A DNA stretch of 64,000 nucleotides from the IMG/VR virus record IMGVR_UViG_2675903433_000022; one strand, written 5' to 3'. Shown here piece by piece: positions 1 to 64,000 of the stretch. The stretch's first letter is position 1; each line of letters starts with the position of its first letter. Both the position numbers and the translations under genes were made by a program. The notes below the pieces were generated by a model. The model was given only the letters and a program-made list of their open reading frames with translations, was not told where the DNA came from and ran no database searches. This stretch comes from a virus. Its lineage: Duplodnaviria > Heunggongvirae > Uroviricota > Caudoviricetes.

Positions 1-746
1 TATTTTTAGTCATCCTGTTTACCTCTTTCTCAGGGAGTTTAGTCTCCAGGATTTCCGGGGCGGTTCAATACATCCTCAAAATGATGACCGCGCTTGGAGT
101 TACCCAACTCATTGCAAAAGATGCAGAAGCGGATGATCTGGCCGGGCTGCTGGTAGCCAGCATTGCACCGCAGCCAATCGTTGAACACATCTATCTGTTA
201 ACAGGCGATAGCGACTGGCTTCAGTTAGTTCGCGAAAACGTAAGCTGGGTAAGCCTGCGCGAAGACGCCAAAAACAAGCAGGTTAATTTTGAGCAATTTG
301 CGGAGCTGACAGGATTCGCTACTCCTCGCGCATTTTTGGAAGCAAAAGCATTACAAGGCGATAAATCGGACAACATTAGCGGTGTTGGTGGCATTGGTGC
401 TGGCGGTGCGAAAGAGCTGCTGCATGAATGGGGAAGTGTCGCAACGATGGTACGCGGCATCAACGACGGCTCAATCGTGGTTGACAAAGGACGCCATAAG
501 ACCGCCTTCAACAAACTAGCGAAGAATGCCTTCAACGAGAAAACAGGCTGTCGAATGCTCGAAGCGTTCAAGAGAAACATCACGCTAATGAACCTGATTG
601 AGACGAAGTTTCCGCCTACCGAAATCGAAACAATCAAAGGCAATCGTGACGTGAAAGCATTCGAGCAACTGTGCTACGAGCTGAATTTCCGTTCGTTCCT
701 TGAAGACCTTGAAGTGTTTGTTCTTCCATTCGAAAGGTATTGCTAA
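1..746 (+). CDS. 5'-3' exonuclease / flap endonuclease, C-terminal part (N-terminus probably upstream of window)
   Basis: Track ORF 81..746; frame appears open back to window start; acidic motifs EADD and LLTGDSD plus glycine-rich H3TH-like ISGVGGIGAGGAKEL typical of FEN/T5 D15-type nucleases. Confidence 0.7.
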   Translation, partial: FLVILFTSFSGSLVSRISGAVQYILKMMTALGVTQLIAKDAEADDLAGLLVASIAPQPIVEHIYLLTGDSDWLQLVRENVSWVSLREDAKNKQVNFEQFAELTGFATPRAFLEAKALQGDKSDNISGVGGIGAGGAKELLHEWGSVATMVRGINDGSIVVDKGRHKTAFNKLAKNAFNEKTGCRMLEAFKRNITLMNLIETKFPPTEIETIKGNRDVKAFEQLCYELNFRSFLEDLEVFVLPFERYC

Positions 747-1012
747 TGCTTAAATCGATTATTAATGGCGCTACAACCACCCCTACCCAACTGGCAAAAG
801 AGATTGTCTTTTATCACGGTGAGTACGCTGTCATCGCACTGCCGTCAATTCTAGGCGCTGCCGGAATGAAAGCGACAGATCGCGAGTTTGGATTAGTCAG
901 CGAGCAGGTCGTAAAAATCCTCGCTCGTGTATCCAGACTCCTTAACCACGATGCGATTGTATTCGACGAATCCGCCGCTTTAAAACGAATCAACGAAACA
1001 AAAGGAGCCTGA
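746..1012 (+). CDS. hypothetical protein
   Basis: Track ORF 740..1012 with ATG at 746 overlapping the upstream stop (TAATG); no recognizable motif. Confidence 0.45.
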   Translation: MLKSIINGATTTPTQLAKEIVFYHGEYAVIALPSILGAAGMKATDREFGLVSEQVVKILARVSRLLNHDAIVFDESAALKRINETKGA

Positions 1013-1014
1013 TC

Positions 1015-2088
1015 ATGGCAAAAGGAAAATCCGCACTGGCACTTGCTCTGAAAAAGAAAATCGGTAGCAACGACGAAATTCAGAAAGTAACTCATTGGAT
1101 TGACACAGGCTTTCCTCCGTTAAACAAAGCGATTTCCGGTCGTTACGATGGCGGTTTCCCATGTGGTCGTATCGTAGAAGTATTCGGGCCACCAAGCGCG
1201 GGGAAAACCTTTTTGGCAACGGCAGCAATGATCTCCGCACAGAAACAAGATGGTCTGGCGGTATTCCTCGATCATGAGAACAGTTTTGACGTTGGCCTGG
1301 CTGTAGCCAATGGCCTGAACGCAGATGAGGATGACGGTCAGTGGGTATACAAGCAGCCTGACACCTTCGAAGACTCTGTAGAGTTGATCGGCACAATACT
1401 TAAATTGGTACGTGATGAAGAGCTTATCCCTGAATCAGCACCTATCTGTATCGTGGCTGACTCACTTGCGTCTATGGTTCCGAACTCCAAAGCCGAGAAG
1501 TTCGAAAAGATGGCTGAAGGCACTGCCAAAGACAAAGATCAGCTAAACATGAACGACAATACGGCACTGGCTCGTGCGACAAGTGCGAACTTCCCTACTC
1601 TGGCTTTGTGGGCACGCAAATACAACGCCTGCATCATCTTCTTGAATCAGGTTCGCACAAAAATCGGTGTAATGTTTGGCGACCCTACTACGTCGCCAGG
1701 TGGAGATTCACCGAAGTTCTACGCTTCTGTACGTATCCGTCTTGGTGCATCGGTGATGAAGGATGGTAAAGAGAAGATCGGCCAGGACGTAGGCGCAGAA
1801 TGCATCAAAAACAAAGTTGCACCACCGTATGGCAAATGCACCTGGAAATTCTACTTCGATCCTACTCGTGGCCTCGACGTTATCGAATCGCTCGTCGAGT
1901 ACATGCTGGAAGAAGGATACCTGCCAAAGAACGCCAGCGGGCGAGTTGAAATTGGTGACAAGAAATACACCAAATCGCAGATCGTCGAGATGTATCGGGA
2001 GAAGCCACTGGCTGAAATCATTGCGGCTTTGCAGGCAATCGACGACCGAAGAGCAAAAGACAACCCCACCGAGTCAGTAGAAGAGTAA
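1015..2088 (+). CDS. RecA-family recombinase (phage RecA/UvsX-like)
   Basis: Walker A GPPSAGKTF; block IIFLNQVRTKIGVMFGDPTTSPGG..KFYASVRIRL closely parallels RecA [41 protein letters not shown] RBS before the ATG. Confidence 0.85.
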   Translation: MAKGKSALALALKKKIGSNDEIQKVTHWIDTGFPPLNKAISGRYDGGFPCGRIVEVFGPPSAGKTFLATAAMISAQKQDGLAVFLDHENSFDVGLAVANGLNADEDDGQWVYKQPDTFEDSVELIGTILKLVRDEELIPESAPICIVADSLASMVPNSKAEKFEKMAEGTAKDKDQLNMNDNTALARATSANFPTLALWARKYNACIIFLNQVRTKIGVMFGDPTTSPGGDSPKFYASVRIRLGASVMKDGKEKIGQDVGAECIKNKVAPPYGKCTWKFYFDPTRGLDVIESLVEYMLEEGYLPKNASGRVEIGDKKYTKSQIVEMYREKPLAEIIAALQAIDDRRAKDNPTESVEE

Positions 2089-2095
2089 ACACAAG

Positions 2096-2119
2096 GCGTC
2101 CACAGGACGCCTTTTTTAT
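2096..2119 (+). terminator. rho-independent terminator (GGCGTCC-aca-GGACGCC + T run)
   Basis: GC stem-loop immediately after the recombinase stop followed by TTTTTTA. Confidence 0.6.
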
Positions 2120-2180
2120 CTCTTGAAAATATATAAGTACTTACTTATTATTTTCGCATAACAACCACATAGGAAAACAC

Positions 2181-2381
2181 ATGATCAAAATCTATCTATT
2201 GGCAGTAGCCACAGGCGTTTCAGTGGCTCTCATCTACGGTTTACTGGTTCCGTCGCTGATTTCTACCAAGAGTGATTTAGCCGTCATGTTTGGAGTTATC
2301 GTTGGTTTTGGTGCTCCTGTAATCGGTCTTATTGCTGGTCGTAAGTTTATCAACTCATTAATCAAAGCAAAGGGGAAATAA
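2181..2381 (+). CDS. small membrane protein (two predicted TM helices)
   Basis: 66 aa, two hydrophobic stretches; conserved GGAAAACACATG initiation context; 3 bp before the next gene. Confidence 0.55.
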   Translation: MIKIYLLAVATGVSVALIYGLLVPSLISTKSDLAVMFGVIVGFGAPVIGLIAGRKFINSLIKAKGK

Positions 2382-2384
2382 GTA

Positions 2385-3215
2385 ATGAAGAAAGGTTTAC
2401 TTGCAGTTGCTCTGGCGGCTATTTGCACAATGGGTCTTACTGGCTGTGATCGCGTGGAGCCTGGATACGTTGGCATCAAAGTAAACAAATTAGGTGAAGA
2501 CAAAGGGATCGGTGAAGTGGTTGGCGTTGGTCGCCAATGGACAGGTCTTAACACCGAACTTTACGTATTCCCGACCTTCAAACAAATGAAGACCTACGAC
2601 GAGCCGTTCACATTCCAGATGAGTGACGGTACTGCTATTGGTCACAAAATTGGCGTTGCGTATCTGGTTAATCGTGACAAGGTAACGACGGTGTTCCAGA
2701 CCTATCGCAAAGGCGTAGACGATATCACCGAATCAGATCTGCGTCAGAAAATTGCCGACTCTCTAAACCGTTTGGCCAGCCGTATGACCACTGACTCATT
2801 TATCGACGGTGGTAAGGCACAATTGCTGGACAACGCACTGAAAGATATTCAGAAAGAGATGTCTCCGGTTGGTATTGAGGTACTGAGCCTGTCATGGGTT
2901 GGAAAGCCTGATTACCCAAAAACCGTCATTGAATCTATCAACGCCAAAGTAACGGCTAACCAGCGTACTCTGCAACGTCAGCAGGAAGTTGAACAACGTA
3001 AAGCTGAGGCGAATATGCTACGTGAACAGGCTAATGGTGAAGCTGATGCTATCCGTGCTCGTGCGCAAGCAGAAGCAGACGCCATTCGTCTGCGCGGTGA
3101 AGCTCTGCGTCAAAACCCGAACGTTATGGAGCTGGAAGCCATCAATAAATGGAATGGCCAGTTACCGCAGTACATGACTCAAGGGGCTAACACTCCTTTC
3201 ATTACAGTGAAATAA
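2385..3215 (+). CDS. SPFH/band-7 (stomatin/prohibitin-like) domain lipoprotein
   Basis: Signal peptide with lipobox LTGC; central region and Ala/Glu/Arg-rich coiled coil consistent with SPFH domain proteins. Confidence 0.7.
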   Translation: MKKGLLAVALAAICTMGLTGCDRVEPGYVGIKVNKLGEDKGIGEVVGVGRQWTGLNTELYVFPTFKQMKTYDEPFTFQMSDGTAIGHKIGVAYLVNRDKVTTVFQTYRKGVDDITESDLRQKIADSLNRLASRMTTDSFIDGGKAQLLDNALKDIQKEMSPVGIEVLSLSWVGKPDYPKTVIESINAKVTANQRTLQRQQEVEQRKAEANMLREQANGEADAIRARAQAEADAIRLRGEALRQNPNVMELEAINKWNGQLPQYMTQGANTPFITVK

Positions 3216-3233
3216 CTCTCTTTAAGAAGATCA

Positions 3234-3259
3234 GGCGTCCAGTTGGACGCCGTTTTATT
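3234..3259 (+). terminator. rho-independent terminator (GGCGTCC-agtt-GGACGCC + T run)
   Basis: Same stem sequence as the terminator at 2096; follows the SPFH gene stop. Confidence 0.6.
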
Positions 3260-3310
3260 CTCGTTATTAACACATACAAGAAAACAATTTGTTAAAAGGT
3301 AAAGTTAATT

Positions 3311-4135
3311 ATGCCCAACCACATTACAAACGAAATCCGAGTCATAGGTGGTACAAATAAACAACGCTTAGATTTCATACGTGCCATAACTAACAAAAAA
3401 GGTCTAATTGACTTTAATACCATTTGCAGACGTCCGAAAAGTATAGAAATGGAAGAAAACAATCATATCAGGCGCATGGCCTCTGCAATGGCGGGCGAAA
3501 CAGTTTACGACTACATGTTCGGTGAATTAAAGACTCCAGAACAGGTCGAATTAGCTATGCGTGAATCAGGAATGACACGCAAGGAAATTCGCAAAATCAA
3601 AGAGCAGGCTCTTATGCGGCTTGAGAATTATCGTCGCTATGGCTATTACTCATGGTTTGACTGGTCGCGAGCTAATTGGGGAACAAAATGGAATGCCTAC
3701 AACATCGAAATGCCCGTAAAACGTATCCCTACACGTATTAAGTACGGCCATAATTTCCGCCATACACACGTTCGAGCATATGCAAAACGAATCTATAAAA
3801 AACGTCTTGCAAGACATGCCGCAACTGGTGGTGAGTTGGTGATTCGCTTTGAAACAGCCTGGTCTATGCCAAAACCAATTTATCAAGCGATGGCTAGAAA
3901 GTTCCCGCACCTTGAGTTTGTAATACGTTATGCAGACGAAGACTTCGGCAATAACTGCGGACTCGTTTTACTTCGCAACGGCAAATGGGAATATGACTAC
4001 ATTGCACCGGCGAATAACGAACAATCGTCAGAAGAAAAAATCAAATGGCGCAAGTTCGCCTTTGAGTTATGTTGTCCTGGTATCACTCCACAAGAATACG
4101 GTCTAAATGAAGAATACGAATACGCCGGATATTAA
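3311..4135 (+). CDS. hypothetical protein
   Basis: Track ORF 274 aa; preceded by an AAACAAtTTGTT palindrome; Trp-rich segment YSWFDWSRANWGTKW; no assignable function. Confidence 0.6.
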   Translation: MPNHITNEIRVIGGTNKQRLDFIRAITNKKGLIDFNTICRRPKSIEMEENNHIRRMASAMAGETVYDYMFGELKTPEQVELAMRESGMTRKEIRKIKEQALMRLENYRRYGYYSWFDWSRANWGTKWNAYNIEMPVKRIPTRIKYGHNFRHTHVRAYAKRIYKKRLARHAATGGELVIRFETAWSMPKPIYQAMARKFPHLEFVIRYADEDFGNNCGLVLLRNGKWEYDYIAPANNEQSSEEKIKWRKFAFELCCPGITPQEYGLNEEYEYAGY

Positions 4136-4168
4136 AGAATTGTCATTTGGCTTTACGCTCGAAGCATA

Positions 4169-4921
4169 GTGGTTAAGAAGATGAAAAGAAAAATTGAAGA
4201 ACCAAAAACGACACTTAATAAACATGGGGAAAAAATTCAAACACACCCAGCGTTCGGTCTTGTGAAAACAAGCCGTGTTAGCACGACTGGCATTCGTCTA
4301 TTTGATTCAGAACTGGAACATAGAGACTATATTGAAATAGGCGTTTACGAGGCTGAACTATCCTTGGATAATGAACGAACCCGGCCACAAAGGAGTAGCA
4401 ATAGACGGCCTTTAGTTGAAATTAGACTTAGCCAGGCACAATGGGCTGCTATGGTTAGCAGTTTTGGTGTGGGCGAAGGTGTGCCATGCACTATTTCATA
4501 TAAAACCATTGGCGACTCAATTAGAGTTCATGATATTGCCGAGCAAAAAAGTATTCGACAAAAATTCAACGATCAAATAAAGGCAGCTACGAATAGTGAG
4601 ATTGATCGACTTAATCAGCAAGTATCAGAGCTAGGTGAGCTTGTGAAAAAAGGAAGAGCTGGAAAACGTGACCTTGAAGAACTATATAGAAAACTTGCAT
4701 CTGCTGTAGCTAACCTTCCTGAAAATCTGTGCTTTGCTACCGAATTAATGCAGGAGCAAATGGATGAAATTGTCTCATCTGGAAAGGCGGAGATTGAGGC
4801 GTATGTTGCAGGCACTGTTATGCGTAAAGGGTTAGCAGCATTAGGCACAGAATCATGCATTAACGATGCTCCTACTGTCTCTATCACCAAAATGGAAAGC
4901 GGTAAAGAATTACTACCATAA
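4169..4921 (+). CDS. hypothetical protein (alternative ATG start at 4181)
   Basis: Track ORF 250 aa with coiled-coil-like C-terminal half. Confidence 0.55.
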   Translation: MVKKMKRKIEEPKTTLNKHGEKIQTHPAFGLVKTSRVSTTGIRLFDSELEHRDYIEIGVYEAELSLDNERTRPQRSSNRRPLVEIRLSQAQWAAMVSSFGVGEGVPCTISYKTIGDSIRVHDIAEQKSIRQKFNDQIKAATNSEIDRLNQQVSELGELVKKGRAGKRDLEELYRKLASAVANLPENLCFATELMQEQMDEIVSSGKAEIEAYVAGTVMRKGLAALGTESCINDAPTVSITKMESGKELLP

Positions 4922-4941
4922 ATGTATCTGAGGTACTGACA

Positions 4942-5331
4942 ATGCTTTTAATTCAACCTGGGTTCGGTTTAAAGATAAAAAAAGGACATATGTTCGGTTT
5001 CAAAGAATCGAAACGAAAAATTCTGTCCATTAGATTGCCATTTATCACCATTCATTGGTTAAACAGAGAGTCAACCGATTATTGGTATAAATGTGCTCTG
5101 GCCGCATTTAACGACCCTGACTGGTTTATAGAAAACCACCATGCTGTTCGTCAGGCAAAGAGAAAAGCTAATACGACATACATGAAGGCGTATCGGAAGG
5201 CATGGAAAGAACACCGCGATCGATACCAAAAAGACATGGAGAAACTTGAATTGGAAAATATGGATCTAAGAAGGAAGCTCGGTGAAGCACGGCGAGATAT
5301 TGAAGCATATAAACGTCTTGTATCGGAGTGA
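4942..5331 (+). CDS. hypothetical protein
   Basis: Track ORF 129 aa, basic, coiled-coil C-terminus. Confidence 0.5.
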   Translation: MLLIQPGFGLKIKKGHMFGFKESKRKILSIRLPFITIHWLNRESTDYWYKCALAAFNDPDWFIENHHAVRQAKRKANTTYMKAYRKAWKEHRDRYQKDMEKLELENMDLRRKLGEARRDIEAYKRLVSE

Positions 5332-5333
5332 AT

Positions 5334-5468
5334 ATGACTTTACATTGTTTTTTCAAAGGGCATTGCTTTTCACTATACAGAAACAGAAATAATAATGGGG
5401 CATTCTACATATGTAGTAAATGTGGGAGGACAAAATATCTTCCAGATGTCAAATTTGAAGGTCCTTGA
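5334..5468 (+). CDS. possible small Cys-rich (zinc-ribbon-like) peptide, 44 aa
   Basis: ATG 3 bp after the upstream stop; CxxxxxC...CxxC spacing; below the 60-aa track cutoff, read by eye. Confidence 0.3.
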   Translation: MTLHCFFKGHCFSLYRNRNNNGAFYICSKCGRTKYLPDVKFEGP

Positions 5469-5911
5469 ATGTTTGCATTAAATGGGCAATACAGATGATC
5501 ACAACAGACTTTTCTAAATTAAGTGATTTTGAAATTAACAGACGAGTATGTGAGGCTTTAGATATGGAGGAGTATTTCTTCATACCTGATGACGAAGCAG
5601 ATTTCGATTCGGAGATCCCCACTGACGAAAGAGGTCCTGTTTGGCAGACGTCAAAAAGGGATATTAATGGCTTCCGTGCTTCAAACGGAAATTGCTTCAA
5701 TCCTTGCAACAACCCGGCGGACGCAAAGCCCATTATCGTAGAGAACAGAATTGGCATTATTCCTGCGCCAGAAAATGGATTATGGAAGGCAGCGCATAGA
5801 AAGATTGGTAACGATAATACTCCATACCATATGACTCAAAATGTAAATCCACTCCGCGCCGCCATGATTGTCTTTCTGATGATGAAAGAAAGTGAGAGTT
5901 GTACCGATTAA
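5465..5911 (+). CDS. hypothetical protein (start uncertain; alternative ATG at 5495)
   Basis: Track ORF 148 aa, same strand as neighbours. Confidence 0.45.
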   Translation: MNVCIKWAIQMITTDFSKLSDFEINRRVCEALDMEEYFFIPDDEADFDSEIPTDERGPVWQTSKRDINGFRASNGNCFNPCNNPADAKPIIVENRIGIIPAPENGLWKAAHRKIGNDNTPYHMTQNVNPLRAAMIVFLMMKESESCTD

Positions 5912-6210
5912 TGAATATATACGATTTTTTTAAAAAACCTAACACATGTGTCAGAAAAGGGTATAAACCGTCAGTCATCGATTGCTGGTCGCTATCAGCA
6001 AATAATCTCAACAATGTATTCAAAATGCATTGGGAGTTTCTTTGTGAAGCGCGCGGCGTTCTCGACATGACAGTCAGAGAAGCAATTATCTGGATTCTTT
6101 GGTTTCCGGTAAGAACATTTATGACTCTGACGTACCCATTTACCTTCTGGATTTGGGGAACCGTCCTTTATTTCATATTAAAAGGAGAAGTAAAACATGG
6201 CAGCAATTAA
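5899..6210 (+). CDS. hypothetical protein with C-terminal hydrophobic segment
   Basis: Track ORF 103 aa; Trp/Phe-rich hydrophobic stretch IIWILWFPV..FWIWGTVLYFIL. Confidence 0.4.
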   Translation: MYRLMNIYDFFKKPNTCVRKGYKPSVIDCWSLSANNLNNVFKMHWEFLCEARGVLDMTVREAIIWILWFPVRTFMTLTYPFTFWIWGTVLYFILKGEVKHGSN

Positions 6211-6622
6211 GAAACTCTACGATGCCGCAAACGCGGCTCTGGATGTTATTGATGATGAAGTATCAAAAGGCTTTCCTGAACCTGATTGGGCGCATCAGCT
6301 ACGAAACGCTATCGCCGAAATGAATCCACCAGATCCGACCACCGACGAGACAGACTGGCAGCGATTTATCCGTATGTACGCTCAGGAAATAGGTCCAACG
6401 CCAACGGCAGAGCAAGCAATGCTGCTGAAATACTTCAAAGAGGCGGGAGAGGATTTACCAATTGATGACTCAGCATATTGGTTCCACTGCGCATGGCGTA
6501 AGTATGACGTGATATTCACACAAGGCATGGGGAGCAAAGATATGGTTGTGTGGCATCTACTCCATATAGACACAGCCGTTGACAGAGTTATTGAACAGTT
6601 TTTCCCTAACCAAGAAGATTGA
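6197..6622 (+). CDS. hypothetical protein
   Basis: Track ORF 141 aa; AAGGAG RBS upstream. Confidence 0.55.
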   Translation: MAAIKKLYDAANAALDVIDDEVSKGFPEPDWAHQLRNAIAEMNPPDPTTDETDWQRFIRMYAQEIGPTPTAEQAMLLKYFKEAGEDLPIDDSAYWFHCAWRKYDVIFTQGMGSKDMVVWHLLHIDTAVDRVIEQFFPNQED

Positions 6623-6677
6623 TCGCCTATTCATAACTAACAAAATAAGTAAACACTAACCACAAAAGGAAAAACAC

Positions 6678-6953
6678 ATGAGAGTTTTAGTTCGAATCGT
6701 TACCAGCACTGTCTATGACGTGTTTCCGCTTTTTATGGTCAAAGTCGATGGCCTTAACGACGAAGAAACTGACGCGCTGATCCAGCGTACTCTTGTTGAA
6801 TATACAGGTCATGACGCTGATTCAGTGATGGTTGATGATGATGGTGTTTGTTGGCATAACGGCAACTGTTGGTACGTAGAAGAGACTCAACAAATCAGTG
6901 ATGAAGATGCCGCACATCTTGAGCGTATTTTAAGCATTGGCACTTTTGAGTGA
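6678..6953 (+). CDS. hypothetical protein
   Basis: Track ORF 91 aa; conserved AAAAGGAAAAACACATG initiation context. Confidence 0.55.
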   Translation: MRVLVRIVTSTVYDVFPLFMVKVDGLNDEETDALIQRTLVEYTGHDADSVMVDDDGVCWHNGNCWYVEETQQISDEDAAHLERILSIGTFE

Positions 6954-6992
6954 GTTTACAGTAAAATTTATATAAGTTAGTATCTACCTATC

Positions 6993-7172
6993 ATGAAGAT
7001 TTTTATTGAATACTTGTTACTCATCGCTTCAATAGCTTTTGTCATCGACTGCATTTTCACTGGTGTCATTCGTAAAGTCTTTTCCCCGGTGAACGACGTA
7101 GTCATAAACGCTTTGGCTATCGTGCTCGTATTTAATTCAGCATTTGATGTAATCAAAGAGGTGGCAGCATGA
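6993..7172 (+). CDS. possible small hydrophobic membrane peptide, 59 aa
   Basis: Below track cutoff; stop overlaps the next start (ATGA); two hydrophobic segments. Confidence 0.3.
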   Translation: MKIFIEYLLLIASIAFVIDCIFTGVIRKVFSPVNDVVINALAIVLVFNSAFDVIKEVAA

Positions 7173-7504
7173 AGGCCATCCCATTTGCGCTGTTGTTCCT
7201 TTCTTCGATCGTTGTGGCCGACACCACTGTTTATCAGTGTGAAATGTCTGTAGCCGACGTTAAGAATGGCGCTCTTACCGACGTCATAAAAGCACCATAT
7301 GGAGCGATGGTCGTAGACAGCGGCGACCAGTTCTATGTTGTGCGTGACGATCGAGTGTTGTCATCCCCATATCTCACAAACCGTAATGGCAAATTAACCG
7401 GCGTCGGAGAAGACCACTTCGTATACAACAAATACAAGGGCTTCTATGGCGTTCACGCTTCTCAGCAAAGCTACCTTTTCGATGACTGCAAGGAGGTTGG
7501 ATAA
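7169..7504 (+). CDS. hypothetical secreted protein (N-terminal signal peptide)
   Basis: Track ORF 111 aa; hydrophobic N-terminus MKAIPFALLFLSSIVVA. Confidence 0.55.
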   Translation: MKAIPFALLFLSSIVVADTTVYQCEMSVADVKNGALTDVIKAPYGAMVVDSGDQFYVVRDDRVLSSPYLTNRNGKLTGVGEDHFVYNKYKGFYGVHASQQSYLFDDCKEVG

Positions 7505-7716
7505 TGGCATTAACACTGGCAGGTCTGGAAATCGAGAAAACAAGCGGCTACTGGCGTGCTAAGGGTTTCAAGCAGCCTGGCATTCTTGAGCGTCTGGAAC
7601 GTGAAGATGGGTATATCGTCCACCAGCGGCGTGAATGGCGTATGTACGATCCAGAAACAGGAAAACTGACTACAAAAGCCGGAACACTTTGGGGTCTGTT
7701 AAAGAAAATACACTAA
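7504..7716 (+). CDS. hypothetical protein
   Basis: Track ORF 70 aa; start overlaps the upstream stop. Confidence 0.45.
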   Translation: MALTLAGLEIEKTSGYWRAKGFKQPGILERLEREDGYIVHQRREWRMYDPETGKLTTKAGTLWGLLKKIH

Positions 7717-7763
7717 ATGCAAACTGACTGCGGCACGTTCCGCAGTCATATTTCATAGTCGTC

Positions 7764-8296
7764 ACCGCTGACAGCATACACAATCAACTACCGCTGATAG
7801 CATATCGAGAGTCTATCTCACCGCTCACAGCATACTTTACTCGATTTTTTACCGCTGACAGCATACTTAAGACATTGCATGAATAATGTGTACCGGTATG
7901 GGTATAACCAGAACAAAATTACCGCTGGCAGCATACGAATGTCTGACATATGCCATTAATTACCGCTGATAGCATATCCAAACAAAAATTCCTCAATAAC
8001 ACACCGCTGACAGCATACGTTATATCAGGGAACAGCAGGCAATAAATGCCTTTCACTACAAGCAATCAGCGCAATAGCAATAGAATGTTAGTGAGCGCAA
8101 ACCTATATGGAATGCACTCTTCGAGGTTAGTAACCACTGGGGAGGTATGACAGAGCATTGAGTGGTGATAGATGATTTACCGCTCACAGCATACGTTCAT
8201 CTCACTATACCGCTGGTAGCATATCTTTAACCGTTCACAGCATACTTTTCAGAAAAATAGCCGCTGATAGCATACATTTCACCGCTGACAGCATAT
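7764..8296. repeat. iteron array, 12 copies of ~16 bp ACCGCTGACAGCATAC-like repeat (incA-like)
   Basis: Copies near 7764, 7790, 7820, 7851, 7921, 7962, 8003, 8179, 8209, 8230, 8260, 8281 with minor variants; abuts the 3' end of the RepA-like gene. Confidence 0.85.
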
Positions 8297-9390
8297 CAAA
8301 GCAGTTTGAGACTATTGGAAAGGATCTCAATCATCTTGATATTTTCAGGCGTCAAATTCTGCGAAAGTTCGGTTATCTTATTGATAATGTTCTGTTTGGC
8401 ATCAATTTCCCCGGCTTTCTCATCTGGTTTTTTGGGTTCGATGTCTTCAGGTTTTGGCGGTGCGACTTTGAGTTTTGGATTGCGGCTGTGAATCTGGATA
8501 TAGATCGACCGCCCACGCTTAATCTCGCTGTATTCGAGATAGCCCAAATCTTGGAGAGCTTTTAAGCCGTTGCGTATAGTCTGATTCTGCGAGCTGACAT
8601 TCCTGCTACTCAAATTGAGTCGCGCACGCAATCGAGCAAGCGATACCGGCGCAGGCTTGGTTGGAAGACTTTCGATGAAGGTGTACAGAGCCTGTGCTGT
8701 TTCTTTGCGTGGTAGCTTATTGATAACCTTTAACTGCAAAAGAACCTTATGGTCAAAGCGATATAGTTCGGCCAGCTTCGGTTCTGCATAGAACACCACC
8801 GTATCTTTCTGCTCGTTGTAGTCCACGCTATTGATGAGGTGCACCATCAGAAGCGAGATCTTGTTAGAGCCGTCGACGTTCTTTTCTTCATACGTTCTCT
8901 GGAAAGACAGAGTTGTACGCATGATCTTCAAAAGACTGTTTGTAAGCCGGTCGCGGAGTGTTTTGCGGATCTGTGACGATGGATAGCCACAAAACTTCGC
9001 AAATTTCGTGATGCTTAACTCGACACGACCGTTAGGTTCGCCGTATTCTGCCAGCGAACGCACAACGCCCACCCACGTTTTGAAATCATGATCCATGTCG
9101 AGACGAGGACCGGTTATCTTGATATCGGAATAGCCTTCAGAACGGGCTACTTCGAGCTGAACAAGCTCCTTTGAAGCATCGATCTCATTTGGCTTGTTAC
9201 GCTTGCTGTATTTTGTCCCCTTGAGCGTGGGCACGAACAACCCCAGCCGCATCAACGCAATTGGTTGGACTGTATTGTTGCTATTAGGGACAAGTTCCCC
9301 TGTGTACAATTCAAGGGAACCTTCTTCAAAGTTGTCGAGATTATCTTCTACTTCTTTGTTATTTTTACCTTTTTTATTTTTTGTGGACAT
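8296..9390 (-). CDS. iteron-flanked replication initiator (RepA-like)
   Basis: Track ORF 8296..9510; likely true start is the ATG at 9390 (MSTKNKK...) because the longer ORF runs into the upstream iterons; call rests on context, not motifs. Confidence 0.7.
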   Translation of the reverse strand: MSTKNKKGKNNKEVEDNLDNFEEGSLELYTGELVPNSNNTVQPIALMRLGLFVPTLKGTKYSKRNKPNEIDASKELVQLEVARSEGYSDIKITGPRLDMDHDFKTWVGVVRSLAEYGEPNGRVELSITKFAKFCGYPSSQIRKTLRDRLTNSLLKIMRTTLSFQRTYEEKNVDGSNKISLLMVHLINSVDYNEQKDTVVFYAEPKLAELYRFDHKVLLQLKVINKLPRKETAQALYTFIESLPTKPAPVSLARLRARLNLSSRNVSSQNQTIRNGLKALQDLGYLEYSEIKRGRSIYIQIHSRNPKLKVAPPKPEDIEPKKPDEKAGEIDAKQNIINKITELSQNLTPENIKMIEILSNSLKLL

Positions 9391-9410
9391 GTGGACACCT
9401 TTGTCATTCA

Positions 9411-9512
9411 ACCGCTGACAGCATACTTGATTTGCCGCTGGCAGCATACCAAAAACAGTTGGTAGCATACGGCGAACCGTTGACAGACTATCAATTACCG
9501 CTGGCAGCATAC
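9411..9512. repeat. iteron array, 5 copies (incC/origin-proximal set)
   Basis: Same ACCGCTGACAGCATAC family (two degenerate) immediately upstream of the RepA start. Confidence 0.8.
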
Positions 9513-9552
9513 ATGAACATGGCTTCAGGCCAGTCGTGGCGCGGCTTACAGC

Positions 9553-9625
9553 GATCGGGGATCTTATTTGATCTATACAAGGATCTATCTATGGATCTCT
9601 TTATTAGGATCTATCCTGTGGATAT
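9553..9625. other. candidate plasmid replication origin core: six GATC sites in heptamer-like repeats plus DnaA-box-like TGTGGATAT
   Basis: GATC at ~9553, 9560, 9570, 9582, 9594, 9608 followed by TGTGGATAT (8/9 match to TGTGGATAA) at ~9617; adjacent to the upstream iterons as in P1 oriR. Confidence 0.6.
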
Positions 9626-9711
9626 GTGAATAATTAAAACAGGCATTTACTACCTTCGGCGCACCTGGTGGGTTATCGTTGCCTCGGCTAACAATCACAG
9701 AAAAATGACAT

Positions 9712-10356
9712 ATGGATCTAAAACGCACGCGCTGGGTTCGTCGTCTTGAAGACGGCTCCTACACTATCGAATCAAATTCCAACCTGAATAAGCAGAAGTT
9801 GCTTTGTGACATCTGCGGTATAGCGGCGAAGTGCCCGATCTACGAAACCAGAATTAAACTTGATAAGGCTGGTGTGAATTTTCATTTAAACAGTTGCATC
9901 AGGTACGTTCCATTGCTCGCATTTCGTAAACCGATCATCGGATTAGATGCACCCTACTTCAACACACTCCGTTCAGGTGTGACGTGGCGAGATCGTTTAT
10001 CACCAGACAAGCTGATTTGCCTTGTATCCGCAGACACAGGGAAAATCATCCGTTTTGGGAAAGTAGACAAGGTTTACTCAGGTCCAGTAGACGAAATGTT
10101 GCGGAAACACAGCCGGTTTAATCATCTCTGTATGGGTGGTGAGAAAATCGAGAAGGTAGAAGAAGTGATCCGCAAATCCTACGGACACTTCCTGAACAAA
10201 GATAGCCTGCTCACCGCAATCTACATCAGACATGTAAAACGTGAGTTCGACCTCGAATACCACAGTGAAGAAGAACTTAACCTTGTTGACCCACGTCCAA
10301 AAGCTGGCGTCATAAGCATAAACGCAGCGCGTAAAAAGCCCACTGACGCGCTGTAA
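9712..10356 (+). CDS. hypothetical protein
   Basis: Track ORF 214 aa. Confidence 0.55.
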   Translation: MDLKRTRWVRRLEDGSYTIESNSNLNKQKLLCDICGIAAKCPIYETRIKLDKAGVNFHLNSCIRYVPLLAFRKPIIGLDAPYFNTLRSGVTWRDRLSPDKLICLVSADTGKIIRFGKVDKVYSGPVDEMLRKHSRFNHLCMGGEKIEKVEEVIRKSYGHFLNKDSLLTAIYIRHVKREFDLEYHSEEELNLVDPRPKAGVISINAARKKPTDAL

Positions 10357-10611
10357 CCCTCCAGATCGCATATTGGCGTAGATAGAATCTACGCCTCCTC
10401 AAAATAGCTCTCATAGCGTTTTACAGTGATCCTGTCTTATTTTTAGTCATACAGACAAGCAAAGTTGCGCCACAATAAATAGGTATATACTTACTTATAA
10501 ATTTTGTATATTAAGGCGCTCGTTTTCATTCCTAACATACCGTTATGCATAGTTGTTTACCTTCTCATTGCTCTTAGAATTTGTATCAAAATAACCACAA
10601 AGGAAAAACAC

Positions 10612-11697
10612 ATGACTTTGCCTTACGGCGTCATTTCTGACTGCCACTACCACAAATGGGATGCGTTCTCCACGACGAACGCTGAGGGGCTTAACTCCAG
10701 ACTTGAAATACAGTTGGAGGCAACGAAAGAAGCAGCCATCGCCATGAAGAAGGCCGGTTGTAAGTACATGTTGGTTGCCGGTGATACATTTCACGTCCGA
10801 GGAACTGTGTCCCCTTCTGTTTTGCATTACGTAACTGAAACGTACAAGTGGATTATCAACGAGCTTGATCTGACAGTAGTAATGCTGGCCGGTAATCACG
10901 ATCTTGAAACCAACGATTCAGTATATAGCGCCAACGCAGCAGCATCGCTGAGTTCTATCGGCGTGGTAATCGTATGTGGCAAGCGCCCACACTCAATAAA
11001 AATTGGTGATGTGACTGTCCACCTGATTAGCTGGCGTAACAATCATGCGGAGCTTATCAGCGATCTGAAAGCATTACGTAAGAGCGTAGAAGGTGATAAT
11101 CATGACGTTGTTATCCATACATCCATTAACAAAGCCATTCCAACAATGCCTGACGTCGGTATCGATGCGCAGGAGTTAAAGGATATCGGCTTTCGTCTCG
11201 TGCTTAGTGGGCATTACCACAACCACAAAGAGGTCATTCCTGGAGTTATCAGTGTCGGTGCGCTGACCCATCAAAATTGGGGAGATGTTGGATCTCTGGC
11301 TGGTTACATGATCGTAAACCCGGACGGCAGTTTCAGTCACTACGAAACCAGTGCGCCTAAATTCATTAACCTGGAAGATGATGTTGCTGATGACCAAATT
11401 CGCGGCAACTACGTGCGTTTCCGTGCCGTAATTGAGAACGATGAAGAAGGCATTAAGTACCAGAACATCCTCAAAACAATGGGTGCAAAAGGTGTCGTGT
11501 GCAACTTCATCCGTAAGTCATCAATGATGGAAGGGACAGCCAGCACAACTGAAACCAGCAAAATCGATAGCCTGGGAGAGTCGGTATCTGCTTATTGCAA
11601 GATTGTCCACGATACTGACGGCGGATTTGATCTGAGCAAGTTGGATATTTTGTGTCAGGAAATCCTCACCGAAGCGGAGAGTTCGGAGGCTGTGTGA
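10612..11697 (+). CDS. SbcD/Mre11-like metallophosphoesterase nuclease
   Basis: Track ORF 10504..11697, start moved to ATG 10612 after AAAGGAAAAACACATG; calcineurin-like motifs DCHYH, GDTFH, GNHD, GHYHNH. Confidence 0.8.
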   Translation: MTLPYGVISDCHYHKWDAFSTTNAEGLNSRLEIQLEATKEAAIAMKKAGCKYMLVAGDTFHVRGTVSPSVLHYVTETYKWIINELDLTVVMLAGNHDLETNDSVYSANAAASLSSIGVVIVCGKRPHSIKIGDVTVHLISWRNNHAELISDLKALRKSVEGDNHDVVIHTSINKAIPTMPDVGIDAQELKDIGFRLVLSGHYHNHKEVIPGVISVGALTHQNWGDVGSLAGYMIVNPDGSFSHYETSAPKFINLEDDVADDQIRGNYVRFRAVIENDEEGIKYQNILKTMGAKGVVCNFIRKSSMMEGTASTTETSKIDSLGESVSAYCKIVHDTDGGFDLSKLDILCQEILTEAESSEAV

Positions 11698-11926
11698 AGC
11701 AAAGTCGTTATGGGAGCTTTCGAGACTTTGCCATCACGATGAAAAGACTTGAACGAGGCCAGACGGTGATGTTTCACAAGCCCTACCCGCCACAAGGAAA
11801 TCCCGTAGCGTTTTATCTTGGAAGGTTAACCAGAAAAGGCGTATTGAGGCGCAGATCCTTCCCGGCGCATACGGAGTTCAGATTGAAAGAAGGCCAAAAA
11901 CTAACACACGGTATCAGAGGTGTTAT

Positions 11927-13843
11927 ATGAAGTTTTTAAAACTCCAGGTTGAGAATTTTATGGCTATCGCCAGCGCGGAGGTCGAGTTAGATCAGCGTGG
12001 TTTAGTGCTCATTCAGGGTGTTAATAGTGATGATAGTTCCGCATCAAGCAATGGCTCTGGAAAGTCAACGCTAATGAATAGCCTGATGTGGTGTCTTTAT
12101 GGCGAAACAGCTCATGGTGTGAAGGGTGACGATGTGTTGTCTACCGACCATGAAAAGAACTGTCGTGTTGCAGTAACCATCGAGGATGAAGGCAAGAGAT
12201 ACGCAATCATTCGTCACCGTAAACACAAAGAGTTCAAAAATCGTCTTATCGTTCGTGGTGAAGATGGCGATATGACGAAAGGCAAAGATGCGCTGACGCA
12301 GGAGTTCGTTGAGCGTCTGATCGGTGCATCTAAAGAGGTTTTCATGGCTTCCATCTATGCGAGCCAAGAAGCTATGCCAGATTTACCTGGAATGTCCGAC
12401 AAAAACCTCAAAACCATCGTAGAAGAAGCCGCTGGCGTTGACAGACTGACACGCGCCTACGCTATTGCTCGTGAGCGAGCTAATGCAGCTGCCGCACGTA
12501 TGGATGTGGTTAAAACCAAATTGGAGTCGACAATCTCGACCATTGAGGCAACACAGTCAGAAATTGAGTCAGCGAAAGCCTCCTCTGAATCATGGGAACA
12601 AGAGCGTTCTAAACGTTATGACGATGCCCTGGCTGGGCTGGCCAGTGCCGAAGTTGAGTTAACGGAAGTTGAACTTGAGATCCGCACTCTTCCCGAACAG
12701 ATCCGTGATACCGAGAAGGCAATCGAAAGTGAGCGCAAAAAGTTAGCCTCAAAAGAAGAACATGACGCCAAGTTGCTCAAAGTTCGTGGTGCGATAACTG
12801 ATATTCGGGCAAGCATCAAAGCTACAGAAAATAGTCAGGCTGATGCAATGAACCGCGCGCGTAATTTTAAGACCAAAGCAGAAGAGGTTGGTACTAAAGT
12901 GGGATCACCATGCCCTACTTGTGGCAAAGCCTACTGCGAAGAAGATCTATCAACGGTGAAGGAGAATTTCATTGAACAAGCACGTCAGGAAATTGGTCAG
13001 GCGAAGACACTTGCAGAGGCAATGGCTAAACACAAAACGAATCTTGAGAAAGCGTTAAGCATTGAGTCTGCCCTTGTTAAAACGACACCTGATGTAACGG
13101 CTATCATTGCCCGGATTGAAGAGCTTACGAAACAACTCTCATCTTTGCGTCATCGTGAGAAGGAGGTTGTTGCTATTGAGTCTCTTGTGACTCGTGCTCG
13201 TACTGAGGTCGATCGTATATCAAAAGAGATTAATCCGTTTATTGCTCTTATCGCCAGACACGAAGATAACCTGGTATCCAGTAAGTCTACCTTCAAGTCC
13301 TTAAAAGATGAGTTGAAGGCTATTCAGGAACAAACGTTGCTATTGGAAAAAGCTCGTCAGGTCTACTCTCCTGCCGGGGTGCGTTCTCATATTTTGACGT
13401 CTGTTACGCCTTTCCTGAATACACGCACTGCCGAGTATCTCAATACGTTGTCTGACGGGAATATTACTGCTGAGTGGTCGACGATGGATGTCACTAAAAA
13501 AGGTGAGTATCGCGACAAATTCAACATTAGTGTGCAGAAGAAAGGTTCAAGTAAGTCGTTCCAGACCCTCTCTGGTGGTGAGAAGCGGAAGGTTCGCATT
13601 GCGTGTTCTTTGGCATTGCAGGATCTGGTTAGTAACCGGGCGAGTAAAAACATCGATTTGTTTATCGGCGACGAAATTGACGATGCACTCGATACAGCCG
13701 GTCTTGAACGCCTCATGGGTATTCTGGAGTCCAAAGCTCGCGAGCGAGGTACTGTGCTGATTATCTCCCATAAAGAGATGAAGTCATGGTTCCGGGAAAC
13801 TATTACGCTGGAAGTTAAAGAGGGGCGCAGCTATGTCGTTTAA
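11927..13843 (+). CDS. SbcC/Rad50-like ATPase
   Basis: Walker A GSGKST, central coiled coil with zinc hook CPTCGK, signature LSGGEKRK, Walker B DEIDDALD. Confidence 0.85.
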   Translation: MKFLKLQVENFMAIASAEVELDQRGLVLIQGVNSDDSSASSNGSGKSTLMNSLMWCLYGETAHGVKGDDVLSTDHEKNCRVAVTIEDEGKRYAIIRHRKHKEFKNRLIVRGEDGDMTKGKDALTQEFVERLIGASKEVFMASIYASQEAMPDLPGMSDKNLKTIVEEAAGVDRLTRAYAIARERANAAAARMDVVKTKLESTISTIEATQSEIESAKASSESWEQERSKRYDDALAGLASAEVELTEVELEIRTLPEQIRDTEKAIESERKKLASKEEHDAKLLKVRGAITDIRASIKATENSQADAMNRARNFKTKAEEVGTKVGSPCPTCGKAYCEEDLSTVKENFIEQARQEIGQAKTLAEAMAKHKTNLEKALSIESALVKTTPDVTAIIARIEELTKQLSSLRHREKEVVAIESLVTRARTEVDRISKEINPFIALIARHEDNLVSSKSTFKSLKDELKAIQEQTLLLEKARQVYSPAGVRSHILTSVTPFLNTRTAEYLNTLSDGNITAEWSTMDVTKKGEYRDKFNISVQKKGSSKSFQTLSGGEKRKVRIACSLALQDLVSNRASKNIDLFIGDEIDDALDTAGLERLMGILESKARERGTVLIISHKEMKSWFRETITLEVKEGRSYVV

Positions 13844-14576
13844 ATTAAGCCGCTCGCAGTTTTTGCAGGTATTTGCAGTGATGCAGTCGATAAAACTGAT
13901 CAATGGGCATACTTCCAATGGTGCGGCTCCACGTATTCTGTGGGGCAGCAACAATATTGACGGAGTACAATTCGCCGCGTTGCTTGGTCTAATATCCGAG
14001 ACGCCATTGATGCAAAGTTTGAAATCACTACCACCTGGATGTATTGCGCCGATCCTGATTAATCCTTTTGTTGAGGGGGGATATCTTCCCAGCGTCGGGC
14101 CTGGGTTTATTGCATCCCATGAAACTGAAGATCTTAACATTAATAGCGAAGGGTTCTTTGGGGGAATGGGTGCGCATCACTGTATGGCTTTCACGAACCT
14201 TATTCGACTTGCCAATAAGCGGGTGGATAGTTTGGCATCGCCAGGTGATGCTTTTACTGGTTTCCTTATCCAAAGGAGGGATAAAAAGTACAGTGCGGAC
14301 AAACTACAGTTTGTTGGTAAGTATGGAGAAATGGTAGAAATCGAACTTCAGCTCCCTCATGTTTTAGCAAACGATAGTGCAGACAGTCGGAGGCTGTTGG
14401 GCATCATGCGTCATTTCATAGCAAGTGGTGTTAAACATGCCGCAGATAAACGTGTCACGCAGGAAAATGAGTATTCAGACTTTGCAAACTATCCCCAACC
14501 AACGTTGCAAACGGCAATAGTAGCCAATTCGTTGGAGGCGAGATTATTGGAAAACCCTATATGGGGAACATGGTAA
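13833..14576 (+). CDS. hypothetical protein
   Basis: Track ORF 247 aa; start overlaps the SbcC-like stop. Confidence 0.5.
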   Translation: MSFKLSRSQFLQVFAVMQSIKLINGHTSNGAAPRILWGSNNIDGVQFAALLGLISETPLMQSLKSLPPGCIAPILINPFVEGGYLPSVGPGFIASHETEDLNINSEGFFGGMGAHHCMAFTNLIRLANKRVDSLASPGDAFTGFLIQRRDKKYSADKLQFVGKYGEMVEIELQLPHVLANDSADSRRLLGIMRHFIASGVKHAADKRVTQENEYSDFANYPQPTLQTAIVANSLEARLLENPIWGTW

Positions 14577-14585
14577 GGAGACTAT

Positions 14586-15155
14586 ATGAGTAAAAAAATC
14601 AGCGTAGTTGGTGTTGATCCCTCAATGAGCAACTTTGGGCTTGCTGTGGGCACTTTAGACCTTGAGACGGACGAACTTGAGATTCACGGCCTTACTCTTG
14701 TTGAGACTAAAGCGGGGAGTAACAAAAAGACCGTTCGTGTGAACAGTGACGATCTGCGCCGAGCCAGTGAAATATGGCGTGTTGCGAAGCCAATCATTGA
14801 TAAGGCAAATATGGTTTTTTGTGAGCTACCGGTTGGGAGCCAAAACTCTCGTTCGCAGACGTCTTACGGTATTTGTATCGGTGTACTTGCGTGTGTGGAT
14901 AAGCCATTGATCCAGGTTACTCCAAACGAAATCAAGCATTTTGTCGGCAATAAACTTACTACATCGAAAGAAGAGATTATCCAGTGGGCTACGAAAAAAC
15001 ACCCTAAAGCACCGTGGCTGCGTCGTAAGCAATCTGGACAGGATGTTCTCGTGAACAAAAACGAACATTTGGCTGATGCGGTGGCTGCCATCCATACCGG
15101 TATGCAAACAGATCAGTTCCGCCAGGTGCGCGATGTTCTTAAGTCTCTCATTTGA
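14586..15155 (+). CDS. RuvC-like Holliday junction resolvase
   Basis: N-terminal VVGVDPSMSNFGLAV and C-terminal EHLADAVAAIHTG parallel RuvC GIDPGS..GYGV and ADALAIAITH. Confidence 0.65.
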   Translation: MSKKISVVGVDPSMSNFGLAVGTLDLETDELEIHGLTLVETKAGSNKKTVRVNSDDLRRASEIWRVAKPIIDKANMVFCELPVGSQNSRSQTSYGICIGVLACVDKPLIQVTPNEIKHFVGNKLTTSKEEIIQWATKKHPKAPWLRRKQSGQDVLVNKNEHLADAVAAIHTGMQTDQFRQVRDVLKSLI

Positions 15156-15228
15156 TTTCATTGATAGGTAAGTGCTTATCTATTAACATGGGCCACTATA
15201 TTTAGTGGCCCTCTTTATTTGGTGATAC

Positions 15229-17544
15229 ATGATAAGCATCGTAAAACGTAACGGCCAAACAGAGCCGTTATCCGAAGAAAAATACAACCGCGTCGTAATG
15301 TATGGCGTAGAAGGCATTCGTGGTGTAAGCGCATCCGCTGTAGCAATGGGAGCTGCGGCCAGCATTTTTGATGGGATTACCACCAGCCAGTTGCATGAGG
15401 CTTTGGTTAAATCTGCCGCTGATTTGATCTCACCAGAAGCACCAAATTACTCACAGGTGGCTGCCCGCCTGAACATTTTTAAAATCCGCAAAGATGCCTT
15501 CGGTCGTTACGACTATCCGAACTTCTACCAACACATTGTCAAGAACGTTAACAAGGGCGTTTATGACAAGGATTTGCTGACACATTATTCGTTTGAAGAG
15601 ATCGAAGAACTCGGCAATTACATTAAGCCGAAACGTGACGATCTTTTTGGCTATGCAGCTACGGTGCAGTTGCAAAGCAAATACCTCGTTCAAAACCGTG
15701 TTACTGGTGAGATTCATGAGGGGCCGCAACATATCTATATGCTGGTAGGCATGTGTCTGTTCCAGAATTGGGAAGACGACTGCGCTGGCAAAACACGTAT
15801 GGAGATGGTCAAAGGTTTCTATGACGTTACAAGTACGTTCAAACTGTCTCTGCCCACACCAATCATGGCCGGCGTCCGTACTCCAACCCGTCAGTTCTCC
15901 AGTTGTGTGCTGATTGAGTCTGGCGATAGTCTGAAAGGGATTAGTGCAGCTTCAGCCGCAATTATCGACTACGTTTCACGTCGTGCTGGAATTGGTATTG
16001 GTTTTGGCCGTATCCGTGCGCTGGGCAGCGAGATCCGCAATGGTGAAGCCACCCATACCGGAGTTATTCCATTCCTGAAGCATTTCCAGACGGCTGTTAA
16101 ATCTTGTTCGCAAGGTGGTGTTCGTGGTGGCGCAGCAACAGCGTTTTACCCGATCTGGCATCTTGAAGTTGAAAGTCTGCTGGTGGTGAAAAATAACCGT
16201 GGTATTGATGAAAACCGCGTTCGCCATCTTGATTACGGCGTCATGAGTAACCGTCTAATGTACCGTCGACTCGTCAGAAGCGAGAACATCACTCTGTTCA
16301 GCCCGCATGATGTGCCTGATATGTACGAAGCCTTCTTCACAGACCAGGAGCTGTTTGAAAAGCTGTACCATAAATACGAAGCCGATGATTCAATTCGCAA
16401 GAAGTCAGTACCTGCCATTGAGCTGTTCTCATCTCTGATGCAGGAACGAGCGTCCACGGGCCGAATTTATATTGCGAACGTCGATCATATTAATGAGCAT
16501 GGCGCTTTCATTCCTGCTCTTGCACCTGTCCGCCAGTCAAACCTGTGTATGGAGATCACCCTACCCACCCGTCCACTGGCATTTACCGACGACCCGAACG
16601 GTGAGATCGCGCTATGCACTTTATCCGCTTTTAACCTCGGAGCCATCCGTTCACTGGAGTCTCTTAAAGAGGTGGCGTTCTATGCCGTTGCTGCACTGGA
16701 TTCGTTACTGGATTATCAAGACTATCCGATGGAGGCAGCCGAAGTGCCTGCCAAAGCTCGTCGTAGCTTGGGAATTGGTGTAACCAACTTTGCTTATTAC
16801 CTGGCAAAGAATGGCGTTCGTTATTCTGATACCGCTGGCAATAAACTGGTGCATGAAACATTCGAAGCTATCCAGTATTACCTTCTTGATGCCAGCTGCC
16901 GACTTGCTGAAGCAAAAGGTGAGTGTGACTGGTTTGAGCAGACCAAGTACGCAATTGGTCAGTTGCCGATCGACCATTACCGTTCTTCATTAGACGAAAG
17001 TGGCGAAACCAACTTTGAGTTAAAAATGCCGTGGGAAGAACTGCGTGAACGTATTGCAAAATACGGCCTTCGCAACTCCACACTGACGGCACAAATGCCA
17101 TGCGAGACTTCCAGCCAGATCACTAATTCCACCAACGGCATCGAACCGCCTCGTGGCCCGGTGTCGGTGAAATCTTCTAAGGACGGCATCGTTAAGATGG
17201 TCGTGCCTGAGTTTGAAAAACTGAAGGAACAGTATGAATACCTGTGGGACATGCCGGACAACCGCGGCTATCTGACAAAGGTGGCGATCATCCAGAAGTT
17301 CTTTGACCAGGCTATTTCAGCTAATACCAACTATGACCCTTCTCGCTTTGAAGGCGATAAAGTCCCAATGATGACGCTACTGTCAGATTTGCTTCTTGCC
17401 TACAAGATGGGAGTTAAAACGCTTTACTACCACAACACCAGAGATGGTGCAGGAAAGCGTGATGACGACGAACCGCAGAATCCGCTTACGCAAGCTGTTG
17501 CCGTCGAGCCAGAAGATGAGTGCGACGGAGCCTGCAAAATCTGA
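15229..17544 (+). CDS. nrdA: ribonucleotide reductase class Ia large subunit
   Basis: 771 aa; ATP-cone-like N-terminus, NLCMEITLPT active-site region, C-terminal CDGACKI tail as in NrdA. Confidence 0.9.
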   Translation: MISIVKRNGQTEPLSEEKYNRVVMYGVEGIRGVSASAVAMGAAASIFDGITTSQLHEALVKSAADLISPEAPNYSQVAARLNIFKIRKDAFGRYDYPNFYQHIVKNVNKGVYDKDLLTHYSFEEIEELGNYIKPKRDDLFGYAATVQLQSKYLVQNRVTGEIHEGPQHIYMLVGMCLFQNWEDDCAGKTRMEMVKGFYDVTSTFKLSLPTPIMAGVRTPTRQFSSCVLIESGDSLKGISAASAAIIDYVSRRAGIGIGFGRIRALGSEIRNGEATHTGVIPFLKHFQTAVKSCSQGGVRGGAATAFYPIWHLEVESLLVVKNNRGIDENRVRHLDYGVMSNRLMYRRLVRSENITLFSPHDVPDMYEAFFTDQELFEKLYHKYEADDSIRKKSVPAIELFSSLMQERASTGRIYIANVDHINEHGAFIPALAPVRQSNLCMEITLPTRPLAFTDDPNGEIALCTLSAFNLGAIRSLESLKEVAFYAVAALDSLLDYQDYPMEAAEVPAKARRSLGIGVTNFAYYLAKNGVRYSDTAGNKLVHETFEAIQYYLLDASCRLAEAKGECDWFEQTKYAIGQLPIDHYRSSLDESGETNFELKMPWEELRERIAKYGLRNSTLTAQMPCETSSQITNSTNGIEPPRGPVSVKSSKDGIVKMVVPEFEKLKEQYEYLWDMPDNRGYLTKVAIIQKFFDQAISANTNYDPSRFEGDKVPMMTLLSDLLLAYKMGVKTLYYHNTRDGAGKRDDDEPQNPLTQAVAVEPEDECDGACKI

Positions 17545-17650
17545 CATATGGTGGGGGATATCCCCACCTTCTCTTTGATTTGTAAGCCTTGTTTAAACAC
17601 ATAAGATAACAACTTGTTTAAACGCACCAAAAAAGAAAAAGGAAAAACAC

Positions 17651-18793
17651 ATGTCATATTCAACGTTCCGTTTGGGTGCTAATGATGCAACCAAAGAGCC
17701 TATGTTCCTCGGACAATCTGTCAACGTGGCACGTTACGATCAGCAAAAATACCGTGATTTTGAAAAGTTGATTGAACGTCAATTGTCTTTCTTCTGGCGG
17801 CCGGAAGAAGTTGATATTTCGAGCGATCGTATCGACTTCAACACGAAGCTGCGGGACCACGAACGTCACATTTTTCTGAGCAATCTCCGTTATCAAACGT
17901 TACTCGATTCAGTTCAGGGACGTAGCCCAAATGCAACGCTGCTGCCGCTTATCTCTATTCCTGAACTGGAAACGTGGGTTGAAACATGGTCTTTCTCTGA
18001 GACTATCCATAGCCGCAGCTACACCCACATTATTCGTGGCATGGTGGACGATCCGAGCATTGTTTTTGACGGTATTGTTACGGATGAAGAAATCATCAAC
18101 CGAGCGATCAGTATCTCTGCTGAATATGACAGGCTTTATGGGATGACCTGCGAGCGCCAGTCGTTAGGTGAGAAGGAGTTTGAACGTCTGTACGTAAATG
18201 AATATGGCTGGGAGCCATACCCTTTGCACCGTCAGCTTTTCCGCACGTTGGTGTCCATTAATGCGCTTGAGGCGATCCGTTTCTATGTAAGTTTTGCATG
18301 TACGTTTGCCTTTGGCGAACGGAAGTTGCTTGAGGGTAACACCAAAATTATGCGCTTTATTGCCCGTGATGAAGCTCTGCATTGCGAAGGAACTGAACGC
18401 ATGATCCGCTTCATGCGTACCGGTCGCGAAGGTTTATTGTGGAAAGAGATTGCTGCTGATGAAGAAAACGTCATTTACGACACCATGAAATCAGTCGCCG
18501 AACAAGAAATGAACTGGGCAGACTATCTCTTCAAAGACGGTTCGATGATTGGTTTAAACGCGGATATTCTGAAGACCTATGTAAAATACCGAACCAATCT
18601 GGCTATGAATCGTCTTGGCCTGAAGGCTTTATTTCCAGAGGTTACCACCGATCCGCTGGTCTGGATGAACAAGTGGTTGTTAACCGACACACTGCAAATT
18701 GCACCACAAGAGGCAGAGCAAAGCACATATCTGGTAGGTCAGATCGATTCTACCGTGGATAAGGCTTCTCTAAGCCAGTTTGCTGACCTGTAA
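17651..18793 (+). CDS. nrdB: ribonucleotide reductase class Ia small subunit
   Basis: 380 aa; length and iron-ligand region [11 protein letters not shown] consistent with NrdB; directly after nrdA. Confidence 0.9.
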
Positions 18794-18870
18794 ACCGATA
18801 CAAAGCATTATGTGGCCTGGCAACGCTGGGCCACAATGGATCACAAGAATTAAGAAGGAACAAAACTAGC

Positions 18871-19740
18871 ATGAACTTTACCAAACTGACTGACCACCTG
18901 AAACTTGCCACCGATCGACTCATTGGATTTAAGCCAGAACCATATGAGTTGCATGAAGGTCATGGTGTAGCTACTGAAAGTATTTACAAGATGGTCGATC
19001 AGTTTCATGAACTCTTCCAGCATCCGAGACGCGTTATGCCGACACCAGAGCTGCTTCGTCTCCGTGCAAGCCTGATTCATGAAGAAGCTGTAGTGGAAGG
19101 TATTCCAGCTGCAATGAATGGGGATATTGAGCAACTGCTGGATGCAATGGCCGACTTTTTATACGTTGGTGTTGGTACGATGGTCGCCATCAAAGGTGGT
19201 ATATCTACCGGCATGACCTATTACACGCAGGAACAGAGCATTGATCGCTTTATGCAGACAATTTTTGTGCCCGGTAACACTGTTTTCGATGATATGGCAA
19301 TGCCATTTCAGGAAGCTCGTGAGGCGTCATGTATGCTCGAAGAGCTGGCAGATAAACTTGAGAACAAGACTGTTAAGGATTCTGAGCTGATTCAGGAACT
19401 GCGCCGTGTCATGAACAAAATCTATGTGGCGTGCATGATGACCTATCGACTGGCTGATTTCCTCGGTATCAATGTAGTCGAGCTGGTTGGCGAAATTCAT
19501 CGGTCTAACATGACAAAATTATGGCCTGCTGATGTAGAGGAACGTCGCCAGGCTGTGGCCAACTGCAAATACGACTCTTCAGACCTGGGATTTCGCCATG
19601 CTGATGGTACCGATAAGATGATCGGTTTTCGAATTTCCGATGGAAAGATTCTGAAGTCTCCAACCTATAGTGATGTCGATTTATCCTCCTTTGTTGAGCA
19701 AGCTAAAGCCTCAGCAATGTACGGAATGATCAAAAAATAA
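18871..19740 (+). CDS. putative all-alpha NTP pyrophosphohydrolase (MazG/dimeric dUTPase-like); tentative
   Basis: Acidic motif pattern IHEEAVVEG...DIEQLLDAMADFLYV resembles the EExxE...ExxD metal-binding motifs; sits between nrdB and the thymidylate synthase. Confidence 0.4.
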   Translation: MNFTKLTDHLKLATDRLIGFKPEPYELHEGHGVATESIYKMVDQFHELFQHPRRVMPTPELLRLRASLIHEEAVVEGIPAAMNGDIEQLLDAMADFLYVGVGTMVAIKGGISTGMTYYTQEQSIDRFMQTIFVPGNTVFDDMAMPFQEAREASCMLEELADKLENKTVKDSELIQELRRVMNKIYVACMMTYRLADFLGINVVELVGEIHRSNMTKLWPADVEERRQAVANCKYDSSDLGFRHADGTDKMIGFRISDGKILKSPTYSDVDLSSFVEQAKASAMYGMIKK

Positions 19741-19884
19741 TTGTAGGTAGTTATCTATCTATGTATATTGTGTTGGCGCGTTAAATTCCTGAAACAACTA
19801 TTCGTTTTTGGTGGCCTATGGCCACCATTTTTTTATCTATCTGGCCTTGTTCCCTCAATAAATGTAAACTCACTTAATGAATAA

Positions 19885-21015
19885 GTGGTTACTTATCTTT
19901 GTGAGGTTTTTGTGTCACTCCTTTTGAATCGTGAGCATACGAACGGTCAGGTAACAAACGCATCGTATGCAAAAGTTATTGAGACGGTGCTTAAAAGCGG
20001 CGTGCAGGCTGATGATCGCACAGGCACTGGTACTTTAAGCACCTGCTACGTTCCCTCTTACTACATGCTTACTGGTGGGACTGTGCCGCTTATTTCTGGA
20101 AAGGCGGTAAATCTTAAGCCACTGCTTGTCGAACTTGAGTGGTATCTGAAAGGCACGGGCAACATCCAATTTCTCAAGGATAACGGCGTTAAGATTTGGG
20201 ATGCATGGGCCGATGAGAATGGCGATTTGGGGCCGGTTTACGGTAAGCAGTGGCGTCGATGGGAAGATACCCGCATCGTGAGCCATAGTGAATATCTGAG
20301 CAAGATCGATACTTTCCGTGAACGCGGGTACAAAGTCGAAGGATACCTGGGTATCAGTGAAGATCGCGTAGTGCTGTCCCGTGAAATCGATCAGCTACAG
20401 CGTATTGTCGATACACTGCGCACGAACCCTACCGATCGTCGCATCATGCTTAACGCATGGAACGTAGGCGATCTTGAGGATATGAAATTGGCACCTTGCC
20501 ACTTTGCCTTCTCTTTGTGGAGTCGTGAGCTTGATTTTGAAACTCGTTTAACGATGGCAACTGACATTGGTCTTCAACACAGTCGCCTCGGTTACGAGTC
20601 TATCTACACCAAGATGCTATACGATCTGGAGATGGACGGCAGTGTTACTGAAACTGAACTGGATGAACTTGGAATCCCCAAACGCATCCTCAACTCCTGC
20701 CTCGTACAGCGTAGCGTAGACACTTTTGTTGGTATGCCATTCAATATTGCTGGCTATGGCATTCTCACTCATTTTCTCGCGAAGATTACGGGTCACATGG
20801 CCGGTGCATTTGTGCATTTTGGCTTTGATGTGCATTTGTACAATAACCACATGGAAAGTGTGTGTGAGCTAATGAAACGACAGGCTCCAGAGCATTCAGA
20901 TCCGGTCGTTATTTTCCCTCATGAATGGTCTGAGCTGGATGATTTCAAATGGGACGATATTCTGATTCTTGGCTATGACCCTCTACCGTGGATCAAGGTT
21001 CCAGTGGCGGTGTGA
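19885..21015 (+). CDS. thyA: thymidylate synthase (start codon uncertain)
   Basis: DRTGTGTLS N-terminal motif, active-site LAPCHFAF (PCH), PFNIAGYGILTH; track start is a GTG. Confidence 0.85.
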   Translation: MVTYLCEVFVSLLLNREHTNGQVTNASYAKVIETVLKSGVQADDRTGTGTLSTCYVPSYYMLTGGTVPLISGKAVNLKPLLVELEWYLKGTGNIQFLKDNGVKIWDAWADENGDLGPVYGKQWRRWEDTRIVSHSEYLSKIDTFRERGYKVEGYLGISEDRVVLSREIDQLQRIVDTLRTNPTDRRIMLNAWNVGDLEDMKLAPCHFAFSLWSRELDFETRLTMATDIGLQHSRLGYESIYTKMLYDLEMDGSVTETELDELGIPKRILNSCLVQRSVDTFVGMPFNIAGYGILTHFLAKITGHMAGAFVHFGFDVHLYNNHMESVCELMKRQAPEHSDPVVIFPHEWSELDDFKWDDILILGYDPLPWIKVPVAV

Positions 21016-21016
21016 T

Positions 21017-21430
21017 ATGGCAAGAGGAATGTATGTCTTATGCGAAATTGAAGGTGTGCTGGCAAATACCAGCCATCGTAAATCTGTATCTGACGCGGAT
21101 GCAGGCCAGCTCATTGCCGGTGATGAACTCATTTTCCCCACCAGCCGTATGTTGCGTGGTTTTGCTCGCTCAGGGGCTGAAGTGGTGCTTATCAGTAGCC
21201 GCTCTGAAACTCTTGAAGCGCCCACTAAACGATGGCTGAAAGATTTTGGCGTTGATTACGACTGGCTTCATCTTGTACCGAATGGCACCAGTTATGAGAA
21301 GCATATTAAGCGCACATTAGCGGAGCATAAAGGCGATCTGCTTATCGCTGCGCTGGTGCACGATCCTCGACTCCGTGCCGCTTTAGCTGACTCTCATCAT
21401 AGACCGGTTATCTATGAGGTGAGCAAATGA
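21017..21430 (+). CDS. hypothetical protein
   Basis: Track ORF 20969..21430; likely start ATG 21017 just after the thyA stop. Confidence 0.5.
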   Translation: MARGMYVLCEIEGVLANTSHRKSVSDADAGQLIAGDELIFPTSRMLRGFARSGAEVVLISSRSETLEAPTKRWLKDFGVDYDWLHLVPNGTSYEKHIKRTLAEHKGDLLIAALVHDPRLRAALADSHHRPVIYEVSK

Positions 21431-21903
21431 AGATGATAGCTGCTGTTGGCCGTAGCTATGAGATCGGCATAGCGAACGAACTGCCCTGGCGTTGTTCTAC
21501 CGATCTGAAGCTATTTAAGAGACTCACCAAAAACGCCACTGTCGTTATGGGGCGTAAAACGATGGAAAGTCTCAAACGCCCTCTTCCAGAGCGTCATAAC
21601 CTCGTTTTGACGCGCTCTCATGGCTTTGTACCAAATGGATTCTACCCTGCTGGTGTGGATGATGTGTTGCGATTACCAGAGCCTGTGTGGGTGATTGGCG
21701 GGGAACAAATTTACTCGCTATTCATGCCGCATGTTGAAGAGATTTGGCTCTCCCACATCGGCGTTGATGTACCAAACGCCGATGCATTCTTCCCGGCAAG
21801 CATGATGCGTAACTTAGGCTTTGTGCCTGTTGAAACAGCTTATACCCAACGAGCCAGCGAGGAAGAGCCTGGCTTTTCGCAGATCGTATACAGAAGGTCG
21901 TAA
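21427..21903 (+). CDS. folA: dihydrofolate reductase
   Basis: 158 aa; MIAAVG..LPW..DL..FK..T....VVMGRKT.ES..RPLP.R.N.VL.R and VIGG..IY pattern of DHFR. Confidence 0.85.
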   Translation: MKMIAAVGRSYEIGIANELPWRCSTDLKLFKRLTKNATVVMGRKTMESLKRPLPERHNLVLTRSHGFVPNGFYPAGVDDVLRLPEPVWVIGGEQIYSLFMPHVEEIWLSHIGVDVPNADAFFPASMMRNLGFVPVETAYTQRASEEEPGFSQIVYRRS

Positions 21904-22547
21904 TGGATTACCGGATTGGGATCACTGGTGCTCAGGGCAGTGGGAAAACAACCCTGGCTAAATATATCGACAAACATTACGGAATCCCTTACGTGGATGC
22001 TGGTGTCGGAAGTTTGATGAGCCGCCTCGGTGTTCGAGTAGGTGAGTCTATGCCTCTATATGAGCGGCTTCAGATTCAAATGGAAATAGCAAAGCATATA
22101 GAGCTACTTACGCGTGGTGTTGAAGGCTTTGTTATCGATCGCACACCTGCTGATGTTATGGCCTACACGTTGGATTTGGTCGGCCATACCAATGAAGATC
22201 GGTGTATTGAGTTAGCCCTCGATATCGAAAAGTTTTGCCACAAAACTGCTATTTCAAACTTTAACGCCATTGCTGGCTTACGCCCGGGAGTCGCTCTCTC
22301 CGAGCGAGATTACTTGCGTTCACAACGAGCATCATTAGACCGTCTGTATGTCGCTCGTATTGATGCGTTGATGTGCGGGGAACTGACAAAAATTCACCTA
22401 CATCCGCAAAGGGGAGATCTGCAAACCTTCGTCGTTTCCAACCGATATCGCACAGTTGAAGCAAGAGCCAGATCAGTAATGAGAATGCTAGATAACGCAG
22501 TAGAAAAGATAGAAAACCGCTTCTGTGGCCGAGTGACCGTTCATTAG
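21903..22547 (+). CDS. P-loop nucleotide kinase-like protein
   Basis: Walker A GITGAQGSGKTT at the N-terminus; size and position next to DHFR suggest an (d)NMP kinase-like enzyme. Confidence 0.5.
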   Translation: MDYRIGITGAQGSGKTTLAKYIDKHYGIPYVDAGVGSLMSRLGVRVGESMPLYERLQIQMEIAKHIELLTRGVEGFVIDRTPADVMAYTLDLVGHTNEDRCIELALDIEKFCHKTAISNFNAIAGLRPGVALSERDYLRSQRASLDRLYVARIDALMCGELTKIHLHPQRGDLQTFVVSNRYRTVEARARSVMRMLDNAVEKIENRFCGRVTVH

Positions 22548-22608
22548 AAATTGTTCGCCTCTTCGACATTGCGACAATAAAACTCTCAAAATGGGTTAAG
22601 GATAAAAA

Positions 22609-23028
22609 ATGTTTAGTGAAATGTTGCTTGAAGATGAACTGGATCGGAAAACAACAGAGGCTTTGATTCGTGTAGCGGACGAACATTCCCGGTCGCTTAT
22701 GAGCGATCGAGAGGCTCGTCTGGCTATTCGTGCCATATTCGAAACTGCGCAGGGGCTTGTTGGCGCACAAGTAGGTGAAGCCATTAGCATCGCCATGTCT
22801 CAGTTCGGTGAAGGCAGTAAAAAGCCTCTGTTTCCTATGCATTTGATGCTGGCTGGTGGCACGGTGCTTTATATCTCTGTTTGTCTGGATAGCAACCAAA
22901 TCAATATTCTCAACACTGCGTCAGGTAAGTGGAAAGATCCGATTTTCTGTGAAACCAGTGAAGAAACTTTGAAAAAAGCGGCTCAATTTGTACGTAGCGC
23001 ACTACTTAAGGGCGCTAAGAAGTTGTAA
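22609..23028 (+). CDS. hypothetical protein
   Basis: Track ORF 139 aa. Confidence 0.5.
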   Translation: MFSEMLLEDELDRKTTEALIRVADEHSRSLMSDREARLAIRAIFETAQGLVGAQVGEAISIAMSQFGEGSKKPLFPMHLMLAGGTVLYISVCLDSNQINILNTASGKWKDPIFCETSEETLKKAAQFVRSALLKGAKKL

Positions 23029-23037
23029 GGAGTTCTG

Positions 23038-23595
23038 ATGACAACGATTGTTGCAGGCATCGATATCGAGTCTACGGGACTGGATTTTCTTGCTGGTCAT
23101 AAAATTATTGAAATCGCAATTACCCGCTATGAACTGGAGACACAGAGACATATTGATAGTCTGGAGATGCGTTTTAACCCTCGCAGAAACATAGATCCGA
23201 AAGCTCAAGCCGTTCATGGCATTTCATTGGAACAGCTCGCAGCTGAACCTTTGTTGTCAAATCATGCCAGCGAAATTGGCGCTTATATGGGGGCATGTAG
23301 TGCGTGGATTGCTCATAACGGCGAAGCGTTTGATATACCATTTATTCGACACGAGTTTTCAGGGTATGGAGTAAGACTGCCAGAAGTTCCTGTTATAGAT
23401 ACTATGTTATCGGGATTGTGGGCCACAGAAGACGGTAAACGTCCCCGCCTTGAAGAGTTGGCCTTCTCTCTTGGCTTTATATACGATCATGCCAAAGCAC
23501 ATAGTGCCTTATATGACACAAACTTAATGATGCAATGCTTCTTTAAGGCACGTAATAAGTACGGATTTTTTAAATTACCCTCTGAAATTGTGTAA
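23038..23595 (+). CDS. DnaQ-like 3'-5' exonuclease (DEDDh family)
   Basis: Exo motifs GIDIESTGL, HNGEAFDIPF, HSALYDT. Confidence 0.8.
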   Translation: MTTIVAGIDIESTGLDFLAGHKIIEIAITRYELETQRHIDSLEMRFNPRRNIDPKAQAVHGISLEQLAAEPLLSNHASEIGAYMGACSAWIAHNGEAFDIPFIRHEFSGYGVRLPEVPVIDTMLSGLWATEDGKRPRLEELAFSLGFIYDHAKAHSALYDTNLMMQCFFKARNKYGFFKLPSEIV

Positions 23596-23601
23596 AACAA
23601 A

Positions 23602-23636
23602 AGCCTACTTTAAAAAGTTTAAAGTAGGCTTTCTTT
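23602..23636 (+). terminator. AT-rich stem-loop terminator
   Basis: AGCCTACTTTAAA-aag-TTTAAAGTAGGCT then T-rich tract after the exonuclease stop. Confidence 0.45.
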
Positions 23637-23753
23637 TAAACAACAGTCGCCTTTCAATCATTTCCTGCCTGTATTTAATACTTTTCCGCCTGATAGGTTT
23701 AGTCAAAATGTAGCCATCGAAACGCAAATGTAACCAAACAGAAGGAGACTTAC

Positions 23754-24563
23754 ATGAGTTCGGTTGAAAATGTAATGACAAATGATGATCTGGACGAGCT
23801 GACAGCCATGTTGCAATCACTTGATGAACCAGTAAAAAAAGCTGCACAGGTTGAAAATACTGATGATATTGACGATCTGCTGCTCGGCCTCGATGCTGGC
23901 GTAGCCATGAGTTCTGATGATGTTGCCGAAGAACTGTTCAATGAAGAAAAAGCAGGTGATTTCAGCTCTGCTTTAAATGAGTTGGAGTTAGCGCATGAGC
24001 CTATAAACGTAATTAACGCTGAAAGTGTTGAAGCTGCCGAAAACGAGCCAGAACAATTGGGATTTATTGAGGTTGAAGAGTGTGTTGAGATTAATGATGA
24101 ATTAAAAGTTCAACAGTCAAATGATAGCAATACAAATAAAAAAGCTCGTGCTGCAAGAGGTCCTCGTTTTACTTTAAGTGATAAAGATAATTCGTTTTTC
24201 AATAAAGCAGGCTTAGAAAAAGATATTTTCTTAGACGCTTACGAAAACGCGCCTGTCAAAGCGAAGGATAAGATATTAAACCTTCTTAATTGGTTTAGCG
24301 GAGGTCCAGATATTAGTGTTTACACGGTAATTTCCATGAGACACCTTCTCACAGAAAAGAAGGCTACAAGTAATAGTATTAAGATTGCTTTAATGAGCAA
24401 TCCAGAAAAACCGTATCCGCTTAACACTGCGTCAACTCAGGCTGGGCAAATGATGGCTGTATTTCCAGCTACAGGAATTGCCGTTAGAGACGGTGGAAAT
24501 CTAACATTGAACGAAGAATCACCGATCGTTAAGAAGTTTGTCGCGGAGTACACTATTGGATGA
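23754..24563 (+). CDS. hypothetical acidic protein
   Basis: Track ORF 269 aa, Asp/Glu-rich N-terminal half. Confidence 0.5.
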   Translation: MSSVENVMTNDDLDELTAMLQSLDEPVKKAAQVENTDDIDDLLLGLDAGVAMSSDDVAEELFNEEKAGDFSSALNELELAHEPINVINAESVEAAENEPEQLGFIEVEECVEINDELKVQQSNDSNTNKKARAARGPRFTLSDKDNSFFNKAGLEKDIFLDAYENAPVKAKDKILNLLNWFSGGPDISVYTVISMRHLLTEKKATSNSIKIALMSNPEKPYPLNTASTQAGQMMAVFPATGIAVRDGGNLTLNEESPIVKKFVAEYTIG

Positions 24564-24640
24564 CGTTCCCCTACTGAAAATAAAGCCCATAGAGAGCTTT
24601 ATAGTGCTGGGTAAGCTAACCCATACCCAGCACCACAAAA

Positions 24641-24686
24641 ACGCGCCAGAGAGCTTCTTGTTCGCATTTCTGGCGCGTTTTATTTG
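24641..24686 (+). terminator. stem-loop terminator (ACGCGCCAGA...TCTGGCGCGT + TTTTATTT)
   Basis: One of several hairpins in the 24564-24745 intergenic region. Confidence 0.5.
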
Positions 24687-24745
24687 ATTGCCATACATGA
24701 AATCAAATGCAAAAATAGGTAATCACTTACCTATCGAGAAAGAAG

Positions 24746-25339
24746 ATGATTGCAGCCGAAAAAATCAAACAGCGAAAGCGCGACAACTCTCTTCGTGACC
24801 TCTGGAGAACACCTGATTGGCTGTTTTCTGCCATTCAACGTTATCTTGGAGTGACATTTGATGTTGACGTTGCCTGCAACAAGGACAATGCAAAGCTGCC
24901 TAATTTCATAGGCGTTGAGCGCGATGCTTTGAAATCTGAATGGGGGCAGCCAGGTACAATTGCCTTCCTCAATCCACCCTACTCCAAAATCTCCCCCTGG
25001 ATTGATGCTGCTATACGTGAGCAGGCTCGCGGAGTTACAACAGTGATGCTAATTCCTCAATCCCTCGATACAAAGTGGTATGAGCGTGCAACAGAGTATG
25101 CGAATGAGACGATTATTCTGTCTGGTGGCCGCGTAGCGTTTGTCGAGCCTGACGTCAATTTGGGTCAGGTAGAAGTAAACATCAACCCCGGTGGCAGTAT
25201 GCTCGTTGTTTTTCGAGGATTCTGTCAGGACGCCGGGCACTCTATAAGCAAGATCCCTTTGGACGTCATGAAAAGTCTGGGAGGGTATGATCCTGCGAAT
25301 GTGATCAGGAAAAAAAGACCATCAAAGAAGGCTGCTTAG
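24746..25339 (+). CDS. DNA N6-adenine methyltransferase (phage Dam-like)
   Basis: FLNPPYS catalytic motif and DLWRTPDW region typical of the small phage Dam-type methyltransferases. Confidence 0.75.
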   Translation: MIAAEKIKQRKRDNSLRDLWRTPDWLFSAIQRYLGVTFDVDVACNKDNAKLPNFIGVERDALKSEWGQPGTIAFLNPPYSKISPWIDAAIREQARGVTTVMLIPQSLDTKWYERATEYANETIILSGGRVAFVEPDVNLGQVEVNINPGGSMLVVFRGFCQDAGHSISKIPLDVMKSLGGYDPANVIRKKRPSKKAA

Positions 25340-25360
25340 TTTGTTCTGGCGTCTGTAATT

Positions 25361-25419
25361 AGCCTGCTTCTGTATATATAAATAACTACATATTAATTAT
25401 TAATATACGGAAGCAGGCT
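25361..25419. repeat. long inverted repeat (17-bp arms around an AT-rich loop), copy 1 of 2
   Basis: AGCCTGCTTCTGTATAT ... ATATACGGAAGCAGGCT with a T/G wobble position; near-identical element at ~55760-55816. Confidence 0.6.
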
Positions 25420-25524
25420 GTTTTGTATCAGAGACTCCAGACCTGAACATCACTACAGAATCCACTAGAACCCCTTCCCAGACGCTTTAAAATCGATTTT
25501 ATGAACCACTTTAAGGAAACTAAC

Positions 25525-25755
25525 ATGTCATACCCGACTAATGTCGTTGCGCTCGTAGAGAGCGATTTTCTGGCCCAGGCTCGTGAAATGATGAAAGATC
25601 GCGAGCAGGCTTTCAACTTGTACGAATGGGCAATTAAGTGCTTGCATCTTGGGGAGCATCGCGAACTTGTTGAACAGCTTTTAGGTGAGTTGATCAACGA
25701 GGTGTTTGCCTTGAATGTTCAACTACATGGTCGAGAAAATAATCAATCGAAATGA
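25525..25755 (+). CDS. hypothetical protein
   Basis: Track ORF 25501..25755; ATG 25525 preceded by AAGGAAA. Confidence 0.4.
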   Translation: MSYPTNVVALVESDFLAQAREMMKDREQAFNLYEWAIKCLHLGEHRELVEQLLGELINEVFALNVQLHGRENNQSK

Positions 25756-26339
25756 TAGATAAGTACAAACTATTCATAAGGTGAATTGTAAGTGCTAAGA
25801 TCTGATAGTTTCCAGTCGTAGACTGGAGACTCGACCTGATGGGTGGGGGTAAGCGTCACTGGCGTCAGGTTTAAAAAAGCTCACTACCAGCGTAGAACCG
25901 GTGCCGTTTAGGTGTCGGGGAAGGGGGAACCAAAGTGAGCGGAGACAAGGGTCACTTTATGATTGTCGAGTCTGGGGTGTTTCGAGAGGTTGAATCCAGT
26001 ACTCCCCTTCATAAAGTGTGGGAAGATCTCGGTTCTGGGGTGCTGTCATCCATAACTTCCCAAGTCTAAGCTGGCAGTAGACTTAGACCATAACTTTTCA
26101 GGTTATGAAACGACCAGGTTGGTGAGGGATTTTTATACTCACCTCCCTGGGAGAGTATTACCTGAAAAGACAACCTCTCACTTCGTTCGAGGTGAACTTC
26201 ACTCACTTCGTTCGTTCAGTTCAGGTTTATAAAAACCTGTTCTGGGAAGTAATTTGTTTATTTTAATAATTATTAACACGCACGCGTGTGCGCACGCGCG
26301 AGGAAAAAAATCGGCGCGGCGCTTGATTCAGGAGTTTAT

Positions 26340-26930
26340 ATGACGACGAAGACACCAGCCCGATCGCAAGCAAAAACTCGCAAAAAAGCCAAAAACAAAA
26401 ATTCTCCCCGCACCAATCCTACAACGCCTGTCGTAGAGTTCAATCCCCAGCTTAAAACCGTGAAAATCTTCAGTGATGGCTCTTGCCTTAAAAATCCGGG
26501 TGGCCCGGGCGGTTACGGTATCGTTCTTCAGTATCGTGGAGAGGAACGCGAGTTCTCAGATGGTTTTCATAGCACCACCAATAACCGCATGGAGATGATG
26601 GGGGCACTTATCGGGCTGGAGCGTTTGAAATATCCATGCAACGTTATTTTGCACTCTGATAGTCAGTATCTGAAAAACGGCATGACACAGTGGATGAAAT
26701 GGTGGAAACGCAATGGATGGATGACTTCTGACAAAAAACCGGTAAAGAATGTTGATCTGTGGAAGCGTCTGGATGAGGCCGCAAGTCGACATAATGTTCG
26801 CTGGAAGTGGGTTAAAGGTCACGCCGGGCATCGTGAAAATGAAATATGTGATCGACTCGCGAAGATCGCAGCTTTTTCAGCAGCAGATATGCCTCACAAG
26901 AAAGATATTGGTTTTGTTTATAATAAGTAG
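26340..26930 (+). CDS. rnhA: ribonuclease HI with basic N-terminal extension
   Basis: Track ORF 26286..26930, start moved to ATG 26340 after CAGGAG; [47 protein letters not shown] match the RNase HI core. Confidence 0.85.
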
Positions 26931-27031
26931 TAAGTAAGTGTTTACCTATCATTTTAAATCATGTATCTTATCGGCGTCAGGATGACAATGTGTCGGTGAG
27001 ACACAGTTCCAGGATGGAACGAGAAAGGCGG

Positions 27032-27077
27032 NNNNNNNNNNNNNNNNNNNNNNNNNNNNNNNNNNNNNNNNNNNNNN
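27032..27077. other. assembly gap (run of 46 N)
   Basis: Literal N run in the sequence. Confidence 0.99.
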
Positions 27078-27110
27078 CCGCAACTCTTTCTGACACTGGA
27101 TGGGGTCCAC

Positions 27111-27605
27111 ATGGCACGTCAAACCTATTTCACTTCTGCAACTAAACGTCCTCGTTCTTTACGTCAAATTTTGGCCGAATTATTTAGCGGTCGTGTTATG
27201 TCACGTCTTGATGAACTAGAGACTACCGTTCGGTTGCTGAATGAACGTTTAGATAATCAAGCGTCAGTTGTTGCGAACGTGGGGGCGATTGTTGCCTCTG
27301 GTTCTTCACGCGAAGCGAAAAGTACACGGCCTTTAGTGAAGGAGAAAAACAACAAGGACAGTTCGAATGGAAAATTTTCAAAGAAAGAGGCTGAAACCAA
27401 TGGCCTACGTTCTCATTATAGTTTCACTGGCGACGGTAGCCGTTCCAGCCGGCCAGAGCCTTTTGATGCCGGATTCATCCATCACCACACCTTCGTCGAC
27501 GACAATTACCACCACTCCAGTGGAGCGTCCTGTCACTCTGGATGGGATGGCGGTGGATGCGATACCTCAAGTTCATCCAGTTACTCAGGATCATGCTGTG
27601 ACTAA
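27111..27605 (+). CDS. hypothetical protein (low-complexity C-terminus; frame ambiguous with 27367..27618)
   Basis: Track ORF starting just after the gap. Confidence 0.3.
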   Translation: MARQTYFTSATKRPRSLRQILAELFSGRVMSRLDELETTVRLLNERLDNQASVVANVGAIVASGSSREAKSTRPLVKEKNNKDSSNGKFSKKEAETNGLRSHYSFTGDGSRSSRPEPFDAGFIHHHTFVDDNYHHSSGASCHSGWDGGGCDTSSSSSYSGSCCD

Positions 27606-27618
27606 GGCGGTTGTATGA
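27367..27618 (+). CDS. hypothetical membrane-anchored or secreted protein, Thr/Ser-rich
   Basis: Hydrophobic segment MAYVLIIVSLATVAVPA; stop overlaps the next start (ATGA). Confidence 0.35.
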   Translation: MENFQRKRLKPMAYVLIIVSLATVAVPAGQSLLMPDSSITTPSSTTITTTPVERPVTLDGMAVDAIPQVHPVTQDHAVTKAVV

Positions 27619-27803
27619 ACTGGTTTTCAAATCACTTTGGAAAAATTTGGCTGGCAATTCTTGCCCTCATGGCCGCCGGTTGGGTATCGAACATTATAAA
27701 ACTTGTTTGCTCTGGCGATCTCCAGTTTCAGGCTGGCATGACCTTGGCTCGTGTAGTTGGGATTTTTGTTTTTCCAGTCGGTTCGGTACTTGGTTATTTC
27801 TGA
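27615..27803 (+). CDS. small membrane protein
   Basis: 62 aa with two hydrophobic segments. Confidence 0.4.
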   Translation: MNWFSNHFGKIWLAILALMAAGWVSNIIKLVCSGDLQFQAGMTLARVVGIFVFPVGSVLGYF

Positions 27804-27896
27804 CGGCTGTTAGTGCATATGCATTGACCATCTTTGCGTAAGCAATTTATGTAATTAGAAAACAACTTGTTTTGACAAATAATAAAAGGAAAACAC

Positions 27897-28322
27897 ATGT
27901 TAGGTTTCTTCAAAAAGAAAACTCGTAAAGCTGTTATCGAAGTCAAAAAAATGGAGAACCGTGATGCGGTTGAGGCCACCGTGTGTGGCGCGTACATGAT
28001 CTCCTATGCCGACGGCACATGTGACGCAAAAGAAATTGCCATTCTTGAGAAGACAATTGCAGCTCTGCCTGCGTTTTCTCCGTTTGCTGGTGAAATTGCC
28101 CAAATGAGCGCCAATATCCGTGCTCGTTACGAAGCGTCCCCTCGTTCTGCTAATGCACAGGCTATTCGTGAGCTGTCTGATATTGCGGGTACTCCAGAGG
28201 CGGTCGATGTTCTGTGTCTGTGCCTTGATATTGCCGATCAGGACGGCATTGGTGAACAAGAAGAGCAGGCACTGAAAAAGATCGCCCAGGCGCTTCAGTT
28301 GTCACTGGATGCTTATCTCTAA
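27897..28322 (+). CDS. TerB-like domain protein (tentative)
   Basis: 141 aa; Asp/Glu pattern YADGTCDAKEIAILEK ... DIADQDGIGEQEEQALKKIA resembles TerB-family modules; palindrome and conserved RBS upstream. Confidence 0.45.
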   Translation: MLGFFKKKTRKAVIEVKKMENRDAVEATVCGAYMISYADGTCDAKEIAILEKTIAALPAFSPFAGEIAQMSANIRARYEASPRSANAQAIRELSDIAGTPEAVDVLCLCLDIADQDGIGEQEEQALKKIAQALQLSLDAYL

Positions 28323-28480
28323 TGCTTGAGAGATTCCGGCTTGTGATCGTCATTGCTCTTCTGGTGATGGCGGTGTTGGTGGATTTTACGGGAAAGATGA
28401 TGTCTGTCATTTCTGATGGCGTTCTCATTGGTTTGGCGATCTACTTCGCTTATCCGTTAGTTCGTAAAGCAAAGTGTTAA
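28322..28480 (+). CDS. possible small membrane protein, 52 aa
   Basis: Below track cutoff; ATG overlaps the TerB-like stop (TAATG); two hydrophobic segments; hairpin terminator follows. Confidence 0.35.
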   Translation: MLERFRLVIVIALLVMAVLVDFTGKMMSVISDGVLIGLAIYFAYPLVRKAKC

Positions 28481-28482
28481 TG

Positions 28483-28508
28483 ACAAGGGCCAAATGGCCC
28501 TTGTGTTT
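28483..28508 (+). terminator. rho-independent terminator (ACAAGGGCC-aaat-GGCCCTTGT)
   Basis: GC stem-loop followed by a T-rich tract. Confidence 0.5.
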
Positions 28509-28619
28509 CGTTGACCGAAATAGAGAGTTTGCACCTTTACGTTTAGCTTGCTCCCCTTTTATGCCACATCACAATAAAGCCAATAAGAAAACAACTTGTT
28601 TAAGCATTAGGAAAAACAC

Positions 28620-29186
28620 ATGTGCAAGAAATGCAAAGCGATAGCTGATGAACAAAACGCCTTATTCGAAGAAATGGATGCTAATGAACTGGTCAAAATG
28701 TTAGCCATTCTTCGAGGAATAGAAGACGTTTCCATATTTGAGAGAGTGGTTACAGCACTTAATTTTGAGTCCACCTTTGAAGAGCCTACTCAGGTTGTAG
28801 CTTTAGCACATCATTTCGGTGTTCATTATCTTGCTGAAAAAGAGAGAGCTGATAAGTTGCAAGCGACTTTGGATATGGTGAGCGAGACTCAAGGATCTCA
28901 TGACGGTAACAAAAGTGAGACGATTATTGCCAGCAAAGATCGTGAAATTGCCGGGCTTAAATCCTCTCTAACGATGTTGATGTCTGCAATTAACCTTATG
29001 TCTTCTAAAGCAGGTTATAAAATGCCATCACTAAACAGCGACGATCCGATGGCCGTTCGCCAGCTTTTAGGTGCAATGGCCGACCAGCTCGACGACACAA
29101 AGAGTCGCCTTGAAGACATGATGCGGGAGCTCACGCATCGCCATGACTTGAATAAGCAGCCGCACAAAACGCAATACGCACTCTAA
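28620..29186 (+). CDS. hypothetical protein
   Basis: Track ORF 188 aa; conserved GGAAAAACACATG context. Confidence 0.5.
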   Translation: MCKKCKAIADEQNALFEEMDANELVKMLAILRGIEDVSIFERVVTALNFESTFEEPTQVVALAHHFGVHYLAEKERADKLQATLDMVSETQGSHDGNKSETIIASKDREIAGLKSSLTMLMSAINLMSSKAGYKMPSLNSDDPMAVRQLLGAMADQLDDTKSRLEDMMRELTHRHDLNKQPHKTQYAL

Positions 29187-29203
29187 TACTGCACCAGTCG
29201 ACA

Positions 29204-29226
29204 GGGGGCGAAAGCCCCCATTTTTA
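29204..29226 (+). terminator. rho-independent terminator (GGGGGC-gaaa-GCCCCC + T run)
   Basis: Stem with GNRA-like loop then ATTTTTA. Confidence 0.6.
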
Positions 29227-29327
29227 CGCCTTAAATCTGCTGTAACGCCTATGAATGCAGCTTTTATGCCTTTTCAATTTTGTAATAATTACACCAATAA
29301 GAAAACAATTTGTTTAATGGTGTAATT

Positions 29328-31013
29328 ATGAATACAGCCCTTTCCATCATCGACGATGCCAGCTCAAACACGGCTATCGACTATCGTCAGGAAATGAATG
29401 TCATCCACGAAATCGTGGCCGAGTGCGAGAAAGAGATCGCCTTCATGTATCAGGTACACGACTTCGTTTATGGCGACGAACGCCACAACATGATTAATCG
29501 CCTGCTGAGACTAAACCATCGACCAGATGAAGATCGCTCGCGTTTAAATCGAGGTTGGTTGGATAAAGTCGATCTGGAATGGGTGAAACAGAATATTTGG
29601 GCCGAGTACTGGAGGAAGGTCACGGACATGACTAACGTTTTGCTGATCATGCCAGCTTCCCGTCGAGATGAGTGGCGCGAGCAGTTTATAGAGGGCAAAC
29701 AGGAAGTCATCAAAACTGACAGAACCGGCTACCAGATGAAGGTTAAAGAGTTCGTTGGTGTACCGGAGTTCAAAGCAGAAACGGTCATACCCACGATGCT
29801 TAATTTGCTGAATGACAGGCACAAATATCTCTCTGAGCGCGTGTATGGCTTGTTTAAGGCGCTGAGTCCTGCGCACAAGACAAATAAGACAAACGGTTTC
29901 AGCGAGCGGCTGATAATCGCTGACTGCATTTCTGATTTCTGGCGGGACAGCGTTAGCGTGAACTATCGCAAAGAGGACTACATCGACGATCTGCGTGTCT
30001 TGCTTCATTTCTTCGCGCACAAAGAATTTATTACCATCAACCGTACTGCTGAGGTGCTATCAGCTGCGTATCGGGCAAACGACTGCCAGACCGGTGACTG
30101 GATGAACGTCGATGGAAATCTGATGCGCGTGAAGATGTTCAAGAACGGCAACGTTCACTTTGAAATACATCCTGACGTGGCCTGGAAGTTGAATGAGGTG
30201 CTGGCTTACAGTATGCCTGCTGCAATTCCCGCGCCATGCCGAACTGCGCCAAAAACACGGGCACCAAAGCAGTTCGGGTTAATCCAGAAGACGATCTCCG
30301 TGCCGGTTCGCACTGCGCTTCGTGACGGGCGATTGAGCAAAGACAAAGGCGTATGGTACTTCTCTGATTCAGCTCTCCAGAAGTCGCAGGTGGAAGAGCT
30401 TGAGCGCACACTGAGCTTCATTGGCGGCGTGCAGGAGAAAAAGCACTGGCAGTTCCCGTATGAGATCGGCCATACGCTAAATACGATTGTGGCTACCGGT
30501 TTAATACCGGATACAAAATCACACCAGTTCTACCCTACCCCACGCTTGATTGCTGAGTACGTTGCCAGAGCCACTGAATTGAAGCCTGGTGAGAAGCTGC
30601 TGGAGCCTCAAGCCGGACGTGGGGATCTTCTGGCCTATATTAACGCCGATCTGGAAGATGTTACCTGCATAGAAATCGCACCTCTCTTCGCTGATATCCT
30701 GCGTGGAAAAGGGTATACGAACACGATTTGCTGCGACTTCATAAAGTGGTCTGAGGACAACGCAGGTTATCAGTTCGACAAAATCGTTATGAACCCGCCG
30801 TACTCGCTTGGTCGTCATAGAGAGCACACGCTGGCTGCGCTGGGGCATCTGAAAGTCGGCGGGCGTCTTGTAGCAGTATTGCCGGGCACTGCGCCAATAC
30901 TGGACTGGATGACGATGGATAATTACGTTTATGCCAGAGGGAAGTCGTTTACCAACGAGTTTGAAGATACCGGGATCACAGTCAGCGTATACGTTTTCAA
31001 ACGCGTTAAATGA
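29328..31013 (+). CDS. two-domain DNA methyltransferase (amino-methyltransferase, NPPY type) with N-terminal domain of unknown function
   Basis: Track ORF 29310..31013, ATG 29328; C-terminal SAM-binding LEPQAGRGDL and catalytic VMNPPYS. Confidence 0.7.
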   Translation: MNTALSIIDDASSNTAIDYRQEMNVIHEIVAECEKEIAFMYQVHDFVYGDERHNMINRLLRLNHRPDEDRSRLNRGWLDKVDLEWVKQNIWAEYWRKVTDMTNVLLIMPASRRDEWREQFIEGKQEVIKTDRTGYQMKVKEFVGVPEFKAETVIPTMLNLLNDRHKYLSERVYGLFKALSPAHKTNKTNGFSERLIIADCISDFWRDSVSVNYRKEDYIDDLRVLLHFFAHKEFITINRTAEVLSAAYRANDCQTGDWMNVDGNLMRVKMFKNGNVHFEIHPDVAWKLNEVLAYSMPAAIPAPCRTAPKTRAPKQFGLIQKTISVPVRTALRDGRLSKDKGVWYFSDSALQKSQVEELERTLSFIGGVQEKKHWQFPYEIGHTLNTIVATGLIPDTKSHQFYPTPRLIAEYVARATELKPGEKLLEPQAGRGDLLAYINADLEDVTCIEIAPLFADILRGKGYTNTICCDFIKWSEDNAGYQFDKIVMNPPYSLGRHREHTLAALGHLKVGGRLVAVLPGTAPILDWMTMDNYVYARGKSFTNEFEDTGITVSVYVFKRVK

Positions 31014-31074
31014 TAGGTAAATACTTACTTAATTTGTGTAAGAATGTAGTAACTAAACGATAAGAGAAAAACAC

Positions 31075-31779
31075 ATGAACAACCTCCAGTTAGAGCATTT
31101 TAACGTCACAGGCCATTCTGATTTTCCTTTCAAGTTTACATTGAAAGGTTATGCAGAGGATGCGGTAGGCCAGATCATTATTGATAAAGGCATCGTTAAG
31201 TTTGAGGGGAATTTTGATGAATCCGCGAAAACATTCATAGACTTCGTTGCCAAACGTTGGAGCGAGCAATGGAAAGACCTGGAAAAGCGCGCTAGTGAGT
31301 TTGATCGGTTCATGGATGCAATGGATACAGCAAAAGAGGCTCTTGCTGCCGGGACTCCGTTAGATCTGGAGTCACTTTTCAACGGCGAAGTGGCCTCTGC
31401 GATGTTCGCCACCATGTTCGCGGGTGAGTTCGCCCGCAGCGGTGCCAAAAACTACCTTGAGCTGGATTACAACGTCCCGGAAATTGGCGATTTCGTCGTT
31501 ACCATCCAACGCAAAGAAGGTAAGACGCCAGGTGAACGCGTCGCAGAACTTGAGGCCGTTGTGGATCAGCGTAACGGAGAGTGTGACCGTTTGGTCAACG
31601 AGCTTCATGCACTTCGGGAAGAAAGAATATGCGCGGGTAGCAATACACGTAATGCAGCGGATATCTACTTCCAGTTAGTCGAGGAATGCCAAATTCCACC
31701 AGGTGGCTCTCTTGTCGATTACGTCAGACATTTAATGGCGGAAGTTAACTCCAGCCATAAAGATGGTGAGGTGCGCTGA
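31075..31779 (+). CDS. hypothetical protein
   Basis: Track ORF 234 aa; conserved initiation context. Confidence 0.55.
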   Translation: MNNLQLEHFNVTGHSDFPFKFTLKGYAEDAVGQIIIDKGIVKFEGNFDESAKTFIDFVAKRWSEQWKDLEKRASEFDRFMDAMDTAKEALAAGTPLDLESLFNGEVASAMFATMFAGEFARSGAKNYLELDYNVPEIGDFVVTIQRKEGKTPGERVAELEAVVDQRNGECDRLVNELHALREERICAGSNTRNAADIYFQLVEECQIPPGGSLVDYVRHLMAEVNSSHKDGEVR

Positions 31780-32159
31780 TGTTTGGCATTGATACACAGC
31801 GTATAGCAGCTTTTGCAAAAAGCCCTCTTGATAATCCCTTGTCTCGTAGTGAGCAAATGGAGCTGGCAAGGCTTTTTCTTCATATTCAAAAACAGGCAGA
31901 CATTTTCAATAACATGCCTAATCAACCTATTCTGGATGGTCACATCCAGATGGTCATTAACAGTCATGAGAAAGGCTGGGCTGCAATCGTCCCCTGCACA
32001 ATTACATACAAGTTGGCGAAAGAGGTTCAAGAGTTTCGAAAAGTCAGTGTCGAATCAGAGTCTACCAAAGCCGCAATAAACACTCTTATTCGCATGGGGT
32101 TCACATGGGACGGTGGAGCTTACTGGCAAGCACCTCAACCCATTTTATCCGGCAATTAG
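31779..32159 (+). CDS. hypothetical protein
   Basis: Track ORF 126 aa; start overlaps the upstream stop. Confidence 0.5.
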   Translation: MFGIDTQRIAAFAKSPLDNPLSRSEQMELARLFLHIQKQADIFNNMPNQPILDGHIQMVINSHEKGWAAIVPCTITYKLAKEVQEFRKVSVESESTKAAINTLIRMGFTWDGGAYWQAPQPILSGN

Positions 32160-32189
32160 GCGCTACAAATCCTTCTGCATGAATAAATA

Positions 32190-32210
32190 AAGGCCATAAC
32201 TTATGGCCTT
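32190..32210 (+). terminator. stem-loop terminator (AAGGCC..GGCCTT family)
   Basis: AAGGCCATAACTTATGGCCTT; same stem family at ~37432 and ~46573. Confidence 0.5.
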
Positions 32211-32297
32211 AAATAAATTGTTTTCTACCTTTTCTTATTTGTGAAAATAAACCAGCACTTGGTAGTGCTTATGTAACAGCAAAGAAGAGAAAAACAC

Positions 32298-32747
32298 ATG
32301 AGTAACAAAATCGAAAACCCCGTAGTTCTCATTCACAAGCGTGAGAACCACGACTCCTATGCCGTGACGATCACCAATGGGAGTCACGATTTTTACGATG
32401 GTCTGCTAATGGCCTCAGTGTCGCCTGATGAGGCAGACAACTCTTTTGCCGTCTTCGCTATGGTTGGTTACTACATGGCTGCCGAAATTGAGAAGTTGCG
32501 GGCGCAGAGAGAAGCATTAGCGGCGGAGAATGCAGCCCTGAAAGAATCTGAGCGAGCATTCGATGCGATGTGTGCCGAGGAACACGGAGATAATTGGGTT
32601 AGCGAATTAACGGAAGCCCCTGCTACCGACGCTTTTCTGGCTGAGATACGAGCGCAGGGCGTGGAGATGTTTGCTGAGTGCGCATACACACTTGAACATC
32701 ATGATCACGCAGTAGCCTTCGCCGCTGAGCTTCGCAAAGGAGCATGA
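32298..32747 (+). CDS. hypothetical protein
   Basis: Track ORF 149 aa. Confidence 0.55.
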   Translation: MSNKIENPVVLIHKRENHDSYAVTITNGSHDFYDGLLMASVSPDEADNSFAVFAMVGYYMAAEIEKLRAQREALAAENAALKESERAFDAMCAEEHGDNWVSELTEAPATDAFLAEIRAQGVEMFAECAYTLEHHDHAVAFAAELRKGA

Positions 32748-32748
32748 T

Positions 32749-32994
32749 ATGGCAACCAATAAAACGTTAGAAGCCGCCAACTTATGGCAGATTGAGCGTG
32801 CAAGGTTTGAAGCGGAACACCCGGATTTGCGAATAATGCTTAACCGTGTCGAAGAGCAACTGCATTGCAATATTATGGCGTCGGTCATCATGCTTAATGA
32901 CCTTTCTTATACCGTTCGAGAAGTTAAGCGCAAAGCTAACGCGAAAGAAGTAAATAGCTCACCGAATACAAATGGTGATGTGAAATGCAGATAG
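32749..32994 (+). CDS. hypothetical protein
   Basis: Track ORF 81 aa, 1 bp after the upstream stop. Confidence 0.5.
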   Translation: MATNKTLEAANLWQIERARFEAEHPDLRIMLNRVEEQLHCNIMASVIMLNDLSYTVREVKRKANAKEVNSSPNTNGDVKCR

Positions 32995-33336
32995 TGTTCT
33001 TCGGCTTGCTTCCACACCCAATTCGCCTTTGGGCGTCAACATCACTCATAAAGCCGCATGTCTTTTCTGATGGAACCGGTATTCCTGCATCAAAGCGTCG
33101 TACCGGTATCGCGGCGGCACGGCGTGCAGCAAGGAAACGCAGGAGAGCAAAACGATGAAAAACCGTAAAGCAAAGATTCTATTAGTTCGTAGAAACGACC
33201 CTCGAGTCTTGCAATGGACAAGAATCAGCAACAGGAGAACGGGATTGTTCACTCATGTTGGTCAGATTATGCACTCATTTCGGGATGGTGGATTTTGGTT
33301 AAATCATGATCGTGTCGAAAATTAAGGTGAAAGAAG

Positions 33337-33660
33337 ATGACCACATCGCATTCTGCTATTACCCAGGAAAAAGCCTTCCACATACTCGAACGATTAGAGG
33401 CGCTTGCTACGGAGGAAGATATATCACTGGAGAAACTGGTTGAGTTCAGCCGTGTGATATTGCGTCGCAAGAACGATATGGAGCGACTGACATCTGGCGC
33501 TCAATCCTTATCAGTCAGGCGAACACTTTGTTGCAGCTTCTGCAACAAATCCCAGTACGCCGTCAAAAAGTTAATTGCTGGGGACGCCGTTTTCATCTGC
33601 GACGAGTGTGTGGATGTGTGCAACAGAATTATCCGGGGAGAGAAAGAGGGATCAGCATGA
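33337..33660 (+). CDS. protein with C-terminal ClpX-type C4 zinc-binding domain (ZBD) look-alike
   Basis: [34 protein letters not shown] closely parallels the ClpX N-terminal ZBD [34 protein letters not shown]; no AAA+ domain follows. Confidence 0.6.
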
Positions 33661-34178
33661 AATTTTCCAAATTTTCTGAGTTGGTGAATCGTATTTTGTC
33701 CAACAACCACAGCCATCGTCGCGATATGGATGTAACGATCGTTGTTCATTCGCCTGGTCGCATCGGTTCAACACCATCAGTTGAGGTTCAGTCAATTCAG
33801 GCGGGTTTTGATTGGGATGCCGGGAAAGTGATGATTTTTCCAGCACAGCCACTGACCACGCTAACACCGGAGCAGGTTGCTGATATTACTGAAAGTGTGC
33901 ACAAAGGCCAGTCATGGCACGCGTATCAGGAATACAAGAAGCATAAAGAGCAGTTGGAAAAATTGTCGATGGAGTTGGAAGCCGCTAAACAGAGGGAAAA
34001 AGATCTGTTTATGGAAAATGTTCGACTTAAGTCAGGTATAGCCGGTCTGATACACCTCGGTATTCGATATGCGGATGTTGAGGTCATGAAAATTGCTGGA
34101 GATGCCCAGCTTTCTACTCCATGCACTGACAGCATCATAAACAGCATTGCAACAGGCATTCGCATTACAGCAGAGTGA
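33657..34178 (+). CDS. hypothetical protein
   Basis: Track ORF 33528..34178, ATG 33657 overlapping the upstream stop. Confidence 0.5.
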
Positions 34179-34381
34179 GTGATATGGATAAAAATACCCC
34201 TGCTTACTGGAGTTTATCACTTGATACCGAATGCCCAAAATGCGGTCACAATTTCGATCTGCTTTGTGATGCTGATTTTTGGGAGTTTTCTGGAGCGAAA
34301 CAGGCGTGTGAAGAAATAGAAGGTTACGAAACATGCTGTCCAGAATGCAACCATGAATTTAAAACAGATTTTGTGTATTGA
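34175..34381 (+). CDS. small zinc-ribbon protein (CxxC...CxxC)
   Basis: 68 aa with CPKCGH and CCPECNH pairs. Confidence 0.5.
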   Translation: MSDMDKNTPAYWSLSLDTECPKCGHNFDLLCDADFWEFSGAKQACEEIEGYETCCPECNHEFKTDFVY

Positions 34382-34391
34382 AGCATAGCAA

Positions 34392-34913
34392 ATGACCACC
34401 TTTACCAAAGAACAACTAATTGATCATATTAATGATCGCAAAGATGTCCGTCAGAGAATGTTGGATACCGCAACGATTTCTTCTGGATTCCGAGAATATC
34501 TTGAAAGAGAGCTTGCCACCGATCAGATTGCCCTAGCGTCGCTGGAAGCTGAACCTGTTCTGTATCAGTCCTGCACTCGCCCCACTTGGAATAGCGGTGT
34601 TCCGTGGACGGAATGGAAAGAACGTAGTCGTGAGGGCTACGAAAACGATTTGCGCTTTACAGACACGCCTGACCATGCCGGTTGGATAAACAAATGTCGA
34701 AAACTATATACCACTCCGCCAGCGTCACTGCTACCTGACGGACTGGTTAAAGCCGTGCGCTTCTATGAACAGGTTAAGCGTGAAAATCCGCCAGTCGAAA
34801 CCGGAGCATGGAAAGACGCGGTTGACTGGGTGCTTAAAGAGGCTTTCCAGGCTGTATCAGTGTTGGAAAGCAGTAGAGAACACGAAGTTATTAGCCAGCA
34901 GGAGAAGGCATGA
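34392..34913 (+). CDS. hypothetical protein (N-terminus paralogous to 35108 gene)
   Basis: Shares N-terminal MTTFTKEQLI with the gene at 35108. Confidence 0.5.
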   Translation: MTTFTKEQLIDHINDRKDVRQRMLDTATISSGFREYLERELATDQIALASLEAEPVLYQSCTRPTWNSGVPWTEWKERSREGYENDLRFTDTPDHAGWINKCRKLYTTPPASLLPDGLVKAVRFYEQVKRENPPVETGAWKDAVDWVLKEAFQAVSVLESSREHEVISQQEKA

Positions 34914-35098
34914 GACAACTTTACACCATTGTTATCGCATTTGTTTTTGGTTTTGGCGGCATTTGCGTCGGTGAGAGTGCTGGCTATAACCGTGGATTAA
35001 GTGAAGGAGTTGCTATCAGCAAGGGGGATAAGTGGGATTGTGCTTACTCATACGTGACTGGATTCCTTATGTGTGATCGAACCCCAAAATATAAGTAG
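34910..35098 (+). CDS. small membrane protein
   Basis: 62 aa, hydrophobic N-terminal segment. Confidence 0.4.
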   Translation: MRQLYTIVIAFVFGFGGICVGESAGYNRGLSEGVAISKGDKWDCAYSYVTGFLMCDRTPKYK

Positions 35099-35107
35099 AG
35101 GCTATCA

Positions 35108-35812
35108 ATGACCACCTTTACCAAAGAACAGTTAATCTCCCATGCACGCGAAAGCGTTAGTTATCTGGAAAACTTGAAAGGACGTGTTAGCAAAGAAGGT
35201 GCGGACTGCAAAGTTGTTATTGAGATGGTTGCACGAGATCTAAAACTGGCTCGAATTGCACTGACCTCACTTGAGACAAAACCAATAGGTGCATTCCACA
35301 TTGCAGAACAGCAAGTTGACGGTACAAGTGACTACATCAAGGATGGAGAGTGGCCTATTGATAATGGGACAATTGAAGTATACGCCGCCCCTCCAGTGCC
35401 AGTAGTACCGGAAGAAAAACCAATGCCTAATCCTCTTAGCATGTACGCGGTTGATGCTGTTGCCGCTATTGCAGAGGTGAGAGGCTGGAACGCCTGTCGT
35501 GCCGCTATGCTTCAGAGTCAAGATAATTGCATTAAGGATGGTTGGATAAGCTGTAGTGAGCGAATGCCTGTAATCGGCGAGCTAAATTGGAGAACTGGTT
35601 TTCCTTTGCTGATTACGTGTGAGATCGGCGTTATACCAGCTTATTACGGCTTTGTGAGCGTTAATGGGGATAAGCATTATGGTTTTATGGAAAGTTTTAA
35701 ATACGGAGACGATCGCGGCGGCCATCCTAAAACTAATGAATATGGTCTGATTAGCAATGTCACACACTGGATGCCGCTACCAGAACCTCCGCAGGAGTCG
35801 AAGAGTGAATAA
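35108..35812 (+). CDS. hypothetical protein (paralog of 34392 gene at N-terminus)
   Basis: N-terminal MTTFTKEQLI; C-terminal Trp/Pro-rich tail THWMPLPEPP. Confidence 0.5.
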   Translation: MTTFTKEQLISHARESVSYLENLKGRVSKEGADCKVVIEMVARDLKLARIALTSLETKPIGAFHIAEQQVDGTSDYIKDGEWPIDNGTIEVYAAPPVPVVPEEKPMPNPLSMYAVDAVAAIAEVRGWNACRAAMLQSQDNCIKDGWISCSERMPVIGELNWRTGFPLLITCEIGVIPAYYGFVSVNGDKHYGFMESFKYGDDRGGHPKTNEYGLISNVTHWMPLPEPPQESKSE

Positions 35813-36026
35813 AGCAGAGTTATTTCAGAAAATATCGGCTCTCGCGACTGAATGCCACGCTATAGCATCTGAGCTTGATGTTGGCGATGAACGAACCGAG
35901 ATGTTCGAAATATACAGTGTGCTGCGCAATCTCTGTCGGCGTGGCTACGCCACTCAAGTAGGGCGAATGACTAACCCACTACTCTCATCCTGTGATGAGG
36001 ATGACTCGGATGAGGATGACGAATGA
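35757..36026 (+). CDS. hypothetical protein with acidic tail (start uncertain)
   Basis: Track ORF 89 aa overlapping the upstream gene; possible internal GTG start near 35803. Confidence 0.4.
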   Translation: MSHTGCRYQNLRRSRRVNKAELFQKISALATECHAIASELDVGDERTEMFEIYSVLRNLCRRGYATQVGRMTNPLLSSCDEDDSDEDDE

Positions 36027-36877
36027 TGCATAAATCAGTAGCCGGTGAGTTTCAGAAGGAAGTCGATAATACTACCGTTCTATTGGACGATATTTTAAGC
36101 ATTCTCGCGCTGCTTGAGGCTGGCGATTGGTCAGAACATTGCACTAAAACAGAGCTAGGCGGTCGGCTTGAAAGAGAGATTACACGACTTATTGGTGATG
36201 CGCAGGAAGCTACAGTCACTAGTTATGAGTTAATCGCTGAAGCCTGGCGTTTGATGGATGGACAAGATCCTAAAACCAGCGATTGGCATAGCAAGGCTTC
36301 GAAGTATTTAAATTCCAATAGGGTAGAAAAAGTTGATGATGTGAAACCGAAGCCAGTAGATCACGGTTTCCGCGATAACTGCGAATGCTCTAGTTGCCAG
36401 ACCACGGCCCGTATTTGTTCCGAATTGACAGATAAGTCCAGCCTAATCTACGAAGTTAATGTAGGCGGTAATACATGGGTCGAATGCACAAGAGCTGCAT
36501 ACGTAAGAGCAAAAGACAAGGGTGAATTAACCAGAGTTGTTACCCATCACCCAAATAATGAGCTTAAAGATCACCAGATTCGAGAACTAGTGAACGAGTT
36601 GCGGGATATTGCGGTTACGTATCACGGAACGCAGCAATTGCGGGAGAAAATTGCCAGAGCAGTGAACAACTCGCTCAAAGGTGGACAATCCCAACCGAAA
36701 CGTATACGAATTACACATATAGGTGAAAACGGAACAGAAATCCCCCAATTTTCTGTTGGGGACATCTTTGATGTACATGGAGAAGAGTTTGGTGAGCCTC
36801 ACATCACTATGCCTAGTGGCCATGTTTACTGGCTAAGAGCTATGGAGAAATATGGTGATAAATGGGAAGTGTTATGA
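36023..36877 (+). CDS. hypothetical protein
   Basis: Track ORF 284 aa. Confidence 0.55.
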   Translation: MMHKSVAGEFQKEVDNTTVLLDDILSILALLEAGDWSEHCTKTELGGRLEREITRLIGDAQEATVTSYELIAEAWRLMDGQDPKTSDWHSKASKYLNSNRVEKVDDVKPKPVDHGFRDNCECSSCQTTARICSELTDKSSLIYEVNVGGNTWVECTRAAYVRAKDKGELTRVVTHHPNNELKDHQIRELVNELRDIAVTYHGTQQLREKIARAVNNSLKGGQSQPKRIRITHIGENGTEIPQFSVGDIFDVHGEEFGEPHITMPSGHVYWLRAMEKYGDKWEVL

Positions 36878-36890
36878 GGGATGCGAAGTT

Positions 36891-37415
36891 ATGACCAAAT
36901 TTGGAAAGCTGGAAGCTCATTTGCTGACTCGTAACTACCGCCATGATATACACCCATATAGACAGTGGATTGATGAAAGCGAAGGAGTTGTTACATTCCC
37001 TCTATACAGGTTTGATGGGATGTTGGCCGGGTATCAGACATACAGACCAGGCGCTCCTAAGCAGCATAGCAATCCGAAGATGGCCCGGTATTTCACACGA
37101 GCGCACGGCAGACAGCTACTATGGGGTACCTATCTTCCTTTAAAAGATGGACCGATATGGATAACTGAGTCGATTTTTAAAAGTGCAGCAGTGCACAACG
37201 CGGGCGGAAATTCGTGGGCGCTGTTAGGCTCGACTTTCTCAGCAGGATTACGTCGTCAACTGGCAATGCTGCCGTATGACTTTCGTGTAATAGGTGACAA
37301 TGATGCGGCTGGCGAATCACTTGTGAAGTCTTTCGGAAAAGGTTTTGTGGCACCGGATCTTGACGAGCTACAACCACATGAAGTGTCTAATTTGATTTTT
37401 AGCCATAGCCAATAA
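36891..37415 (+). CDS. hypothetical protein
   Basis: Track ORF 36852..37415, ATG 36891 after the upstream stop. Confidence 0.5.
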   Translation: MTKFGKLEAHLLTRNYRHDIHPYRQWIDESEGVVTFPLYRFDGMLAGYQTYRPGAPKQHSNPKMARYFTRAHGRQLLWGTYLPLKDGPIWITESIFKSAAVHNAGGNSWALLGSTFSAGLRRQLAMLPYDFRVIGDNDAAGESLVKSFGKGFVAPDLDELQPHEVSNLIFSHSQ

Positions 37416-37431
37416 GTATCACTTCTCCATT

Positions 37432-37452
37432 AAGGCCACAACTAGTGGCCTT
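37432..37452 (+). terminator. stem-loop terminator (AAGGCC..GGCCTT family)
   Basis: AAGGCCACAACTAGTGGCCTT followed by the TTGTTTTCTAC..GAGAAAAT cassette. Confidence 0.5.
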
Positions 37453-37538
37453 AAACAATTTGTTTTCTACGTTTTCTTATTTGAGAAAATCACGTTGTTG
37501 GCAGCTCATAGGCTTGTTGTTATACATAGCTGTATAGA

Positions 37539-37895
37539 TTATGAGCGTAAATTATTAGCGGATTTTAAGCCATATTCACCGTTATAGTAATTACTCGCGT
37601 TCCATTCATTGGGAAGCTCTTGTCTGTCCAATGTATAGTGGCGCACGATGTAACGACCTGCATCTTCTTCGAGGTACAGGCGGACATAGCCAATGTGAAT
37701 TACCGGTATGGGCGGCGTTCGTATTGCATAGATGTCGCGGAGATATACCGGTAGCTCGACAAATGCATCAGGTGCATCTGTGATGCTCGTTTTTTCACAG
37801 TATTCATATAACGCATCGTTGATATCGTTAAGGGATTCATGATCGTATATTTCCAGGTAATTACCCCGATCGCGATGGTACTCGATTTTAGCCAT
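37539..37895 (-). CDS. hypothetical protein
   Basis: Track ORF 118 aa, minus strand, directly downstream of 37896..38480. Confidence 0.5.
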   Translation of the reverse strand: MAKIEYHRDRGNYLEIYDHESLNDINDALYEYCEKTSITDAPDAFVELPVYLRDIYAIRTPPIPVIHIGYVRLYLEEDAGRYIVRHYTLDRQELPNEWNASNYYNGEYGLKSANNLRS

Positions 37896-38480
37896 TCAAA
37901 ATCCCCTATTATCGTTTTGCATTTCTCTAATCCGGTCCAGAACAACTTCATGTTGGGCTTGGATAGCGGCTTTTTCGTTTTCAAGCCGGGCAATAGACTT
38001 CTCTAATTCTTTGCTGTACCAGGCAAGTTGGGTAAGGTTCATCCGGTTGTGATCGAGAGTTGGCGACACCTCGACGTGATCCCCTTCTTCCTGCCTTAAT
38101 GAGAAGAGATTCATCTCATCCCTTGAGGAAAATTCAGCAACAATTTCTTGTTGATGATCCGGTCGCTGCGGCATCCTTGCCAGTATAAATGGCGGTTCTA
38201 TTGAAAACATGAATGACGGTTTAGACCGTGTTTTGACCCATCTAGCTTGCTGTCTTTCGGCAAGTTCACAGGCTTCATCATAGTTATCTACAAAACCAAG
38301 CACGGATGGACGGTCCCACGCGCCACCATTCAGACAATAAACAACAATTTTCCCGTCAGGTTCTGTAACTCCATAGGGATGGTCCCACCAGGCGTCCAGC
38401 TGGGCTTTGGAGCGTTTCTCGTTAGGAGTGCAGTCAAAATTTTTGGGCAATGCAGGATCGAGAGGAATGCGGGCAGGCAT
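37896..38480 (-). CDS. hypothetical protein
   Basis: Track ORF 194 aa; divergent from the UmuD-like gene across the LexA-box region. Confidence 0.5.
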   Translation of the reverse strand: MPARIPLDPALPKNFDCTPNEKRSKAQLDAWWDHPYGVTEPDGKIVVYCLNGGAWDRPSVLGFVDNYDEACELAERQQARWVKTRSKPSFMFSIEPPFILARMPQRPDHQQEIVAEFSSRDEMNLFSLRQEEGDHVEVSPTLDHNRMNLTQLAWYSKELEKSIARLENEKAAIQAQHEVVLDRIREMQNDNRGF

Positions 38481-38614
38481 GGCTAATTCCTTATTAATTG
38501 ATTAGTAACGAGGTTACGCTGATCCAGCGGTGATGAATAGTAGCAAAGCGCACAAAGTCATCAGAGGGGTTAAGACCCATAACGCGTTTGCACCAAAGGT
38601 GCATCTTTAATGTA

Positions 38615-38634
38615 TACTGTATGGATAAACAGTA
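38615..38634. promoter_or_regulatory. LexA (SOS) box
   Basis: TACTGTATGGATAAACAGTA fits CTGT-N8-ACAG; about 20 bp upstream of the UmuD-like start in a divergent promoter region. Confidence 0.7.
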
Positions 38635-38652
38635 TTTTGAGGTGAAAACGCT

Positions 38653-39042
38653 ATGGGCTTCCCTTCTCCTGCGGCGGATTATGCTGAGAGCCGTATTTCT
38701 CTTGATCAGCAGATAATTAGACATCCTTCAGCGACCTACTTCATGAGGGCAGCTGATAGCCATCATCGTGAGGGAATATTACAGGGTGCATTGCTGGTGG
38801 TCGATTCCTCACTTACCCCGGTTGATGGTTCTCTGCTTGTATGCGCTCTGGATGGGGAATATCGCGTAAAAAGATACCGGAAGTATCCACGTCAGCATCT
38901 GGAGGATTTAAGAACCGGTAAGAAGGAAGCATTGCCAAAGGATGACGATGGATGCACGGGCAGCAATGCCGTGTTTGGTGTGATCACTCACATTATCAAC
39001 GACGCAAGAAGTGGCGAGTTTGATGATTGTCCCGTGATGTAG
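38653..39042 (+). CDS. UmuD'-like (HumD-like) S24 peptidase-family protein
   Basis: Starts MGFPSPAADY, i.e. at the position equivalent to the post-cleavage N-terminus of UmuD (C|GFPSPAADY); HPSATYF and Ser/Lys dyad region conserved. Confidence 0.8.
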   Translation: MGFPSPAADYAESRISLDQQIIRHPSATYFMRAADSHHREGILQGALLVVDSSLTPVDGSLLVCALDGEYRVKRYRKYPRQHLEDLRTGKKEALPKDDDGCTGSNAVFGVITHIINDARSGEFDDCPVM

Positions 39043-39053
39043 GAGAACTGATT

Positions 39054-39078
39054 AGGCGGTGCAATGCACCGCCTTTTT
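39054..39078. terminator. bidirectional terminator hairpin between convergent genes
   Basis: Palindrome AGGCGGTGCAATGCACCGCCT followed by a T run. Confidence 0.55.
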
Positions 39079-39079
39079 A

Positions 39080-40180
39080 TCACACTGCGCGGAATGCGAT
39101 TTCGCCAGGTATTACTTCACCTTGCCAATACATTTGGGCAGCAACGCGATCTGCGAGGTCACGATAAATAGCCGTAAATTCGCTATCTGGACGACTAATA
39201 ACGGTTGGTGTTCCGTTATCCAGATCTTCACGAAGAGAGATATGAAGTGGCATTTGGCCTAACAACTGCGTGTTGTATTTCTCGGCCAGTTTCTGTGCGC
39301 CACCGGTGCCAAAAATTGGCTCGTGATGACCGCAGTTACTGCAAATATGCATACTCATGTTCTCGACAATACCGAGCACCGGAACCTCGACTTTCTCGAA
39401 CATCACAATGCCTTTTTTCGCATCGATCAACGCGATGTCCTGCGGCGTAGTTACCACAACCGCACCAGTTACAGGAATGTTCTGCGCCAGCGTCAATTGA
39501 ATATCACCAGTGCCCGGCGGCATATCGAGAACGAGATAGTCCAGATCAGGCCATAGAGTTTCCTGCAACATCTGCATTAACGCCTTGCTCGCCATCGGAC
39601 CACGCCACACCATCGCATTGTCGTCAGTTACCAGATAACCAATTGAATTGGTTGCCAGTCCATGAGACATAATCGGTGCCATGTGAGTACCGTCCGGTGA
39701 GGTTGGACGTTGGTTTTCCGCGCCAAGCATGGTTGGAATTGATGGCCCGTAGATATCGGCATCCAAAATACCAACTTTCGCACCTTCAGCAGCCAACGCC
39801 AGTGCCAGGTTTACCGCCGTGGAGGATTTACCAACGCCGCCCTTGCCTGAGCTGACGGCGATAATGTTCTTAACGCCATTAATGCCTGGTTGGTTTTTGA
39901 CGCGCTTAAGCGTGGCAATGTTGTACGACAGCTTCCAGTCGATAGCCTTTGCGCCAGTGATACGGAGCAGATCACCACTACATTGCTCTTTCAGGTCTTC
40001 AAAAGGCTTATTCCACACGAAAGGCATGATTAGTTCGACATGCAGTGTGTCATCCATCAACGCAACATGGTGTAACGCTTTAAGCGTAGTCAGGTTGTGT
40101 TTCAGGGTTGGGTGCTGAAAATTAGCCAGCGTACCGGCTACCATTGCTCTCAGGGCATCCGGCGATTTGGACTCGCTCAT
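39080..40180 (-). CDS. apbC: Fe-S cluster carrier ATPase Mrp/ApbC
   Basis: 366 aa; deviant Walker A SGKGGVGKS; reads as near full-length enterobacterial Mrp by recall. Confidence 0.9.
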   Translation of the reverse strand: MSESKSPDALRAMVAGTLANFQHPTLKHNLTTLKALHHVALMDDTLHVELIMPFVWNKPFEDLKEQCSGDLLRITGAKAIDWKLSYNIATLKRVKNQPGINGVKNIIAVSSGKGGVGKSSTAVNLALALAAEGAKVGILDADIYGPSIPTMLGAENQRPTSPDGTHMAPIMSHGLATNSIGYLVTDDNAMVWRGPMASKALMQMLQETLWPDLDYLVLDMPPGTGDIQLTLAQNIPVTGAVVVTTPQDIALIDAKKGIVMFEKVEVPVLGIVENMSMHICSNCGHHEPIFGTGGAQKLAEKYNTQLLGQMPLHISLREDLDNGTPTVISRPDSEFTAIYRDLADRVAAQMYWQGEVIPGEIAFRAV

Positions 40181-40337
40181 CCCGTCTCCTTTATTTTAAT
40201 TTGCGCAATTGTCGCCTTGTAGTGTACTCCAGCTACGGCATTTAATCATTTATGAGAAATGCTGTTATCACATGGCAGACATAAGGCCATTTTGTTACTA
40301 TCAAGCCCCTTTTCACTACAAAGAAGTAATGCCTACT

Positions 40338-42371
40338 ATGACCCAAGTCGCGAAGAAAATTCTGGTGACGTGCGCGCTGCCGTACGCTAACGGCTCAATC
40401 CACCTCGGCCATATGCTGGAGCACATCCAGGCTGATGTCTGGGTTCGTTACCAGCGAATGCGCGGCCACGAGGTTAATTTCATCTGTGCCGACGATGCCC
40501 ACGGTACGCCGATCATGCTGAAAGCACAGCAGCTTGGTATCACACCGGAGCAGATGATTGGCGAAATGAGTCAGGAACACCAGACTGATTTCGCAGGCTT
40601 TAACATCAGCTATGACAACTATCACTCGACGCACAGCGAAGAGAACCGTCAGTTGTCTGAGCTTATCTATACTCGCCTGAAAGAGAACGGTTTTATTAAA
40701 AATCGTACCATCTCTCAGCTGTACGACCCGGAAAAAGGCATGTTCCTGCCGGACCGTTTTGTAAAAGGCACCTGCCCTAAATGTAAAGCGCCAGATCAAT
40801 ACGGCGATAACTGTGAAGTCTGCGGCGCGACTTACAGCCCGACTGAACTGATCGAGCCGAAATCGGTAGTTTCTGGTGCTACGCCGGTAATGCGTGATTC
40901 CGAACACTTCTTCTTTGATCTGCCTTCTTTCAGCGAAATGTTGCAGGCATGGACCCGCAGCGGTGCGTTGCAGGAGCAGGTGGCAAACAAAATGCAGGAG
41001 TGGTTTGAATCTGGCCTGCAACAGTGGGATATCTCCCGTGACGCACCTTACTTCGGTTTTGAAATTCCGAACGCGCCGGGCAAATATTTCTACGTCTGGC
41101 TGGACGCGCCGATTGGCTACATGGGTTCCTTCAAGAATCTGTGCGACAAGCGCGGTGATACCACCAGCTTCGATGAATACTGGAAGAAAGACTCCACCGC
41201 CGAGCTGTACCACTTCATCGGTAAAGATATTGTTTACTTCCACAGCCTGTTCTGGCCTGCCATGCTGGAAGGCAGCAACTTCCGCAAGCCGACCAACCTG
41301 TTTGTTCATGGCTATGTGACGGTGAACGGCGCAAAGATGTCCAAGTCTCGCGGCACCTTTATTAAAGCCAGCACCTGGCTGAATCATTTTGACGCTGACA
41401 GCCTGCGTTACTACTACACTGCGAAACTCTCTTCGCGCATTGATGATATCGATCTCAACCTGGAGGATTTCGTTCAGCGCGTGAATGCCGATATCGTGAA
41501 CAAAGTGGTTAACCTGGCCTCCCGTAATGCAGGCTTTATCAACAAGCGTTTTGACGGCGTGCTGGCAAGCGAACTGGCTGACCCGCAACTGTACAAAACC
41601 TTTACTGATGCCGCTGAAGTGATTGGTGAAGCATGGGAAAGCCGCGAATTTGGTAAAGCGATTCGTGAAATCATGGCGCTGGCTGATCTGGCTAACCGCT
41701 ATGTCGATGAACAGGCTCCGTGGGTGGTGGCGAAGCAGGAAGGACGCGATGCCGATCTGCAGGCGATTTGCTCTATGGGCATTAACCTGTTCCGCGTGCT
41801 GATGACGTACCTGAAACCGGTACTGCCGAAACTGACTGAACGTGCAGAAGCATTCCTGAATACAGAACTGACCTGGGATGGTATCCAGCAACCGCTGCTG
41901 GGCCATAAAGTGAATCCGTTCAAGGCACTGTATAACCGTATCGATATGAAACAGGTGGAAGCACTGGTGGAAGCATCCAAAGAAGAAGTGAAAGCCACAG
42001 CTGCACCGGTAACTGGCCCACTGGCTGACGACCCGATTCAGGAAACCATCACCTTTGACGACTTCGCCAAAGTTGACCTGCGTGTGGCGCTGATTGAAAA
42101 CGCGGAGTTTGTCGAAGGTTCTGACAAACTGCTTCGCCTGACGCTGGATCTCGGTGGTGAAAAGCGTAATGTCTTCTCAGGCATCCGTTCCGCTTATCCA
42201 GATCCACAGGCACTGATTGGTCGTCACACCATTATGGTGGCTAACCTGGCTCCGCGTAAAATGCGCTTCGGTATCTCTGAAGGCATGGTGATGGCTGCTG
42301 GCCCCGGCGGGAAAGATATCTTCCTGTTAAGCCCGGATGCTGGTGCTAAACCTGGCCACCAGGTTAAGTAA
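40338..42371 (+). CDS. metG: methionyl-tRNA synthetase
   Basis: Track ORF 40209..42371, true start ATG 40338 (MTQVAKKIL); HIGH-type motif [14 protein letters not shown], zinc knuckles CPKC/CEVC and C-terminal tRNA-binding domain. Confidence 0.95.
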
Positions 42372-42393
42372 TTAAACAACCTCTCTTCGCAAT

Positions 42394-42418
42394 GCCCGGC
42401 AACACGCCGGGCATTTTT
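42394..42418 (+). terminator. rho-independent terminator after metG
   Basis: GCCCGGC-aacac-GCCGGGC then ATTTTT. Confidence 0.6.
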
Positions 42419-42533
42419 CATATAGACACAATCCCTTCTGATTTACACAGTACCTAAAACAATTTGTTTTCTGCCTTTTGTTGATGGAGATAATAAACCA
42501 CATAAGAAAACAACTTGTTTTGGAGTGGTTGAA

Positions 42534-42833
42534 ATGTTGAACATTACCCAAGCCTACCAGGTGGCATTGATCAGCTCATCTCATACATCAGAGGAAGATG
42601 CTCGCCGATTCATGATCGCAAGCAATGAGCTGGATTGGGTTTCACAAATTGAGTACGGTTGCATTGTCCACGCCGGGTTACAGGACGATGACTGGAAAGA
42701 TGAGTTGCGTCGATATGGTATATCCGAGGGCGCGATTGCGAACATTCAGAAAGTACTTGATGTAGGCTTTGACTCTGTACATTTTGATTGTGGCGCACCG
42801 GTCGTTGAAGGGCTTGAGTGCTGGCAATGGTAA
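42534..42833 (+). CDS. hypothetical protein
   Basis: Track ORF 42525..42833, ATG 42534 after an AAACAAcTTGTTT palindrome. Confidence 0.45.
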   Translation: MLNITQAYQVALISSSHTSEEDARRFMIASNELDWVSQIEYGCIVHAGLQDDDWKDELRRYGISEGAIANIQKVLDVGFDSVHFDCGAPVVEGLECWQW

Positions 42834-42869
42834 TCCGGCAATCGCTTCATACTAGATAACGGAGAATTT

Positions 42870-43055
42870 ATGCTTAAAGAAGACTCATATCTACTAAAGG
42901 CGCTTGAAATGCGTGGCGTTGAACCTACAGTGAAAAACGCTCACGATATCTACCTTCAGTTTTCGCCAGAGCTGAAACAGCTCATAAATAAATATGGAGT
43001 GAATGACTCCAGCGTCAAAGCCATGATAGATGATGAATTAGACCATCTCATCTAA
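42870..43055 (+). CDS. hypothetical protein
   Basis: Track ORF 61 aa. Confidence 0.35.
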   Translation: MLKEDSYLLKALEMRGVEPTVKNAHDIYLQFSPELKQLINKYGVNDSSVKAMIDDELDHLI

Positions 43056-43189
43056 CCAAACCGTTGATAATGGCGGTCACAATTTGATTCTTTTCTATAA
43101 GAATCCGTTGATCGCCACTACTCCCCTTCCATACCTGCAATCATATCCTTAAATATCAATAGGTTATAGTTGTTTGCACAAACAAGAAA

Positions 43190-43930
43190 ACAACTGAATA
43201 ACAGATCAACGAAACGTCAACGCTTTCTCCCGATTTGGTCTAAAAAATTGACGTTTTCACACATCACTTCTTATACCCGTAATTCTACGCAGCAGATAGC
43301 GCCACAGCGTTCAATTTTCACCACAGACGACTCAACACACTACCAACAAAAACACACGCTCAAAATCGCTCCCGTTGCGTTACACAACCATATAAACAAC
43401 TTATTTTCAGGTATAACAAAACAACTAAATAACACATACGCCATTACCAAAAACAACCAACCTCTTTATGGCAGGCTACCGAAAAGACCCACCTCTTCTT
43501 CCCAGGCTACCGGACAGCCAACCTAACTTTCACAGGCAATCCGAAAACATTCATACGCGCGATACCCACGACACGCCATTACCCAAACATCGAAGAAACA
43601 CCAGAATCACTGAAACCCCAACGAAGTCTGTAACCGCAAGGCTTCTCTCAATCCCAAAAGACACGAAACATAACAATCACGGGAAACGCCATTACCCAAT
43701 ACACGAATAACTACAAAAGCCCTTCACACACTCCAGACAAACAACTCAAACACAATAACGAAAGGAATAGCCCACCTGCCATTACTCCATATACGGAGAA
43801 GAACAATAACCATAACGACGAGAACACCCCATAGAAGAACCACCGCAAAACGAACGAAACCACATACACCGACAGAGAAAACAACACACCCAATCCACCA
43901 ACAGAAATAGTCGCCCTATAGAACGTTCTG
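43190..43930. repeat. strand-asymmetric A/C-rich, G-poor noncoding tract with internal repeated modules
   Basis: About 740 bp with almost no G runs on the plus strand; recurring ACGCCATTACC(C)AA and CAGGCTACCG..CCACCT units; track ORFs here are low-complexity artefacts. Confidence 0.5.
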
Positions 43931-44119
43931 GTAGGAGTGAGCATTAACGCCTATAGAGAGGTTGAGACAGATAAAACACGAAGAAAACACAACATGTATA
44001 GCGAAGAAGCCAGGTATGTATAAGTGGGGAGGGAAGGAGGGGTGTCGCCTCCTTTTTCGTATTTATTCAACTCCTGATTTTATCCCCCGTAACACCCCTA
44101 CGGTCAGCCTTCGGTCCAT

Positions 44120-44265
44120 ACAGGGAAAAGGTTGCATCCCGCTACAGAAACGGCTGGATTGCCTTCGGGGAACGGCTGGAGGTTTTCAGGGAAACGGTCG
44201 AGCTGCCTTTGTGGATTTCGGGAAAAGGCTCGATGCCGGTTCAGGAACGGTGGCGTACCGGTATA
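44120..44265. repeat. tandem ~22-bp repeats with GGGAAACGGC core (about 6 units)
   Basis: Units CAGGGAAAAGG.., CAGAAACGGCTGG.., GGGGAACGGCTGG.., GGGAAACGGTCG.., GGGAAAAGGCTCG.., GGAACGGTGG.. Confidence 0.6.
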
Positions 44266-44612
44266 GCGAGAGAGAGTTGCGGCTACCCACCTGTAATGTG
44301 CGGTAAGAAGAGAGGCGCTCACGTGCAGGCGAACTTACTTACCGCTGGATTCCCTCTGAATGCCCAGCTACAGCGTAATTGTGCCAGACAGTCAGCGGGT
44401 CACAATCGATTTCAGTAGGTTTTCGGGGAGGGGATTATTCTGCCCACCAGCCATCTTCGGCCATTAAATCAGAATAATGTAAAAAGTGTACTCGGTACTG
44501 AACCTGAAAACTCACTGCCAAAACCACATTCACCGGAATAAAATCCTTTTTAGCCTTTGCGTTATTGCGATAATAACACCATCAAGAAAACATGTTGTTT
44601 AAGGATTGCTTT

Positions 44613-44942
44613 ATGTTTGCAAATATCGACATCAACCAAATCAAGAAAATGACTCAAAAAGAGTTTGACCAGTTTTATGAGCTGGAAGGTTGGTCTTCCA
44701 CTCTGATTAATTCAAGATGGGTGCTGGAACTGATGACTCGTGATGACGCACCTGCTTTGATGATCAGCGACCTGGGTGAAGATGCTGACTTTATGGATAT
44801 GAGCGAATTTTGTGTGGACACATACAACCGCAGCCAGAAGTACTACTTCACATGCGATAGCGAAAATGACGTGATTTCTAAGGTCTATCTTCACCTCGTC
44901 CAGCATTGGGACGTTCAGGAGTTTCTTGAAGTATTCGAGTAA
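44613..44942 (+). CDS. hypothetical protein
   Basis: Track ORF 44592..44942; the first ATG lies inside the palindrome, so ATG 44613 is preferred. Confidence 0.5.
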   Translation: MFANIDINQIKKMTQKEFDQFYELEGWSSTLINSRWVLELMTRDDAPALMISDLGEDADFMDMSEFCVDTYNRSQKYYFTCDSENDVISKVYLHLVQHWDVQEFLEVFE

Positions 44943-45096
44943 ACCCAACCAAAGCCAGCAATGCTGGCTTAACTTCATCTGTAGCCGCAGGGAAGAACCT
45001 GCATATCGCTCATGCGCCTGATCAATATGCTTTGTAGCCGTTTTCTTACTGGTATTATTTACGCCATTGAGAAAACAAGTTGTTTACGGAGTTGTG

Positions 45097-45408
45097 ATGA
45101 AAAAATCATTGGTTCTTGGTCTGGACAAAGACCAGAAGAGAAAAGAGAAGCCTGCACTGGTTGCTCAATTAACTTTGCTGGACATCGTTGCCAATGGGAC
45201 CTCTATTCGTCTGTTCCGTGAAACAGCGGTGTCTTTCGATAAAAACACCTTTACTCGTTATGTAATGAATGTTCGTCGCCAGCGTGGAAAAGGCTGGGTG
45301 GCATTTCAAAGAATGTGGCCGGAACATCAGCTCGAACTGGCTTTGATGGAAGTAAACCGCGTGGCCCAGCAAGAGATTCAGAGAGCATCAGTGATGGCAA
45401 TAGCCTGA
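45097..45408 (+). CDS. hypothetical protein
   Basis: Track ORF 45067..45408, ATG 45097 after the palindrome. Confidence 0.5.
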   Translation: MKKSLVLGLDKDQKRKEKPALVAQLTLLDIVANGTSIRLFRETAVSFDKNTFTRYVMNVRRQRGKGWVAFQRMWPEHQLELALMEVNRVAQQEIQRASVMAIA

Positions 45409-45534
45409 TAATGTGCAAGTGGTAATTAGTCGACCGTACGACAGCCCCGCCATCCTTACGGGGCTTTTTTGTATTGTAAGTACATACTTACGATCATAGA
45501 ATATAAAAATAACCAAGACACTACGGAGAGTGAA

Positions 45535-45930
45535 ATGACCGTTAAACGCGAAAAACTGACAGTTGATGTTTACTATGCCTCTGAAACCGCCGAAGGTAAG
45601 AATGTGGCAAAAATCACCGTTGTTACGTACAACACCGAAACTGGTGCCGAAGTACAGGCCAGTACGATCGTGCGTAAAGGTGATGCCTCCGGCGGCGAGT
45701 ACGCGACTCAATACCAGTCCATTCTCGATGCAACTGACCCGCTGCTGCTGAAAATCGAGAACTACTTCCGCCAGGTTGATGAAGAGGTGTTTGAAACCAT
45801 GATGAATATGGTTAACACAGTATTCGCCTCCAGCCTGAATACCAACACTACCTGGATTGGTCAGTACGGCCTGCGCATTACCTCCGGCATTCCTGCTGAC
45901 ACCTTAATCCCTGAAAGCGTATTCGCTTAA
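45535..45930 (+). CDS. hypothetical protein
   Basis: Track ORF 45469..45930, ATG 45535 after GGAGAG. Confidence 0.5.
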   Translation: MTVKREKLTVDVYYASETAEGKNVAKITVVTYNTETGAEVQASTIVRKGDASGGEYATQYQSILDATDPLLLKIENYFRQVDEEVFETMMNMVNTVFASSLNTNTTWIGQYGLRITSGIPADTLIPESVFA

Positions 45931-45942
45931 TCTTCTTTGAAT

Positions 45943-45968
45943 GGCGCGTAAACCGCGCCATTTTTTAT
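45943..45968 (+). terminator. rho-independent terminator (GGCGCG-taaac-CGCGCC + T run)
   Basis: GC stem followed by ATTTTTTAT, then the TTGTTTTCTACC..GTGAAAAT cassette. Confidence 0.6.
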
Positions 45969-46046
45969 GCCCGATAACAATTTGTTTTCTACCTTATCTG
46001 ATTTGTGAAAATGATTTCACTGAAGCAACTTAATAAGGAAACCATC

Positions 46047-46421
46047 ATGGGACTTGATATCTATATCGAGACACAGCCTAAAAACGATCTGAATAACGAG
46101 GCATCCAGAAAGCAGGTTGCTTACTTCCGTAAGTTCAATGCGCTCGTTGGGTGGATGGAGCGCAACGTAGGTGAAGTCGAAAATTGTGAGCTTTTAGAAT
46201 TAACGATGAATGACATTTGTTTTCTGAAGGCTCATTTGATGCACATAAACGAAAGTAATTGCGAAGAGTACTTGCCTACCCGGGAAGGCTTTTTCTTCGG
46301 CAGTCAGGAGTACGATGAAGGTTACTGGCATGACGTGGACAAGCTGAAAAAACTTGTGGAAGACCTGATCAGGAACCACGACTTTCACAATAACAGACTG
46401 ACGTTCTGCGCCTGGTGGTAA
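46047..46421 (+). CDS. hypothetical protein
   Basis: Track ORF 46005..46421, ATG 46047 after AAGGAAA. Confidence 0.5.
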   Translation: MGLDIYIETQPKNDLNNEASRKQVAYFRKFNALVGWMERNVGEVENCELLELTMNDICFLKAHLMHINESNCEEYLPTREGFFFGSQEYDEGYWHDVDKLKKLVEDLIRNHDFHNNRLTFCAWW

Positions 46422-46771
46422 ATATGGGCGATTTCAAGAAACGCCTGAAGGAAAGAGCCGAGATGGTCAGAAAGCAAAACGCCTCTTCTGTCATCAGATA
46501 TGCAAGGCAGTTTAGTCGCAACAACAAATCAGTTGAGGAAAAGATCCTTAGCGTAATCGGGCGATAATTATTAAGGCCATCAGCATTGGTGGCCTTAAAT
46601 GACCATCCTGTTTCCCGCAGGCTAAAAACACCAACCTCTTACCTCCAGGCAACCGACAAACCCACCTGTTCCCGTCCGGCTACCGCAACTTTCCACTTTG
46701 ACGCCTTATTCGTACAACGATAATTAACACCAACAAGAAAACAATTTGTTATTTACGATAAGGAATTAATC

Positions 46772-47254
46772 ATGAATTTTATCGCTACTGTAAACGCACC
46801 CGCACATGGCAATATCGTTGTAACGTTCTCTGACATTGAAAAACGAGTACTTGGTGCCTGGCGTCACAATGAGACGGTAGAACTGTCAGAACAAGAAAAA
46901 TGCATTATTTCACGCGACATCATTGGCAATCGTCGTTACTCGCGGGTATTTGAGAAAGCGTATGTGGTAAATTCTGGATTCGGAACGTTCGTCTTTCCGG
47001 TGCGCTCCGGGCGATTCTGCCAGTCCAAGCTGATTGAGTTCGCTACGCAGATTTCTGTCTGGATTAAAACTCAATCGTCGTTCAAATTTTCCGACGATGA
47101 AGCAGTATCGCAGGGGATGCGGATCGCCAACAATGCGATTAAATGCAAAAACATTACGTATACCGCTGGCGTTGATACATGGAAACTGTTTTGCGCTAAC
47201 TTTATGCTGAATGTATACGCAAGCAACCGCATCCACATCCTTGATGGCGTGTAA
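46772..47254 (+). CDS. hypothetical protein
   Basis: Track ORF 160 aa after an AAACAAtTTGTT palindrome. Confidence 0.5.
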   Translation: MNFIATVNAPAHGNIVVTFSDIEKRVLGAWRHNETVELSEQEKCIISRDIIGNRRYSRVFEKAYVVNSGFGTFVFPVRSGRFCQSKLIEFATQISVWIKTQSSFKFSDDEAVSQGMRIANNAIKCKNITYTAGVDTWKLFCANFMLNVYASNRIHILDGV

Positions 47255-47289
47255 CTGAGAAGAGGGCCAGAAACGGCCCTTTCTCTATA

Positions 47290-47395
47290 GCCACCAGCTG
47301 CCGCAGGGAAATTTTCAGAAACGGCGAGGAACGCATTCATGAGCCGACGGGAAACGGCCAGGATTTTTTCGGGAAACGGCTGCATTCGCCTTTGT
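47290..47395. repeat. second tandem GGGAAACGGC-core repeat cluster (3-4 units)
   Basis: CAGAAACGGCGAGG.., GGGAAACGGCCAGG.., GGGAAACGGCTGCATTCGCCTTTGTG; same family as 44120-44265. Confidence 0.5.
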
Positions 47396-47870
47396 GTAGA
47401 AAAAAACATCGGGAAGCTGGTGGAATCCAACCAGCGGTTGTCGGACAGGTGAGCGGGGAAAATTATGATGACTTTCGTCGCCTGAGACATCCAGATTTCT
47501 TTCGTAGCGTAATCACATACGTGATTAAGTGGTGTGATTATGTGAAAAATCACGCGCACATAATACGCGAGCGGATACGGAACAAAACAAAATGCCGATC
47601 CGCGCCGACAATTAAACGCGGACACATAGCAAGAATAAAAGCCAATGATTAACCATACACCATAACGCAATATAACGCGATTTAAGCGCGTTAATGCGCT
47701 AAGTAATGGGTATGTACTGGTAAGGATATAAAAGCGCGTCTATGGCGTTATTTTGGCGCTTATTTTTATGTTGTTGGCTTGAGTCAAAGACAATAAAAAA
47801 AGCGCCATCATTGGCGCGTTATGGTGGAAGTATTGGAAACGAAAAAAGCGCCCATAGTGGGCGCTCGATT

Positions 47871-48101
47871 TTATTTGTGTAAACTGATTTTAAATCCCAT
47901 TTCTACAAACGCTTTTAACATTAAAAATATATCAGCGTCGTTCACGTCTGCTTTTTTTCGCTCCTGGTCGCTCAATAAGTCAATTTTGCGCGTCGTTTCA
48001 TCTATAAGCTCGACTGCGCGCCCAGCGTAACCAGCGATCCCAGCGATGCGATTAACATAATATTCATTATGGACGTTAACGCCAGCGATAAGAACAAACA
48101 T
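47871..48101 (-). CDS. hypothetical protein
   Basis: Track ORF 76 aa in an AT-rich minus-strand block; flanked by inverted copies of an AGCGCCCATAGTGGGCGCT hairpin. Confidence 0.4.
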   Translation of the reverse strand: MFVLIAGVNVHNEYYVNRIAGIAGYAGRAVELIDETTRKIDLLSDQERKKADVNDADIFLMLKAFVEMGFKISLHK

Positions 48102-48120
48102 GATTAAGCTCCTTAAAAAA

Positions 48121-48324
48121 TTAAATAGAATTTTGAAGTTTTCCGATTAATGCGCTTAAACGTAAGTATTCACGTTTACGCTTGCAATCTCGCTTGTTGT
48201 TAAGCAAATCAGAAAACGTAAAATTTAATTGGTCGCGTTGCGCGATCAAATCATCGATTAATTCCAGTTTATAAGCGCGATACTTTGCGCGATATTCCGC
48301 GCGGATCTTGTCATAGCTGACCAT
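48121..48324 (-). CDS. hypothetical basic protein
   Basis: Track ORF 48121..48369; probable start at the internal ATG (48324) because the longer ORF overlaps a hairpin. Confidence 0.4.
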   Translation of the reverse strand: MVSYDKIRAEYRAKYRAYKLELIDDLIAQRDQLNFTFSDLLNNKRDCKRKREYLRLSALIGKLQNSI

Positions 48325-48372
48325 CTTTAAAGCTCCTTTAAAGCGCCCACTATGGGCGCTTGATTCCATTAA

Positions 48373-49023
48373 TTACGCTTTGAAAGCATCAGCTAAATAA
48401 TTGTAGAAATCATTTTTAATGAAGCGATATTGCTGAGTACCAGCTTTCGCACTCCCAGCTCCTTTGACTTTTTCAACAAGTCCAAGACGTTCGCAAAGAT
48501 TGATCAACTGGTTGGCTTGAGTATAGCCAGCGTCCAATTTAATTTCACACGCTTTTTTAGCTTCATTCATTAAATCGAAAACAGCGCCATTGGTGAACGT
48601 GTCGATCTCGTCGTTAATCATATCGATTAAAGCGAATACACGAGATCCAGACATATCAGCGATGGAATAAACGCATTTACCAGATTTAATTGATTTAACC
48701 AGATAAACCAGTTTTTCCAGAGAATAACTATTAGTCATTGCATCACGGAAAAATACTTCTGGCGCTTGTTTGCTTGCTTTAATCGCATAGTAGAAAACAG
48801 AGCATAATTTTTCGTCTTCAACAGCGTTTACAACGTTGTTGATGAAGTAAGCAAGTTTAGTGGTCGCAGCTTGCATATTTGCTTTGTCTGCTTTAGTGTG
48901 CGTACCATTTTTATAATGTTCGTTATATGTTTGAGTTGCCAGATCTGCTTTTTCGCGCAGTTCATCGGATACAATGGAAGCAGCTTCAATGATGGATTTT
49001 TTAGAAATGATAATGTTAGCCAT
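48373..49023 (-). CDS. hypothetical protein
   Basis: Track ORF 216 aa; AT-rich codon usage distinct from neighbours. Confidence 0.55.
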   Translation of the reverse strand: MANIIISKKSIIEAASIVSDELREKADLATQTYNEHYKNGTHTKADKANMQAATTKLAYFINNVVNAVEDEKLCSVFYYAIKASKQAPEVFFRDAMTNSYSLEKLVYLVKSIKSGKCVYSIADMSGSRVFALIDMINDEIDTFTNGAVFDLMNEAKKACEIKLDAGYTQANQLINLCERLGLVEKVKGAGSAKAGTQQYRFIKNDFYNYLADAFKA

Positions 49024-49306
49024 GATAATTTTTCCTTATGTAAATTTAAAATTTATTGTCGTTAGCGTCTTCGCTTTCGACGAGTTCAATTATCGATACA
49101 CGAAAAAAGATTGCAAGTGTTTTTTTAAAATTTTTTGCAGGGATGAAAGTCCTAGAAATAAAAGCGAGATCGTCGAAGGTGTTCCCTAAATAAATAATCG
49201 ATTCCGACTTTCGACCTTATATATATTTAGATTATTTGATTTATAGATATAAAGAAGTGATGTGAAAAATAATAACCGGACTTAGCCGGTTATTAACCTT
49301 ATAGAT

Positions 49307-49615
49307 TTATTGAACAGACTCTACAGCCTTACGATTGGTGTCAAATAGCGCATCAACGAACTGTGCCGATGACTCGCTAGATTCGCAATCCAACATTGCC
49401 CGTTCTTCATTTGCCACTTTCTTACACAGTTCCACATTCTCACCTATCGCTTTTCCTGCTTTTACGGCTGCCGAAAATTGATACATGCAAACTGATACAT
49501 TCTGAGACGTTGAGCACACGTCATTCATCAGCGACTGAATGACAGGCTTATAGTCCATTGCATTTGCCGCAACTGAGCAAAGTAAAAATAATGGTGGTAA
49601 CAATATCGATTTCAT
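49307..49615 (-). CDS. hypothetical secreted protein, Cys-containing
   Basis: Signal peptide MKSILLPPLFLLCSVAANA. Confidence 0.5.
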   Translation of the reverse strand: MKSILLPPLFLLCSVAANAMDYKPVIQSLMNDVCSTSQNVSVCMYQFSAAVKAGKAIGENVELCKKVANEERAMLDCESSESSAQFVDALFDTNRKAVESVQ

Positions 49616-49618
49616 AAC

Positions 49619-50143
49619 TCAAAAAGGCAAAATTCGCTCAACCCAATCGAACAAAACAACTATTTTTCTACCGTTCTCGACACGTAGTGTAACCTGACAA
49701 GCATCTGCGCCTGCTGACACTCCCTCAATTTCACGGCCATCCGCCATGTACACCCTTATAGATTTGTTTGCTTTGTAGGCTTGGTTGCAAATTGCAAAAA
49801 AATCGCGGCGTGATGGCCGATTATCGACATAATCAGGGTGAACTGTTAGTCGACCTTTGAAATCGTGAGCGATACTGTCAACCACACCTGATTCAATTGT
49901 ACTAATGCGTTCAAGTGGGAGCCTTATACGATTTTCTTTATCAAAAGGGGCTGGGCAAAGGTCAACTTTGTTACGAGATGGCATGAGGCCATAAACGTAC
50001 ATGCAAAACGCCTGGCCATCTTCGAGAGTGACCCTTACAGGAATTTGTTCTCTGCGCCAGAACATCAGTAGTTTTTCAACGTTAGTGTAATCTCGCGGCC
50101 AGAGTTCAGCTTGGATACCGTAGGTAATATCTTTGGTTGTCAT
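49619..50143 (-). CDS. hypothetical protein
   Basis: Track ORF 49619..50221; start moved to the ATG at 50143 (MTTKDITYG), 4 bp after the upstream stop. Confidence 0.45.
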   Translation of the reverse strand: MTTKDITYGIQAELWPRDYTNVEKLLMFWRREQIPVRVTLEDGQAFCMYVYGLMPSRNKVDLCPAPFDKENRIRLPLERISTIESGVVDSIAHDFKGRLTVHPDYVDNRPSRRDFFAICNQAYKANKSIRVYMADGREIEGVSAGADACQVTLRVENGRKIVVLFDWVERILPF

Positions 50144-50147
50144 GTCA

Positions 50148-50612
50148 TCACAGAGTTGTTGGCAGAATGTCGATGTCACCAGAATTGCTGGTGAACACCC
50201 TGAACGCTTTTGTGTCTCCATTCTTCAGAGTCGTTTCTCGCTCTTGACGAGCGGGGTTTAGAGCACATAAACCTGCACCTTCAAGAGATGCACCCACAAT
50301 TAATTCTCCGGCATTTAAATGGAAAGTCGCTTTTTCGCCTGTAGCCAGTTTTGCGACAGTTTCGCCGTTGATGAAAATGGAAGCATCACATCCAGCTCCT
50401 ACAAAACCTGTGTCTCTCATTACCACCAACGTAGCTGGCGCTGCGCTTTGATACTTGAACACTTTGGCCTGCGGTGCTGGTTTGGCGTCATGGATTGATA
50501 TTGGGCGTGATTGGCACGCGGTAAGCATCAACACTGGTAACGTTAGTAGAGGGAGAAGCGAGTATTTCATGATAGTTTTAGAACAGAAAGTGAACAGTAT
50601 GGGAGACTTCAT
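50148..50612 (-). CDS. putative lipoprotein
   Basis: Lipobox LTAC after a hydrophobic segment; AGGGAG RBS before the ATG at 50612 (alternative start at 50570). Confidence 0.55.
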   Translation of the reverse strand: MKSPILFTFCSKTIMKYSLLPLLTLPVLMLTACQSRPISIHDAKPAPQAKVFKYQSAAPATLVVMRDTGFVGAGCDASIFINGETVAKLATGEKATFHLNAGELIVGASLEGAGLCALNPARQERETTLKNGDTKAFRVFTSNSGDIDILPTTL

Positions 50613-50638
50613 CTTTGTCTCCCTAATTGATAGCGTGA

Positions 50639-50917
50639 TTATTTTAATCTGCTTAATAGCGTTTCGAGATCTTCCTTTGTCATATTAGAGTTCTCATAGA
50701 TACGCATGATTTTCTCACGAGTCTTAGCGGAAGCCCCGACAGAAGATATAACCTTGTCAAAGTCGGCCATTGTCAATTGTTCCAGAATGGTATTTATGAC
50801 TTCAGCCTTAGACATTTTGATATTTTTTTCTTTTAGTTTCACTTGAAACTTTCCAAGTTTGTCATTGGCCTTATCAGACAATGCTACCTGACAATAAGTT
50901 GTTTTCTTTTCACTCAT
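50639..50917 (-). CDS. hypothetical protein
   Basis: Track ORF 92 aa immediately downstream of the helicase gene. Confidence 0.5.
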   Translation of the reverse strand: MSEKKTTYCQVALSDKANDKLGKFQVKLKEKNIKMSKAEVINTILEQLTMADFDKVISSVGASAKTREKIMRIYENSNMTKEDLETLLSRLK

Positions 50918-50919
50918 AA

Positions 50920-52479
50920 CTAATCTCGTTTCAGAACTCCAAAATCGAATGCTCCATCAATAGGCAATACACCTTCTGCAAAGCCAGGTGTGGTGTCGAT
51001 GATGTGTTTTCGCTCATAAGAGTGAGACAACAGGTATTTGTTGCTAATGTCAATGAAATCAGTGATAAAACACACGTTTGCCTGATTTTTTTTGGCTCGT
51101 AAGCCACGACCGACACGCTGCCTCATTTCAACTTCTGCTTTCCCACCACCAGCAAGAATGACCGCACCAACGCTTGGCACATCAACACCGACATCCAGAA
51201 TAGTCGAGCCTATTAAAACATCTATTTCTCCAGACGCTAAACTGTTCAGCTTTGCTTGCCTTGTCGCCTGGTTAGATTCCCCATAGATGAAGTCAACTCT
51301 AAGGCCGGACTCTTTCATCATTTCCATCAGGATTTGCCCGTGGCGTTTAAGACGAACCAGAGTCATACAATTGAGAGAATGTTGCTTATAGAGCAATGCT
51401 TCGCGAACAATGGCCTCGTTACGTCCCAAATTATACACGATCCCCAACTGATAAGCCTTTTGGTAGGCGGTGCTCATACCAACTCTAAAATTGAGGTGTT
51501 TGTTGGCAAGTTCGGCCTTGATTCTGGCCTCGTCTGGCTTGTAGGCAACTTTATGATAAAGGAAGTACGGCTTTGCCAGAATGCCTCGATCAATCAGGTA
51601 CTTTTCTGTGACTTTAATTTCAATTCGCCCGGCCACCGCCATCAGGCGCATGTTGGCTTCCGTCGAATCCTTCATGAACGGCGTGGCTGTAAGCGCCAGA
51701 CGATAGTCTGCGTTCACACATAATCTGGCGATGTCATAGAAATTTGAGCCTGAAGACTCATGCGCCTCTTCCAGAATAAGAAGAGAGACACTTGAAAGGA
51801 AGCGTTTCACCAACTCCCGACGTTTGAGGTGGTAGCTTTTCTTATCTGGTGTTGCATCGCGTGGTGGTTCTTCGAGGAAACTTGCAAGAGTTTGAACTGT
51901 AGCGACGTTGATATGTCGTGATACCTGGAACTCACCCGAGCCAATGACTCCAACCTTTTGGTCTTTTAACCACGGTTCGCCATTTTCGGCGCGGTAGTCG
52001 ATGGATCTCTGGAAGTTTTCGGCCATTTGAAACATCAGAACAGAGCGGGTTGTTAAAAATAATGTCATTCGACCGATACGTGCAGCTGCTTTGCAGGCAA
52101 CGTTAGATTTCCCGCCACCAGTAGCGATCTGCGCAATCATCATTCCCTCTCGAACCAGTGTTTCCACAGTCTGATCCTGATACGCATAATCAGGATTGTA
52201 TGGGAATGGGTTAACCGCCGGATTTGGTTTACCAAGCGCCGGGGCTTTGTCTTTGCGGATATGAACACATTTGATGCCCGCCTTGTTCAAGTTCGCCGCT
52301 ACAGGCTTGGCAAAGCCAGCAGGGAACGAGTTTTTACTCCAGTTGAACATCGTGCTTGTGCCCTTCCAGTCGCCAGTCTCGACTTCGTAGCTCAACATTT
52401 GCTGCACCAGTTGCTTTACCTTGTCATCTGCGCCAGAAATAAGCGCATTTACTGCGTTAGATACAATCCGAACAGTCAT
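50920..52479 (-). CDS. superfamily 2 helicase (DExH-like)
   Basis: Motif I ATGGGKS, motif II LILEEAH, motif III TATP, motif VI QRVGRGLR. Confidence 0.8.
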   Translation of the reverse strand: MTVRIVSNAVNALISGADDKVKQLVQQMLSYEVETGDWKGTSTMFNWSKNSFPAGFAKPVAANLNKAGIKCVHIRKDKAPALGKPNPAVNPFPYNPDYAYQDQTVETLVREGMMIAQIATGGGKSNVACKAAARIGRMTLFLTTRSVLMFQMAENFQRSIDYRAENGEPWLKDQKVGVIGSGEFQVSRHINVATVQTLASFLEEPPRDATPDKKSYHLKRRELVKRFLSSVSLLILEEAHESSGSNFYDIARLCVNADYRLALTATPFMKDSTEANMRLMAVAGRIEIKVTEKYLIDRGILAKPYFLYHKVAYKPDEARIKAELANKHLNFRVGMSTAYQKAYQLGIVYNLGRNEAIVREALLYKQHSLNCMTLVRLKRHGQILMEMMKESGLRVDFIYGESNQATRQAKLNSLASGEIDVLIGSTILDVGVDVPSVGAVILAGGGKAEVEMRQRVGRGLRAKKNQANVCFITDFIDISNKYLLSHSYERKHIIDTTPGFAEGVLPIDGAFDFGVLKRD

Positions 52480-52543
52480 AAACCTCTTTCCTTAGTGCCT
52501 TTTGTATGTTATTTGGCTATTATAATAAGTAAGTGATTACTTA

Positions 52544-53242
52544 GTGGATTGTAGCAATAAAATGGATGTAAAAATCACGATTTTGCAGGTTGATGTTGCC
52601 AACCTTCGCCCGAATACCTGGAACACCAATTCGGTTGGTGCGCAGAATTTTGAAAAACTGAAAGGTTCTATCGAAAAATTGGGCTTTTTTAAGCCAATTT
52701 TGGCTCGTGAACTTGAAGATGGATTTTTTGAAATCCTCGGCGGCGAACATCGCTGGCGTGCTGCTATTGAGCAAGGAATTTCAACGGTTCCGGTGCTTTC
52801 TGTGGGCAAAATTAGCGATGTCGTAGCTAAACAGATGTCACTGGTGGACAACGAGCGATACGGTGAAGACGACCAAATCGCATTGCAACGCTTCATTGAA
52901 GAAATTCAGTCAGAACTTGACTATCAACTGTCTGAAATCGCCCCGTATGACGACGAAATCTCGATGGTTTTAGCAAAAGAGGCGGCAATCGACCTTGAAG
53001 CACTGGAGGCGTTGTCTCGTGGTAGTGATGAGCCTGTCGATACCGACAAACGAGAGAAAACCGAACGTGTGGGGGCGGAACATCAGACCATGCGCTTCAA
53101 AGTAACTTTCGATGCGTCAGATCGTGTTGCAGAAACCATAAAAAACATCATCAAAGAGCAGGCTATTAACACCGGTAATGAAATGGAGAACGCTGGTGAG
53201 GCTCTGGTGTGGCTGGTCGACTACTACAAGGAGCGTATGTAA
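52544..53242 (+). CDS. ParB-like nuclease domain protein 1 (start may be ATG 52562)
   Basis: ParB N-terminal domain signature ILGGEHRWRAA. Confidence 0.7.
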   Translation: MDCSNKMDVKITILQVDVANLRPNTWNTNSVGAQNFEKLKGSIEKLGFFKPILARELEDGFFEILGGEHRWRAAIEQGISTVPVLSVGKISDVVAKQMSLVDNERYGEDDQIALQRFIEEIQSELDYQLSEIAPYDDEISMVLAKEAAIDLEALEALSRGSDEPVDTDKREKTERVGAEHQTMRFKVTFDASDRVAETIKNIIKEQAINTGNEMENAGEALVWLVDYYKERM

Positions 53243-53910
53243 TGACCAAAAAGTTTGAAATCGTATATCGCGACCCGGCAGATCTTATTCCCTATGAGAT
53301 GAATGCCAAAAAGCATGATGAACAGCAGATCCGAGATCTGGCCGCAGCCATTAAAAAGCGCGGATTTGACCAGCCAATTACGGTCGATAAGAACGACGTA
53401 ATTATTACTGGCCACGGCCGCCGTGAGGCTGCAATTTTTGCTGGACTTGAGCGCGTGCCGGTTATTGTTCGCGATGATCTCAGTGATGACGAGGTTCGTG
53501 CGAAGCGCCTTGAAGATAACCGACTTGCCAGCATTGATTACGATGCAATTAAGCTACAGAAAGAGCTTGAGTCGCTTGTTCTGGACGATATCGAGGTTTT
53601 CGGCTTTGAAGAGCGTGAGTTGAATGTTCTCGTTGGCAGTATGACAGAAGAAATGGACACCGACTCGCTAGTTATCGATCTTGGCGAAGAAACTAAACGA
53701 CAGAAGGATGAACACACCGAGATCAGTCGCGAAGTTGCAGCGGAAGAAGTACGTGTTGTCGACGTATTGGGCTTTAAAACGCTTCCTGCTGGCTCTGCCA
53801 TTGTTGTTGGTGATTTGCTTGCCCACATGGAAGAAATGACGGGAGAGAGCGGGGTAGACGCATTTGTGGCATATGCGGAGAAGATCTCTTCCGGGGAGAT
53901 GGCTGCATGA
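53242..53910 (+). CDS. ParB-like nuclease domain protein 2
   Basis: Track ORF 53209..53910, ATG 53242; signature ITGHGRREAA. Confidence 0.7.
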   Translation: MTKKFEIVYRDPADLIPYEMNAKKHDEQQIRDLAAAIKKRGFDQPITVDKNDVIITGHGRREAAIFAGLERVPVIVRDDLSDDEVRAKRLEDNRLASIDYDAIKLQKELESLVLDDIEVFGFEERELNVLVGSMTEEMDTDSLVIDLGEETKRQKDEHTEISREVAAEEVRVVDVLGFKTLPAGSAIVVGDLLAHMEEMTGESGVDAFVAYAEKISSGEMAA

Positions 53911-54572
53911 GCAAATACATCATCAACGTATCGTTTCAGACTCGCGTAAATAAAACCACGCGCACATTGGAAATCGCTGAGTCGTTCGGGCTTGGCCTGG
54001 ACGAAAAAGAGTGGACGCTTTACGACAATCTGGAGCTGGAAGTGAAGCAGGGCGATGTGGTGTACATCACCGGCCAATCCGGTTCCGGCAAATCCGTTGT
54101 GCTGCGCGAGTTGCAACGACAGATGAAGGATGAAGGGCTGTCTGTAGCCTCCATCGATGATTTTACCTTCGATAATGAGGTTAACGTCATCGATCAGTTG
54201 GGCAAAACGACCAGTGATGCGCTTGGGTTGTTATCTATGGCTGGTCTGAACGATGCATATCTGTTTGTTCGCAAGCCTTCTGAAATGTCAGACGGCCAGA
54301 AATATCGTCTCAAGATTGCCAAACTGATTGAGTCAGGCGCTAAAGTGTGGGCTGCTGACGAGTTCGGCGCTGTTCTCGACCGTGTAACCGCTCAGGTTGT
54401 GGCGTCTAACCTCCAGCGTGCCGCTCGAAAGGTTGGTGCGACGGTAATGGTGGCGACGACTCACGAAGACCTGAAGAACGCGCTGCGCCCGGATATGCAG
54501 ATCACCAAGCACTACAAAGAACGCGTGAAGGTGGAATATCACAATGGTAGTCATGATGAGGTCCATTCATGA
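53907..54572 (+). CDS. ABC-type ATPase domain protein (no transmembrane domain)
   Basis: Walker A GQSGSGKS, signature-like SDGQKYR, Walker B VWAADEFG, H-loop TTHE. Confidence 0.65.
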   Translation: MSKYIINVSFQTRVNKTTRTLEIAESFGLGLDEKEWTLYDNLELEVKQGDVVYITGQSGSGKSVVLRELQRQMKDEGLSVASIDDFTFDNEVNVIDQLGKTTSDALGLLSMAGLNDAYLFVRKPSEMSDGQKYRLKIAKLIESGAKVWAADEFGAVLDRVTAQVVASNLQRAARKVGATVMVATTHEDLKNALRPDMQITKHYKERVKVEYHNGSHDEVHS

Positions 54573-55459
54573 CGGACATCATCATTAAACGCTACCGCCC
54601 TGAAGAGTTTCCGCGTCATCTGGACTTTCTGGAGCGAATGACTGTTACAAAGGGAACTGTAGAGGACTGGCACGCTCTTAAGTCGCTTCACTACAAAACA
54701 GACGGCAAACCTTTCGCGCCAACTTACTATCGCTGCGAACTTGATGACCGTCTGGTGGGCGTCGTGGTTATGGCTTACCCGAAACTACTGTTGGCACCTC
54801 GCCACCGCATGTTTCCTAAGTTGAAACCAACCACTAATACCACCGTGGCTAACCAGTACTGGGGTCGGTACGTGAATAACAACTTTGCGGTGATCAGTCG
54901 CTCAGTTGTGGATACTCAGTATCGTGGCGTAGGCGTCTCTTATCGAATGATTAACCTGGTTAGCAGGATGCATGACCGGCCAATCATTGAGATCCAGTCC
55001 TCGATGAGCAAATACAATCCCTTCGCCATGAAAGCAGGGTTTAAGTTCATCCGCCCTGAGCGACCGAAGAGCTATGAAAGTGCACTGCGTGTATTCCAGC
55101 GCCATTTCCGTTCCGACCCGGGTGATAACGAGGCGATCGTCAAAGAGTTGTTCGCAATGAGCGAGTCTCGTCGTCGCCGTGCACTGCGTGATCTGGTGGC
55201 GGACTACCACAAGAACAGTTCCCTGGCAAAAGCTGGGCGGAATCGTGGCACTACGATTCAGGACATTGCCGACAGTCTGGTGGACGAGGCCAGCATTGTG
55301 AAGCTGCTCAAGGACATTCACAACCTGAGCTTTACGTCTCCGTTGTATGGTGTGTACCGAAACCCTGACTTTGGCCGTCGACTGCCTGACACGCTGCCAC
55401 TGCTGGCATTCGACAAACAACCTTTGGATAAACCGTTAGAAATTGCTTTACCGGCATAA
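54569..55459 (+). CDS. GNAT-like acyltransferase domain protein with C-terminal extension (tentative)
   Basis: Motif A-like VVDTQYRGVGVSYRMINLV and motif B-like NPFAMKAGFKFI. Confidence 0.45.
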   Translation: MTDIIIKRYRPEEFPRHLDFLERMTVTKGTVEDWHALKSLHYKTDGKPFAPTYYRCELDDRLVGVVVMAYPKLLLAPRHRMFPKLKPTTNTTVANQYWGRYVNNNFAVISRSVVDTQYRGVGVSYRMINLVSRMHDRPIIEIQSSMSKYNPFAMKAGFKFIRPERPKSYESALRVFQRHFRSDPGDNEAIVKELFAMSESRRRRALRDLVADYHKNSSLAKAGRNRGTTIQDIADSLVDEASIVKLLKDIHNLSFTSPLYGVYRNPDFGRRLPDTLPLLAFDKQPLDKPLEIALPA

Positions 55460-55468
55460 GGATTTGCC

Positions 55469-55735
55469 ATGACGTTAACCGACAAACAAAAGGACATCAT
55501 CAAAACGCTCAATCTCGGTTATGAGCGAGGTCATCTACTTGATCTGGACGAATTGCTTGAAGTTTTGCCGTACAAGACAACCAAGCAAAGTATCCAGTTC
55601 TCAATTCGCGCTCTGATAAAAAAGGGGCTGGTGGAGAAAGGGCATACGCGCCAACGCAGTGACAATCGCTATCACCGCCGGACTCTTGGGTTAACCACTT
55701 TAGGTCGAGCCAAAGCGAAGTTACTGGTGATGTAA
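55469..55735 (+). CDS. small winged-helix DNA-binding protein (tentative)
   Basis: 88 aa; helix-turn-helix-like segment and basic C-terminus. Confidence 0.4.
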   Translation: MTLTDKQKDIIKTLNLGYERGHLLDLDELLEVLPYKTTKQSIQFSIRALIKKGLVEKGHTRQRSDNRYHRRTLGLTTLGRAKAKLLVM

Positions 55736-55759
55736 TCGGTCTGGGAGCTTATTTAAAGA

Positions 55760-55816
55760 CCTGCTTCTGTATATATAAATAATAAGTAACTTATTAAATA
55801 TATACGGAAGCAGGCT
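55760..55816. repeat. long inverted repeat, copy 2 of 2
   Basis: CCTGCTTCTGTATATAT ... ATATATACGGAAGCAGG, near-identical arms to the element at 25361-25419. Confidence 0.6.
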
Positions 55817-55930
55817 TCGTAAGACATGCCAGACCTAATTAAACACCCCAGAAAACAAGTTGGTTAGCAGATGCAGTAAACAAGTTGTTTTAGAGCGCAT
55901 GGACGCGCTCTGTGTGTTTTAGAGGGATCT

Positions 55931-56563
55931 ATGACGGTCGAAAAAGACGAGGTAAAAACTCGCCTGACACCAGCGGAGTGGGCCGAAGCTGAAGCCAAAT
56001 GGACGTCAGGCGAATATACACTCTCAAAGCTGGAGGAAGAGTACGGCATTCGTCGTGAAACACTCTCCAGACATTTCAAAAAGCGAGGATTAGAGAAAGG
56101 CGCGGACTCTGTTGGGAAGATGGTTCGTGAGTCTCTTAAATCTGACGCAGAGCTTCGCGCTAAAGCCCGTGCGGAAAAGATAGAAGAACGTCGTACACGT
56201 TATGACGGCTGGGCGTATGCGTTGGGGCAGATGGTGATGGTCGAAGTCACTACGGCCAAACGTGAGGGTAAGCCTTTAGGGGCGATTGAGGATTCTCTCA
56301 AGAGCTTACAGAGAGCCAGTAATACCCTTGCAAAATGCTTTGAAGTTTCGTCCAAAGCATTGGGCATGGATCATGCGGAAAATGACGAGGAAGAAATTCC
56401 GAACCTGGTATTTGGTGAGCTTACGCCTTCCCAGGTGGCGAAATTACGTCAGGAAGACGACGAGCCTGAAATCATCGATGACGAATTGCTTGAGACGTTG
56501 GAAGAAGAAGCTCTAAGCGAATTTGATGCGACAGATGATGGAATTGAAGGGGAGGACGAATAA
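55931..56563 (+). CDS. terminase small subunit (putative)
   Basis: 210 aa immediately upstream of and overlapping the large terminase start; acidic C-terminus; call by position. Confidence 0.5.
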   Translation: MTVEKDEVKTRLTPAEWAEAEAKWTSGEYTLSKLEEEYGIRRETLSRHFKKRGLEKGADSVGKMVRESLKSDAELRAKARAEKIEERRTRYDGWAYALGQMVMVEVTTAKREGKPLGAIEDSLKSLQRASNTLAKCFEVSSKALGMDHAENDEEEIPNLVFGELTPSQVAKLRQEDDEPEIIDDELLETLEEEALSEFDATDDGIEGEDE

Positions 56564-57819
56564 TGGCAATCCCGTCCTCGCTCAGTCTTGTGCAACTGCA
56601 TTCTGGACAGATGAAAGTCTTCCAGTCTCCGCATCGATTTAAAGTTGTTTGTGCTGGTCGACGCTGGGGAAAATCCCGGTTGTCGATCTCCACTATTATT
56701 CGTGCGGCGGCAAAGGAAAAAAAGCAAAGAGTCTGGTATGTCGCTCCTACTTACCAGATGGCTCGCCAGATTTTGTGGGACGATCTACAGGAAGTTCTGC
56801 CTCGTAAGTGGGTTAGGAAAAAGAACGACACCACGATGACAATCGTGTTGAAGAACGGTTCGGAGATCGCCCTCAAAGGTGCTGATAAGCCTGACACTCT
56901 GCGCGGCGTAGCGTTGCATTTTGTAGTGCTTGATGAATTTCAGGATATGAAGGCTGACACCTGGTACAAGGTGTTACGACCTACTCTTTCATCGACACGC
57001 GGCGGTGCACTGATCATTGGTACGCCAAAAGGCTTCTCGGAATTTCACAAACTGTGGACTATAGGCCAGAACGTAGAGCTGCAAAGAAAGGGACAGTGGA
57101 AGAGCTGGCAGTTTGTAACTGCCGATTCTCCGTTTGTACCTACGGCGGAAATTGAAGCTGCTAAGAATGATATGGACCCGAAATCGTTCGCTCAGGAGTA
57201 CCTGGCGAGCTTTGAGAACATGTCCGGGCGCGTTTACTACCCGTTCGATCGTAACGTGCATGTAAAACCGCTTCAGTTCAACCCTCGGTTGCCTATATGG
57301 GTAGGGCAGGACTTCAACATTGACCCGATGTCTTCAGTAATTTTGCAACCTCAGCCAAATGGTGAGCTATGGGCAATTGATGAATTGGTGCTCTTTTCCT
57401 CTAACACGGCAGAGGTTTGTGATGAGCTTGAGAGACGCTTCTGGCGCTGGAAATCACAGATAACGGTATTTCCAGATCCGGCAGGTGCTTATCGCCAACA
57501 TGCTCGCGGGGAGTCTGACGTCGACATATTCAAAGAGAAGGGATTCTTACGTGTCGATTATTCGAAAAAGCACCCGCCAATTGCGGATCGTGTTAATGCT
57601 GTTAACCGAATGCTGATGACCGCATCTGGAGATATCCGGTTGTATATCGATCCGAAGTGCAAGCATTTGATTGATTCACTGGAAAAAGTCATCTACAAGC
57701 CTGGAACACGAGATATGGATAAGACAGGTGGCATTGAGCATAGTGCAGACGCATTGGGCTATCCAGTACATCGTAGGTATCCAGTCAAAAACCGTGTTAT
57801 TCTTGGTGGTTCTCGATAG
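56563..57819 (+). CDS. terminase large subunit
   Basis: Terminase-type Walker A VCAGRRWGKS and Walker B VVLDEFQD; C-terminal nuclease-sized domain. Confidence 0.85.
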   Translation: MAIPSSLSLVQLHSGQMKVFQSPHRFKVVCAGRRWGKSRLSISTIIRAAAKEKKQRVWYVAPTYQMARQILWDDLQEVLPRKWVRKKNDTTMTIVLKNGSEIALKGADKPDTLRGVALHFVVLDEFQDMKADTWYKVLRPTLSSTRGGALIIGTPKGFSEFHKLWTIGQNVELQRKGQWKSWQFVTADSPFVPTAEIEAAKNDMDPKSFAQEYLASFENMSGRVYYPFDRNVHVKPLQFNPRLPIWVGQDFNIDPMSSVILQPQPNGELWAIDELVLFSSNTAEVCDELERRFWRWKSQITVFPDPAGAYRQHARGESDVDIFKEKGFLRVDYSKKHPPIADRVNAVNRMLMTASGDIRLYIDPKCKHLIDSLEKVIYKPGTRDMDKTGGIEHSADALGYPVHRRYPVKNRVILGGSR

Positions 57820-57845
57820 GTAAGTAATTATCTAAGGTTATTCAA

Positions 57846-59420
57846 ATGGAATTGAACGACAAACAAATTAAGGATCTGGTGGCGCGACGCCACCCGGAAT
57901 ACGAAAAGAAAAAAGAACATTGGGACTTCCTCGCCAGCACTTACGCTGGCGGGCGTGGTTGGTTTACAGACAATATCTTTCGTTACTTTAAAGAGGGAGA
58001 TCAGGAGTTTAAGGAGCGAGTTGAGCGTGCTTATCGCTTCAACCACACTCGTGAGGTGGTAAACCTCATCAACAAATATCTCTTTAAAGAAGACATTCAT
58101 AGAAATATCGAAGAGGCACCAGAGCAGATCCGCAATTTCTGGAAACGTGCGACTCGCCAGAATGCCTCTATTGACTCATTTATGGCCGCTATTGATTTGC
58201 AGTCGTCTATTTACGGTCGCATATGGGTTGTTGTCGATAGCACGATGAGTGGTGATGTTGAGTCAGTAGCTGACGAGAAAAAGAAAGATGCTCGCGCCTA
58301 CGCCTACTGGATTTCACCTCAGCAAATGCTGGATGTGGCATGGGACGACGACGGGAATATGTTGTGGGCGTTAATTGTGGAAGTCGCTCGTGATGACGCA
58401 GATCCTTTTACTTCTACAGGTCAGGAATACCAACGTTATCGTCTGTGGACACAAAACGAGTGGTATCTGTTCCGTGAGGAAGTGAAGAAGGGCGCTGGTG
58501 GAGCAGGTCGCCGTCAGGCAAAAGTTATTTTAGAGGATAGCGGTGAGCATAATCTCGGCGTAGTTCCTGTGTTTCCTGTTGATTGTATTGGAGAAAGTGA
58601 ATCACCGTATTTCAGCCCATCGTTGATCGATGATATCGCTTATCTTGATCGTGCGGTTGCAAACTATCTGTCAAACCTTGATGCCATTATTCAGGATCAG
58701 ACATTTAGCCAGTTGGCTATACCGGTACAGTCGCTTTTACCTGGTGATGAAAACCACACTAAAGTGCTTGAAATGGGCACAAAGCGAGTCTTCACCTACG
58801 ATTCTGAAGGTGGAAACCAGCCGTTTTATCTGTCACCAGACCCGAAACAAGCTCAGATGATCATCACTACGATTAAGACGGTGATTAACGAAATCTACCA
58901 TTCAGTTGGTGTAGCTGGTGAGCGAACGAAGCAGGACAACGCACAGGGAATCGATAACTCATCTGGTGCCGCAAAAATGTATGACTTCCAGCGTGTAAAT
59001 AGCTTGCTTGTCACAAAAGCAGAGCGTCTGGAAAGGGCTGAACGCCAAATCATGCTACTGGTTGCGAAATGGATGGGGGTAGATCTGGACGAAGACCACT
59101 CTTTAATTGCGTATCCAGAAAGTTTCGATATTCGTGGCCTTACAGATGAATTTTCTGTTGCCGAGAAACTGTCATTACTTCAGGCACCGGACTCTGTACG
59201 TCGTCACCAGATGGAAATGCTTATTGAGAAGATTTTCCCGAACATTACTGAGGCGATGAAAAAGGAATTTGATAAAGATCTCTTGAATTTTCCGCCAAAA
59301 AATGATCTAAATACCCTTGAAAATAAGTCAGTACTTACTTATGATCGTGGTACAGCCCAAGAAAGCGGGCAAGATCAACCCCGAGGGAATGGGGACTCAT
59401 CTACTCAAGAGAACGAGTGA
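57846..59420 (+). CDS. portal protein (putative)
   Basis: 524 aa directly after the large terminase; call by size and synteny. Confidence 0.55.
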   Translation: MELNDKQIKDLVARRHPEYEKKKEHWDFLASTYAGGRGWFTDNIFRYFKEGDQEFKERVERAYRFNHTREVVNLINKYLFKEDIHRNIEEAPEQIRNFWKRATRQNASIDSFMAAIDLQSSIYGRIWVVVDSTMSGDVESVADEKKKDARAYAYWISPQQMLDVAWDDDGNMLWALIVEVARDDADPFTSTGQEYQRYRLWTQNEWYLFREEVKKGAGGAGRRQAKVILEDSGEHNLGVVPVFPVDCIGESESPYFSPSLIDDIAYLDRAVANYLSNLDAIIQDQTFSQLAIPVQSLLPGDENHTKVLEMGTKRVFTYDSEGGNQPFYLSPDPKQAQMIITTIKTVINEIYHSVGVAGERTKQDNAQGIDNSSGAAKMYDFQRVNSLLVTKAERLERAERQIMLLVAKWMGVDLDEDHSLIAYPESFDIRGLTDEFSVAEKLSLLQAPDSVRRHQMEMLIEKIFPNITEAMKKEFDKDLLNFPPKNDLNTLENKSVLTYDRGTAQESGQDQPRGNGDSSTQENE

Positions 59421-59441
59421 TAAGTAACAAAGGGAATTTTT

Positions 59442-60329
59442 ATGAAACTGTGGCAAATGCTTTTGGCCCGTCGTGGTCTGATGGATGTTGCTGAAGCGCA
59501 TGAGCGTGGGGGCGCTGGCGGTGTAGCTGCTGATAATGAGCAGAGTACACAAGATCCTGACAAGCAGGGTGAACAAAAAGAGCAGCCGAAGGGTGATGAC
59601 GAATACGCTGGCATGACTCATGAAGAGTTACTGGTCGAACTTCGCAAAACCAAGAAAGCTGGTGCTGAACTGCTGAAAGAGAACATGAAGCGCAAAGAGA
59701 AAGAGCGCACATTGGCCGATCAGCTTGCTCAGTACGGTGATATCGACCCGGCGCGTGCTCGCCAGCTTTTAGAAGCTGAACAGGCCGCAGAAAACGCACG
59801 TCGTGAGGCGGAGCAAGCTGAACTGGAGCGTCGTGGTGAGTTCGATGCTGTTAAAAAACAGATGATCGAAGCACACCAGGCAGAGCTGGCACAGCGTGAC
59901 GAACGTTATGCAGCACTGGAAAGTGAAAACGCATCACTGAAATCTCAATTAGTCGAGATGACCGTGGGCGCTTCCTTCAGTAACTCTCTCTTCCTACGTG
60001 ACAAAGTTCTGATGACTCCGGCAAAAGCCCGCGTGATCTACGGTTCTCATTTTGAAGTGGGTGAAGACGGTAGCGTAGTGGGTTATGACAAACCGGCAGG
60101 TCATAAAGAACGAGCTGTTCTGGTTGACGGTGAAGGTAAGCCGTTGCCGTTTGAATCCGCGATTGAACGCATTGTGCGGGCAGATCCGGAAGCTGACGCA
60201 TTGATGCGTAGCGAAGCCAAGCAGGGTGTAGGCTCACATTCCAAATCGACCTACACAATATCCCAACCGAAGAACAAGTCGACTATGGATAAGTTGGCCT
60301 CCGGTCTGGGGAAAATTGGACTTAAGTAA
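59442..60329 (+). CDS. scaffolding-like coiled-coil protein (putative)
   Basis: Ala/Glu/Arg-rich predicted coiled coil between the portal and capsid genes. Confidence 0.45.
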   Translation: MKLWQMLLARRGLMDVAEAHERGGAGGVAADNEQSTQDPDKQGEQKEQPKGDDEYAGMTHEELLVELRKTKKAGAELLKENMKRKEKERTLADQLAQYGDIDPARARQLLEAEQAAENARREAEQAELERRGEFDAVKKQMIEAHQAELAQRDERYAALESENASLKSQLVEMTVGASFSNSLFLRDKVLMTPAKARVIYGSHFEVGEDGSVVGYDKPAGHKERAVLVDGEGKPLPFESAIERIVRADPEADALMRSEAKQGVGSHSKSTYTISQPKNKSTMDKLASGLGKIGLK

Positions 60330-60354
60330 CATCTAAATCAAAGGGAATTGATAG

Positions 60355-61230
60355 ATGCCATTACTGCGTGAAGAAGCTGAAAAGCTGTCTAACAACGAAC
60401 TTGAACAGGGTGTGATCGAAACTATCATCGATCGCGATGACCTGTTTGCCATCCTGCCTTTTATGAAAATTAATTCAAAGGCATATCTGTACAACCGTGA
60501 AAAAACGCTGAGTGAAGCTACCTTCATCGACGTTAACGACACCATCCCGGAAGGTGCAGCAACCTTCGAAGAATGCGTTGCGAAACTGCGTATTCTGGCT
60601 GGTGACGTAGACGTTGATAAATTCCTGGCAACCACTATGGCCGACACCAATAACCAGTTGGCTATTCAGGTTCGTCAGAAAGTTAAAGGTCTGGCTCGTG
60701 CGTTCCGTCGCAATCTGATTTTGGGTGACTCCAGCACCAACAACAAAGCGTTTGACGGCATTCCACGCCTGATGCACGCAGATCAGAAGATCGATATCGC
60801 CGGTGCATCTATGACTTTCTCTATGTTCGACGAACTGGTCGATGCGGTGAAAGATCTTGGTGCTGACTGCATCATGATGCGTTCAGAGCACCTTCGTGCT
60901 TACCGTGCGCTGCTGCGTACAGTAAACGTAGGTCCGTCTGAAATCATGATGGAGAACTTCGGTCGTCCGATGCTGTGTCATAACGGCGTTCCGTTCATCA
61001 TCAACGACTTCATCCCGACCGATGCTGGCAAAGCAAGCATCTACTGCCTGCATCTGTCAGAAGAGAACGGCGTTACTGGTCTGTATGGCGGCGACAACGC
61101 AGGTATCGTTGTTGAAAACATTGGTACTGTACAGAACAAAGACGCAGTACGTACCCGTGTGAAGTGGTACTGCTCTCTGGCGAATAAGCACGATAAGGCT
61201 ATCGCTGCACTGACCAATGTAAAAATTTAA
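60355..61230 (+). CDS. major capsid protein (putative)
   Basis: 291 aa after the scaffold-like gene, strong terminator downstream; call by synteny. Confidence 0.5.
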   Translation: MPLLREEAEKLSNNELEQGVIETIIDRDDLFAILPFMKINSKAYLYNREKTLSEATFIDVNDTIPEGAATFEECVAKLRILAGDVDVDKFLATTMADTNNQLAIQVRQKVKGLARAFRRNLILGDSSTNNKAFDGIPRLMHADQKIDIAGASMTFSMFDELVDAVKDLGADCIMMRSEHLRAYRALLRTVNVGPSEIMMENFGRPMLCHNGVPFIINDFIPTDAGKASIYCLHLSEENGVTGLYGGDNAGIVVENIGTVQNKDAVRTRVKWYCSLANKHDKAIAALTNVKI

Positions 61231-61264
61231 TCAGTGTAGTAGATAGGTAGTTATCTATGTTAAA

Positions 61265-61291
61265 GGGTGGGCTATACGCCCACCCTTTTTG
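61265..61291 (+). terminator. rho-independent terminator (GGGTGGGC-tatac-GCCCACCC + T run)
   Basis: Strong GC stem and TTTTT after the capsid gene. Confidence 0.65.
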
Positions 61292-61303
61292 TAGGAGCGA
61301 GAA

Positions 61304-62224
61304 ATGCCAGAACAAAAGATGAAGATTACGGAAGAGGCATTTTCGGATTTTACGGGGCATATGTGCCGTGCCGGATTTACCAATTCTATCTCCGATGAAC
61401 CTTTAACCGAGCGGCAACAAAGTCAGCTATCTGCTTGTTTGCAGGCGGTTCCCCTCTCCCAATCCGTAAACATAACCCCGGCTTCACCGTCAGTTTTGGT
61501 TGGGAAAACTGTTCAACTTAGTGCAGGTATTAGTATGGGTAAGAGTGCCAGTTCATTCACCTGGAAGTCAGCCAATGACCAAATTGCAACCGTTAACGGC
61601 ACTGGATTAGTAACTGGCGTAGCACCAGGCAAAGTAAAAATTACTGCAACTGATCAGGAAACCCAGCTTTCCGCTTCAGTGGAAGTCACCGTAAATCCGG
61701 TAGCCGTTCAATCCGTAACGGTAACGCCAGAATCAACGTCTGTTGAGAAAGGGAAATCAGTCAGTCTGAAAGCGAATGTTCAGCCGTCAAATGCGACGAA
61801 TAAGGCTGTTACCTGGTCTTCCAAAAATGAAGATAAGGCAACGGTAGACCAGAGCGGGAACGTAACTGGTGTAGAAGTTGGCACTGCGACGATTGAGATC
61901 GTTTCCCAAGATGGTAGCAAAAAGGCAACTGCAACGGTGGAAGTAACTGCGCCTGTTGTGGCTGTTACCGGCGTCGAAATCGACCCAAATAGCACAACCG
62001 TTGAGGCAAACAAAACTGTTCAGCTGACCGCAAATGTCGAGCCGGCAGGAGCCACAAATAAAACCGTTACTTGGGAATCCAAAAATACCGAGTTTGCAAC
62101 GGTTGACAGCGAAACCGGTGTTGTAACTGGTGTTGCGGCTGGTACTGCCACAATCGAGGTTACTACCCAAGATGGTAGCCACAAAGCGACAGCAACTGTA
62201 GAAGTTACTGCCGCACAGGAATAA
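61304..62224 (+). CDS. Ig-like (Big_2-type) repeat protein, probable capsid decoration protein
   Basis: Three tandem ~85-aa repeats with the pattern VTVTP.ST.V..GK.V.L.A.V.P..ATNK.VTW.S.....ATVD..G.VTGV..GTATI. Confidence 0.7.
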   Translation: MPEQKMKITEEAFSDFTGHMCRAGFTNSISDEPLTERQQSQLSACLQAVPLSQSVNITPASPSVLVGKTVQLSAGISMGKSASSFTWKSANDQIATVNGTGLVTGVAPGKVKITATDQETQLSASVEVTVNPVAVQSVTVTPESTSVEKGKSVSLKANVQPSNATNKAVTWSSKNEDKATVDQSGNVTGVEVGTATIEIVSQDGSKKATATVEVTAPVVAVTGVEIDPNSTTVEANKTVQLTANVEPAGATNKTVTWESKNTEFATVDSETGVVTGVAAGTATIEVTTQDGSHKATATVEVTAAQE

Positions 62225-62268
62225 CCGATATTGGGCGGCGAAAGCCGCCCAAGTGGAGAGAAAGCGTT

Positions 62269-62703
62269 ATGAAACCAGCAAAAATTGTTTTATTAGAACC
62301 GCAATTTTCCGGTTATTCGGGAATGCTGTGTGGCGTTCAGTTCGAGAACGGGGTATCCGTAGCAGAGTTGCCTTTTATCGACCAGCAGAGGATTTGTGCT
62401 TCAATGCGAGCGTCAACAGTAGAGGGCAAAAATGTTTCTCCGTCTGCCGCATACAGTGATCGTGGTGAATTGACAGCAGACCTGATTACCGAGCCAGCAG
62501 CGCCTGACATTGTGCCAATGAAACGTGGGACACCAGATGAACCGGCCAAACAGATCCAGACTTTCACACGAGAAGAGCTGGAGTCAATTGCAGACAACGA
62601 AGGTATTGCCGGTCTACGAGTTATTGGTAATCAGGTTGGTGTCAAAGCGAAAGGAATTGTCGAAATGATTGAAGGCATCCTGAAAGCACAAGGCGGTGAG
62701 TAA
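62269..62703 (+). CDS. hypothetical structural-region protein
   Basis: Track ORF 144 aa after a hairpin terminator. Confidence 0.45.
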   Translation: MKPAKIVLLEPQFSGYSGMLCGVQFENGVSVAELPFIDQQRICASMRASTVEGKNVSPSAAYSDRGELTADLITEPAAPDIVPMKRGTPDEPAKQIQTFTREELESIADNEGIAGLRVIGNQVGVKAKGIVEMIEGILKAQGGE

Positions 62704-63536
62704 TGGCGCAGATCGACTCGTATCGTAGCGGTGAAGCTGTTTCTCTTTCATTTGCCTTCAACGTGCTGGATATCGAATCTGCCACCTACACAGTAAAGGA
62801 CAGCACCGGGGCTATTCTCGTTGATGGCGAGCCGCTAGAAATTACCAGCGGTCAAATGTCGATTCCGGTTGTCGTGTCGGCTGAATATAACCAGCTCTCT
62901 GAGAAAGAGCGAGATCTGCGGTACGTCATTGTGAAGGCTGTTGCATCGGGCCTGACGCATGAAGAGCGTCAAATGTATGTTCTGCTGAATAGTTTTGAAC
63001 TGTCGATACCAGAACAGTCGTTTGCAACTGTCGCTGATGCTCAAATGCAGGCGATCGATATGCTGAATGGGGACACTTTGCTGTCGGATGGTGAAGGCTT
63101 AATGCGCAAGCGTCTCATTGAGGCTACCAGACGAATTAAAACTTTACCGTTCTCAATCCGCAAAATTCTACGTATCGACTTTGACCGATACGATCGCCCT
63201 CAAAATATGCTGAATGTGTATGACATTCCGTGGGGAGCAGATGGAGCGTACCGGCATGATTTAGTCGATTGGGAAAAGATGACGCAGGAGAAGTTTGAAG
63301 AGTTCCCTGACTACTTCAAAGAAGCGTTGATGCTTGCCGTTGTCAACGAAGCGTGTGAGATCGCAAATGGCAATGATGTTGCCGCAGCACGAGAAGATGG
63401 CATTTTGTCAGAGTCCATCGGTGAAACAACCAACATGTACCGTACCGGCAAAGCTGCAAACGTGCATGTGGCTCGCAGTACCTGGCGCTTGCTGGTCAGT
63501 TACATCAACAACCGTATGATTGTTCGCCGTGCGTAA
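62703..63536 (+). CDS. hypothetical structural-region protein
   Basis: Track ORF 277 aa; start overlaps the upstream stop. Confidence 0.45.
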   Translation: MAQIDSYRSGEAVSLSFAFNVLDIESATYTVKDSTGAILVDGEPLEITSGQMSIPVVVSAEYNQLSEKERDLRYVIVKAVASGLTHEERQMYVLLNSFELSIPEQSFATVADAQMQAIDMLNGDTLLSDGEGLMRKRLIEATRRIKTLPFSIRKILRIDFDRYDRPQNMLNVYDIPWGADGAYRHDLVDWEKMTQEKFEEFPDYFKEALMLAVVNEACEIANGNDVAAAREDGILSESIGETTNMYRTGKAANVHVARSTWRLLVSYINNRMIVRRA

Positions 63537-63615
63537 CGCCAGTCGCATTATTTACTTTTGGTCGAAAGGTTTTTTGGCCAGTAATGAGAGCGACCGACAA
63601 CAACAGGGAGAGAGC

Positions 63616-63960
63616 ATGAATATTTCATGGCAAACAGAAATTGCGATCTACCGCTTTGGCGCAAAGAACGTTTACGGTGAGGCGCAATTACAATTCGTCA
63701 GGAAGACGAATGTCGGCGTGGTTAAGTTCGAACAGAGTAATGAGAAATCGTCAGTTCGTGCTGATAGCTCTGGTAGTCGTGGTAAGGCGAGTCTGGAGCT
63801 GTTTGATGCTGTGTTAGTTGTCCCTTTAGAAGCGGCTGTACAACTTGATGATGTGCTGATCCTTGAAGGTCAAAAATTAAAGGTGTCCAGTGTTCATCGT
63901 CGCTGGGGGCTACGAGGAAGACCAGGGCATCTTGAAGTGGGGGCGAATATATGGGTCTGA
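63616..63960 (+). CDS. hypothetical structural-region protein
   Basis: Track ORF 63520..63960, ATG 63616 after GGGAGAGAG. Confidence 0.4.
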   Translation: MNISWQTEIAIYRFGAKNVYGEAQLQFVRKTNVGVVKFEQSNEKSSVRADSSGSRGKASLELFDAVLVVPLEAAVQLDDVLILEGQKLKVSSVHRRWGLRGRPGHLEVGANIWV

Positions 63961-64000
63961 AATACGATGCGCATCAGTTCAAACGTGCGGGGAATAGACT

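Follow-up and report, generated by a model that had tools for sequence, protein, structure and literature searches.

TerB domains are encountered in the ter operons, in the E. coli protein DjlA, and in the anti-phage systems Shango and Bunzi, the latter two reportedly described by Millman and colleagues in 2022. The ter operons (terZABCDE(F), as in R478, pKL53-L and K. pneumoniae) are linked to tellurite, colicin and phage resistance, and the R478 operon is cited as conferring all three. A complex of TerB with TerC at the inner membrane has been reported (PMC12054061 and PMC11003894; Turkovicova 2016 as cited), as has membrane association of TerB (Alekhina 2011, as cited). The minimal tellurite-resistance unit comprises TerC and TerD together with TerZ or TerA, and not TerB (PMC12054061, PMC11003894). 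DjlA is built from a transmembrane (TM) helix, a TerB-like domain and a J domain, in which a short anchor keeps the TerB-like domain on the cytoplasmic side of the inner membrane. The TerB domains of Shango and Bunzi have been proposed to act in membrane surveillance.

The phage genes closest to the locus described here are tciA, tciB and tciC of phage P1, reportedly annotated by Lobocka and colleagues in 2004. CRISPRi knock-down of these three genes left P1 plaque formation intact (PMC10695390). The tci operon is variable; it is missing from roughly half the members of one P1-like subgroup (PMC9603915), so that any role of the pair is accessory. Authors working on D6-like, N4-like and PMBT3 phages interpreted a lone terB as coming from an incomplete operon and noted that its function needs testing. 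Our literature search found no paper testing the function of the phage tciA-tciB pair. An earlier reading of the present DNA, made from the letters alone (the sequence-only reading), had made the same statement about function; it still holds, and the papers found present the phage homologues as untested.

The pair lies in the 64,000-nt stretch of DNA that was analysed (the window), which we assign by nucleotide identity to an SSU5/Cyrano-like E. coli phage-plasmid. This region shares 98-99% identity with Escherichia phages CMS-2020a and Cyrano (phage-plasmids of ~108 kb) and 78-79% with SSU5-like Klebsiella phage-plasmids. In the Cyrano annotation the two genes appear as 'P1 TciA-like' and 'P1 TciB-like' with function unknown, and PGAP names them 'tellurite/colicin resistance protein' (or 'TerB family') and 'DUF3927 family protein'. 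The 653-bp cassette was detected in 209 of 5,426 complete E. coli genomes at 213 places, 211 of them on plasmids of ~106-120 kb. PLSDB contains it in 416 plasmids, the majority of them from Klebsiella and Escherichia; NCBI already holds proteins 100% identical to both TciA and TciB. The pair is not an unrecognised one: a homologue of P1 tciA-tciB, it is named in P1, annotated in Cyrano and in more than 200 E. coli genomes, and routinely annotated on hundreds of plasmid-prophages, with both genes recorded by RefSeq. The module is accessory and ordinary, and its carrier is a common type of E. coli phage-plasmid.

The setting of the cassette is a DNA-metabolism and accessory region with no lysis genes near it, and no tRNA genes were found in the window. 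The neighbours of tciAB encode small proteins without assigned function. Just upstream of the putative operator described below, a 62-aa hydrophobic ORF (27615-27803, + strand) belongs to phrog_6006; its homologue is present but unannotated in Klebsiella phage ST13-OXA48phi12.3 (L003, roughly 1210-1400), and in one public assembly this ORF is fused in frame with TciA (protein P0025). A run of 46 N (27032-27077) lies ~35 nt upstream of a 164-aa ORF (27111..27605). The same phage-plasmid lineage also encodes a stomatin-like protein (CYRAN_56-57 of Cyrano, roughly 4800-5850 in the window), and on one metagenomic contig a gene for a Band_7/stomatin-like membrane protein is the second gene after a divergent TerB-DUF3927 pair (L115:942-1820).

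The first gene, tciA (27897..28322, + strand), encodes an acidic TerB-fold protein of 141 aa (pI 4.8). It has an ATG start, a TAA stop at 28320-28322 and the Shine-Dalgarno sequence AGGA at 27887..27890 (+), 6 nt before the ATG, with an anti-SD duplex of -5.6 kcal/mol. The TerB-family similarity proposed in the sequence-only reading was confirmed by profile methods. TciA matches the Pfam TerB family (PF05099) at 34 bits (cut-off 24.4, E 3.9e-8, residues 27-136), a match shared by all 16 phage TciA relatives, and phrog_632 at E 7e-62; it is 78% identical to TciA of P1. A profile of 16 phage TciA-like proteins recovered the solved K. pneumoniae TerB structure (2JXU_A) at E 4.5e-18, with profile positions 13-138 aligned to chain residues 19-145, i.e. 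near full length, and 2OU3 at E 7.6e-5. The TerB structure was found with the profile search only, a single-sequence phmmer search of TciA against the PDB giving no match, and no NCBIfam model exists for TciA or TciB. The AF2 model of TciA, built with 30 homologues, is confident (pLDDT 88.4, pTM 0.82) and shows six helices in a TerB-like, all-helical fold; pLDDT falls below 50 in residues 1-12 only, and residues 1-21 have no regular secondary structure.

Two ADGxxxxxE repeats are kept in the alignment of 16 phage TciA relatives, which extends down to 30% identity. Little or no variation is seen at D39, G40 and E46 of the first repeat or at D116, G117 and E122 of the second, and the repeats align to the DG...E motifs of 2JXU. 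The duplicated motif may supply metal-binding acidic residues. The other element kept across the 16 relatives is a basic N-terminal tail, which reads MLGFFKKKTRK in the TciA of the window. The charge of TciA is split, with seven K/R among residues 1-20 and a pI of 4.2 for residues 21-141. These data show TciA to be a soluble and acidic protein that has the TerB fold over its full length, preceded by a conserved basic tail.

The second gene, tciB (28322..28480, + strand), starts with an ATG that overlaps the tciA stop and encodes a DUF3927 peptide of 52 aa. TciB matches Pfam DUF3927 (PF13064) over residues 4-50 of 52 at 46.6 bits (cut-off 25, E 3.4e-12) and phrog_1470, 'TciB-like', at E 1.4e-21. 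It fits the DUF3927 pattern of ~50 aa with two hydrophobic segments and a D-F-T...S...D-G core, as judged by alignment and hydropathy scan. The segments cover about residues 7-20 and 34-47, the ends of the peptide are basic, and the short loop between the segments carries D21 and D32. Since the ends are basic and the loop bears these acidic residues, the positive-inside rule predicts a two-TM hairpin with both termini cytoplasmic, in line with the two-TM character proposed earlier for this peptide. Across 12 phage homologues, down to 25% identity, residues R6, D21, S28, D32, G33, P45 and K48 are near-invariant. The dN/dS of tciB is 0.20-0.40 in comparisons where dS is not saturated (0.20 versus the Klebsiella copy and 0.24 versus Cyrano), showing purifying selection. 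A TerC fragment or relative was also considered as the identity of TciB and rejected (hhalign probability 0.07%).

Short ORFs are plentiful in the window: 91 with a length of 30 aa or more were counted within 8 kb, and a length of 52 aa is by itself not above chance. It could thus be asked whether the TerB-like gene alone is real and the second reading frame accidental. This explanation is effectively refuted, and we give it almost no weight, given that the peptide matches both Pfam and PHROG families, has a dN/dS of 0.2-0.4, retains its motif to 25-40% identity across unrelated phage types and holds an invariant position behind TerB. Because of the DUF3927 match, PHROG 1470, the dN/dS and the invariant synteny, we treat the 52-aa ORF as a real gene. 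The sequence-only reading had described it as missed by the ORF track; it is absent from that list, but this is a length-threshold effect only, and the gene is annotated by RefSeq and in phage Cyrano.

The stop codon of tciA and the start codon of tciB share one base in the string TAATG. The SD-like match before tciB is weak, with a duplex of -3.1 kcal/mol versus -5.6 for tciA, which fits coupled translation; the proposal of translational coupling via TAATG is thus upheld as a likely property of the pair. Three nucleotides past the tciB stop begins an intrinsic terminator (28483..28512, + strand), identified by a terminator scan, whose hairpin (28483..28504) has a 9-bp stem with six G-C pairs and a 4-nt loop and is followed by a T-rich tail, GTTTCGTT. 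Its RNA fold reaches -21.7 kcal/mol (z = -5.85 versus shuffles), and the Klebsiella relative keeps the terminator with one compensatory change of an A-T to a G-C pair; a clean hairpin terminator after the pair had been noted in the sequence-only reading, and these values bear it out. Upstream of the pair, a sigma-70 promoter scan gave 2 sites versus 3.5 expected from shuffles, and no convincing -35/-10 elements were seen by eye. Since no sigma-70 promoter rises above chance, the timing of tciAB expression is deduced from context only. The yybP-ykoY element precedes TerC-family genes. No riboswitch of this kind was found in the Rfam scan of 26900-29400, which returned only RAGATH-8 (18 bits versus a gathering score of 86.7) and HOTAIR_3, both at chance level and well short of their gathering scores.

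A perfect 15-nt palindrome with 7-bp arms, AAAACAACTTGTTTT, occupies 27859..27873, 24 nt upstream of the tciA ATG, and is the putative operator of this gene. Its 13-nt core, AAACAAnTTGTTT, occurs at 16 sites in the window (at most one mismatch) versus 0.16 in shuffles. A palindrome scan placed these cores at 3282, 17607, 27860, 28589, 29303, 32211, 37453 and 42457, and further at 42508, 43394, 44588, 45073, 45975, 46739, 55853 and 55878. Most copies lie 12-32 nt upstream of start codons on the + strand, a conserved ATAAT(T/A)AACACC...AAGA stretch often precedes them, and some promoters have a second copy ~50 nt upstream. In the Klebsiella relative the palindrome upstream of tciA is retained; nucleotide similarity begins there, with none alignable further upstream. 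The palindrome looks like the operator of one phage regulator acting on many early or accessory genes, and we infer that tciAB forms part of the phage's own regulon. The pair can be described from its sequence signals as a self-contained two-gene cassette consisting of putative operator, SD, tciA, tciB and terminator.

The gene after tciAB (28620..29186, 188 aa, phrog_5508) has its own copy of the palindrome. A near-identical leader of the form ...AAACAAnTTGTTT...GGAAAAACACATG is common to tciA, to this gene (28575-28622) and to a gene near 17640 (17607-17655), which suggests that promoter-leader cassettes were duplicated or recombined.

The association of TerB with DUF3927 extends well beyond the phage-plasmids. 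We compared 16 diverse phage TerB loci, SSU5-like, P1, P7, lambdoid, N4-like, Erwinia jumbo, Pseudomonas, Pantoea and Vibrio phages among them. At 12 of these loci a DUF3927-like peptide starts between -8 and +4 nt from the TerB stop. The four exceptions are two Pseudomonas phages, one Vibrio phage and PMBT3. A different small membrane protein follows TerB in Pseudomonas phages AF and Zuri, a full gene of the TerC/Alx family adjoins TerB in Vibrio phage MS02 (L010:375-1394), and PMBT3 has TerB without a membrane partner. The partner in AF and Zuri is ~70 aa long with one TM helix, carries the motif C..YG.QTERET.YA.FVGCMV (L015:1932-2153 and L016:1943-2146) and has no match in Pfam.

The reverse search, starting from TciB, gave the same picture. 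A 6-member subset of the TciB alignment was used to gather 91 loci from IMG/VR and GTDB genomes, and in 88 of them a TerB-like ORF lies directly upstream of tciB with a 1- or 4-nt overlap. The remaining three end at a contig edge; all 88 with enough upstream sequence are paired. An exhaustive search with the 52-aa peptide yielded 16 cluster representatives, while a word-indexed search reached only relatives of at least 87% identity, and the same arrangement was seen in all six divergent DUF3927 cluster representatives, with the TerB gene frameshifted in one. Virulent N4-like and jumbo phages also carry the TerB-DUF3927 module. Outside the present phage-plasmid group the pair is found in operons that are expressed in lytic development, namely the C1-repressed ban operon in P1, the stretch between Q and the lysis (holin/endolysin) genes in lambdoid phages and the nucleotide-metabolism region in N4-like phages. 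The sequence comparison thus shows that TerB is almost never solitary in phages: it comes with a coupled hairpin of ~50 aa or, in rare cases, with TerC or a different membrane protein. The functional unit in phages would accordingly be a membrane-tethered TerB pair and not a remnant of a ter operon.

In some prophages an intact overlapping tciB stands behind a 5'-truncated tciA, so full-length TciA is not always required. The truncated gene corresponds to the 3' half of tciA, from near ...RYEA(S/P)PRSAN (L063, L069, L087 at about 2750-3010, and L018). This half matches phrog_9865 (74 aa), and a similar breakpoint occurs in two different contexts. In L063 the truncated tciA directly follows a Met-CAT/Arg-TCG/Arg-TCT tRNA cluster and is itself followed by intact tciB. 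More generally, tciAB adjoins tRNA genes in many other phages, including P1, P7, lambdoid and jumbo phages, a proximity on which the authors of the D6-like plasmid-prophage study also remarked. Loci next to tRNA genes include P1 (L002), P7 (L007), JLK-2012 (L006), ChrisDB (L008) and ZY21 (L009); adjacency was seen in 8 of 24 further loci scanned, and L018, L023, L025, L063, L071, L074 and L104 are among the tRNA-linked ones.

P1 and P7 carry different TerB types, P1 TciA being 78% and P7 TerB 35% identical to the window protein, whereas from residue 17 onward their TciB peptides differ at a single position (L002:3426-3587 versus L007:1935-2096). Since the TerB types differ and the TciB peptides are near-identical beyond that point, a recombination junction lies inside tciB. 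The family also contains artefactual or frameshifted read-through database proteins (P0113, P0132, P0021, P0025 and P0008), of which P0113 is a 196-aa TciA-TciB fusion and others include N-terminally extended TciA or TciB; such proteins could be mistaken for domain fusions.

A membrane partner beside TerB, be it DUF3927, another small membrane protein or TerC, is a common theme of these loci, and we propose a mechanism built on it. Coupled translation would produce TciA and TciB in fixed proportion, and TciB would tether TciA to the cytoplasmic face of the inner membrane. The tethered TciA-TciB would then be a minimal counterpart of TerB-TerC, or of DjlA with its anchor and TerB-like domain in one chain. 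From the obligate pairing, the reported TerB-TerC complex, the charge distribution of both proteins and the weak SD before tciB, we consider synthesis in fixed proportion and tethering by TciB, as a minimal TerB-TerC counterpart, to be probable. AF2 on the natural frameshift TciA-TciB fusion P0113, used as a stand-in for the complex, produced a poor and uninformative model (pLDDT 63.6, pTM 0.39).

The second part of the proposal concerns timing and effect. The complex would act while phage genes are expressed, as suggested by an operator common to many genes, by the place of the pair in the ban operon of P1, by its place in the lambdoid late operon after Q and by its presence in virulent N4-like and jumbo phages. 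In the infected cell it would buffer or monitor the inner membrane, either its state or its cations. Pore-forming colicins and superinfecting phages are example threats, and tellurite resistance as such would not be conferred. Action on inner-membrane state or cations during phage gene expression is put forward tentatively, as a possibility that we would not favour over its negation. For the explanation as a whole, a tethered tciAB pair acting during phage gene expression, we see the case as evenly balanced.

Several other functions would also be compatible with parts of these data. The pair might be a determinant of lysogenic conversion, expressed in the plasmid-prophage state and giving the host resistance to tellurite and/or colicin. 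The TerB homology, the tellurite, phage and colicin resistance conferred by the R478 ter operon, the pair's own terminator, its widespread plasmid-prophage carrier and the database name 'tellurite/colicin resistance protein' all agree with such a role, but this name rests on homology only, the window has one ter-type gene with neither TerC nor a second TerB, and the published minimal tellurite unit is TerC-TerD with TerZ or TerA, not TerB. Virulent phages, in which lysogeny never occurs, carry the module as well. With no further ter gene in the TerC and TerB searches or in the Cyrano annotation, and with virulent carriers, we regard a resistance determinant as improbable. The presence of virulent carriers also bears on a toxin-antitoxin or abortive-infection system in which TciB would be a membrane-depolarising toxin that TciA restrains or triggers: strictly virulent N4-like and jumbo phages would have little use for addiction or abortive infection. 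A small hydrophobic peptide coupled directly after a soluble partner on plasmids and prophages is what such a system might look like, and TerB domains do occur in Shango and Bunzi, for which membrane surveillance was proposed, but neither protein matches a PADLOC model, and prophages lacking the 5' half of tciA retain an intact tciB. The harmless knock-down of tciA in P1 is a weak argument against this system, CRISPRi being polar. With virulent carriers, no match to a defence model and intact tciB behind 5'-truncated tciA, this system is unlikely.

A contribution to the timing of lysis would be suggested by the place of the lambdoid pair between Q and the holin/endolysin genes, and by the predicted two-TM, N-in/C-in topology of TciB with its basic C-terminus; TciB would be a class-II-holin-like or antiholin-like protein modulated by TciA. 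This holin-like reading draws on the predicted two-TM topology only. Against it, TciB matches no holin family in Pfam or PHROG, the window cassette lies in a DNA-metabolism/accessory region and not beside lysis genes, Fostie has its own holin and endolysin downstream, and neither the D21/S28/D32 motif nor an obligate TerB partner is a holin feature. An accessory role in lysis timing therefore seems very unlikely. Returning to the tethered pair, its broadest version would make TerB plus the DUF3927 hairpin a minimal, self-sufficient device for membrane surveillance or exclusion, deployed during infection by temperate phages, phage-plasmids, N4-like and jumbo phages alike. We hold this version to be doubtful, although, if true, the strict two-gene architecture would be the simplest experimental handle on the biochemical function of TerB. 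The pair offers a compact, testable system for what TerB domains do.

Compared with the named systems, Shango and Bunzi have in common with tciAB the TerB-type domain. They are found in defence islands, whereas tciAB is carried by phages, including virulent ones, without ATPase or helicase partners, and no family of PADLOC-DB v2, which includes Shango and Bunzi, matches TciA or TciB at E <= 1. The phage-defence context that the sequence-only reading had associated with TerB-like modules is not supported here, considering the lack of a PADLOC match and of ATPase/helicase partners and the occurrence of the module in strictly virulent phages. DjlA combines its anchor and TerB-like domain in one polypeptide with a J-domain output; in the window, two coupled genes are used, with no further domain.

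With the ter operons the locus shares the TerB fold of TciA and the position of this gene beside a membrane-protein gene. However, TerC of ter operons is roughly 340 aa in length, whereas the partner in the window is a 52-aa hairpin without detectable TerC homology. No TerC-like sequence was found in the window by tblastn (best E 3.6), the window has one TerB-like ORF with no second TerB or DUF3927 gene, and no other ter genes occur over 50 kb of the 98%-identical Cyrano annotation.

The closest relative is the P1 pair (GenBank AF234172), to which we assign the window pair as orthologous on the basis of family, identity and gene order. TciB belongs to the same Pfam family in both and is 38% identical, tciA stands directly before tciB with a 1-nt overlap (TGATG in P1 and TAATG in the window), and function is assigned 'by homology' only in both. 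P1 also has tciC, which is missing in the window, where the terminator follows tciB directly. Finally, the P1 pair resides in the C1-repressed ban operon among tRNA genes, whereas the window pair, with neither the ban operon nor tRNA genes, appears as a stand-alone cassette behind the putative palindromic operator of this phage.

Follow-up and report, generated by a model that had tools for sequence, protein, structure and literature searches.

The C1 repressor of phage P1 acts on many operators over the prophage, the operator being an asymmetric 17-mer (ATTGCTCTAATAAATTT). The OB sites of KorB fall into classes, including one just upstream of the -35 position, and inc18 plasmids with their omega protein and the phage-plasmid N15 with its dispersed SopB centromeres are similar cases. 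Salmonella FljA is said to block translation at the fliC leader, a finding attributed to Yamamoto and Kutsukake in 2006 and to Bonifield and Hughes in 2003. An extended -10 promoter of sigma-70 has the form TGnTATAAT. On the IncP plasmid RK2, KorB (ParB family) has 13-bp palindromic OB operators (PMC11790492), and repression of fliC by Salmonella FljA through the 5' untranslated region is cited in PMC2652032. The PeSL (promoter-early stem-loop) cassettes of T4-type phages are repeated units of a stem-loop terminator or attenuator and a sigma-70-type promoter with full -35/-10 consensus and an AT-rich upstream region (PMC2839356, PMC4122927).

The 64,000-nt stretch analysed here (the window) is part of an E. 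coli SSU5/pHCM2-like phage-plasmid, and more than 1,300 related plasmid records match its cassette region. In the literature on SSU5-like elements, no account of promoters, operators or lysis-lysogeny control and no transcription start (5'-end) or binding data were found. Four intergenic stretches of the window are genuine repeated regulatory cassettes, in which a stem-loop is followed by a predicted promoter. Like PeSL, they are short repeated intergenic units clustered among small accessory ORFs, and they coincide with insertion or replacement junctions between close relatives. They differ in having no sequence relationship to PeSL, in carrying a palindrome at the -35 position of a predicted promoter of the extended -10 type, and in their host, which is a temperate phage-plasmid and not a virulent myovirus. 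Due to the poor -35 and the unrelated phage lineage, PeSL is regarded as an analogue, and the cassettes are not members of it. An Rfam search of the whole window gave no matches at the gathering threshold. We lean towards reading the cassettes as composite units of a stem-loop, an operator and an extended -10 promoter that belong to one regulon, with the palindrome as the operator of a dimeric regulator that likely represses in the plasmid state. The cassettes consist of the following parts:

32190-32210, + strand: stem-loop of cassette 1, AAGGCCATAACTTATGGCCTT (-12.1 kcal/mol, z -3.7)
32211-32226, + strand: putative operator of cassette 1, AAATAAATTGTTT followed by TCT, spanning about -44 to -29 and differing from the palindrome at one position
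32240-32248, + strand: predicted extended -10 of cassette 1, TGT followed by GAAAAT; next ATG at 32298
37430-37454, + strand: stem-loop of cassette 2, TTAAGGCCAC..GTGGCCTTAA (-15.6 kcal/mol, z -5.9), also found in the terminator scan
37453-37468, + strand: putative operator of cassette 2, AAACAATTTGTTT followed by TCT (palindrome 37453-37465)
37482-37490, + strand: predicted extended -10 of cassette 2, TGA followed by GAAAAT
42391-42420, + strand: canonical intrinsic terminator of cassette 3 after metG, a 10-bp stem (hairpin 42391-42415) and then UUUUUCAU
42457-42472, + strand: putative upstream operator of cassette 3, AAACAATTTGTTT followed by TCT (palindrome 42457-42469)
42486-42494, + strand: predicted -10 region of cassette 3, GGA followed by GATAAT, without TG
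42505-42521, + strand: putative downstream operator of cassette 3, AGAAAACAACTTGTTTT, in the leader; ATG at 42534
45939-45969, + strand: canonical intrinsic terminator of cassette 4, a stem (hairpin 45939-45963) and then UUUUUUAU (-15.6 kcal/mol, z -3.8)
45975-45990, + strand: putative operator of cassette 4, TAACAATTTGTTT followed by TCT (palindrome 45975-45987)
46004-46012, + strand: predicted extended -10 of cassette 4, TGT followed by GAAAAT; ATG at 46047

The initial annotation had described the four regions as a GC hairpin, a motif with a -35-like TTGTTT, a 17-bp spacer and a -10-like GAAAAT. All four copies of this shared layout could be recovered, with palindromes starting at 32211, 37453, 42457 and 45975, but the spacer was given wrongly: the true layout is TTGTTTTCT-N14-G(T/A)GA(A/T)AAT, with 14 nt between the conserved parts and 19 bp from TTGTTT to GAAAAT. 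In cassette 1, the palindrome occupies 32211-32223 and TTGTTTTCT 32218-32226. For TTGTTTTCTNCNTT, four exact matches were found in the window, all on the + strand, and seven at one mismatch against 0.61 expected. A 41-nt weight matrix scored the four copies at 55-60 bits (best of 50 shuffles: 13), a result that is circular for these copies since the matrix was built from them; other genomes, with orthologous and further copies, back the motif independently.

A G+C-rich hairpin is present in all four cassettes (-12 to -19 kcal/mol, z -3.7 to -5.9), that of cassette 3 lying 41 nt upstream of the palindrome and not adjoining it as had been proposed. A direct U run after the stem was found for hairpins 3 and 4 only (UUUUUCAU and UUUUUUAU), the former being top-ranked in the terminator scan (-19.1 kcal/mol, z -5.7). 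Hairpin 1 is followed by AAAUAAAUUG and hairpin 2 by AAACAAUUUG, with a U-rich run starting 7-9 nt past the stem, and in the consensus scan the stem-loop of cassette 1 is terminator-like only on the - strand. The suggestion that transcription restarts behind a terminator in each region can thus be kept for cassettes 3 and 4, but not for cassettes 1 and 2, whose hairpins lack a U tract on the + strand.

The reading of these regions as promoters is supported by the -10-like hexamers (GAAAAT in cassettes 1, 2 and 4, replaced by GATAAT in cassette 3), by TG one base upstream of the hexamer in three of the four (GG in cassette 3), by + strand start codons 35-55 nt past cassettes 1, 3 and 4, and by the recurrence of the layout in relatives. 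Against it stand the sigma-70 consensus scan, which reported none of the four cassettes on the + strand because of their poor -35, and the orientation of cassette 2, which points into two convergent - strand ORFs (37539-38480, homologues of P7 upf93.6/upf94.2) and has no + strand gene behind it within the window. Among 13 cassettes from the window, SSU5 and Klebsiella, the hexamer is GA(A/T/C)AAT in 12 and TAATAT in one; A at position 2 (-11) and T at position 6 (-7) are found in all 13 and the TG in 12. The distance from the start of the palindrome to the -10 hexamer is exactly 32 nt in every one of the 13. The hexamers located 16-17 bp from the -10, TTTTCT and GTTTTC, do not resemble TTGACA. 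The predicted promoters are therefore like extended -10 promoters in the TG at -15/-14, in A at -11 and T at -7 and in having no usable -35, and they differ from them in a hexamer that begins with G (GATAAT or GAAAAT), GAAAAT also being without T at -12. A - strand promoter reported by the consensus scan inside cassette 1 (TTCACA-17-AACAAT) was rejected, as its hexamers are not kept in cassette 2 and a start there would run into the hairpin at once, with no gene behind it. Likewise, the cassettes do not fit inverted promoters of the leader type described below: the - strand hexamer at the needed distance is ACAAAT, with C at position 2.

The upstream part of the motif is not confined to the four regions. 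TTGTTTTCT is the stronger half of a 13-bp palindrome, AAACAAnTTGTTT, of which 16 copies with at most one mismatch occur in the window (0.3 in shuffles); the core AAACAA-n-TTGTTT has eight exact copies against 0.02 expected, and there are 18 occurrences of the 9-nt half AGAAAACAA, for which 1.2 would be expected. Fifteen of the 16 copies lie outside ATG-ORFs of at least 90 aa, that is, in 17% of the window (binomial P 5e-11). Two placements were observed, one at about -38 from an extended -10 (the four cassettes) and one at about +14 in the leaders of ten other genes; cassette 3 has both, with operator centres 51 bp apart. The leader-type sites begin 10 nt past the -10 hexamer, span about +5 to +20 and have the opposite orientation (AGAAAACAAnTTGTTT); they closely precede the ribosome-binding site, at a distance of 10-30 nt from the start codon. 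The copies outside the cassettes are:

3279-3294, + strand: putative leader-type operator AGAAAACAATTTGTTA, before ORF 3311-4135
17604-17619, + strand: putative leader-type operator between nrdA and nrdB, AGATAACAACTTGTTT, with conservation in SSU5 and Cronobacter
27857-27872, + strand: putative leader-type operator before a TerB/TciA-like gene (27897)
28586-28601, + strand: putative leader-type operator before ORF 28620-29186
29300-29315, + strand: putative leader-type operator before a DUF4942 gene, with a four-genome footprint and a cassette-like promoter body upstream (TTTTATGCCTTTTCAATTTTGTAATAAT)
43394-43406, + strand: palindrome copy AAACAACTTATTT in a G-poor stretch without a convincing ORF
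44585-44600, + strand: putative leader-type operator AGAAAACATGTTGTTT, after TGCGATAAT
45070-45085, + strand: putative leader-type operator AGAAAACAAGTTGTTT, after TGGTATTAT
46736-46751, + strand: putative leader-type operator before ORF 46772-47254
55850-55890, + strand: two palindromes 25 bp apart (55853 and 55878) in the leader of a terS-like gene, followed by a hairpin and a U run

The palindrome is absent from the divergent promoter at 52480-52560. It is present in both orientations, and its extended half always faces the -10, which fits recognition of double-stranded DNA. The flanks are asymmetric, position +7 being mostly A where symmetry predicts T, so that the element may be an oriented one or may be shaped by constraints of an overlapping promoter.

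TTGTTT lies 19 bp from the -10. Being one half of a palindrome that is found past other promoters as well, it is better read as a site for a regulator than as a sigma contact. Since the supposed -35 recurs in this form at about 16 promoters, the palindrome is probably a binding site of a global regulator. That the cassettes are plain constitutive sigma-70 promoters with TTGTTT and GAAAAT boxes, alike only through duplication of a good promoter and without a dedicated regulator, is very improbable. The -10-like hexamer, the TG motif and the downstream start codons would all suit such promoters, and the A/T-rich upstream half might act as an UP element. However, the 19-bp spacing and the missing consensus-scan match do not suit them, and the same 13-17-mer stands downstream of ten other -10 elements, where a -35 role is impossible. 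They would also leave unexplained the dyad symmetry, which is unchanged across genera while the flanks drift, and the background expression of the downstream genes in lysogens.

The motif, its offsets and its spacing recur in SSU5, in Cronobacter and in a divergent Klebsiella relative, whose nrd region is about 70% identical. In these genomes, 20 (SSU5), 18 (Cronobacter) and 20 (Klebsiella) palindrome sites were counted, with about 0.25 expected in each. AGAAAACAAnTTGTTT is invariant in the leaders of orthologous dnaB, parA and nrdB genes and of the DUF4942 gene, and the flanks diverge. The gene parA is encoded outside the window; the sequence in its leader is AGAAAACATCTTGTTT, with one palindrome mismatch, in Klebsiella and AGAAAACAAGTTGTTT in Cyrano, SSU5 and Cronobacter. 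The double palindrome of the terS-like leader has the same arrangement in SSU5 and Cronobacter, and dual sites 51 bp apart were found in the window, SSU5, E. albertii, Cyrano and Klebsiella. An exact-pattern scan of viral contigs was uninformative, as it returned SSU5-like contigs of about 110 kb mixed with single chance matches.

Expression values were available for lysogens of Cyrano, a close relative with 97% identity in the cassette region. The genes after cassettes 1, 3 and 4 read 6.3, 7.5 and 5.7, and the prophage median is 9.8 (PMC9928086, supplementary file 2, s008, named S1 Table in its text). As these genes are at or below the median, the promoters are not simply constitutive. The parA operon, which has an operator in its leader, reaches 5-9 times the prophage median in lysogens; repression, if any, is therefore not absolute. 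The silence of the cassette genes is compatible with a requirement for an activator as much as with repression. In the former case, a phage protein made after induction would bind the palindrome at -38 (class II or Mor/C-type) and turn on the promoters without a -35 box, and the same protein would shut off another set of genes from +14, so that a temporal switch would result. Besides the silence, the poor -35 with a palindrome centred near -38, the weaker GAAAAT hexamer of cassettes 1, 2 and 4, and a conserved 88-aa winged-helix-like protein that is encoded beside the late-operon double site and is not expressed in lysogens would agree with this. We nevertheless judge activation to be unlikely: an extended -10 normally makes an activator unnecessary, -38 and +14 sites on one promoter, as in cassette 3 and many Klebsiella cassettes, would be contradictory, and parA, which has a +14 site only, is expressed in lysogens.

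A DNA-binding regulator probably keeps the cassette promoters repressed during the plasmid state. Under this repression model, the stem-loop would first terminate or attenuate the upstream transcript, cassettes 3 and 4 having a true intrinsic terminator for this and cassettes 1 and 2 a hairpin without U tract. It would be followed by the 13-bp palindrome AAACAAnTTGTTT, which towards the promoter is lengthened to TTGTTTTCT and which spans about -44 to -29, and then by a sigma-70 promoter that would rely on its extended -10 (TGnGA(A/T)AAT) and not on a -35. The palindrome would be a double-stranded DNA operator bound by a dimeric regulator, be it a product of the element itself or a conserved host protein, which most likely represses cassette and leader promoters while the element is a plasmid. 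Occupancy at -38 would prevent binding of RNA polymerase and occupancy at +14 would prevent promoter escape. In cassette 3, the two operators flank the -10 at a distance of 51 bp, about five helical turns, and with both of them filled, binding could be cooperative. In the comparison with the P1 C1 regulon, both systems belong to a plasmid prophage and have one short operator that recurs at numerous scattered promoters of replication, accessory and late-control genes, the difference being that the asymmetric 17-mer is replaced here by a dyad whose positions are fixed at -38 and +14. The P1 C1 operator itself has no match in the window at up to three mismatches.

Candidate binders of the palindrome are a ParG-like partition protein (CYRAN_29 in Cyrano), whose gene lies beyond the window, and two proteins encoded within the window:

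49619-50143, - strand: candidate regulator of the FljA family (PF03614, E 2.5e-84)
55469-55735, + strand: candidate regulator, a conserved 88-aa protein encoded directly upstream of the double palindrome, winged-helix-like by eye

The 88-aa protein has 78-89% identity across clades, and its hit to LexA_DNA_bind (E 0.07) is below threshold. A CI-like repressor is unlikely as binder, since the regions flanking it in Cronobacter and Klebsiella are without the palindrome and have other, TAAGTAACCACA-like repeats instead. In SSU5, SSU5_054/055 resemble a HicAB-type pair with a GTTAAC-type repeat. Consensus sites of host factors (IHF, KdgR, CRP and others) presumably do not fit the palindrome. As a side observation, a 92-aa protein (50639-50917, - strand) shows high lysogen expression and is ribbon-helix-helix-like by eye; its AlphaFold model is poor (pLDDT 55), a PDB sequence search and Pfam gave no matches, and it is noted as a lead only.

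The FljA-like protein is a candidate global regulator of the leaders and as such an alternative to the ParG-like protein. Its model (pLDDT 84) comprises two Hfq-like Sm domains and no helix-turn-helix, and Hfq proteins were the best matches in a structure search (TM 0.7-0.85 over about 57 residues). The gene is conserved in the family, including the Klebsiella clade at 37% identity, and its Cyrano homologue shows expression in lysogens, with a value of 18 that rises to about 2^8. Such a protein might recognise AGAAAACAAnUUGUUU in mRNA leaders by the ribosome-binding site and block translation. As in the Salmonella FljA/fliC system, an FljA-family gene goes together with a leader motif near the ribosome-binding site: at ten sites the distance to the following start codon is 10-30 nt, and the Salmonella fliC leader has AACATCAAGTTGTAAT 21 nt before its ATG, with the common 8-nt core CAAGTTGT (estimated chance of the match <0.01). 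The core is, however, absent from the E. coli fliC leader, and the protein falls to 37% identity, in contrast to the unchanged motif. The leader position expected of an FljA-type operator was found for the ten leader-type sites and not for the four cassette sites. These precede the predicted start of their own transcript, are oriented the other way round and keep a constant distance to the -10, for which an RNA operator does not account. A dyad with a 1-nt centre also cannot form a stable RNA hairpin, and the dyad and the orientation rules favour DNA over RNA. Control at the RNA level is considered an outside chance.

A partition protein as binder is a tentative proposal, to which we give a rather low chance. 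The palindrome would then be a dispersed centromere-like operator of the ParG-like (ribbon-helix-helix) partner of ParA, which would both segregate the plasmid prophage and hold down 16-20 phage promoters. The ParG-like protein is ribbon-helix-helix by eye, its predicted DNA-reading segment (PVRPQGRPTRGK..IKSRTMS(L/I)EDE) is invariant across clades, and the parA leader of its own par operon carries the palindrome. The likeness to KorB and OB includes the 13-bp palindrome with 6-1-6 geometry, its occurrence at a dozen or more plasmid promoters, including just upstream of the -35, and a site within the own parA operon leader; the sequence is another one and the candidate would be a small ribbon-helix-helix protein and not a ParB CTPase. 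The two ParB_N proteins of the window are not expressed in lysogens. If the proposal is true, the phage would contain central control in the style of KorB or omega, tying the silencing of lytic genes to the plasmid state, and genes for replication, packaging and accessory functions would be among those whose promoters are held down.

Three of the four cassettes coincide with mosaic junctions. The homology to the 96-98% identical E. albertii plasmid L001 stops at 32250 in cassette 1, 37470 in cassette 2 and 45998-45999 in cassette 4, which is 39, 17 and 24 nt past the respective palindrome start, and the homology to SSU5 also breaks in cassette 4 (45998-45999). Cassette 2 travels with a module common to phage P7, where its operator copy is decaying. 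Because a unit of about 50 bp is repeated between small accessory genes, the cassettes also act as crossover points for module exchange. These breakpoints, the module shared with P7 and the precedent of PeSL (PMC2839356, PMC4122927) could suggest that the repeats are mainly recombination modules of the T4-type PeSL-like kind, with the palindrome as a crossover or recombinase site without a role in transcription. This is highly improbable, as the exact 32-nt offset and the +14 placement point to transcription, the sites also occur in the leaders of the non-mosaic core genes nrdB, dnaB, parA and terS, and recombination between repeats requires no dedicated site.

Phage-plasmids of the SSU5/pHCM2 kind are often found in E. 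coli, Klebsiella, Salmonella, Enterobacter and Shigella, and some carry CTX-M-15. Through the conserved 17-mer, which is located at fixed positions of about 16-20 promoters, the putative regulon can be mapped directly, and the 17-mer can be used as bait for fishing out its regulator by DNA pull-down or gel shift. From the operator map, it may be predicted which cargo genes are under phage control. Furthermore, the cassettes flag the sites at which accessory modules are swapped, including with P1/P7, which bears on the uptake of cargo by these elements.

All four units with a hairpin followed by a promoter-like motif that the initial annotation had described are present in intergenic DNA (positions are the starts of the palindrome described below):

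Cassette 1: 32211, + strand
Cassette 2: 37453, + strand
Cassette 3: 42457, + strand
Cassette 4: 45975, + strand

The sequence TTGTTTTCTNCNTT has four exact matches in the window, on the + strand only, and seven at one mismatch (0.61 expected). With a 41-nt matrix the four copies score 55 to 60 bits, and shuffled sequences peak at 13. The 17-bp spacer given in the initial annotation is incorrect: 14 nt separate TTGTTTTCT from G(T/A)GA(A/T)AAT, so that the -35-like TTGTTT and the -10-like GAAAAT are 19 bp apart. Each cassette has a stably folding hairpin (-12 to -19 kcal/mol), with a U run behind it in cassettes 3 and 4 only; in cassette 3 a gap of 41 nt separates the hairpin from the downstream motif. 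No Rfam match was found in the window. The TGnGA(A/T)AAT consensus constitutes an extended -10 element, and a start codon follows within 35 to 55 nt in cassettes 1, 3 and 4. The reading as promoters is reasonable; that of TTGTTT as a -35 is not. A simple consensus promoter scan misses the four cassettes, which have no usable -35. The original observation holds, apart from errors in its measurements.

The 5′ part of each cassette motif is the dyad AAACAAnTTGTTT, of which the window contains eight exact copies (0.02 expected) and 16 copies with up to one mismatch. Of the latter, 15 are located outside ATG-initiated ORFs of at least 90 aa, i.e., in 17% of the window (P ~5e-11), and the 16th is counted as lying in an ORF only since an ATG within the palindrome lengthens that ORF. 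Two positional classes could be distinguished. The upstream class comprises the four cassettes; here TCT(A/G)CC comes after the dyad, and a T-rich segment of ~10 bases then leads to TGn and the -10 hexamer. In the leader class, comprising ten other sites, a -10-like hexamer (GATAAT, AATAAT or TATTAT) is followed by about 10 nt resembling AACACCAAnA and then by the dyad, which is preceded by AGA and has an RBS and a start codon 10 to 30 nt further on. The extended half-site AGAAAACAA / TTGTTTTCT, found 18 times in the window (1.2 expected), faces the -10 in both classes. With the hexamer set at -12 to -7, the center of the upstream dyad falls at -38 (-44 to -32) and that of the downstream dyad at +14 (+8 to +20). 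Cassette 3 carries both sites, with centers 51 bp apart, and this pairing also occurs in the Salmonella phage SSU5, E. albertii, the E. coli phage Cyrano and Klebsiella. The flanks of the dyad are asymmetric, with A usual at +7, which may reflect overlapping promoter constraints (a T-rich -35 region and an A-rich start region).

The dyad itself, its use in either orientation, its exact distances from the -10 on both sides and the five-turn spacing favor a predicted double-stranded DNA site for a dimer. In RNA, the six A-U pairs would have to enclose a single-base loop, a hairpin that cannot form.

The palindrome is frequent in related genomes, in each of which about 0.25 sites are expected.

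Palindrome sites with up to one mismatch in relatives
SSU5: 20 sites
Cronobacter plasmid NZ_CP141994: 18 sites
Klebsiella plasmid NZ_CP055187, divergent (nrd region ~70% identical): 20 sites

A scan for upstream-type cassettes in the window, SSU5, Cronobacter and Klebsiella revealed 13, located in the window, SSU5 and Klebsiella. In all 13, the palindrome starts 32 nt before the hexamer, and in 12 of them TG precedes the hexamer. In orthologous leader alignments (DUF4942 gene, nrdB, dnaB, parA), AGAAAACAAnTTGTTT forms a conserved island amid drifting intergenic DNA. Sites precede not just accessory genes but also the core genes parA, dnaB, nrdB, a cobT-like and a terS-like gene. The terS-like leader (55800-55931) contains a -10-like TAATTA, two palindromes 25 bp apart and, just before the start codon, a hairpin AGAGCGC..GCGCTCT (weak z-score) with GUGUGUUUU. 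This layout, also kept in SSU5 and Cronobacter, would be compatible with antitermination control of the late operon.

Lysogen RNA-seq tables of Cyrano, which is 97% identical here, were the sole expression data found (PMC9928086, supplementary file 2, file s008; "S1 Table" in the paper text).

Reads in Cyrano lysogens (prophage median 9.8)
Genes directly after cassettes 1, 3 and 4: 6.3, 7.5 and 5.7
Genes with leader-type sites: 7-25
parA operon (leader site): 50-89

The low values after the cassettes indicate that these self-sufficient-looking promoters are quiet in the plasmid state. This fits repression and is equally compatible with the requirement for an activator. The values of the parA operon indicate that silencing by a lone +14 site is incomplete.

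The one recognized regulator in the window is an FljA-family protein (49619-50143, - strand; PF03614, E 2.5e-84). The fliC leader is the reported target of FljA (cited in PMC2652032). In Salmonella this leader contains CAAGTTGT, 21 nt ahead of the ATG, and in E. coli it does not. Binding by this protein could explain the leader sites, but it leaves the four cassettes unexplained, and the protein drops to 37% identity in the Klebsiella clade although the motif is unchanged there. Its model (pLDDT 84) consists of two domains, each a helix and five strands, with Hfq as best structural match; a profile search against PDB sequences gave one insignificant match only (kinesin, E 0.33). The PF03614 "repressor of phase-1 flagellin" family is predicted from the model to be a tandem Hfq-like Sm-domain protein without a helix-turn-helix. 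The Cyrano homologue is ~16-fold higher outside overnight LB culture.

The leading candidate for the binder, with low confidence, is the product of the gene after parA, outside the window (Cyrano OV696614 29975-30334, CYRAN_29; SSU5 31231-31521). Annotated in Cyrano as "RelE/ParE putative toxin", it looks instead, by eye only, like a ParG-type ribbon-helix-helix centromere-binding protein. The N-terminal arm and strand PVRPQGRPTRGK..IKSRTMS(L/I)EDE are invariant in all four lineages, with 55% identity over the whole protein. CYRAN_29 is expressed in lysogens (89), and its own operon carries a palindrome site. An 88-aa winged-helix-like protein (55469-55735; 78-89% conserved across clades) is the second candidate, and a 92-aa protein (50639-50917; high expression in lysogens, poor model) the third. 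The two ParB_N proteins show no expression in Cyrano lysogens. The CI-like repressor of relatives is an unlikely binder; its flanking DNA in Cronobacter and Klebsiella is without the palindrome. A different dyad, TAAGTAAgtgaTTACTTA, is located at 52480-52562 between the divergent UvsW-like helicase gene (- strand) and the first ParB_N gene (+ strand) and may be a CI-type repressor operator; in a Klebsiella relative, TAAGTAACCACA-like repeats adjoin a CI-like helix-turn-helix gene.

Phage-plasmids of ~108-110 kb from E. coli, E. albertii and Shigella match 80-87% of the 30-47 kb region at 96-97% identity, and the region is related to SSU5 and Cyrano. The gene order of the window is that of SSU5: recombinase, nrdAB, thyA, methylases, small accessory genes, a - strand block including the UvsW-like helicase gene, two ParB_N genes and terminase/head genes. 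All four cassettes lie in the accessory-gene stretch (27-47 kb), near the start of which 46 non-ACGT characters form a run (27032-27077; masked or unknown bases). Compared with an E. albertii plasmid (96-98% identical), homology ends at three cassettes:

32250: just past the -10 of cassette 1
37470: inside cassette 2
45999: inside cassette 4

Homology to SSU5 also breaks at 45998. Among ten internal breakpoints in 21 kb, three lie within 40 bp of the four cassettes, against ~0.15 expected by our own estimate. Junctions are likewise found at the promoter-early stem-loop (PeSL) cassettes of T4-type phages (PMC2839356, PMC4122927). Together with the two - strand genes behind it, cassette 2 matches the humD region of P7/P1 at ~91% identity; the copy of the cassette there is decaying. 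The surrounding 33988-39033, especially 37280-39033, shares ~91-92% identity with phages P1 and P7 and includes the humD region; 37539-38480 (- strand) encodes upf93.6 and upf94.2 homologues, and in P7 the shared segment abuts IS903. The segment shows an exchange between two different phage-plasmid families.

Further features were observed in the window. The segment 39080-42371 encodes a full-length methionyl-tRNA synthetase (metG) and a MinD/ApbC-like ATPase (- strand), whose gene reaches ~9x the prophage median in Cyrano lysogens. At 43290-43900, ~600 bp of G-poor, A/C-rich DNA without a convincing ORF contain four GCCATTAC(C/T)C repeats; three AAAACAAC half-sites (43185, 43394, 43419) are found within this DNA and shortly before it, and it may represent a non-coding RNA or another kind of site array. 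CYRAN_102, annotated in Cyrano just upstream and overlapping the start of this DNA, reaches ~6x the prophage median in lysogens and more in other conditions. A small basic ORF (46415-46567, + strand; 47-50 aa), homologous to CYRAN_109, is likewise at ~6x the median in lysogens, whereas CYRAN_108 directly upstream stays at background level, pointing to an internal promoter or a small RNA.

Altogether, we infer that SSU5-type phage-plasmids share a promoter/operator system throughout the family and that the four cassettes are its upstream-operator subtype, with putative promoter activity, sign of regulation and binder, joined to stem-loops and put to further use as recombination joints. As elements they are of known kinds, namely operator-controlled phage promoters and composite terminator/promoter cassettes, of which they add a new example, and they provide a first regulatory map, open to direct testing, of a widespread, clinically relevant element.

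What the first reader, a model, noticed from the sequence alone, without database searches (positions are those of the whole stretch)
33337..33660. Stand-alone ClpX zinc-binding-domain look-alike
The C-terminal 40 residues ([34 protein letters not shown]) match the ClpX N-terminal C4 zinc-binding domain almost motif for motif, but the protein is only 107 aa with no AAA+ module. The ClpX ZBD dimerises and docks adaptors and substrates, so a free mimic could plausibly heterodimerise with host ClpX to block or redirect ClpXP proteolysis. That functional idea is inference only.
Basis: partly seen in the sequence, partly recalled or inferred. Interest (0 to 1): 0.65.

Follow-up and report, generated by a model that had tools for sequence, protein, structure and literature searches.

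The report
Phage-encoded stand-alone ClpX zinc domain
A 107-residue protein on an E. coli phage-plasmid joins a conserved helical hairpin to a real copy of the zinc-binding docking domain of the host ClpX unfoldase; it most likely acts as a free decoy that changes which proteins the ClpXP protease destroys, but this has never been tested.

Summary
ORF 33337..33660 (+) encodes 107 aa. Residues 64-101 are a true ClpX N-terminal C4 zinc-binding domain (ZBD): Pfam PF06689 scores 57.5 bits against a cutoff of 27, it is 68% identical to the E. coli ClpX ZBD, and the AF2 model fits PDB 2DS6 at 0.6 A. There is no AAA+ module.

This hairpin occurs only fused to a ZBD and is more conserved (81%) than the ZBD (71%).

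The gene is a mobile single-gene cassette. It sits in accessory regions of SSU5-like and P1/D6-like phage-plasmids and in the gpA-gpQ hotspot of P2-like prophages, with homologues in about 4% of complete E. coli genomes. RefSeq already names it "ClpX C4-type zinc finger protein". I found no functional study.

Published biochemistry shows that free ClpX ZBD added in trans inhibits adaptor-dependent degradation. The best reading is therefore a trans-acting decoy for adaptors and N-domain-dependent substrates (confidence 0.4), rather than heterodimerisation with ClpX. The faster-evolving ZBD and the strongly conserved hairpin warn that the real target may differ.

Verdict: a new variant of a known kind, with moderate interest.

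The parts
33324..33329 (+). Shine-Dalgarno-like AAGGTG, 7 nt upstream of the start codon
   Evidence: Read directly from the sequence. An in-frame TGA at 33328 fixes ATG 33337 as the first possible start.
33337..33660 (+). CDS, 107 aa: hairpin + linker + ClpX-type ZBD (PHROG 6797, RefSeq name 'ClpX C4-type zinc finger protein')
   Evidence: (phrog_6797, E=2e-57, full length). Whole-gene dN/dS is 0.2-0.6 against homologues.
33361..33492 (+). N-terminal helical hairpin, residues 9-52 (helices 10-26 and 31-52); family-specific and the most conserved part
   Evidence: AF2 pLDDT is about 77-82. Mean pairwise identity is 81%. phmmer of residues 1-60 against 1.8 billion representatives finds it only fused to a ZBD. 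There is no Pfam or PDB relative.
33493..33525 (+). Flexible linker, residues 53-63
   Evidence: pLDDT is below 50 for residues 56-61. It is the least conserved segment, at 62%.
33526..33639 (+). ClpX-type C4 zinc-binding domain, residues 64-101. Zn ligands are C66, C69, C88 and C91. The docking-pocket equivalents are F68 (ClpX F16) and I98 (ClpX I46).
   Evidence: All four Cys and F68 are invariant in 24 family members.
33657..34178 (+). Downstream 173-aa gene (phrog_6026/368, unknown function) whose ATG overlaps the ZBD stop codon (ATGA). It is co-inherited with the ZBD gene only in SSU5-like elements.
   Evidence: (a shared block 33335-34160 with PhiR41_1). It is unrelated to the downstream genes in P2-like or D6 contexts.
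37430..37454 (+). Intrinsic-terminator-like hairpin that closes the same-strand run of small accessory genes containing the ZBD gene
   Evidence: 10-bp stem, 5 GC pairs. No + strand sigma-70-like promoter was found between 31000 and 38500, so the gene is probably read as part of a polycistronic unit.

Best explanation
The protein is a trans-acting mimic of the ClpX N-terminal domain. Shown: it carries an intact ClpX-type zinc-binding domain with the four Zn ligands and most of the hydrophobic residues of the adaptor/substrate docking surface. This domain is tethered by a flexible linker to a family-specific helical hairpin. Both domains are under purifying selection, and the gene travels as a single-gene cassette among temperate, mostly plasmid-capable phages of Escherichia and Salmonella. 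Inferred: like the isolated ClpX ZBD, it dimerises and offers the same docking groove, but it is not attached to an unfoldase. When expressed, it would soak up the tethering motifs of adaptors (SspB, RssB) and of N-domain-dependent substrates (lambda-O-type initiators, MuA, UmuD/UmuD', unfolded antitoxins such as MqsA). Those clients would then be spared or delayed, while substrates that engage the ClpX pore directly (ssrA-type) would still be degraded. The hairpin would add avidity through extra oligomerisation, or a second specific contact that targets the decoy to one client. The likely payoff is stabilisation of phage or host proteins useful to a plasmid prophage. The element's own pre-cleaved UmuD'-like protein at 38653..39042 is one candidate.
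For: The domain identity is certain. Free ClpX ZBD in trans inhibits RssB-dependent sigmaS degradation (PMC7226468). The ClpX N-domain directly binds UmuD', lambda O, MuA, FtsZ, SspB and unfolded MqsA (PMC8808172). F16 and I46 form the pocket used by lambda O, SspB, RssB and trigger factor (PMC7804408). The equivalents are kept here: F68 is invariant; position 98 is I or V in 21/24 members; L64 is kept in 88%, I80 in 92%, A81 in 75% and K78 in 67%. The ZBD scores higher against gamma-proteobacterial ClpX (57.7 bits) than against Listeria (43.1) or Neisseria (35.9) ClpX. There is purifying selection at long range, with dN/dS about 0.2 for both hairpin and ZBD. The family is present in 220 of 5426 complete E. 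coli genomes on four unrelated phage backbones with no conserved partner gene, so it is a self-sufficient effector. Other phages independently carry ZBD-only ORFs: Caulobacter phage Cr30, Pseudomonas phage PP9W2 (65 aa) and phrog_12435. The same element encodes a pre-processed UmuD' homologue.
Against: There is no binding or activity data for this protein. In vitro, the isolated ZBD needed roughly 8- to 33-fold excess over ClpXP to inhibit, so a plain decoy is weak. Within the family the ZBD is the faster-evolving part: 46-80% identity to the host ZBD, and dN/dS above 1 in two close pairs, though on few substitutions. A decoy for conserved host motifs would be expected to stay constant. Several ClpX positions are systematically replaced (G18->N/K/F, E23->A/T, P31->D/E, S32->D/A/N, Y34->F/C), and their effect on the beta-hairpin that pairs with the SspB tail is unknown. 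The hairpin is the best-conserved part, which suggests that the key interaction may not involve the ZBD groove at all.
Confidence: 0.4

Rival explanations
1. Heterodimer model. The phage ZBD pairs with a ZBD of a ClpX protomer and inserts itself into the hexamer's N-domain layer. This either poisons the docking sites or, through the hairpin, tethers a new cargo to ClpX and so acts as an adaptor that redirects proteolysis.
For: The hydrophobic core and helix residues shared with ClpX are kept: L64, F68, V76, L79, I80, V85, I87, V92, I99. One sub-lineage (P0022, P0122, P0125) stays 76-80% identical to the host ZBD, including AGPSVYIC. The conserved hairpin on a flexible linker is what a cargo-binding arm would look like.
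Against: The ClpX ZBD is described as a constitutive dimer, and in the hexamer the partner domains are at very high local concentration, so exchange with a free domain is disfavoured (inference). The published trans effect of free ZBD is explained by competition for the adaptor. Dimer-interface compatibility could not be computed here because no multimer prediction was available.
Confidence: 0.15
2. Hairpin-centred effector. The conserved helical hairpin binds a conserved phage or host target unrelated to ClpXP. The ZBD serves only as a compact zinc-stabilised dimerisation module borrowed from clpX.
For: The hairpin is more conserved than the ZBD (81% against 71%). ZBD identity to the host drifts down to 46% in some members. 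The same Pfam domain is reused in non-protease contexts, such as an accessory domain on cyanobacterial sigma-70 factors. The gene lies among Ead/Ea22-type genes, and ea22 itself is reported to favour the lysogenic pathway (PMC7093339).
Against: Solvent-exposed docking residues (F68, L64, I80, A81, I/V98) are retained beyond what the fold needs. Lytic phages carry ZBD-only ORFs with no hairpin, which argues that the ZBD itself is the useful part. No partner or target for the hairpin could be identified.
Confidence: 0.2
3. Prophage-encoded exclusion factor. The mechanism is the same decoy, but the beneficiary is the lysogen. By masking the ClpX N-domain function, the resident prophage blocks superinfecting elements that need ClpX, for example remodelling of the MuA transpososome.
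For: In P2-like prophages the gene always sits in the gpA-gpQ locus. That locus is a documented hotspot of anti-phage cargo (PMC9122126, PMC13586616). Arrangements containing zf-C4_ClpX are listed in a supplementary table of the P2-like hotspot loci in Rousset et al.. MuA is an N-domain-dependent ClpX client.
Against: There is no PADLOC match for it or its neighbours. The hotspot also holds non-defence cargo: about a quarter of P2-like phages carry a partition system there, and this gene often sits next to exactly that StbA/StbB module. The arrangement is not discussed in the main text of PMC9122126, and none of the three newly validated systems is described as containing a ClpX zinc finger. 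In the phage-plasmids it lies in an early-type accessory operon, not a defence island.
Confidence: 0.12
4. Decaying fragment of a captured clpX gene with no function.
For: It is short, and older PGAP versions gave it the erroneous name 'carboxylate--amine ligase'.
Against: Intact ORFs are found on four phage backbones, whole-gene dN/dS is 0.2-0.6, Zn ligands are invariant, the non-ClpX hairpin is conserved, and blastn finds no DNA similarity to host clpX across 5426 E. coli genomes.
Confidence: 0.02

Closest known systems
[quoted passage not shown]
   Same: It has the same fold, the same CxxC-18-CxxC zinc site, 68% sequence identity (46-80% across the family), and retained docking-pocket residues F16 and I46.
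   Different: It is not attached to an AAA+ unfoldase. It lies at the C-terminus of a 107-aa protein behind a novel helical hairpin. There are systematic substitutions at ClpX G18, E23, P31, S32 and Y34.
Isolated ClpX ZBD used as an in-vitro competitor (PMC7226468)
   Same: A free ZBD with no ATPase, shown to block RssB-dependent sigmaS degradation by competing for the adaptor. This is the direct mechanistic precedent.
   Different: That is a laboratory fragment used at 5-20 uM. This is a natural, selected gene with an extra conserved domain, and its activity is untested.
Anti-adaptors and phage-encoded protease modulators (IraD/IraM/IraP acting on RssB; from my own knowledge also T4 PinA and T7 gp4.5 against Lon, lambda CIII against FtsH, lambda RexB)
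   Same: These are small proteins, often on mobile elements, that stabilise selected substrates by interfering with recognition rather than catalysis. IraD and the ClpX ZBD are proposed to share a docking site on RssB.
   Different: There is no sequence or fold relationship (no Pfam hit outside PF06689). This protein would work by copying the protease's own docking domain, a strategy not described for those proteins.
Other stand-alone ZBD ORFs in phages (Caulobacter phage Cr30 L010:2522-2761; Pseudomonas phage PP9W2 65-aa 'Clp protease'; phrog_12435, phrog_5259)
   Same: They are ZBD-only small proteins in viral genomes, and all are uncharacterised.
   Different: They lack the hairpin. Some are in virulent phages of other hosts. 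Their sequence relationship is limited to the ZBD.
zf-C4_ClpX as an accessory domain of cyanobacterial sigma-70 factors (PMC11119718)
   Same: The same Pfam domain is used outside ClpX.
   Different: It is fused to a transcription factor and is not free. No function is known there either.

Membership tests
ClpX C4 zinc-binding domain (PF06689) | Profile score above the curated gathering threshold | tested here: met
   57.5 bits against a cutoff of 27, E=1.2e-15, covering profile positions 2-38 of 39.
ClpX C4 zinc-binding domain (PF06689) | Four Cys zinc ligands spaced CxxC-(18)-CxxC | tested here: met
   C66, C69, C88 and C91 are invariant in 24 members.
ClpX C4 zinc-binding domain (PF06689) | Zinc-ribbon / treble-clef fold with a beta-hairpin and a C-terminal helix | tested here: met
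   The AF2 model (pLDDT 75-84 in this region) superposes on 2DS6/2DS5/2DS8 at 0.6-0.7 A over 38 residues.
ClpX C4 zinc-binding domain (PF06689) | Homodimerisation of the domain | not testable with these tools
   Only monomer prediction was available. Hydrophobic residues shared with ClpX are retained, but the interface could not be modelled.
ClpX C4 zinc-binding domain (PF06689) | Binds XB-type tethering motifs of adaptors and substrates through the F16/I46 hydrophobic pocket | tested here: inconclusive
   The pocket residues are conserved (F68 invariant; I/V98 in 21/24), as are the MqsA-contact residues L64, I80 and A81.
ClpX unfoldase (NCBIfam TIGR00382 / NF003745) | AAA+ ATPase module following the ZBD | tested here: not met
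   Only model positions 4-48 match, at 41.9 and 39.8 bits against cutoffs of 359 and 371. The protein ends 6 residues after the ZBD.
Anti-phage defence systems (PADLOC-DB v2) | Match to any model of a known or candidate defence protein | tested here: not met
   There are no hits for this protein, its P88 homologue or six neighbours at E<=0.01.
Protease anti-adaptors / inhibitors (functional class) | Stabilises specific substrates by blocking adaptor or substrate docking | not testable with these tools
   This needs biochemistry. The only support is the precedent of the isolated ZBD.

The most novel reading that the evidence does not exclude
Temperate phages and phage-plasmids of enterobacteria carry a dedicated 'docking-domain decoy': a copy of the ClpX N-domain fused to a targeting hairpin. 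It selectively reprogrammes ClpXP substrate choice, for example by protecting the element's own pre-cleaved UmuD'-type mutagenesis protein, its replication initiator or an antitoxin, or by stabilising sigmaS. The ZBD surface would be evolving quickly in an arms race. This would be the first natural example of a virus disabling an AAA+ protease by mimicking its substrate-recognition domain. ZBD-only ORFs in unrelated phages (Cr30, PP9W2) would then be independent inventions of the same trick.
Probability: 0.3. Interest if true: 0.75.

Novelty: new variant of a known kind. Interest (0 to 1): 0.5.

Why it matters
ClpXP controls replication initiators, SOS mutagenesis proteins, sigmaS, antitoxins and Mu transposition in E. 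coli. Phage inhibitors are known for Lon and FtsH, but I found no description of a natural ClpX-directed one in the searchable literature. This family has homologues in about 4% of complete E. coli genomes, many on phage-plasmids. If it is a recognition-domain decoy, it would be a new way for mobile elements to edit host proteolysis. It would also be a ready-made tool for separating N-domain-dependent from pore-dependent ClpXP substrates in vivo. It would give a function to many database entries now labelled only 'ClpX C4-type zinc finger protein'. If the hairpin is the real effector, the family is still a clean case of domain capture from an essential host machine.

Tried and rejected
1. Recent capture from host clpX. 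blastn (word 11) of the gene against 5426 E. coli genomes hit only 220 genomes and never clpX itself, so there is no DNA-level trace.

2. Conserved partner gene or toxin-antitoxin-like pair. The neighbours differ between SSU5-like, D6, P88-like and other P2-like contexts. The downstream 173-aa and 169-aa proteins are unrelated. The mosaic joint with PhiR41_1 lies 2 nt before the ATG.

3. Known defence system. PADLOC was negative.

4. Identity of the hairpin. There is no Pfam hit at E<=1. A profile search of the PDB gave nothing below E=1. An exhaustive phmmer search found only ZBD-fused relatives. P0121 (a 2237-aa repeat protein) and P0127 (a 650-aa repeat protein whose N-terminus looked ubiquitin-like to me and whose repeats looked BAG-like, by inspection only) are judged chance or low-complexity matches.

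5. A marginal PHROG hit to a 'transposase' family (phrog_12300, E=0.0055, covering residues 6-101) could not be followed up because PHROG members are not retrievable here.

6. An XB-like motif in the hairpin (L42-R43-R44-K45, compared with the reported ZBD-binding consensus LKxh) is too short to evaluate and lies in a predicted helix. I dropped it.

7. Own promoter. No sigma-70-like site was found upstream in the window or in L012.

8. Literature. Ten searches found no functional study of a stand-alone ZBD protein. The primary ZBD papers (Wojtyra 2003, Thibault 2006) are not held.

Full report
**The observation**

The ORF at 33337..33660 on the + strand is real and encodes 107 aa. An in-frame TGA at 33328 and an AAGGTG box 7 nt upstream fix the start codon. 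Its stop codon overlaps the start of the next gene (ATGA at 33657-33660).

Pfam assigns residues 65-100 to zf-C4_ClpX (PF06689) at E=1.2e-15 and 57.5 bits, against a gathering cutoff of 27. phmmer against the PDB finds the E. coli ClpX zinc-binding domain (2DS5, 1OVX) at E=1e-14, in an ungapped alignment of residues 62-102 with 28/41 identities. An AlphaFold2 model built on a 24-sequence family alignment superposes on the crystal structures 2DS6, 2DS5 and 2DS8 at 0.6-0.7 A over 38 residues. The NCBIfam ClpX equivalog models match only their first ~48 positions and fall far below threshold, so there is no AAA+ module.

**Anatomy beyond the finding**

The protein has two domains. Residues 10-26 and 31-52 are predicted as a helical hairpin (pLDDT about 77-82). 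Residues 53-63 form a low-confidence linker, and residues 64-101 are the ZBD.

In a 24-member alignment the hairpin is the best-conserved part: 81% mean pairwise identity, against 71% for the ZBD and 62% for the linker. An exhaustive phmmer search with residues 1-60 against 1.8 billion representative proteins found the hairpin only in proteins that also carry the ZBD, or in truncated versions of them. The two large hits are repeat proteins that I judge to be chance matches. Neither Pfam nor a profile search of the PDB gives the hairpin a relative.

**The ZBD compared with ClpX**

All four Cys ligands are invariant. So is F68, the equivalent of ClpX F16. I98 (ClpX I46) is I or V in 21 of 24 members. 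F16 and I46 form the hydrophobic side pocket used by lambda O, SspB, RssB and trigger factor (PMC7804408).

The residues with the strongest NMR shifts on binding of unfolded MqsA are L13, K27, I29 and A30 in Met1 numbering (PMC8808172). They correspond to L64 (kept in 88%), K78 (67%), I80 (92%) and A81 (75%).

Several ClpX positions are systematically different in the main lineage: G18->N/K/F, E23->A/T, P31->D/E, S32->D/A/N and Y34->F/C. Identity to the E. coli ZBD ranges from 46% to 80% across the family. One sub-lineage (P0022, P0122, P0125) keeps the host-like AGPSVYIC motif.

**Selection**

Whole-gene dN/dS is 0.2-0.6. At long range both domains are near 0.2. In two close pairs the ZBD shows dN/dS above 1 (2.05 and 1.24), but this rests on very few substitutions. 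I take this as a hint, not a result.

**Where the gene lives**

The window is an SSU5-like phage-plasmid of about 108-110 kb. It is 96-97% identical over the aligned parts to Escherichia phage PhiR41_1 and CMS-2020a, and the ZBD gene itself is 99.7% identical to that on an E. coli plasmid.

The gene sits in a tightly packed same-strand run of small ea22/eaa-type accessory genes. No sigma-70-like promoter was found between 31000 and 38500, and a terminator-like hairpin lies at 37430-37454.

Full-length homologues occur in three other settings:
- Phage D6, which is P1-like (86% identity).
- P88-type P2-like prophages (51% identity).
- Other P2-like prophages.

In P2-like prophages the gene always lies between replication gene A and portal gene Q. 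It often follows a ParM/StbA-StbB partition module and sits next to Ead/Ea22-family genes.

That locus is the documented P2 hotspot for anti-phage cargo. It also holds other functions: about a quarter of P2-like phages carry the partition system there, perhaps allowing plasmid maintenance (PMC9122126, PMC13586616). A supplementary table of Rousset et al. that catalogues these hotspot loci already lists arrangements such as 'StbA + Plasmid_stab_B + zf-C4_ClpX + hypothetical'. Its main text does not discuss them.

No neighbour is conserved across backbones. The mosaic joint with PhiR41_1 falls 2 nt before the ATG. The gene therefore moves as an independent cassette.

blastn finds homologues in 220 of 5426 complete E. 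coli genomes, at 127 chromosomal and 106 plasmid places. It never finds clpX itself, so there is no recent DNA-level capture. RefSeq now names these genes 'ClpX C4-type zinc finger protein'. Older records carry the erroneous 'carboxylate--amine ligase'. PADLOC has no match.

**Mechanism**

The most direct precedent is biochemical. Purified ClpX ZBD added in trans at 5-20 uM inhibits RssB-mediated sigmaS degradation by 0.6 uM ClpXP, and ClpX lacking the ZBD cannot degrade sigmaS while still handling ssrA-tagged proteins (PMC7226468). The N-domain directly contacts UmuD', lambda O, MuA, FtsZ, SspB and unfolded MqsA (PMC8808172).

A natural free ZBD with a preserved pocket should therefore compete for these clients. 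I rate this decoy model at 0.4.

It explains three things:
- The gene needs no partner.
- ZBD-only ORFs recur in unrelated phages: Cr30, PP9W2 and phrog_12435.
- The domain stays closer to gamma-proteobacterial ClpX than to Listeria or Neisseria ClpX.

It does not explain why the hairpin is the most conserved part, or why the ZBD diverges.

Three alternatives remain open:
It is disfavoured because the ZBDs of a hexamer are constitutive dimers at high local concentration, which is my inference.
- A hairpin-centred function with the ZBD as a mere dimerisation module (0.2).
- The decoy serving as an exclusion factor for the lysogen (0.12).

A dead gene fragment is excluded by the conservation data.

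**A candidate client in cis**

The same element encodes a 129-aa Peptidase_S24 protein at 38653..39042. Its residue 2 aligns with residue 1 of UmuD' (1UMU) and with residue 25 of full-length UmuD (8GMT). It is therefore a pre-cleaved UmuD', like P1 HumD. ClpXP degrades UmuD' when it is tethered through the ClpX N-domain (citing Neher 2003 and Gonzalez 2000). A ZBD decoy could protect it. This link is speculative, and the P2-like carriers were not checked for such a gene.

**Novelty and score**

The domain assignment is already in public annotation, and the gene is catalogued in one hotspot survey. Ten full-text searches found no functional study of any stand-alone ZBD protein.

It is best described as a new variant of a known kind: a known recognition domain in a new, free, phage-borne architecture that plausibly adds ClpX to the list of proteases targeted by phage modulators. 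Interest is 0.5. The hypothesis is well founded, cheap to test and widely distributed, but it is entirely inferential at present, and the evolutionary pattern is not a clean fit to the simplest model.

Noticed in passing
window 38653..39042 (+): A 129-aa Peptidase_S24 protein begins exactly at the residue equivalent to the UmuD Cys24/Gly25 cleavage site. Residue 2 aligns to residue 1 of UmuD' (1UMU) and residue 25 of UmuD (8GMT). It is a pre-processed UmuD'/HumD-type protein on the phage-plasmid, and a possible ClpXP client.
   Followed up: partly
window 39080..40180 (-) and 40209..42371 (+): The phage-plasmid carries a full-length Mrp/ApbC-type P-loop NTPase (PF10609, E=2e-102) and a complete methionyl-tRNA synthetase with a tRNA-binding domain (PF09334, E=5e-166). 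These are unusual host-like housekeeping cargo.
   Followed up: partly
window 29310..31013 (+): A 567-aa protein with DUF4942 (E=1.7e-20) and a C-terminal region containing an NPPY motif (IVMNPPYSLG). It is probably an N6-adenine DNA methyltransferase. Its role is unknown.
   Followed up: no
window 34175..34381 (+): A 68-aa ORF with two CxxC pairs (CPKC...CPEC), a second small zinc-ribbon protein two genes downstream of the ZBD gene. It matches phrog_4173 positions 160-224 of 323 (E=3e-27), so it looks like a detached piece of a larger family.
   Followed up: no
window 34392..34913 and 35108..35812 (+): Two neighbouring genes start with the same N-terminal module (MTTFTKEQLI...) but have different C-terminal parts; the second ends in DUF551. 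This is an example of the module shuffling typical of the Ead/Ea22-like accessory region.
   Followed up: no
window 32670..33335: A segment immediately upstream of the ZBD gene has no counterpart in PhiR41_1, which has an Ea22 gene there. It holds only doubtful small ORFs, one with an arginine-rich tail (32985..33158). The homology block resumes 2 nt before the ZBD start codon.
   Followed up: partly
L012 4904..4960: A perfect 26-bp inverted repeat with a 5-nt loop (CACTGTCTTACTTTGTCCGTACTTTT-ACACC-AAAAGTACGGACAAAGTAAGACAGTG) lies in the 105-bp gap just upstream of the ZBD gene in a P2-like prophage. There is no T-run after it. It could be an operator, a terminator or a recombination site.
   Followed up: no
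L010 2522..2761 (Caulobacter phage Cr30, KF301602 81470-81709): A ZBD-only ORF of about 72-79 aa is present, but the record annotates only a 41-aa CDS (81584-81709) that starts inside the zinc finger. This is a likely mis-annotation in a virulent T4-like phage.
   Followed up: partly
window 33526..33639 compared with D6 (L003) and L004: In close pairs the ZBD codons show dN/dS above 1 (2.05 and 1.24), while the hairpin shows 0.13-0.27. Changes cluster at the equivalents of ClpX H22, E23, L42, D45, I46 and E49. The counts are too small for significance, but this may indicate diversifying selection on the docking surface.
   Followed up: partly
window 32190..32210: A GC-rich hairpin (AAGGCCATAAGTTATGGCCTT) sits between ORFs ending at 32159 and starting at 32298. 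It was scored as terminator-like on the - strand and may mark the upstream boundary of the accessory-gene transcription unit.
   Followed up: no

Follow-up and report, generated by a model that had tools for sequence, protein, structure and literature searches.

Within the 64-kb window (the whole stretch of DNA that was analysed), the gene humD opens with an ATG at 38653, its stop codon ends at 39042, and its product, taken from the sequence and its open reading frame, starts MGFPSPAADY. The gene is equipped with its own Shine-Dalgarno sequence and with a predicted intrinsic terminator, the latter placed between the humD stop and the stop of a convergent apbC gene, and a predicted LexA box precedes the ATG with a gap of 18 nt. 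Two minus-strand ORFs, lxr and a 118-aa ORF, diverge from the 172-bp intergenic region that they have in common with humD. A sequence-only reading of this DNA had described a divergent promoter region shared with two minus-strand hypothetical genes; the arrangement is as it said, while the label "hypothetical" gives way to lxr and a homologue of P7 upf93.6. Absent from that reading were the identities of these neighbours, the fact that the arrangement has already been described, and the SSU5-like phage-plasmid that hosts it. Coordinates and the means by which the features were recognized are collected in Table 1.

Table 1. Genes and predicted regulatory features at the humD locus of the window.
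Feature	Position	Strand	Description
humD	38653..39042	+	129-aa HumD-family protein, predicted UmuD' analogue without a cleavable N-terminal arm
humD Shine-Dalgarno GAGGTG	38640..38645	+	7 nt before the ATG; direct reading; identical in P1
humD intrinsic terminator	39054..39084	+	terminator scan: 9-bp stem with 7 GC pairs, loop of 3, then TTTTAT
LexA (SOS) box TACTGTATGGATAAACAGTA	38615..38634		20-bp palindrome; consensus scan and homology to the P1/P7 sites; predicted
Candidate humD promoter	38588..38618	+	TTGCAC, 19-nt spacer, TATACT; 8 of 12, weak, inferred; hexamer scan
Candidate lxr promoter	38616..38646	-	TTCACC, 19-nt spacer, TACAGT; 8 of 12, weak, inferred; hexamer scan
lxr	37896..38480	-	194 aa; homologue of P1 Lxr and P7 Upf94.2
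118-aa ORF	37539..37895	-	abuts the lxr stop; homologue of P7 Upf93.6; PHROG 5797

The humD product matches the NCBIfam equivalog family NF051876, "HumD family translesion DNA polymerase", with 219.8 bits against a cut-off of 120, and the match is full length, residues 1-129 of the protein lying on profile positions 1-129 of 129. Pfam places a Peptidase_S24 domain at residues 1-80. Amino-acid identity in alignment is about 91-92% to P1 HumD and 44% to E. coli UmuD. The proposal that the protein begins exactly at the UmuD cleavage position is borne out by a three-way alignment of the window HumD, P1 HumD and UmuD, in which Gly2 of HumD falls on Gly25 of UmuD, at the Cys24/Gly25 cut, placing the N-terminus at the cleavage-site equivalent. 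In a PDB sequence search, residue 1 of the UmuD' chain 1umu_A corresponds to residue 2 of HumD, with the best sequence matches being the UmuD'/UmuD chains 1umu, 1i4v, 8gmt and 1ay9 (E 1e-22 for 1umu, 1i4v and 8gmt). A TGA lies in frame at 38638..38640, four codons 5' of the ATG, with no alternative start between them, so no longer N-terminus is possible and a longer UmuD-like protein with a hidden upstream start is ruled out. At the level of sequence, the full-length family match and the identity to P1 HumD agree with the further suggestion that the protein would be made pre-activated, as P1 HumD is.

Two other identities within the S24 group were rejected. The NCBIfam UmuD subfamily model NF007621 scores 87 bits, below its cut-off of 110, and the cleavable Cys/Ala-Gly arm is absent, excluding a UmuD proprotein. 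A LexA or phage CI-type S24 repressor is excluded by the presence of the S24 domain only, without an N-terminal DNA-binding domain; the LexA model gives 27 bits against a cut-off of 111 and is covered only in its C-terminal part. By these comparisons the window HumD would work like UmuD' but is not a UmuD proprotein. E. coli UmuD/UmuD', the Pol V accessory subunit, has the S24 fold in common with HumD, and the HumD N-terminus coincides with that of UmuD'. HumD differs from UmuD in lacking the 24-residue cleavable arm, hence having no RecA*-dependent activation step, in having no co-transcribed umuC, and in possessing a C-terminal extension of about 10 residues together with a 4-residue insertion.

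Comparison of the window humD with P1 humD gave a dN of 0.042 and a dS of 0.739, and the resulting dN/dS of approximately 0.06 shows that the gene is under strong purifying selection. In tblastn searches against phage genomes, a 100% identical protein was found in Escherichia phage Cyrano, identities of 91-93% in P1, P7-like phages, RCS47, SJ46 and D6, and identities of 62-71% in N15, phiKO2, HK140 and HK639. The last group, comprising N15 gp26, phiKO2 gp23 and the UmuD-like proteins of the lambdoid HK140 and HK639, consists of stand-alone genes of temperate phages with the same length and start, carried on phage backbones that differ from that of the window. Close known kin of the window HumD also occur among RefSeq plasmid proteins, under the name "HumD family translesion DNA polymerase". 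Of 5426 complete E. coli genomes, 773 contain a match of at least 80% identity to the 601-bp humD region, and most of these matches lie on plasmids.

The LexA box was located by a scan allowing up to 3 mismatches to TACTGTATATATATACAGTA (consensus TACTG(TA)5CAGTA), with 100 dinucleotide-preserving shuffles as a control. The site at 38615..38634 is the sole one within this limit in the 64-kb window, and none of the 100 shuffles produced one. All three mismatches of TACTGTATGGATAAACAGTA to the consensus fall in the central spacer, both arms TACTG/CAGTA being perfect, and the box is identical at 17 of 20 positions to the E. coli umuDC operator as read from MG1655. Window and P1 agree at 94% of positions in the intergenic region, with the arms of the box conserved and the variation in the box confined to the spacer, which differs at 3 positions (ATGGATAA in the window vs ATAAATGA in P1). 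In the GenBank record of P1, a feature described as a "LexA binding site in the regulatory region of lxr and humD" precedes humD by 19 nt, and the record of P7 labels the homologous site "regulation of humD expression". The canonical LexA box that had been suggested about 20 bp upstream of the gene is therefore found where it was placed and is homologous to the annotated P1/P7 sites, and LexA would be expected to control the window copy of humD.

The looser core CTGT-N8-ACAG occurs twice in the window against 0.67 expected. The second occurrence, at 45211..45226 (CTGTTCCGTGAAACAG), has a GC-rich spacer, poor flanks and more than 5 mismatches to the 20-mer consensus, lies within chance expectation, and is probably not a LexA site. 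Promoters near the box are faint. A stricter scan detected no sigma-70 promoter near the box at 9 or more of 12 positions, and a relaxed hexamer scan returned best candidates on both strands of 8 of 12, with spacers of 18-19 nt. The humD candidate has its -10 partly on the left arm of the box, and the -10 of the lxr candidate lies inside the box; the overlap of operator and promoters is a conjecture because no strong sigma-70 promoter is detectable. A terminator-like hairpin upstream of the box at 38589..38603 was discarded, its 3' arm being disrupted in P1 (GCA to GTC) and a proper T-run being absent.

On the divergent side, Lxr shares 90% identity across 189 aa (E 4e-133) with P1 Lxr, which the P1 GenBank record labels "LexA regulated function". 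It belongs to PHROG 6164, of the category unknown function, and Pfam returned no match for it. The 118-aa ORF is probably co-transcribed with lxr.

The window matches SSU5-like phage-plasmids, among them Cyrano/pLF82, CMS-2020a, PhiR41_1 and E. coli plasmids of 107-128 kb, and these elements carry nrdAB, thyX, a DHFR gene, tail and capsid genes, and RepB. By these matches the element is an SSU5-like siphovirus phage-plasmid of E. coli, neither P1 nor chromosome. Nucleotide homology with P1 is limited precisely to humD, lxr and the DNA between them (window 37913..39041, 89.4%), and homology with P7 extends over window 37279..39032 at 90.8%. P1 HumD (AAQ14181) has 129 aa and is 91% identical, with the same M-GFPSPAADY start, and P1 has the divergent lxr, 90% identical, and the homologous LexA box equally distant from the ATG. 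The two elements differ downstream of humD, where P1 has phd-doc and the window has the convergent apbC followed by metG, and in their backbones, that of the window being SSU5-like. P7 displays the same four-part order, upf93.6-upf94.2-LexA-humD, with the 118-aa ORF included, and differs in continuing into phd and in being a P1-type myovirus plasmid prophage. Cyrano (pLF82) encodes the 100% identical protein as CYRAN_98, with the same LexA box and the same apbC and metG neighbours at about 97-98% nucleotide identity, and differs from the window in lacking lxr.

The segment that Cyrano has in common with the window begins at 38605, with 10 nt left to the LexA box, so the box and humD travel together. 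In pLH09-a-C, lxr is truncated and present only as fragments. The Cyrano breakpoint and this truncation point to the operator-humD unit as the conserved core of a mobile module. Among the SSU5-like phage-plasmids the lxr side is variable, and the window carries the full P7-type upf93.6-lxr pair. Divergence from P1 is also uneven along the segment, with a dS of 0.74 for humD and 0.20 for lxr; since humD is far more diverged than lxr, the module itself is mosaic. Judged from these homology boundaries, lxr, the LexA box and humD form a cassette of 1.1-1.8 kb that moves between unrelated P1/P7-type and SSU5-type phage-plasmids.

Adjoining humD at window 39084..42372, the divergent pair of apbC (mrp, minus strand) and metG (plus strand) is 89.1% identical in nucleotide sequence over 3298 bp to K-12 mrp-metG. 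The match takes in the intergenic region, and its ends coincide with both stop codons, which marks a captured host segment that gives the element its own methionyl-tRNA synthetase. The same segment is present in Cyrano, pLH09-a-C and pS2-S1K81-2. Elsewhere in the window, the ORF at 1015..2088 (357 aa) has the same length as the RecA homologue of a relative and lies in a matching segment. In the related plasmid NZ_CP107145.1 (4414..5487, 9393..12911) the element family encodes its own RecA homologue, and the plasmid also encodes DnaE (Pol III alpha), a DnaB-like helicase, a ligase and a 3'-5' exonuclease. NZ_CP107145.1 has another LexA-like box, AACTGTATAAGTAAACAGTA, at 18605, between an integrase and a hypothetical gene, in a part of the plasmid outside the window.

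The wider family was surveyed at 39 homologue loci retrieved from one-genome-per-species contigs, 37 of which were examined; retrieval was biased, one search pattern being MGFPSPAA. Enterobacterial ORFs of the M-GFPSPA/M-AFPSPA type make up 33 of the 37 loci. Homologues from Citrobacter, Klebsiella, Kluyvera, Enterobacter, Atlantibacter, Lelliottia and other genera all start M-GFPSPA, mostly without a usable upstream start. More than 25 species have an intact ORF of 123-129 aa that likewise begins M-G, a start that the search patterns favoured. A CTG-N10-CAG box starting 35-65 nt before the ATG was found in 19 of the 33 enterobacterial loci, six of the 19 having two tandem boxes, and about 40% of the enterobacterial loci have no such box within 120 nt. 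Boxes equally distant from the ATG accompany homologues that are only 50-70% identical in protein. Chromosomal enterobacterial loci with 58-71% identity differ from the window in often having two tandem LexA boxes and in none having lxr. In five chromosomal humD homologues, of Klebsiella, Kluyvera, Pseudocitrobacter and Citrobacter (L008, L009, L010, L019 and L020), two tandem LexA-type boxes lie about 65 to 20 nt upstream of the ATG, their starts being some 63 and 39 nt away from it; only one box is present in the window. The idea that lxr travels with humD outside P1-type cassettes was dropped, as neither lxr nor the 118-aa ORF gave a match at the 39 homologue loci.

The window HumD retains the Ser/Lys dyad in alignment, S36 corresponding to UmuD S60 and K73 to UmuD K97. 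Across 31 family members, the Ser60 position is occupied by S in 8, T in 15, M in 3, P in 2 and other residues in the remainder, and the Lys97 position by K in 16 and R in 12, with M also occurring. The protease dyad is thus not conserved in these sequences and has decayed across the family, consistent with self-cleavage no longer being needed.

The sequence-only reading had also reported no umuC partner, and wider searches agree. A tblastn search with E. coli UmuC at E<=10 found no homologue in the 64-kb window, and none was found by tblastn in the P1 segment or in 39 kb of Cyrano. The complete 111.9-kb relative pS2-S1K81-2 gave no tblastn match to UmuC better than E=0.47, and its annotation lists no Y-family polymerase. 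In the window and its relatives, humD is accordingly a stand-alone phage/plasmid gene with no umuC adjoining. Since the element carries no umuC, a UmuC partner must be host-supplied, and we infer a partnership of the window HumD with the UmuC of the host.

HumD and its LexA site have been known since about 1999-2004, and the protein has already been named by the NCBI pipeline. P1 HumD is reportedly the subject of McLenigan et al. 1999 (J Bacteriol 181:7005), the other primary paper being Lobocka 2004. According to the note in the P1 GenBank record, this protein "functionally complements E. coli UmuD'"; standing in for UmuD' in UmuC-dependent SOS mutagenesis is known for P1 HumD only, from that note and secondary citations. 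The article PMC9603915 describes humD as LexA-regulated. In P1, knock-down of humD and of lxr by CRISPRi produced no lytic-growth defect, which means that any benefit is conditional. The functional claim for the window HumD would accordingly be carried by the P1 GenBank notes and secondary citations, from which UmuD'-like activity of the window copy is to be expected. Taken with the sequence comparisons, the feature is very probably humD, a phage/plasmid-borne UmuD' analogue that is under SOS/LexA control, is made pre-activated and has host UmuC as its partner.

In the proposed mechanism, the gene encodes solely the C-terminal S24-fold domain, with translation beginning one residue before the position at which RecA* stimulates the cut in UmuD. 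In undamaged cells, host LexA would sit on the single operator at 38615..38634, which coincides in part with the likely -10 elements of both humD and the lxr-upf93.6 unit, and with LexA bound both humD and, probably, the divergent unit would be off. DNA damage would inactivate LexA, and HumD would be produced at once in the active UmuD' form. HumD would then dimerise and join the SOS-induced UmuC of the host, as expected for an element that carries no umuC of its own. Translesion synthesis would then proceed with a Pol V-like polymerase, without the wait for the slow RecA*-mediated cleavage of UmuD to UmuD'. The expected gain would be replication of phage-plasmid and host past lesions, with mutagenesis as the cost.

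It is unlikely that HumD acts without host UmuC and modulates replication or SOS signalling. Such a role might involve binding the DnaE or RecA of the element, binding host Pol III subunits or the beta clamp in a checkpoint-like manner, or serving as a RecA* decoy. Its appeal lies in the SSU5-like relatives, which encode RecA, Pol III alpha, a DnaB-like helicase and a 3'-5' exonuclease, in the equal length of the window ORF at 1015..2088 and the relative's RecA homologue, and in the lack of a linked umuC at any enterobacterial humD homologue locus examined. UmuD and UmuD' interact with Pol III subunits, which counts in the same direction, as does the C-terminal extension of HumD that is absent from UmuD. 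However, the GenBank note on the 91%-identical P1 protein credits it with complementing UmuD', a function that requires UmuC, the GFPSPAADY segment and the core align closely with UmuD', and the data give no specific hint of another partner. A recruitment of HumD to the element's own replication or recombination proteins, through activation on its RecA filament or modulation of its DnaE, is rated as distinctly improbable; if true, it would make HumD an element-specific, SOS-timed damage-tolerance device instead of a simple boost to host Pol V. Pre-activated HumD acting with host UmuC remains the preferred reading.

Doubts about the regulation and about the gene itself carry less weight. The LexA box could be a relic or a chance palindrome, with humD expressed constitutively or under phage regulators, given that no convincing sigma-70 promoter overlaps it, that the P1 GenBank record puts a predicted PhumD about 480 bp upstream, inside lxr, and that some two-fifths of the enterobacterial loci have no box within 120 nt. 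This is very unlikely in the face of the shuffling control and the two perfect arms, the restriction of variation between window and P1 to the spacer, the recurrence of boxes at the same distance from the ATG in distant homologues, and the Cyrano breakpoint that keeps box and gene together. The missing N-terminal arm and the lack of a umuC neighbour could in turn be taken to mark a functionless, degenerate umuDC remnant, formed by 5' truncation of umuD and loss of umuC. That reading is hardly credible: dN/dS stays near 0.06 against P1 despite a dS of 0.74, intact M-G ORFs persist in more than 25 species (with search patterns that favoured this start), humD has its own Shine-Dalgarno sequence, predicted operator and terminator, and a curated equivalog family has been built for it. 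Selection and conservation together effectively refute this reading already.

The additions made here to what was known of SOS-controlled humD are modest, namely its residence in an SSU5-type phage-plasmid as a recombining cassette, the captured apbC-metG neighbour, and the family-wide decay of the dyad. The main use of the analysis is the correct annotation of the window. Widespread phage-plasmids that bring along a Pol V cofactor in pre-activated form could increase SOS mutagenesis in clinical E. coli. Among the homologue loci, a Chitinophagaceae MAG (L034, 3001..4595) contains an M-GFPSPAADY ORF, a start that the search pattern favoured, with a stop three codons upstream and a umuC homologue directly after it (41.6% identity over 418 aa). 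By its sequence, this locus resembles a umuDC-type operon whose UmuD' is made pre-truncated, in a non-enterobacterial MAG.
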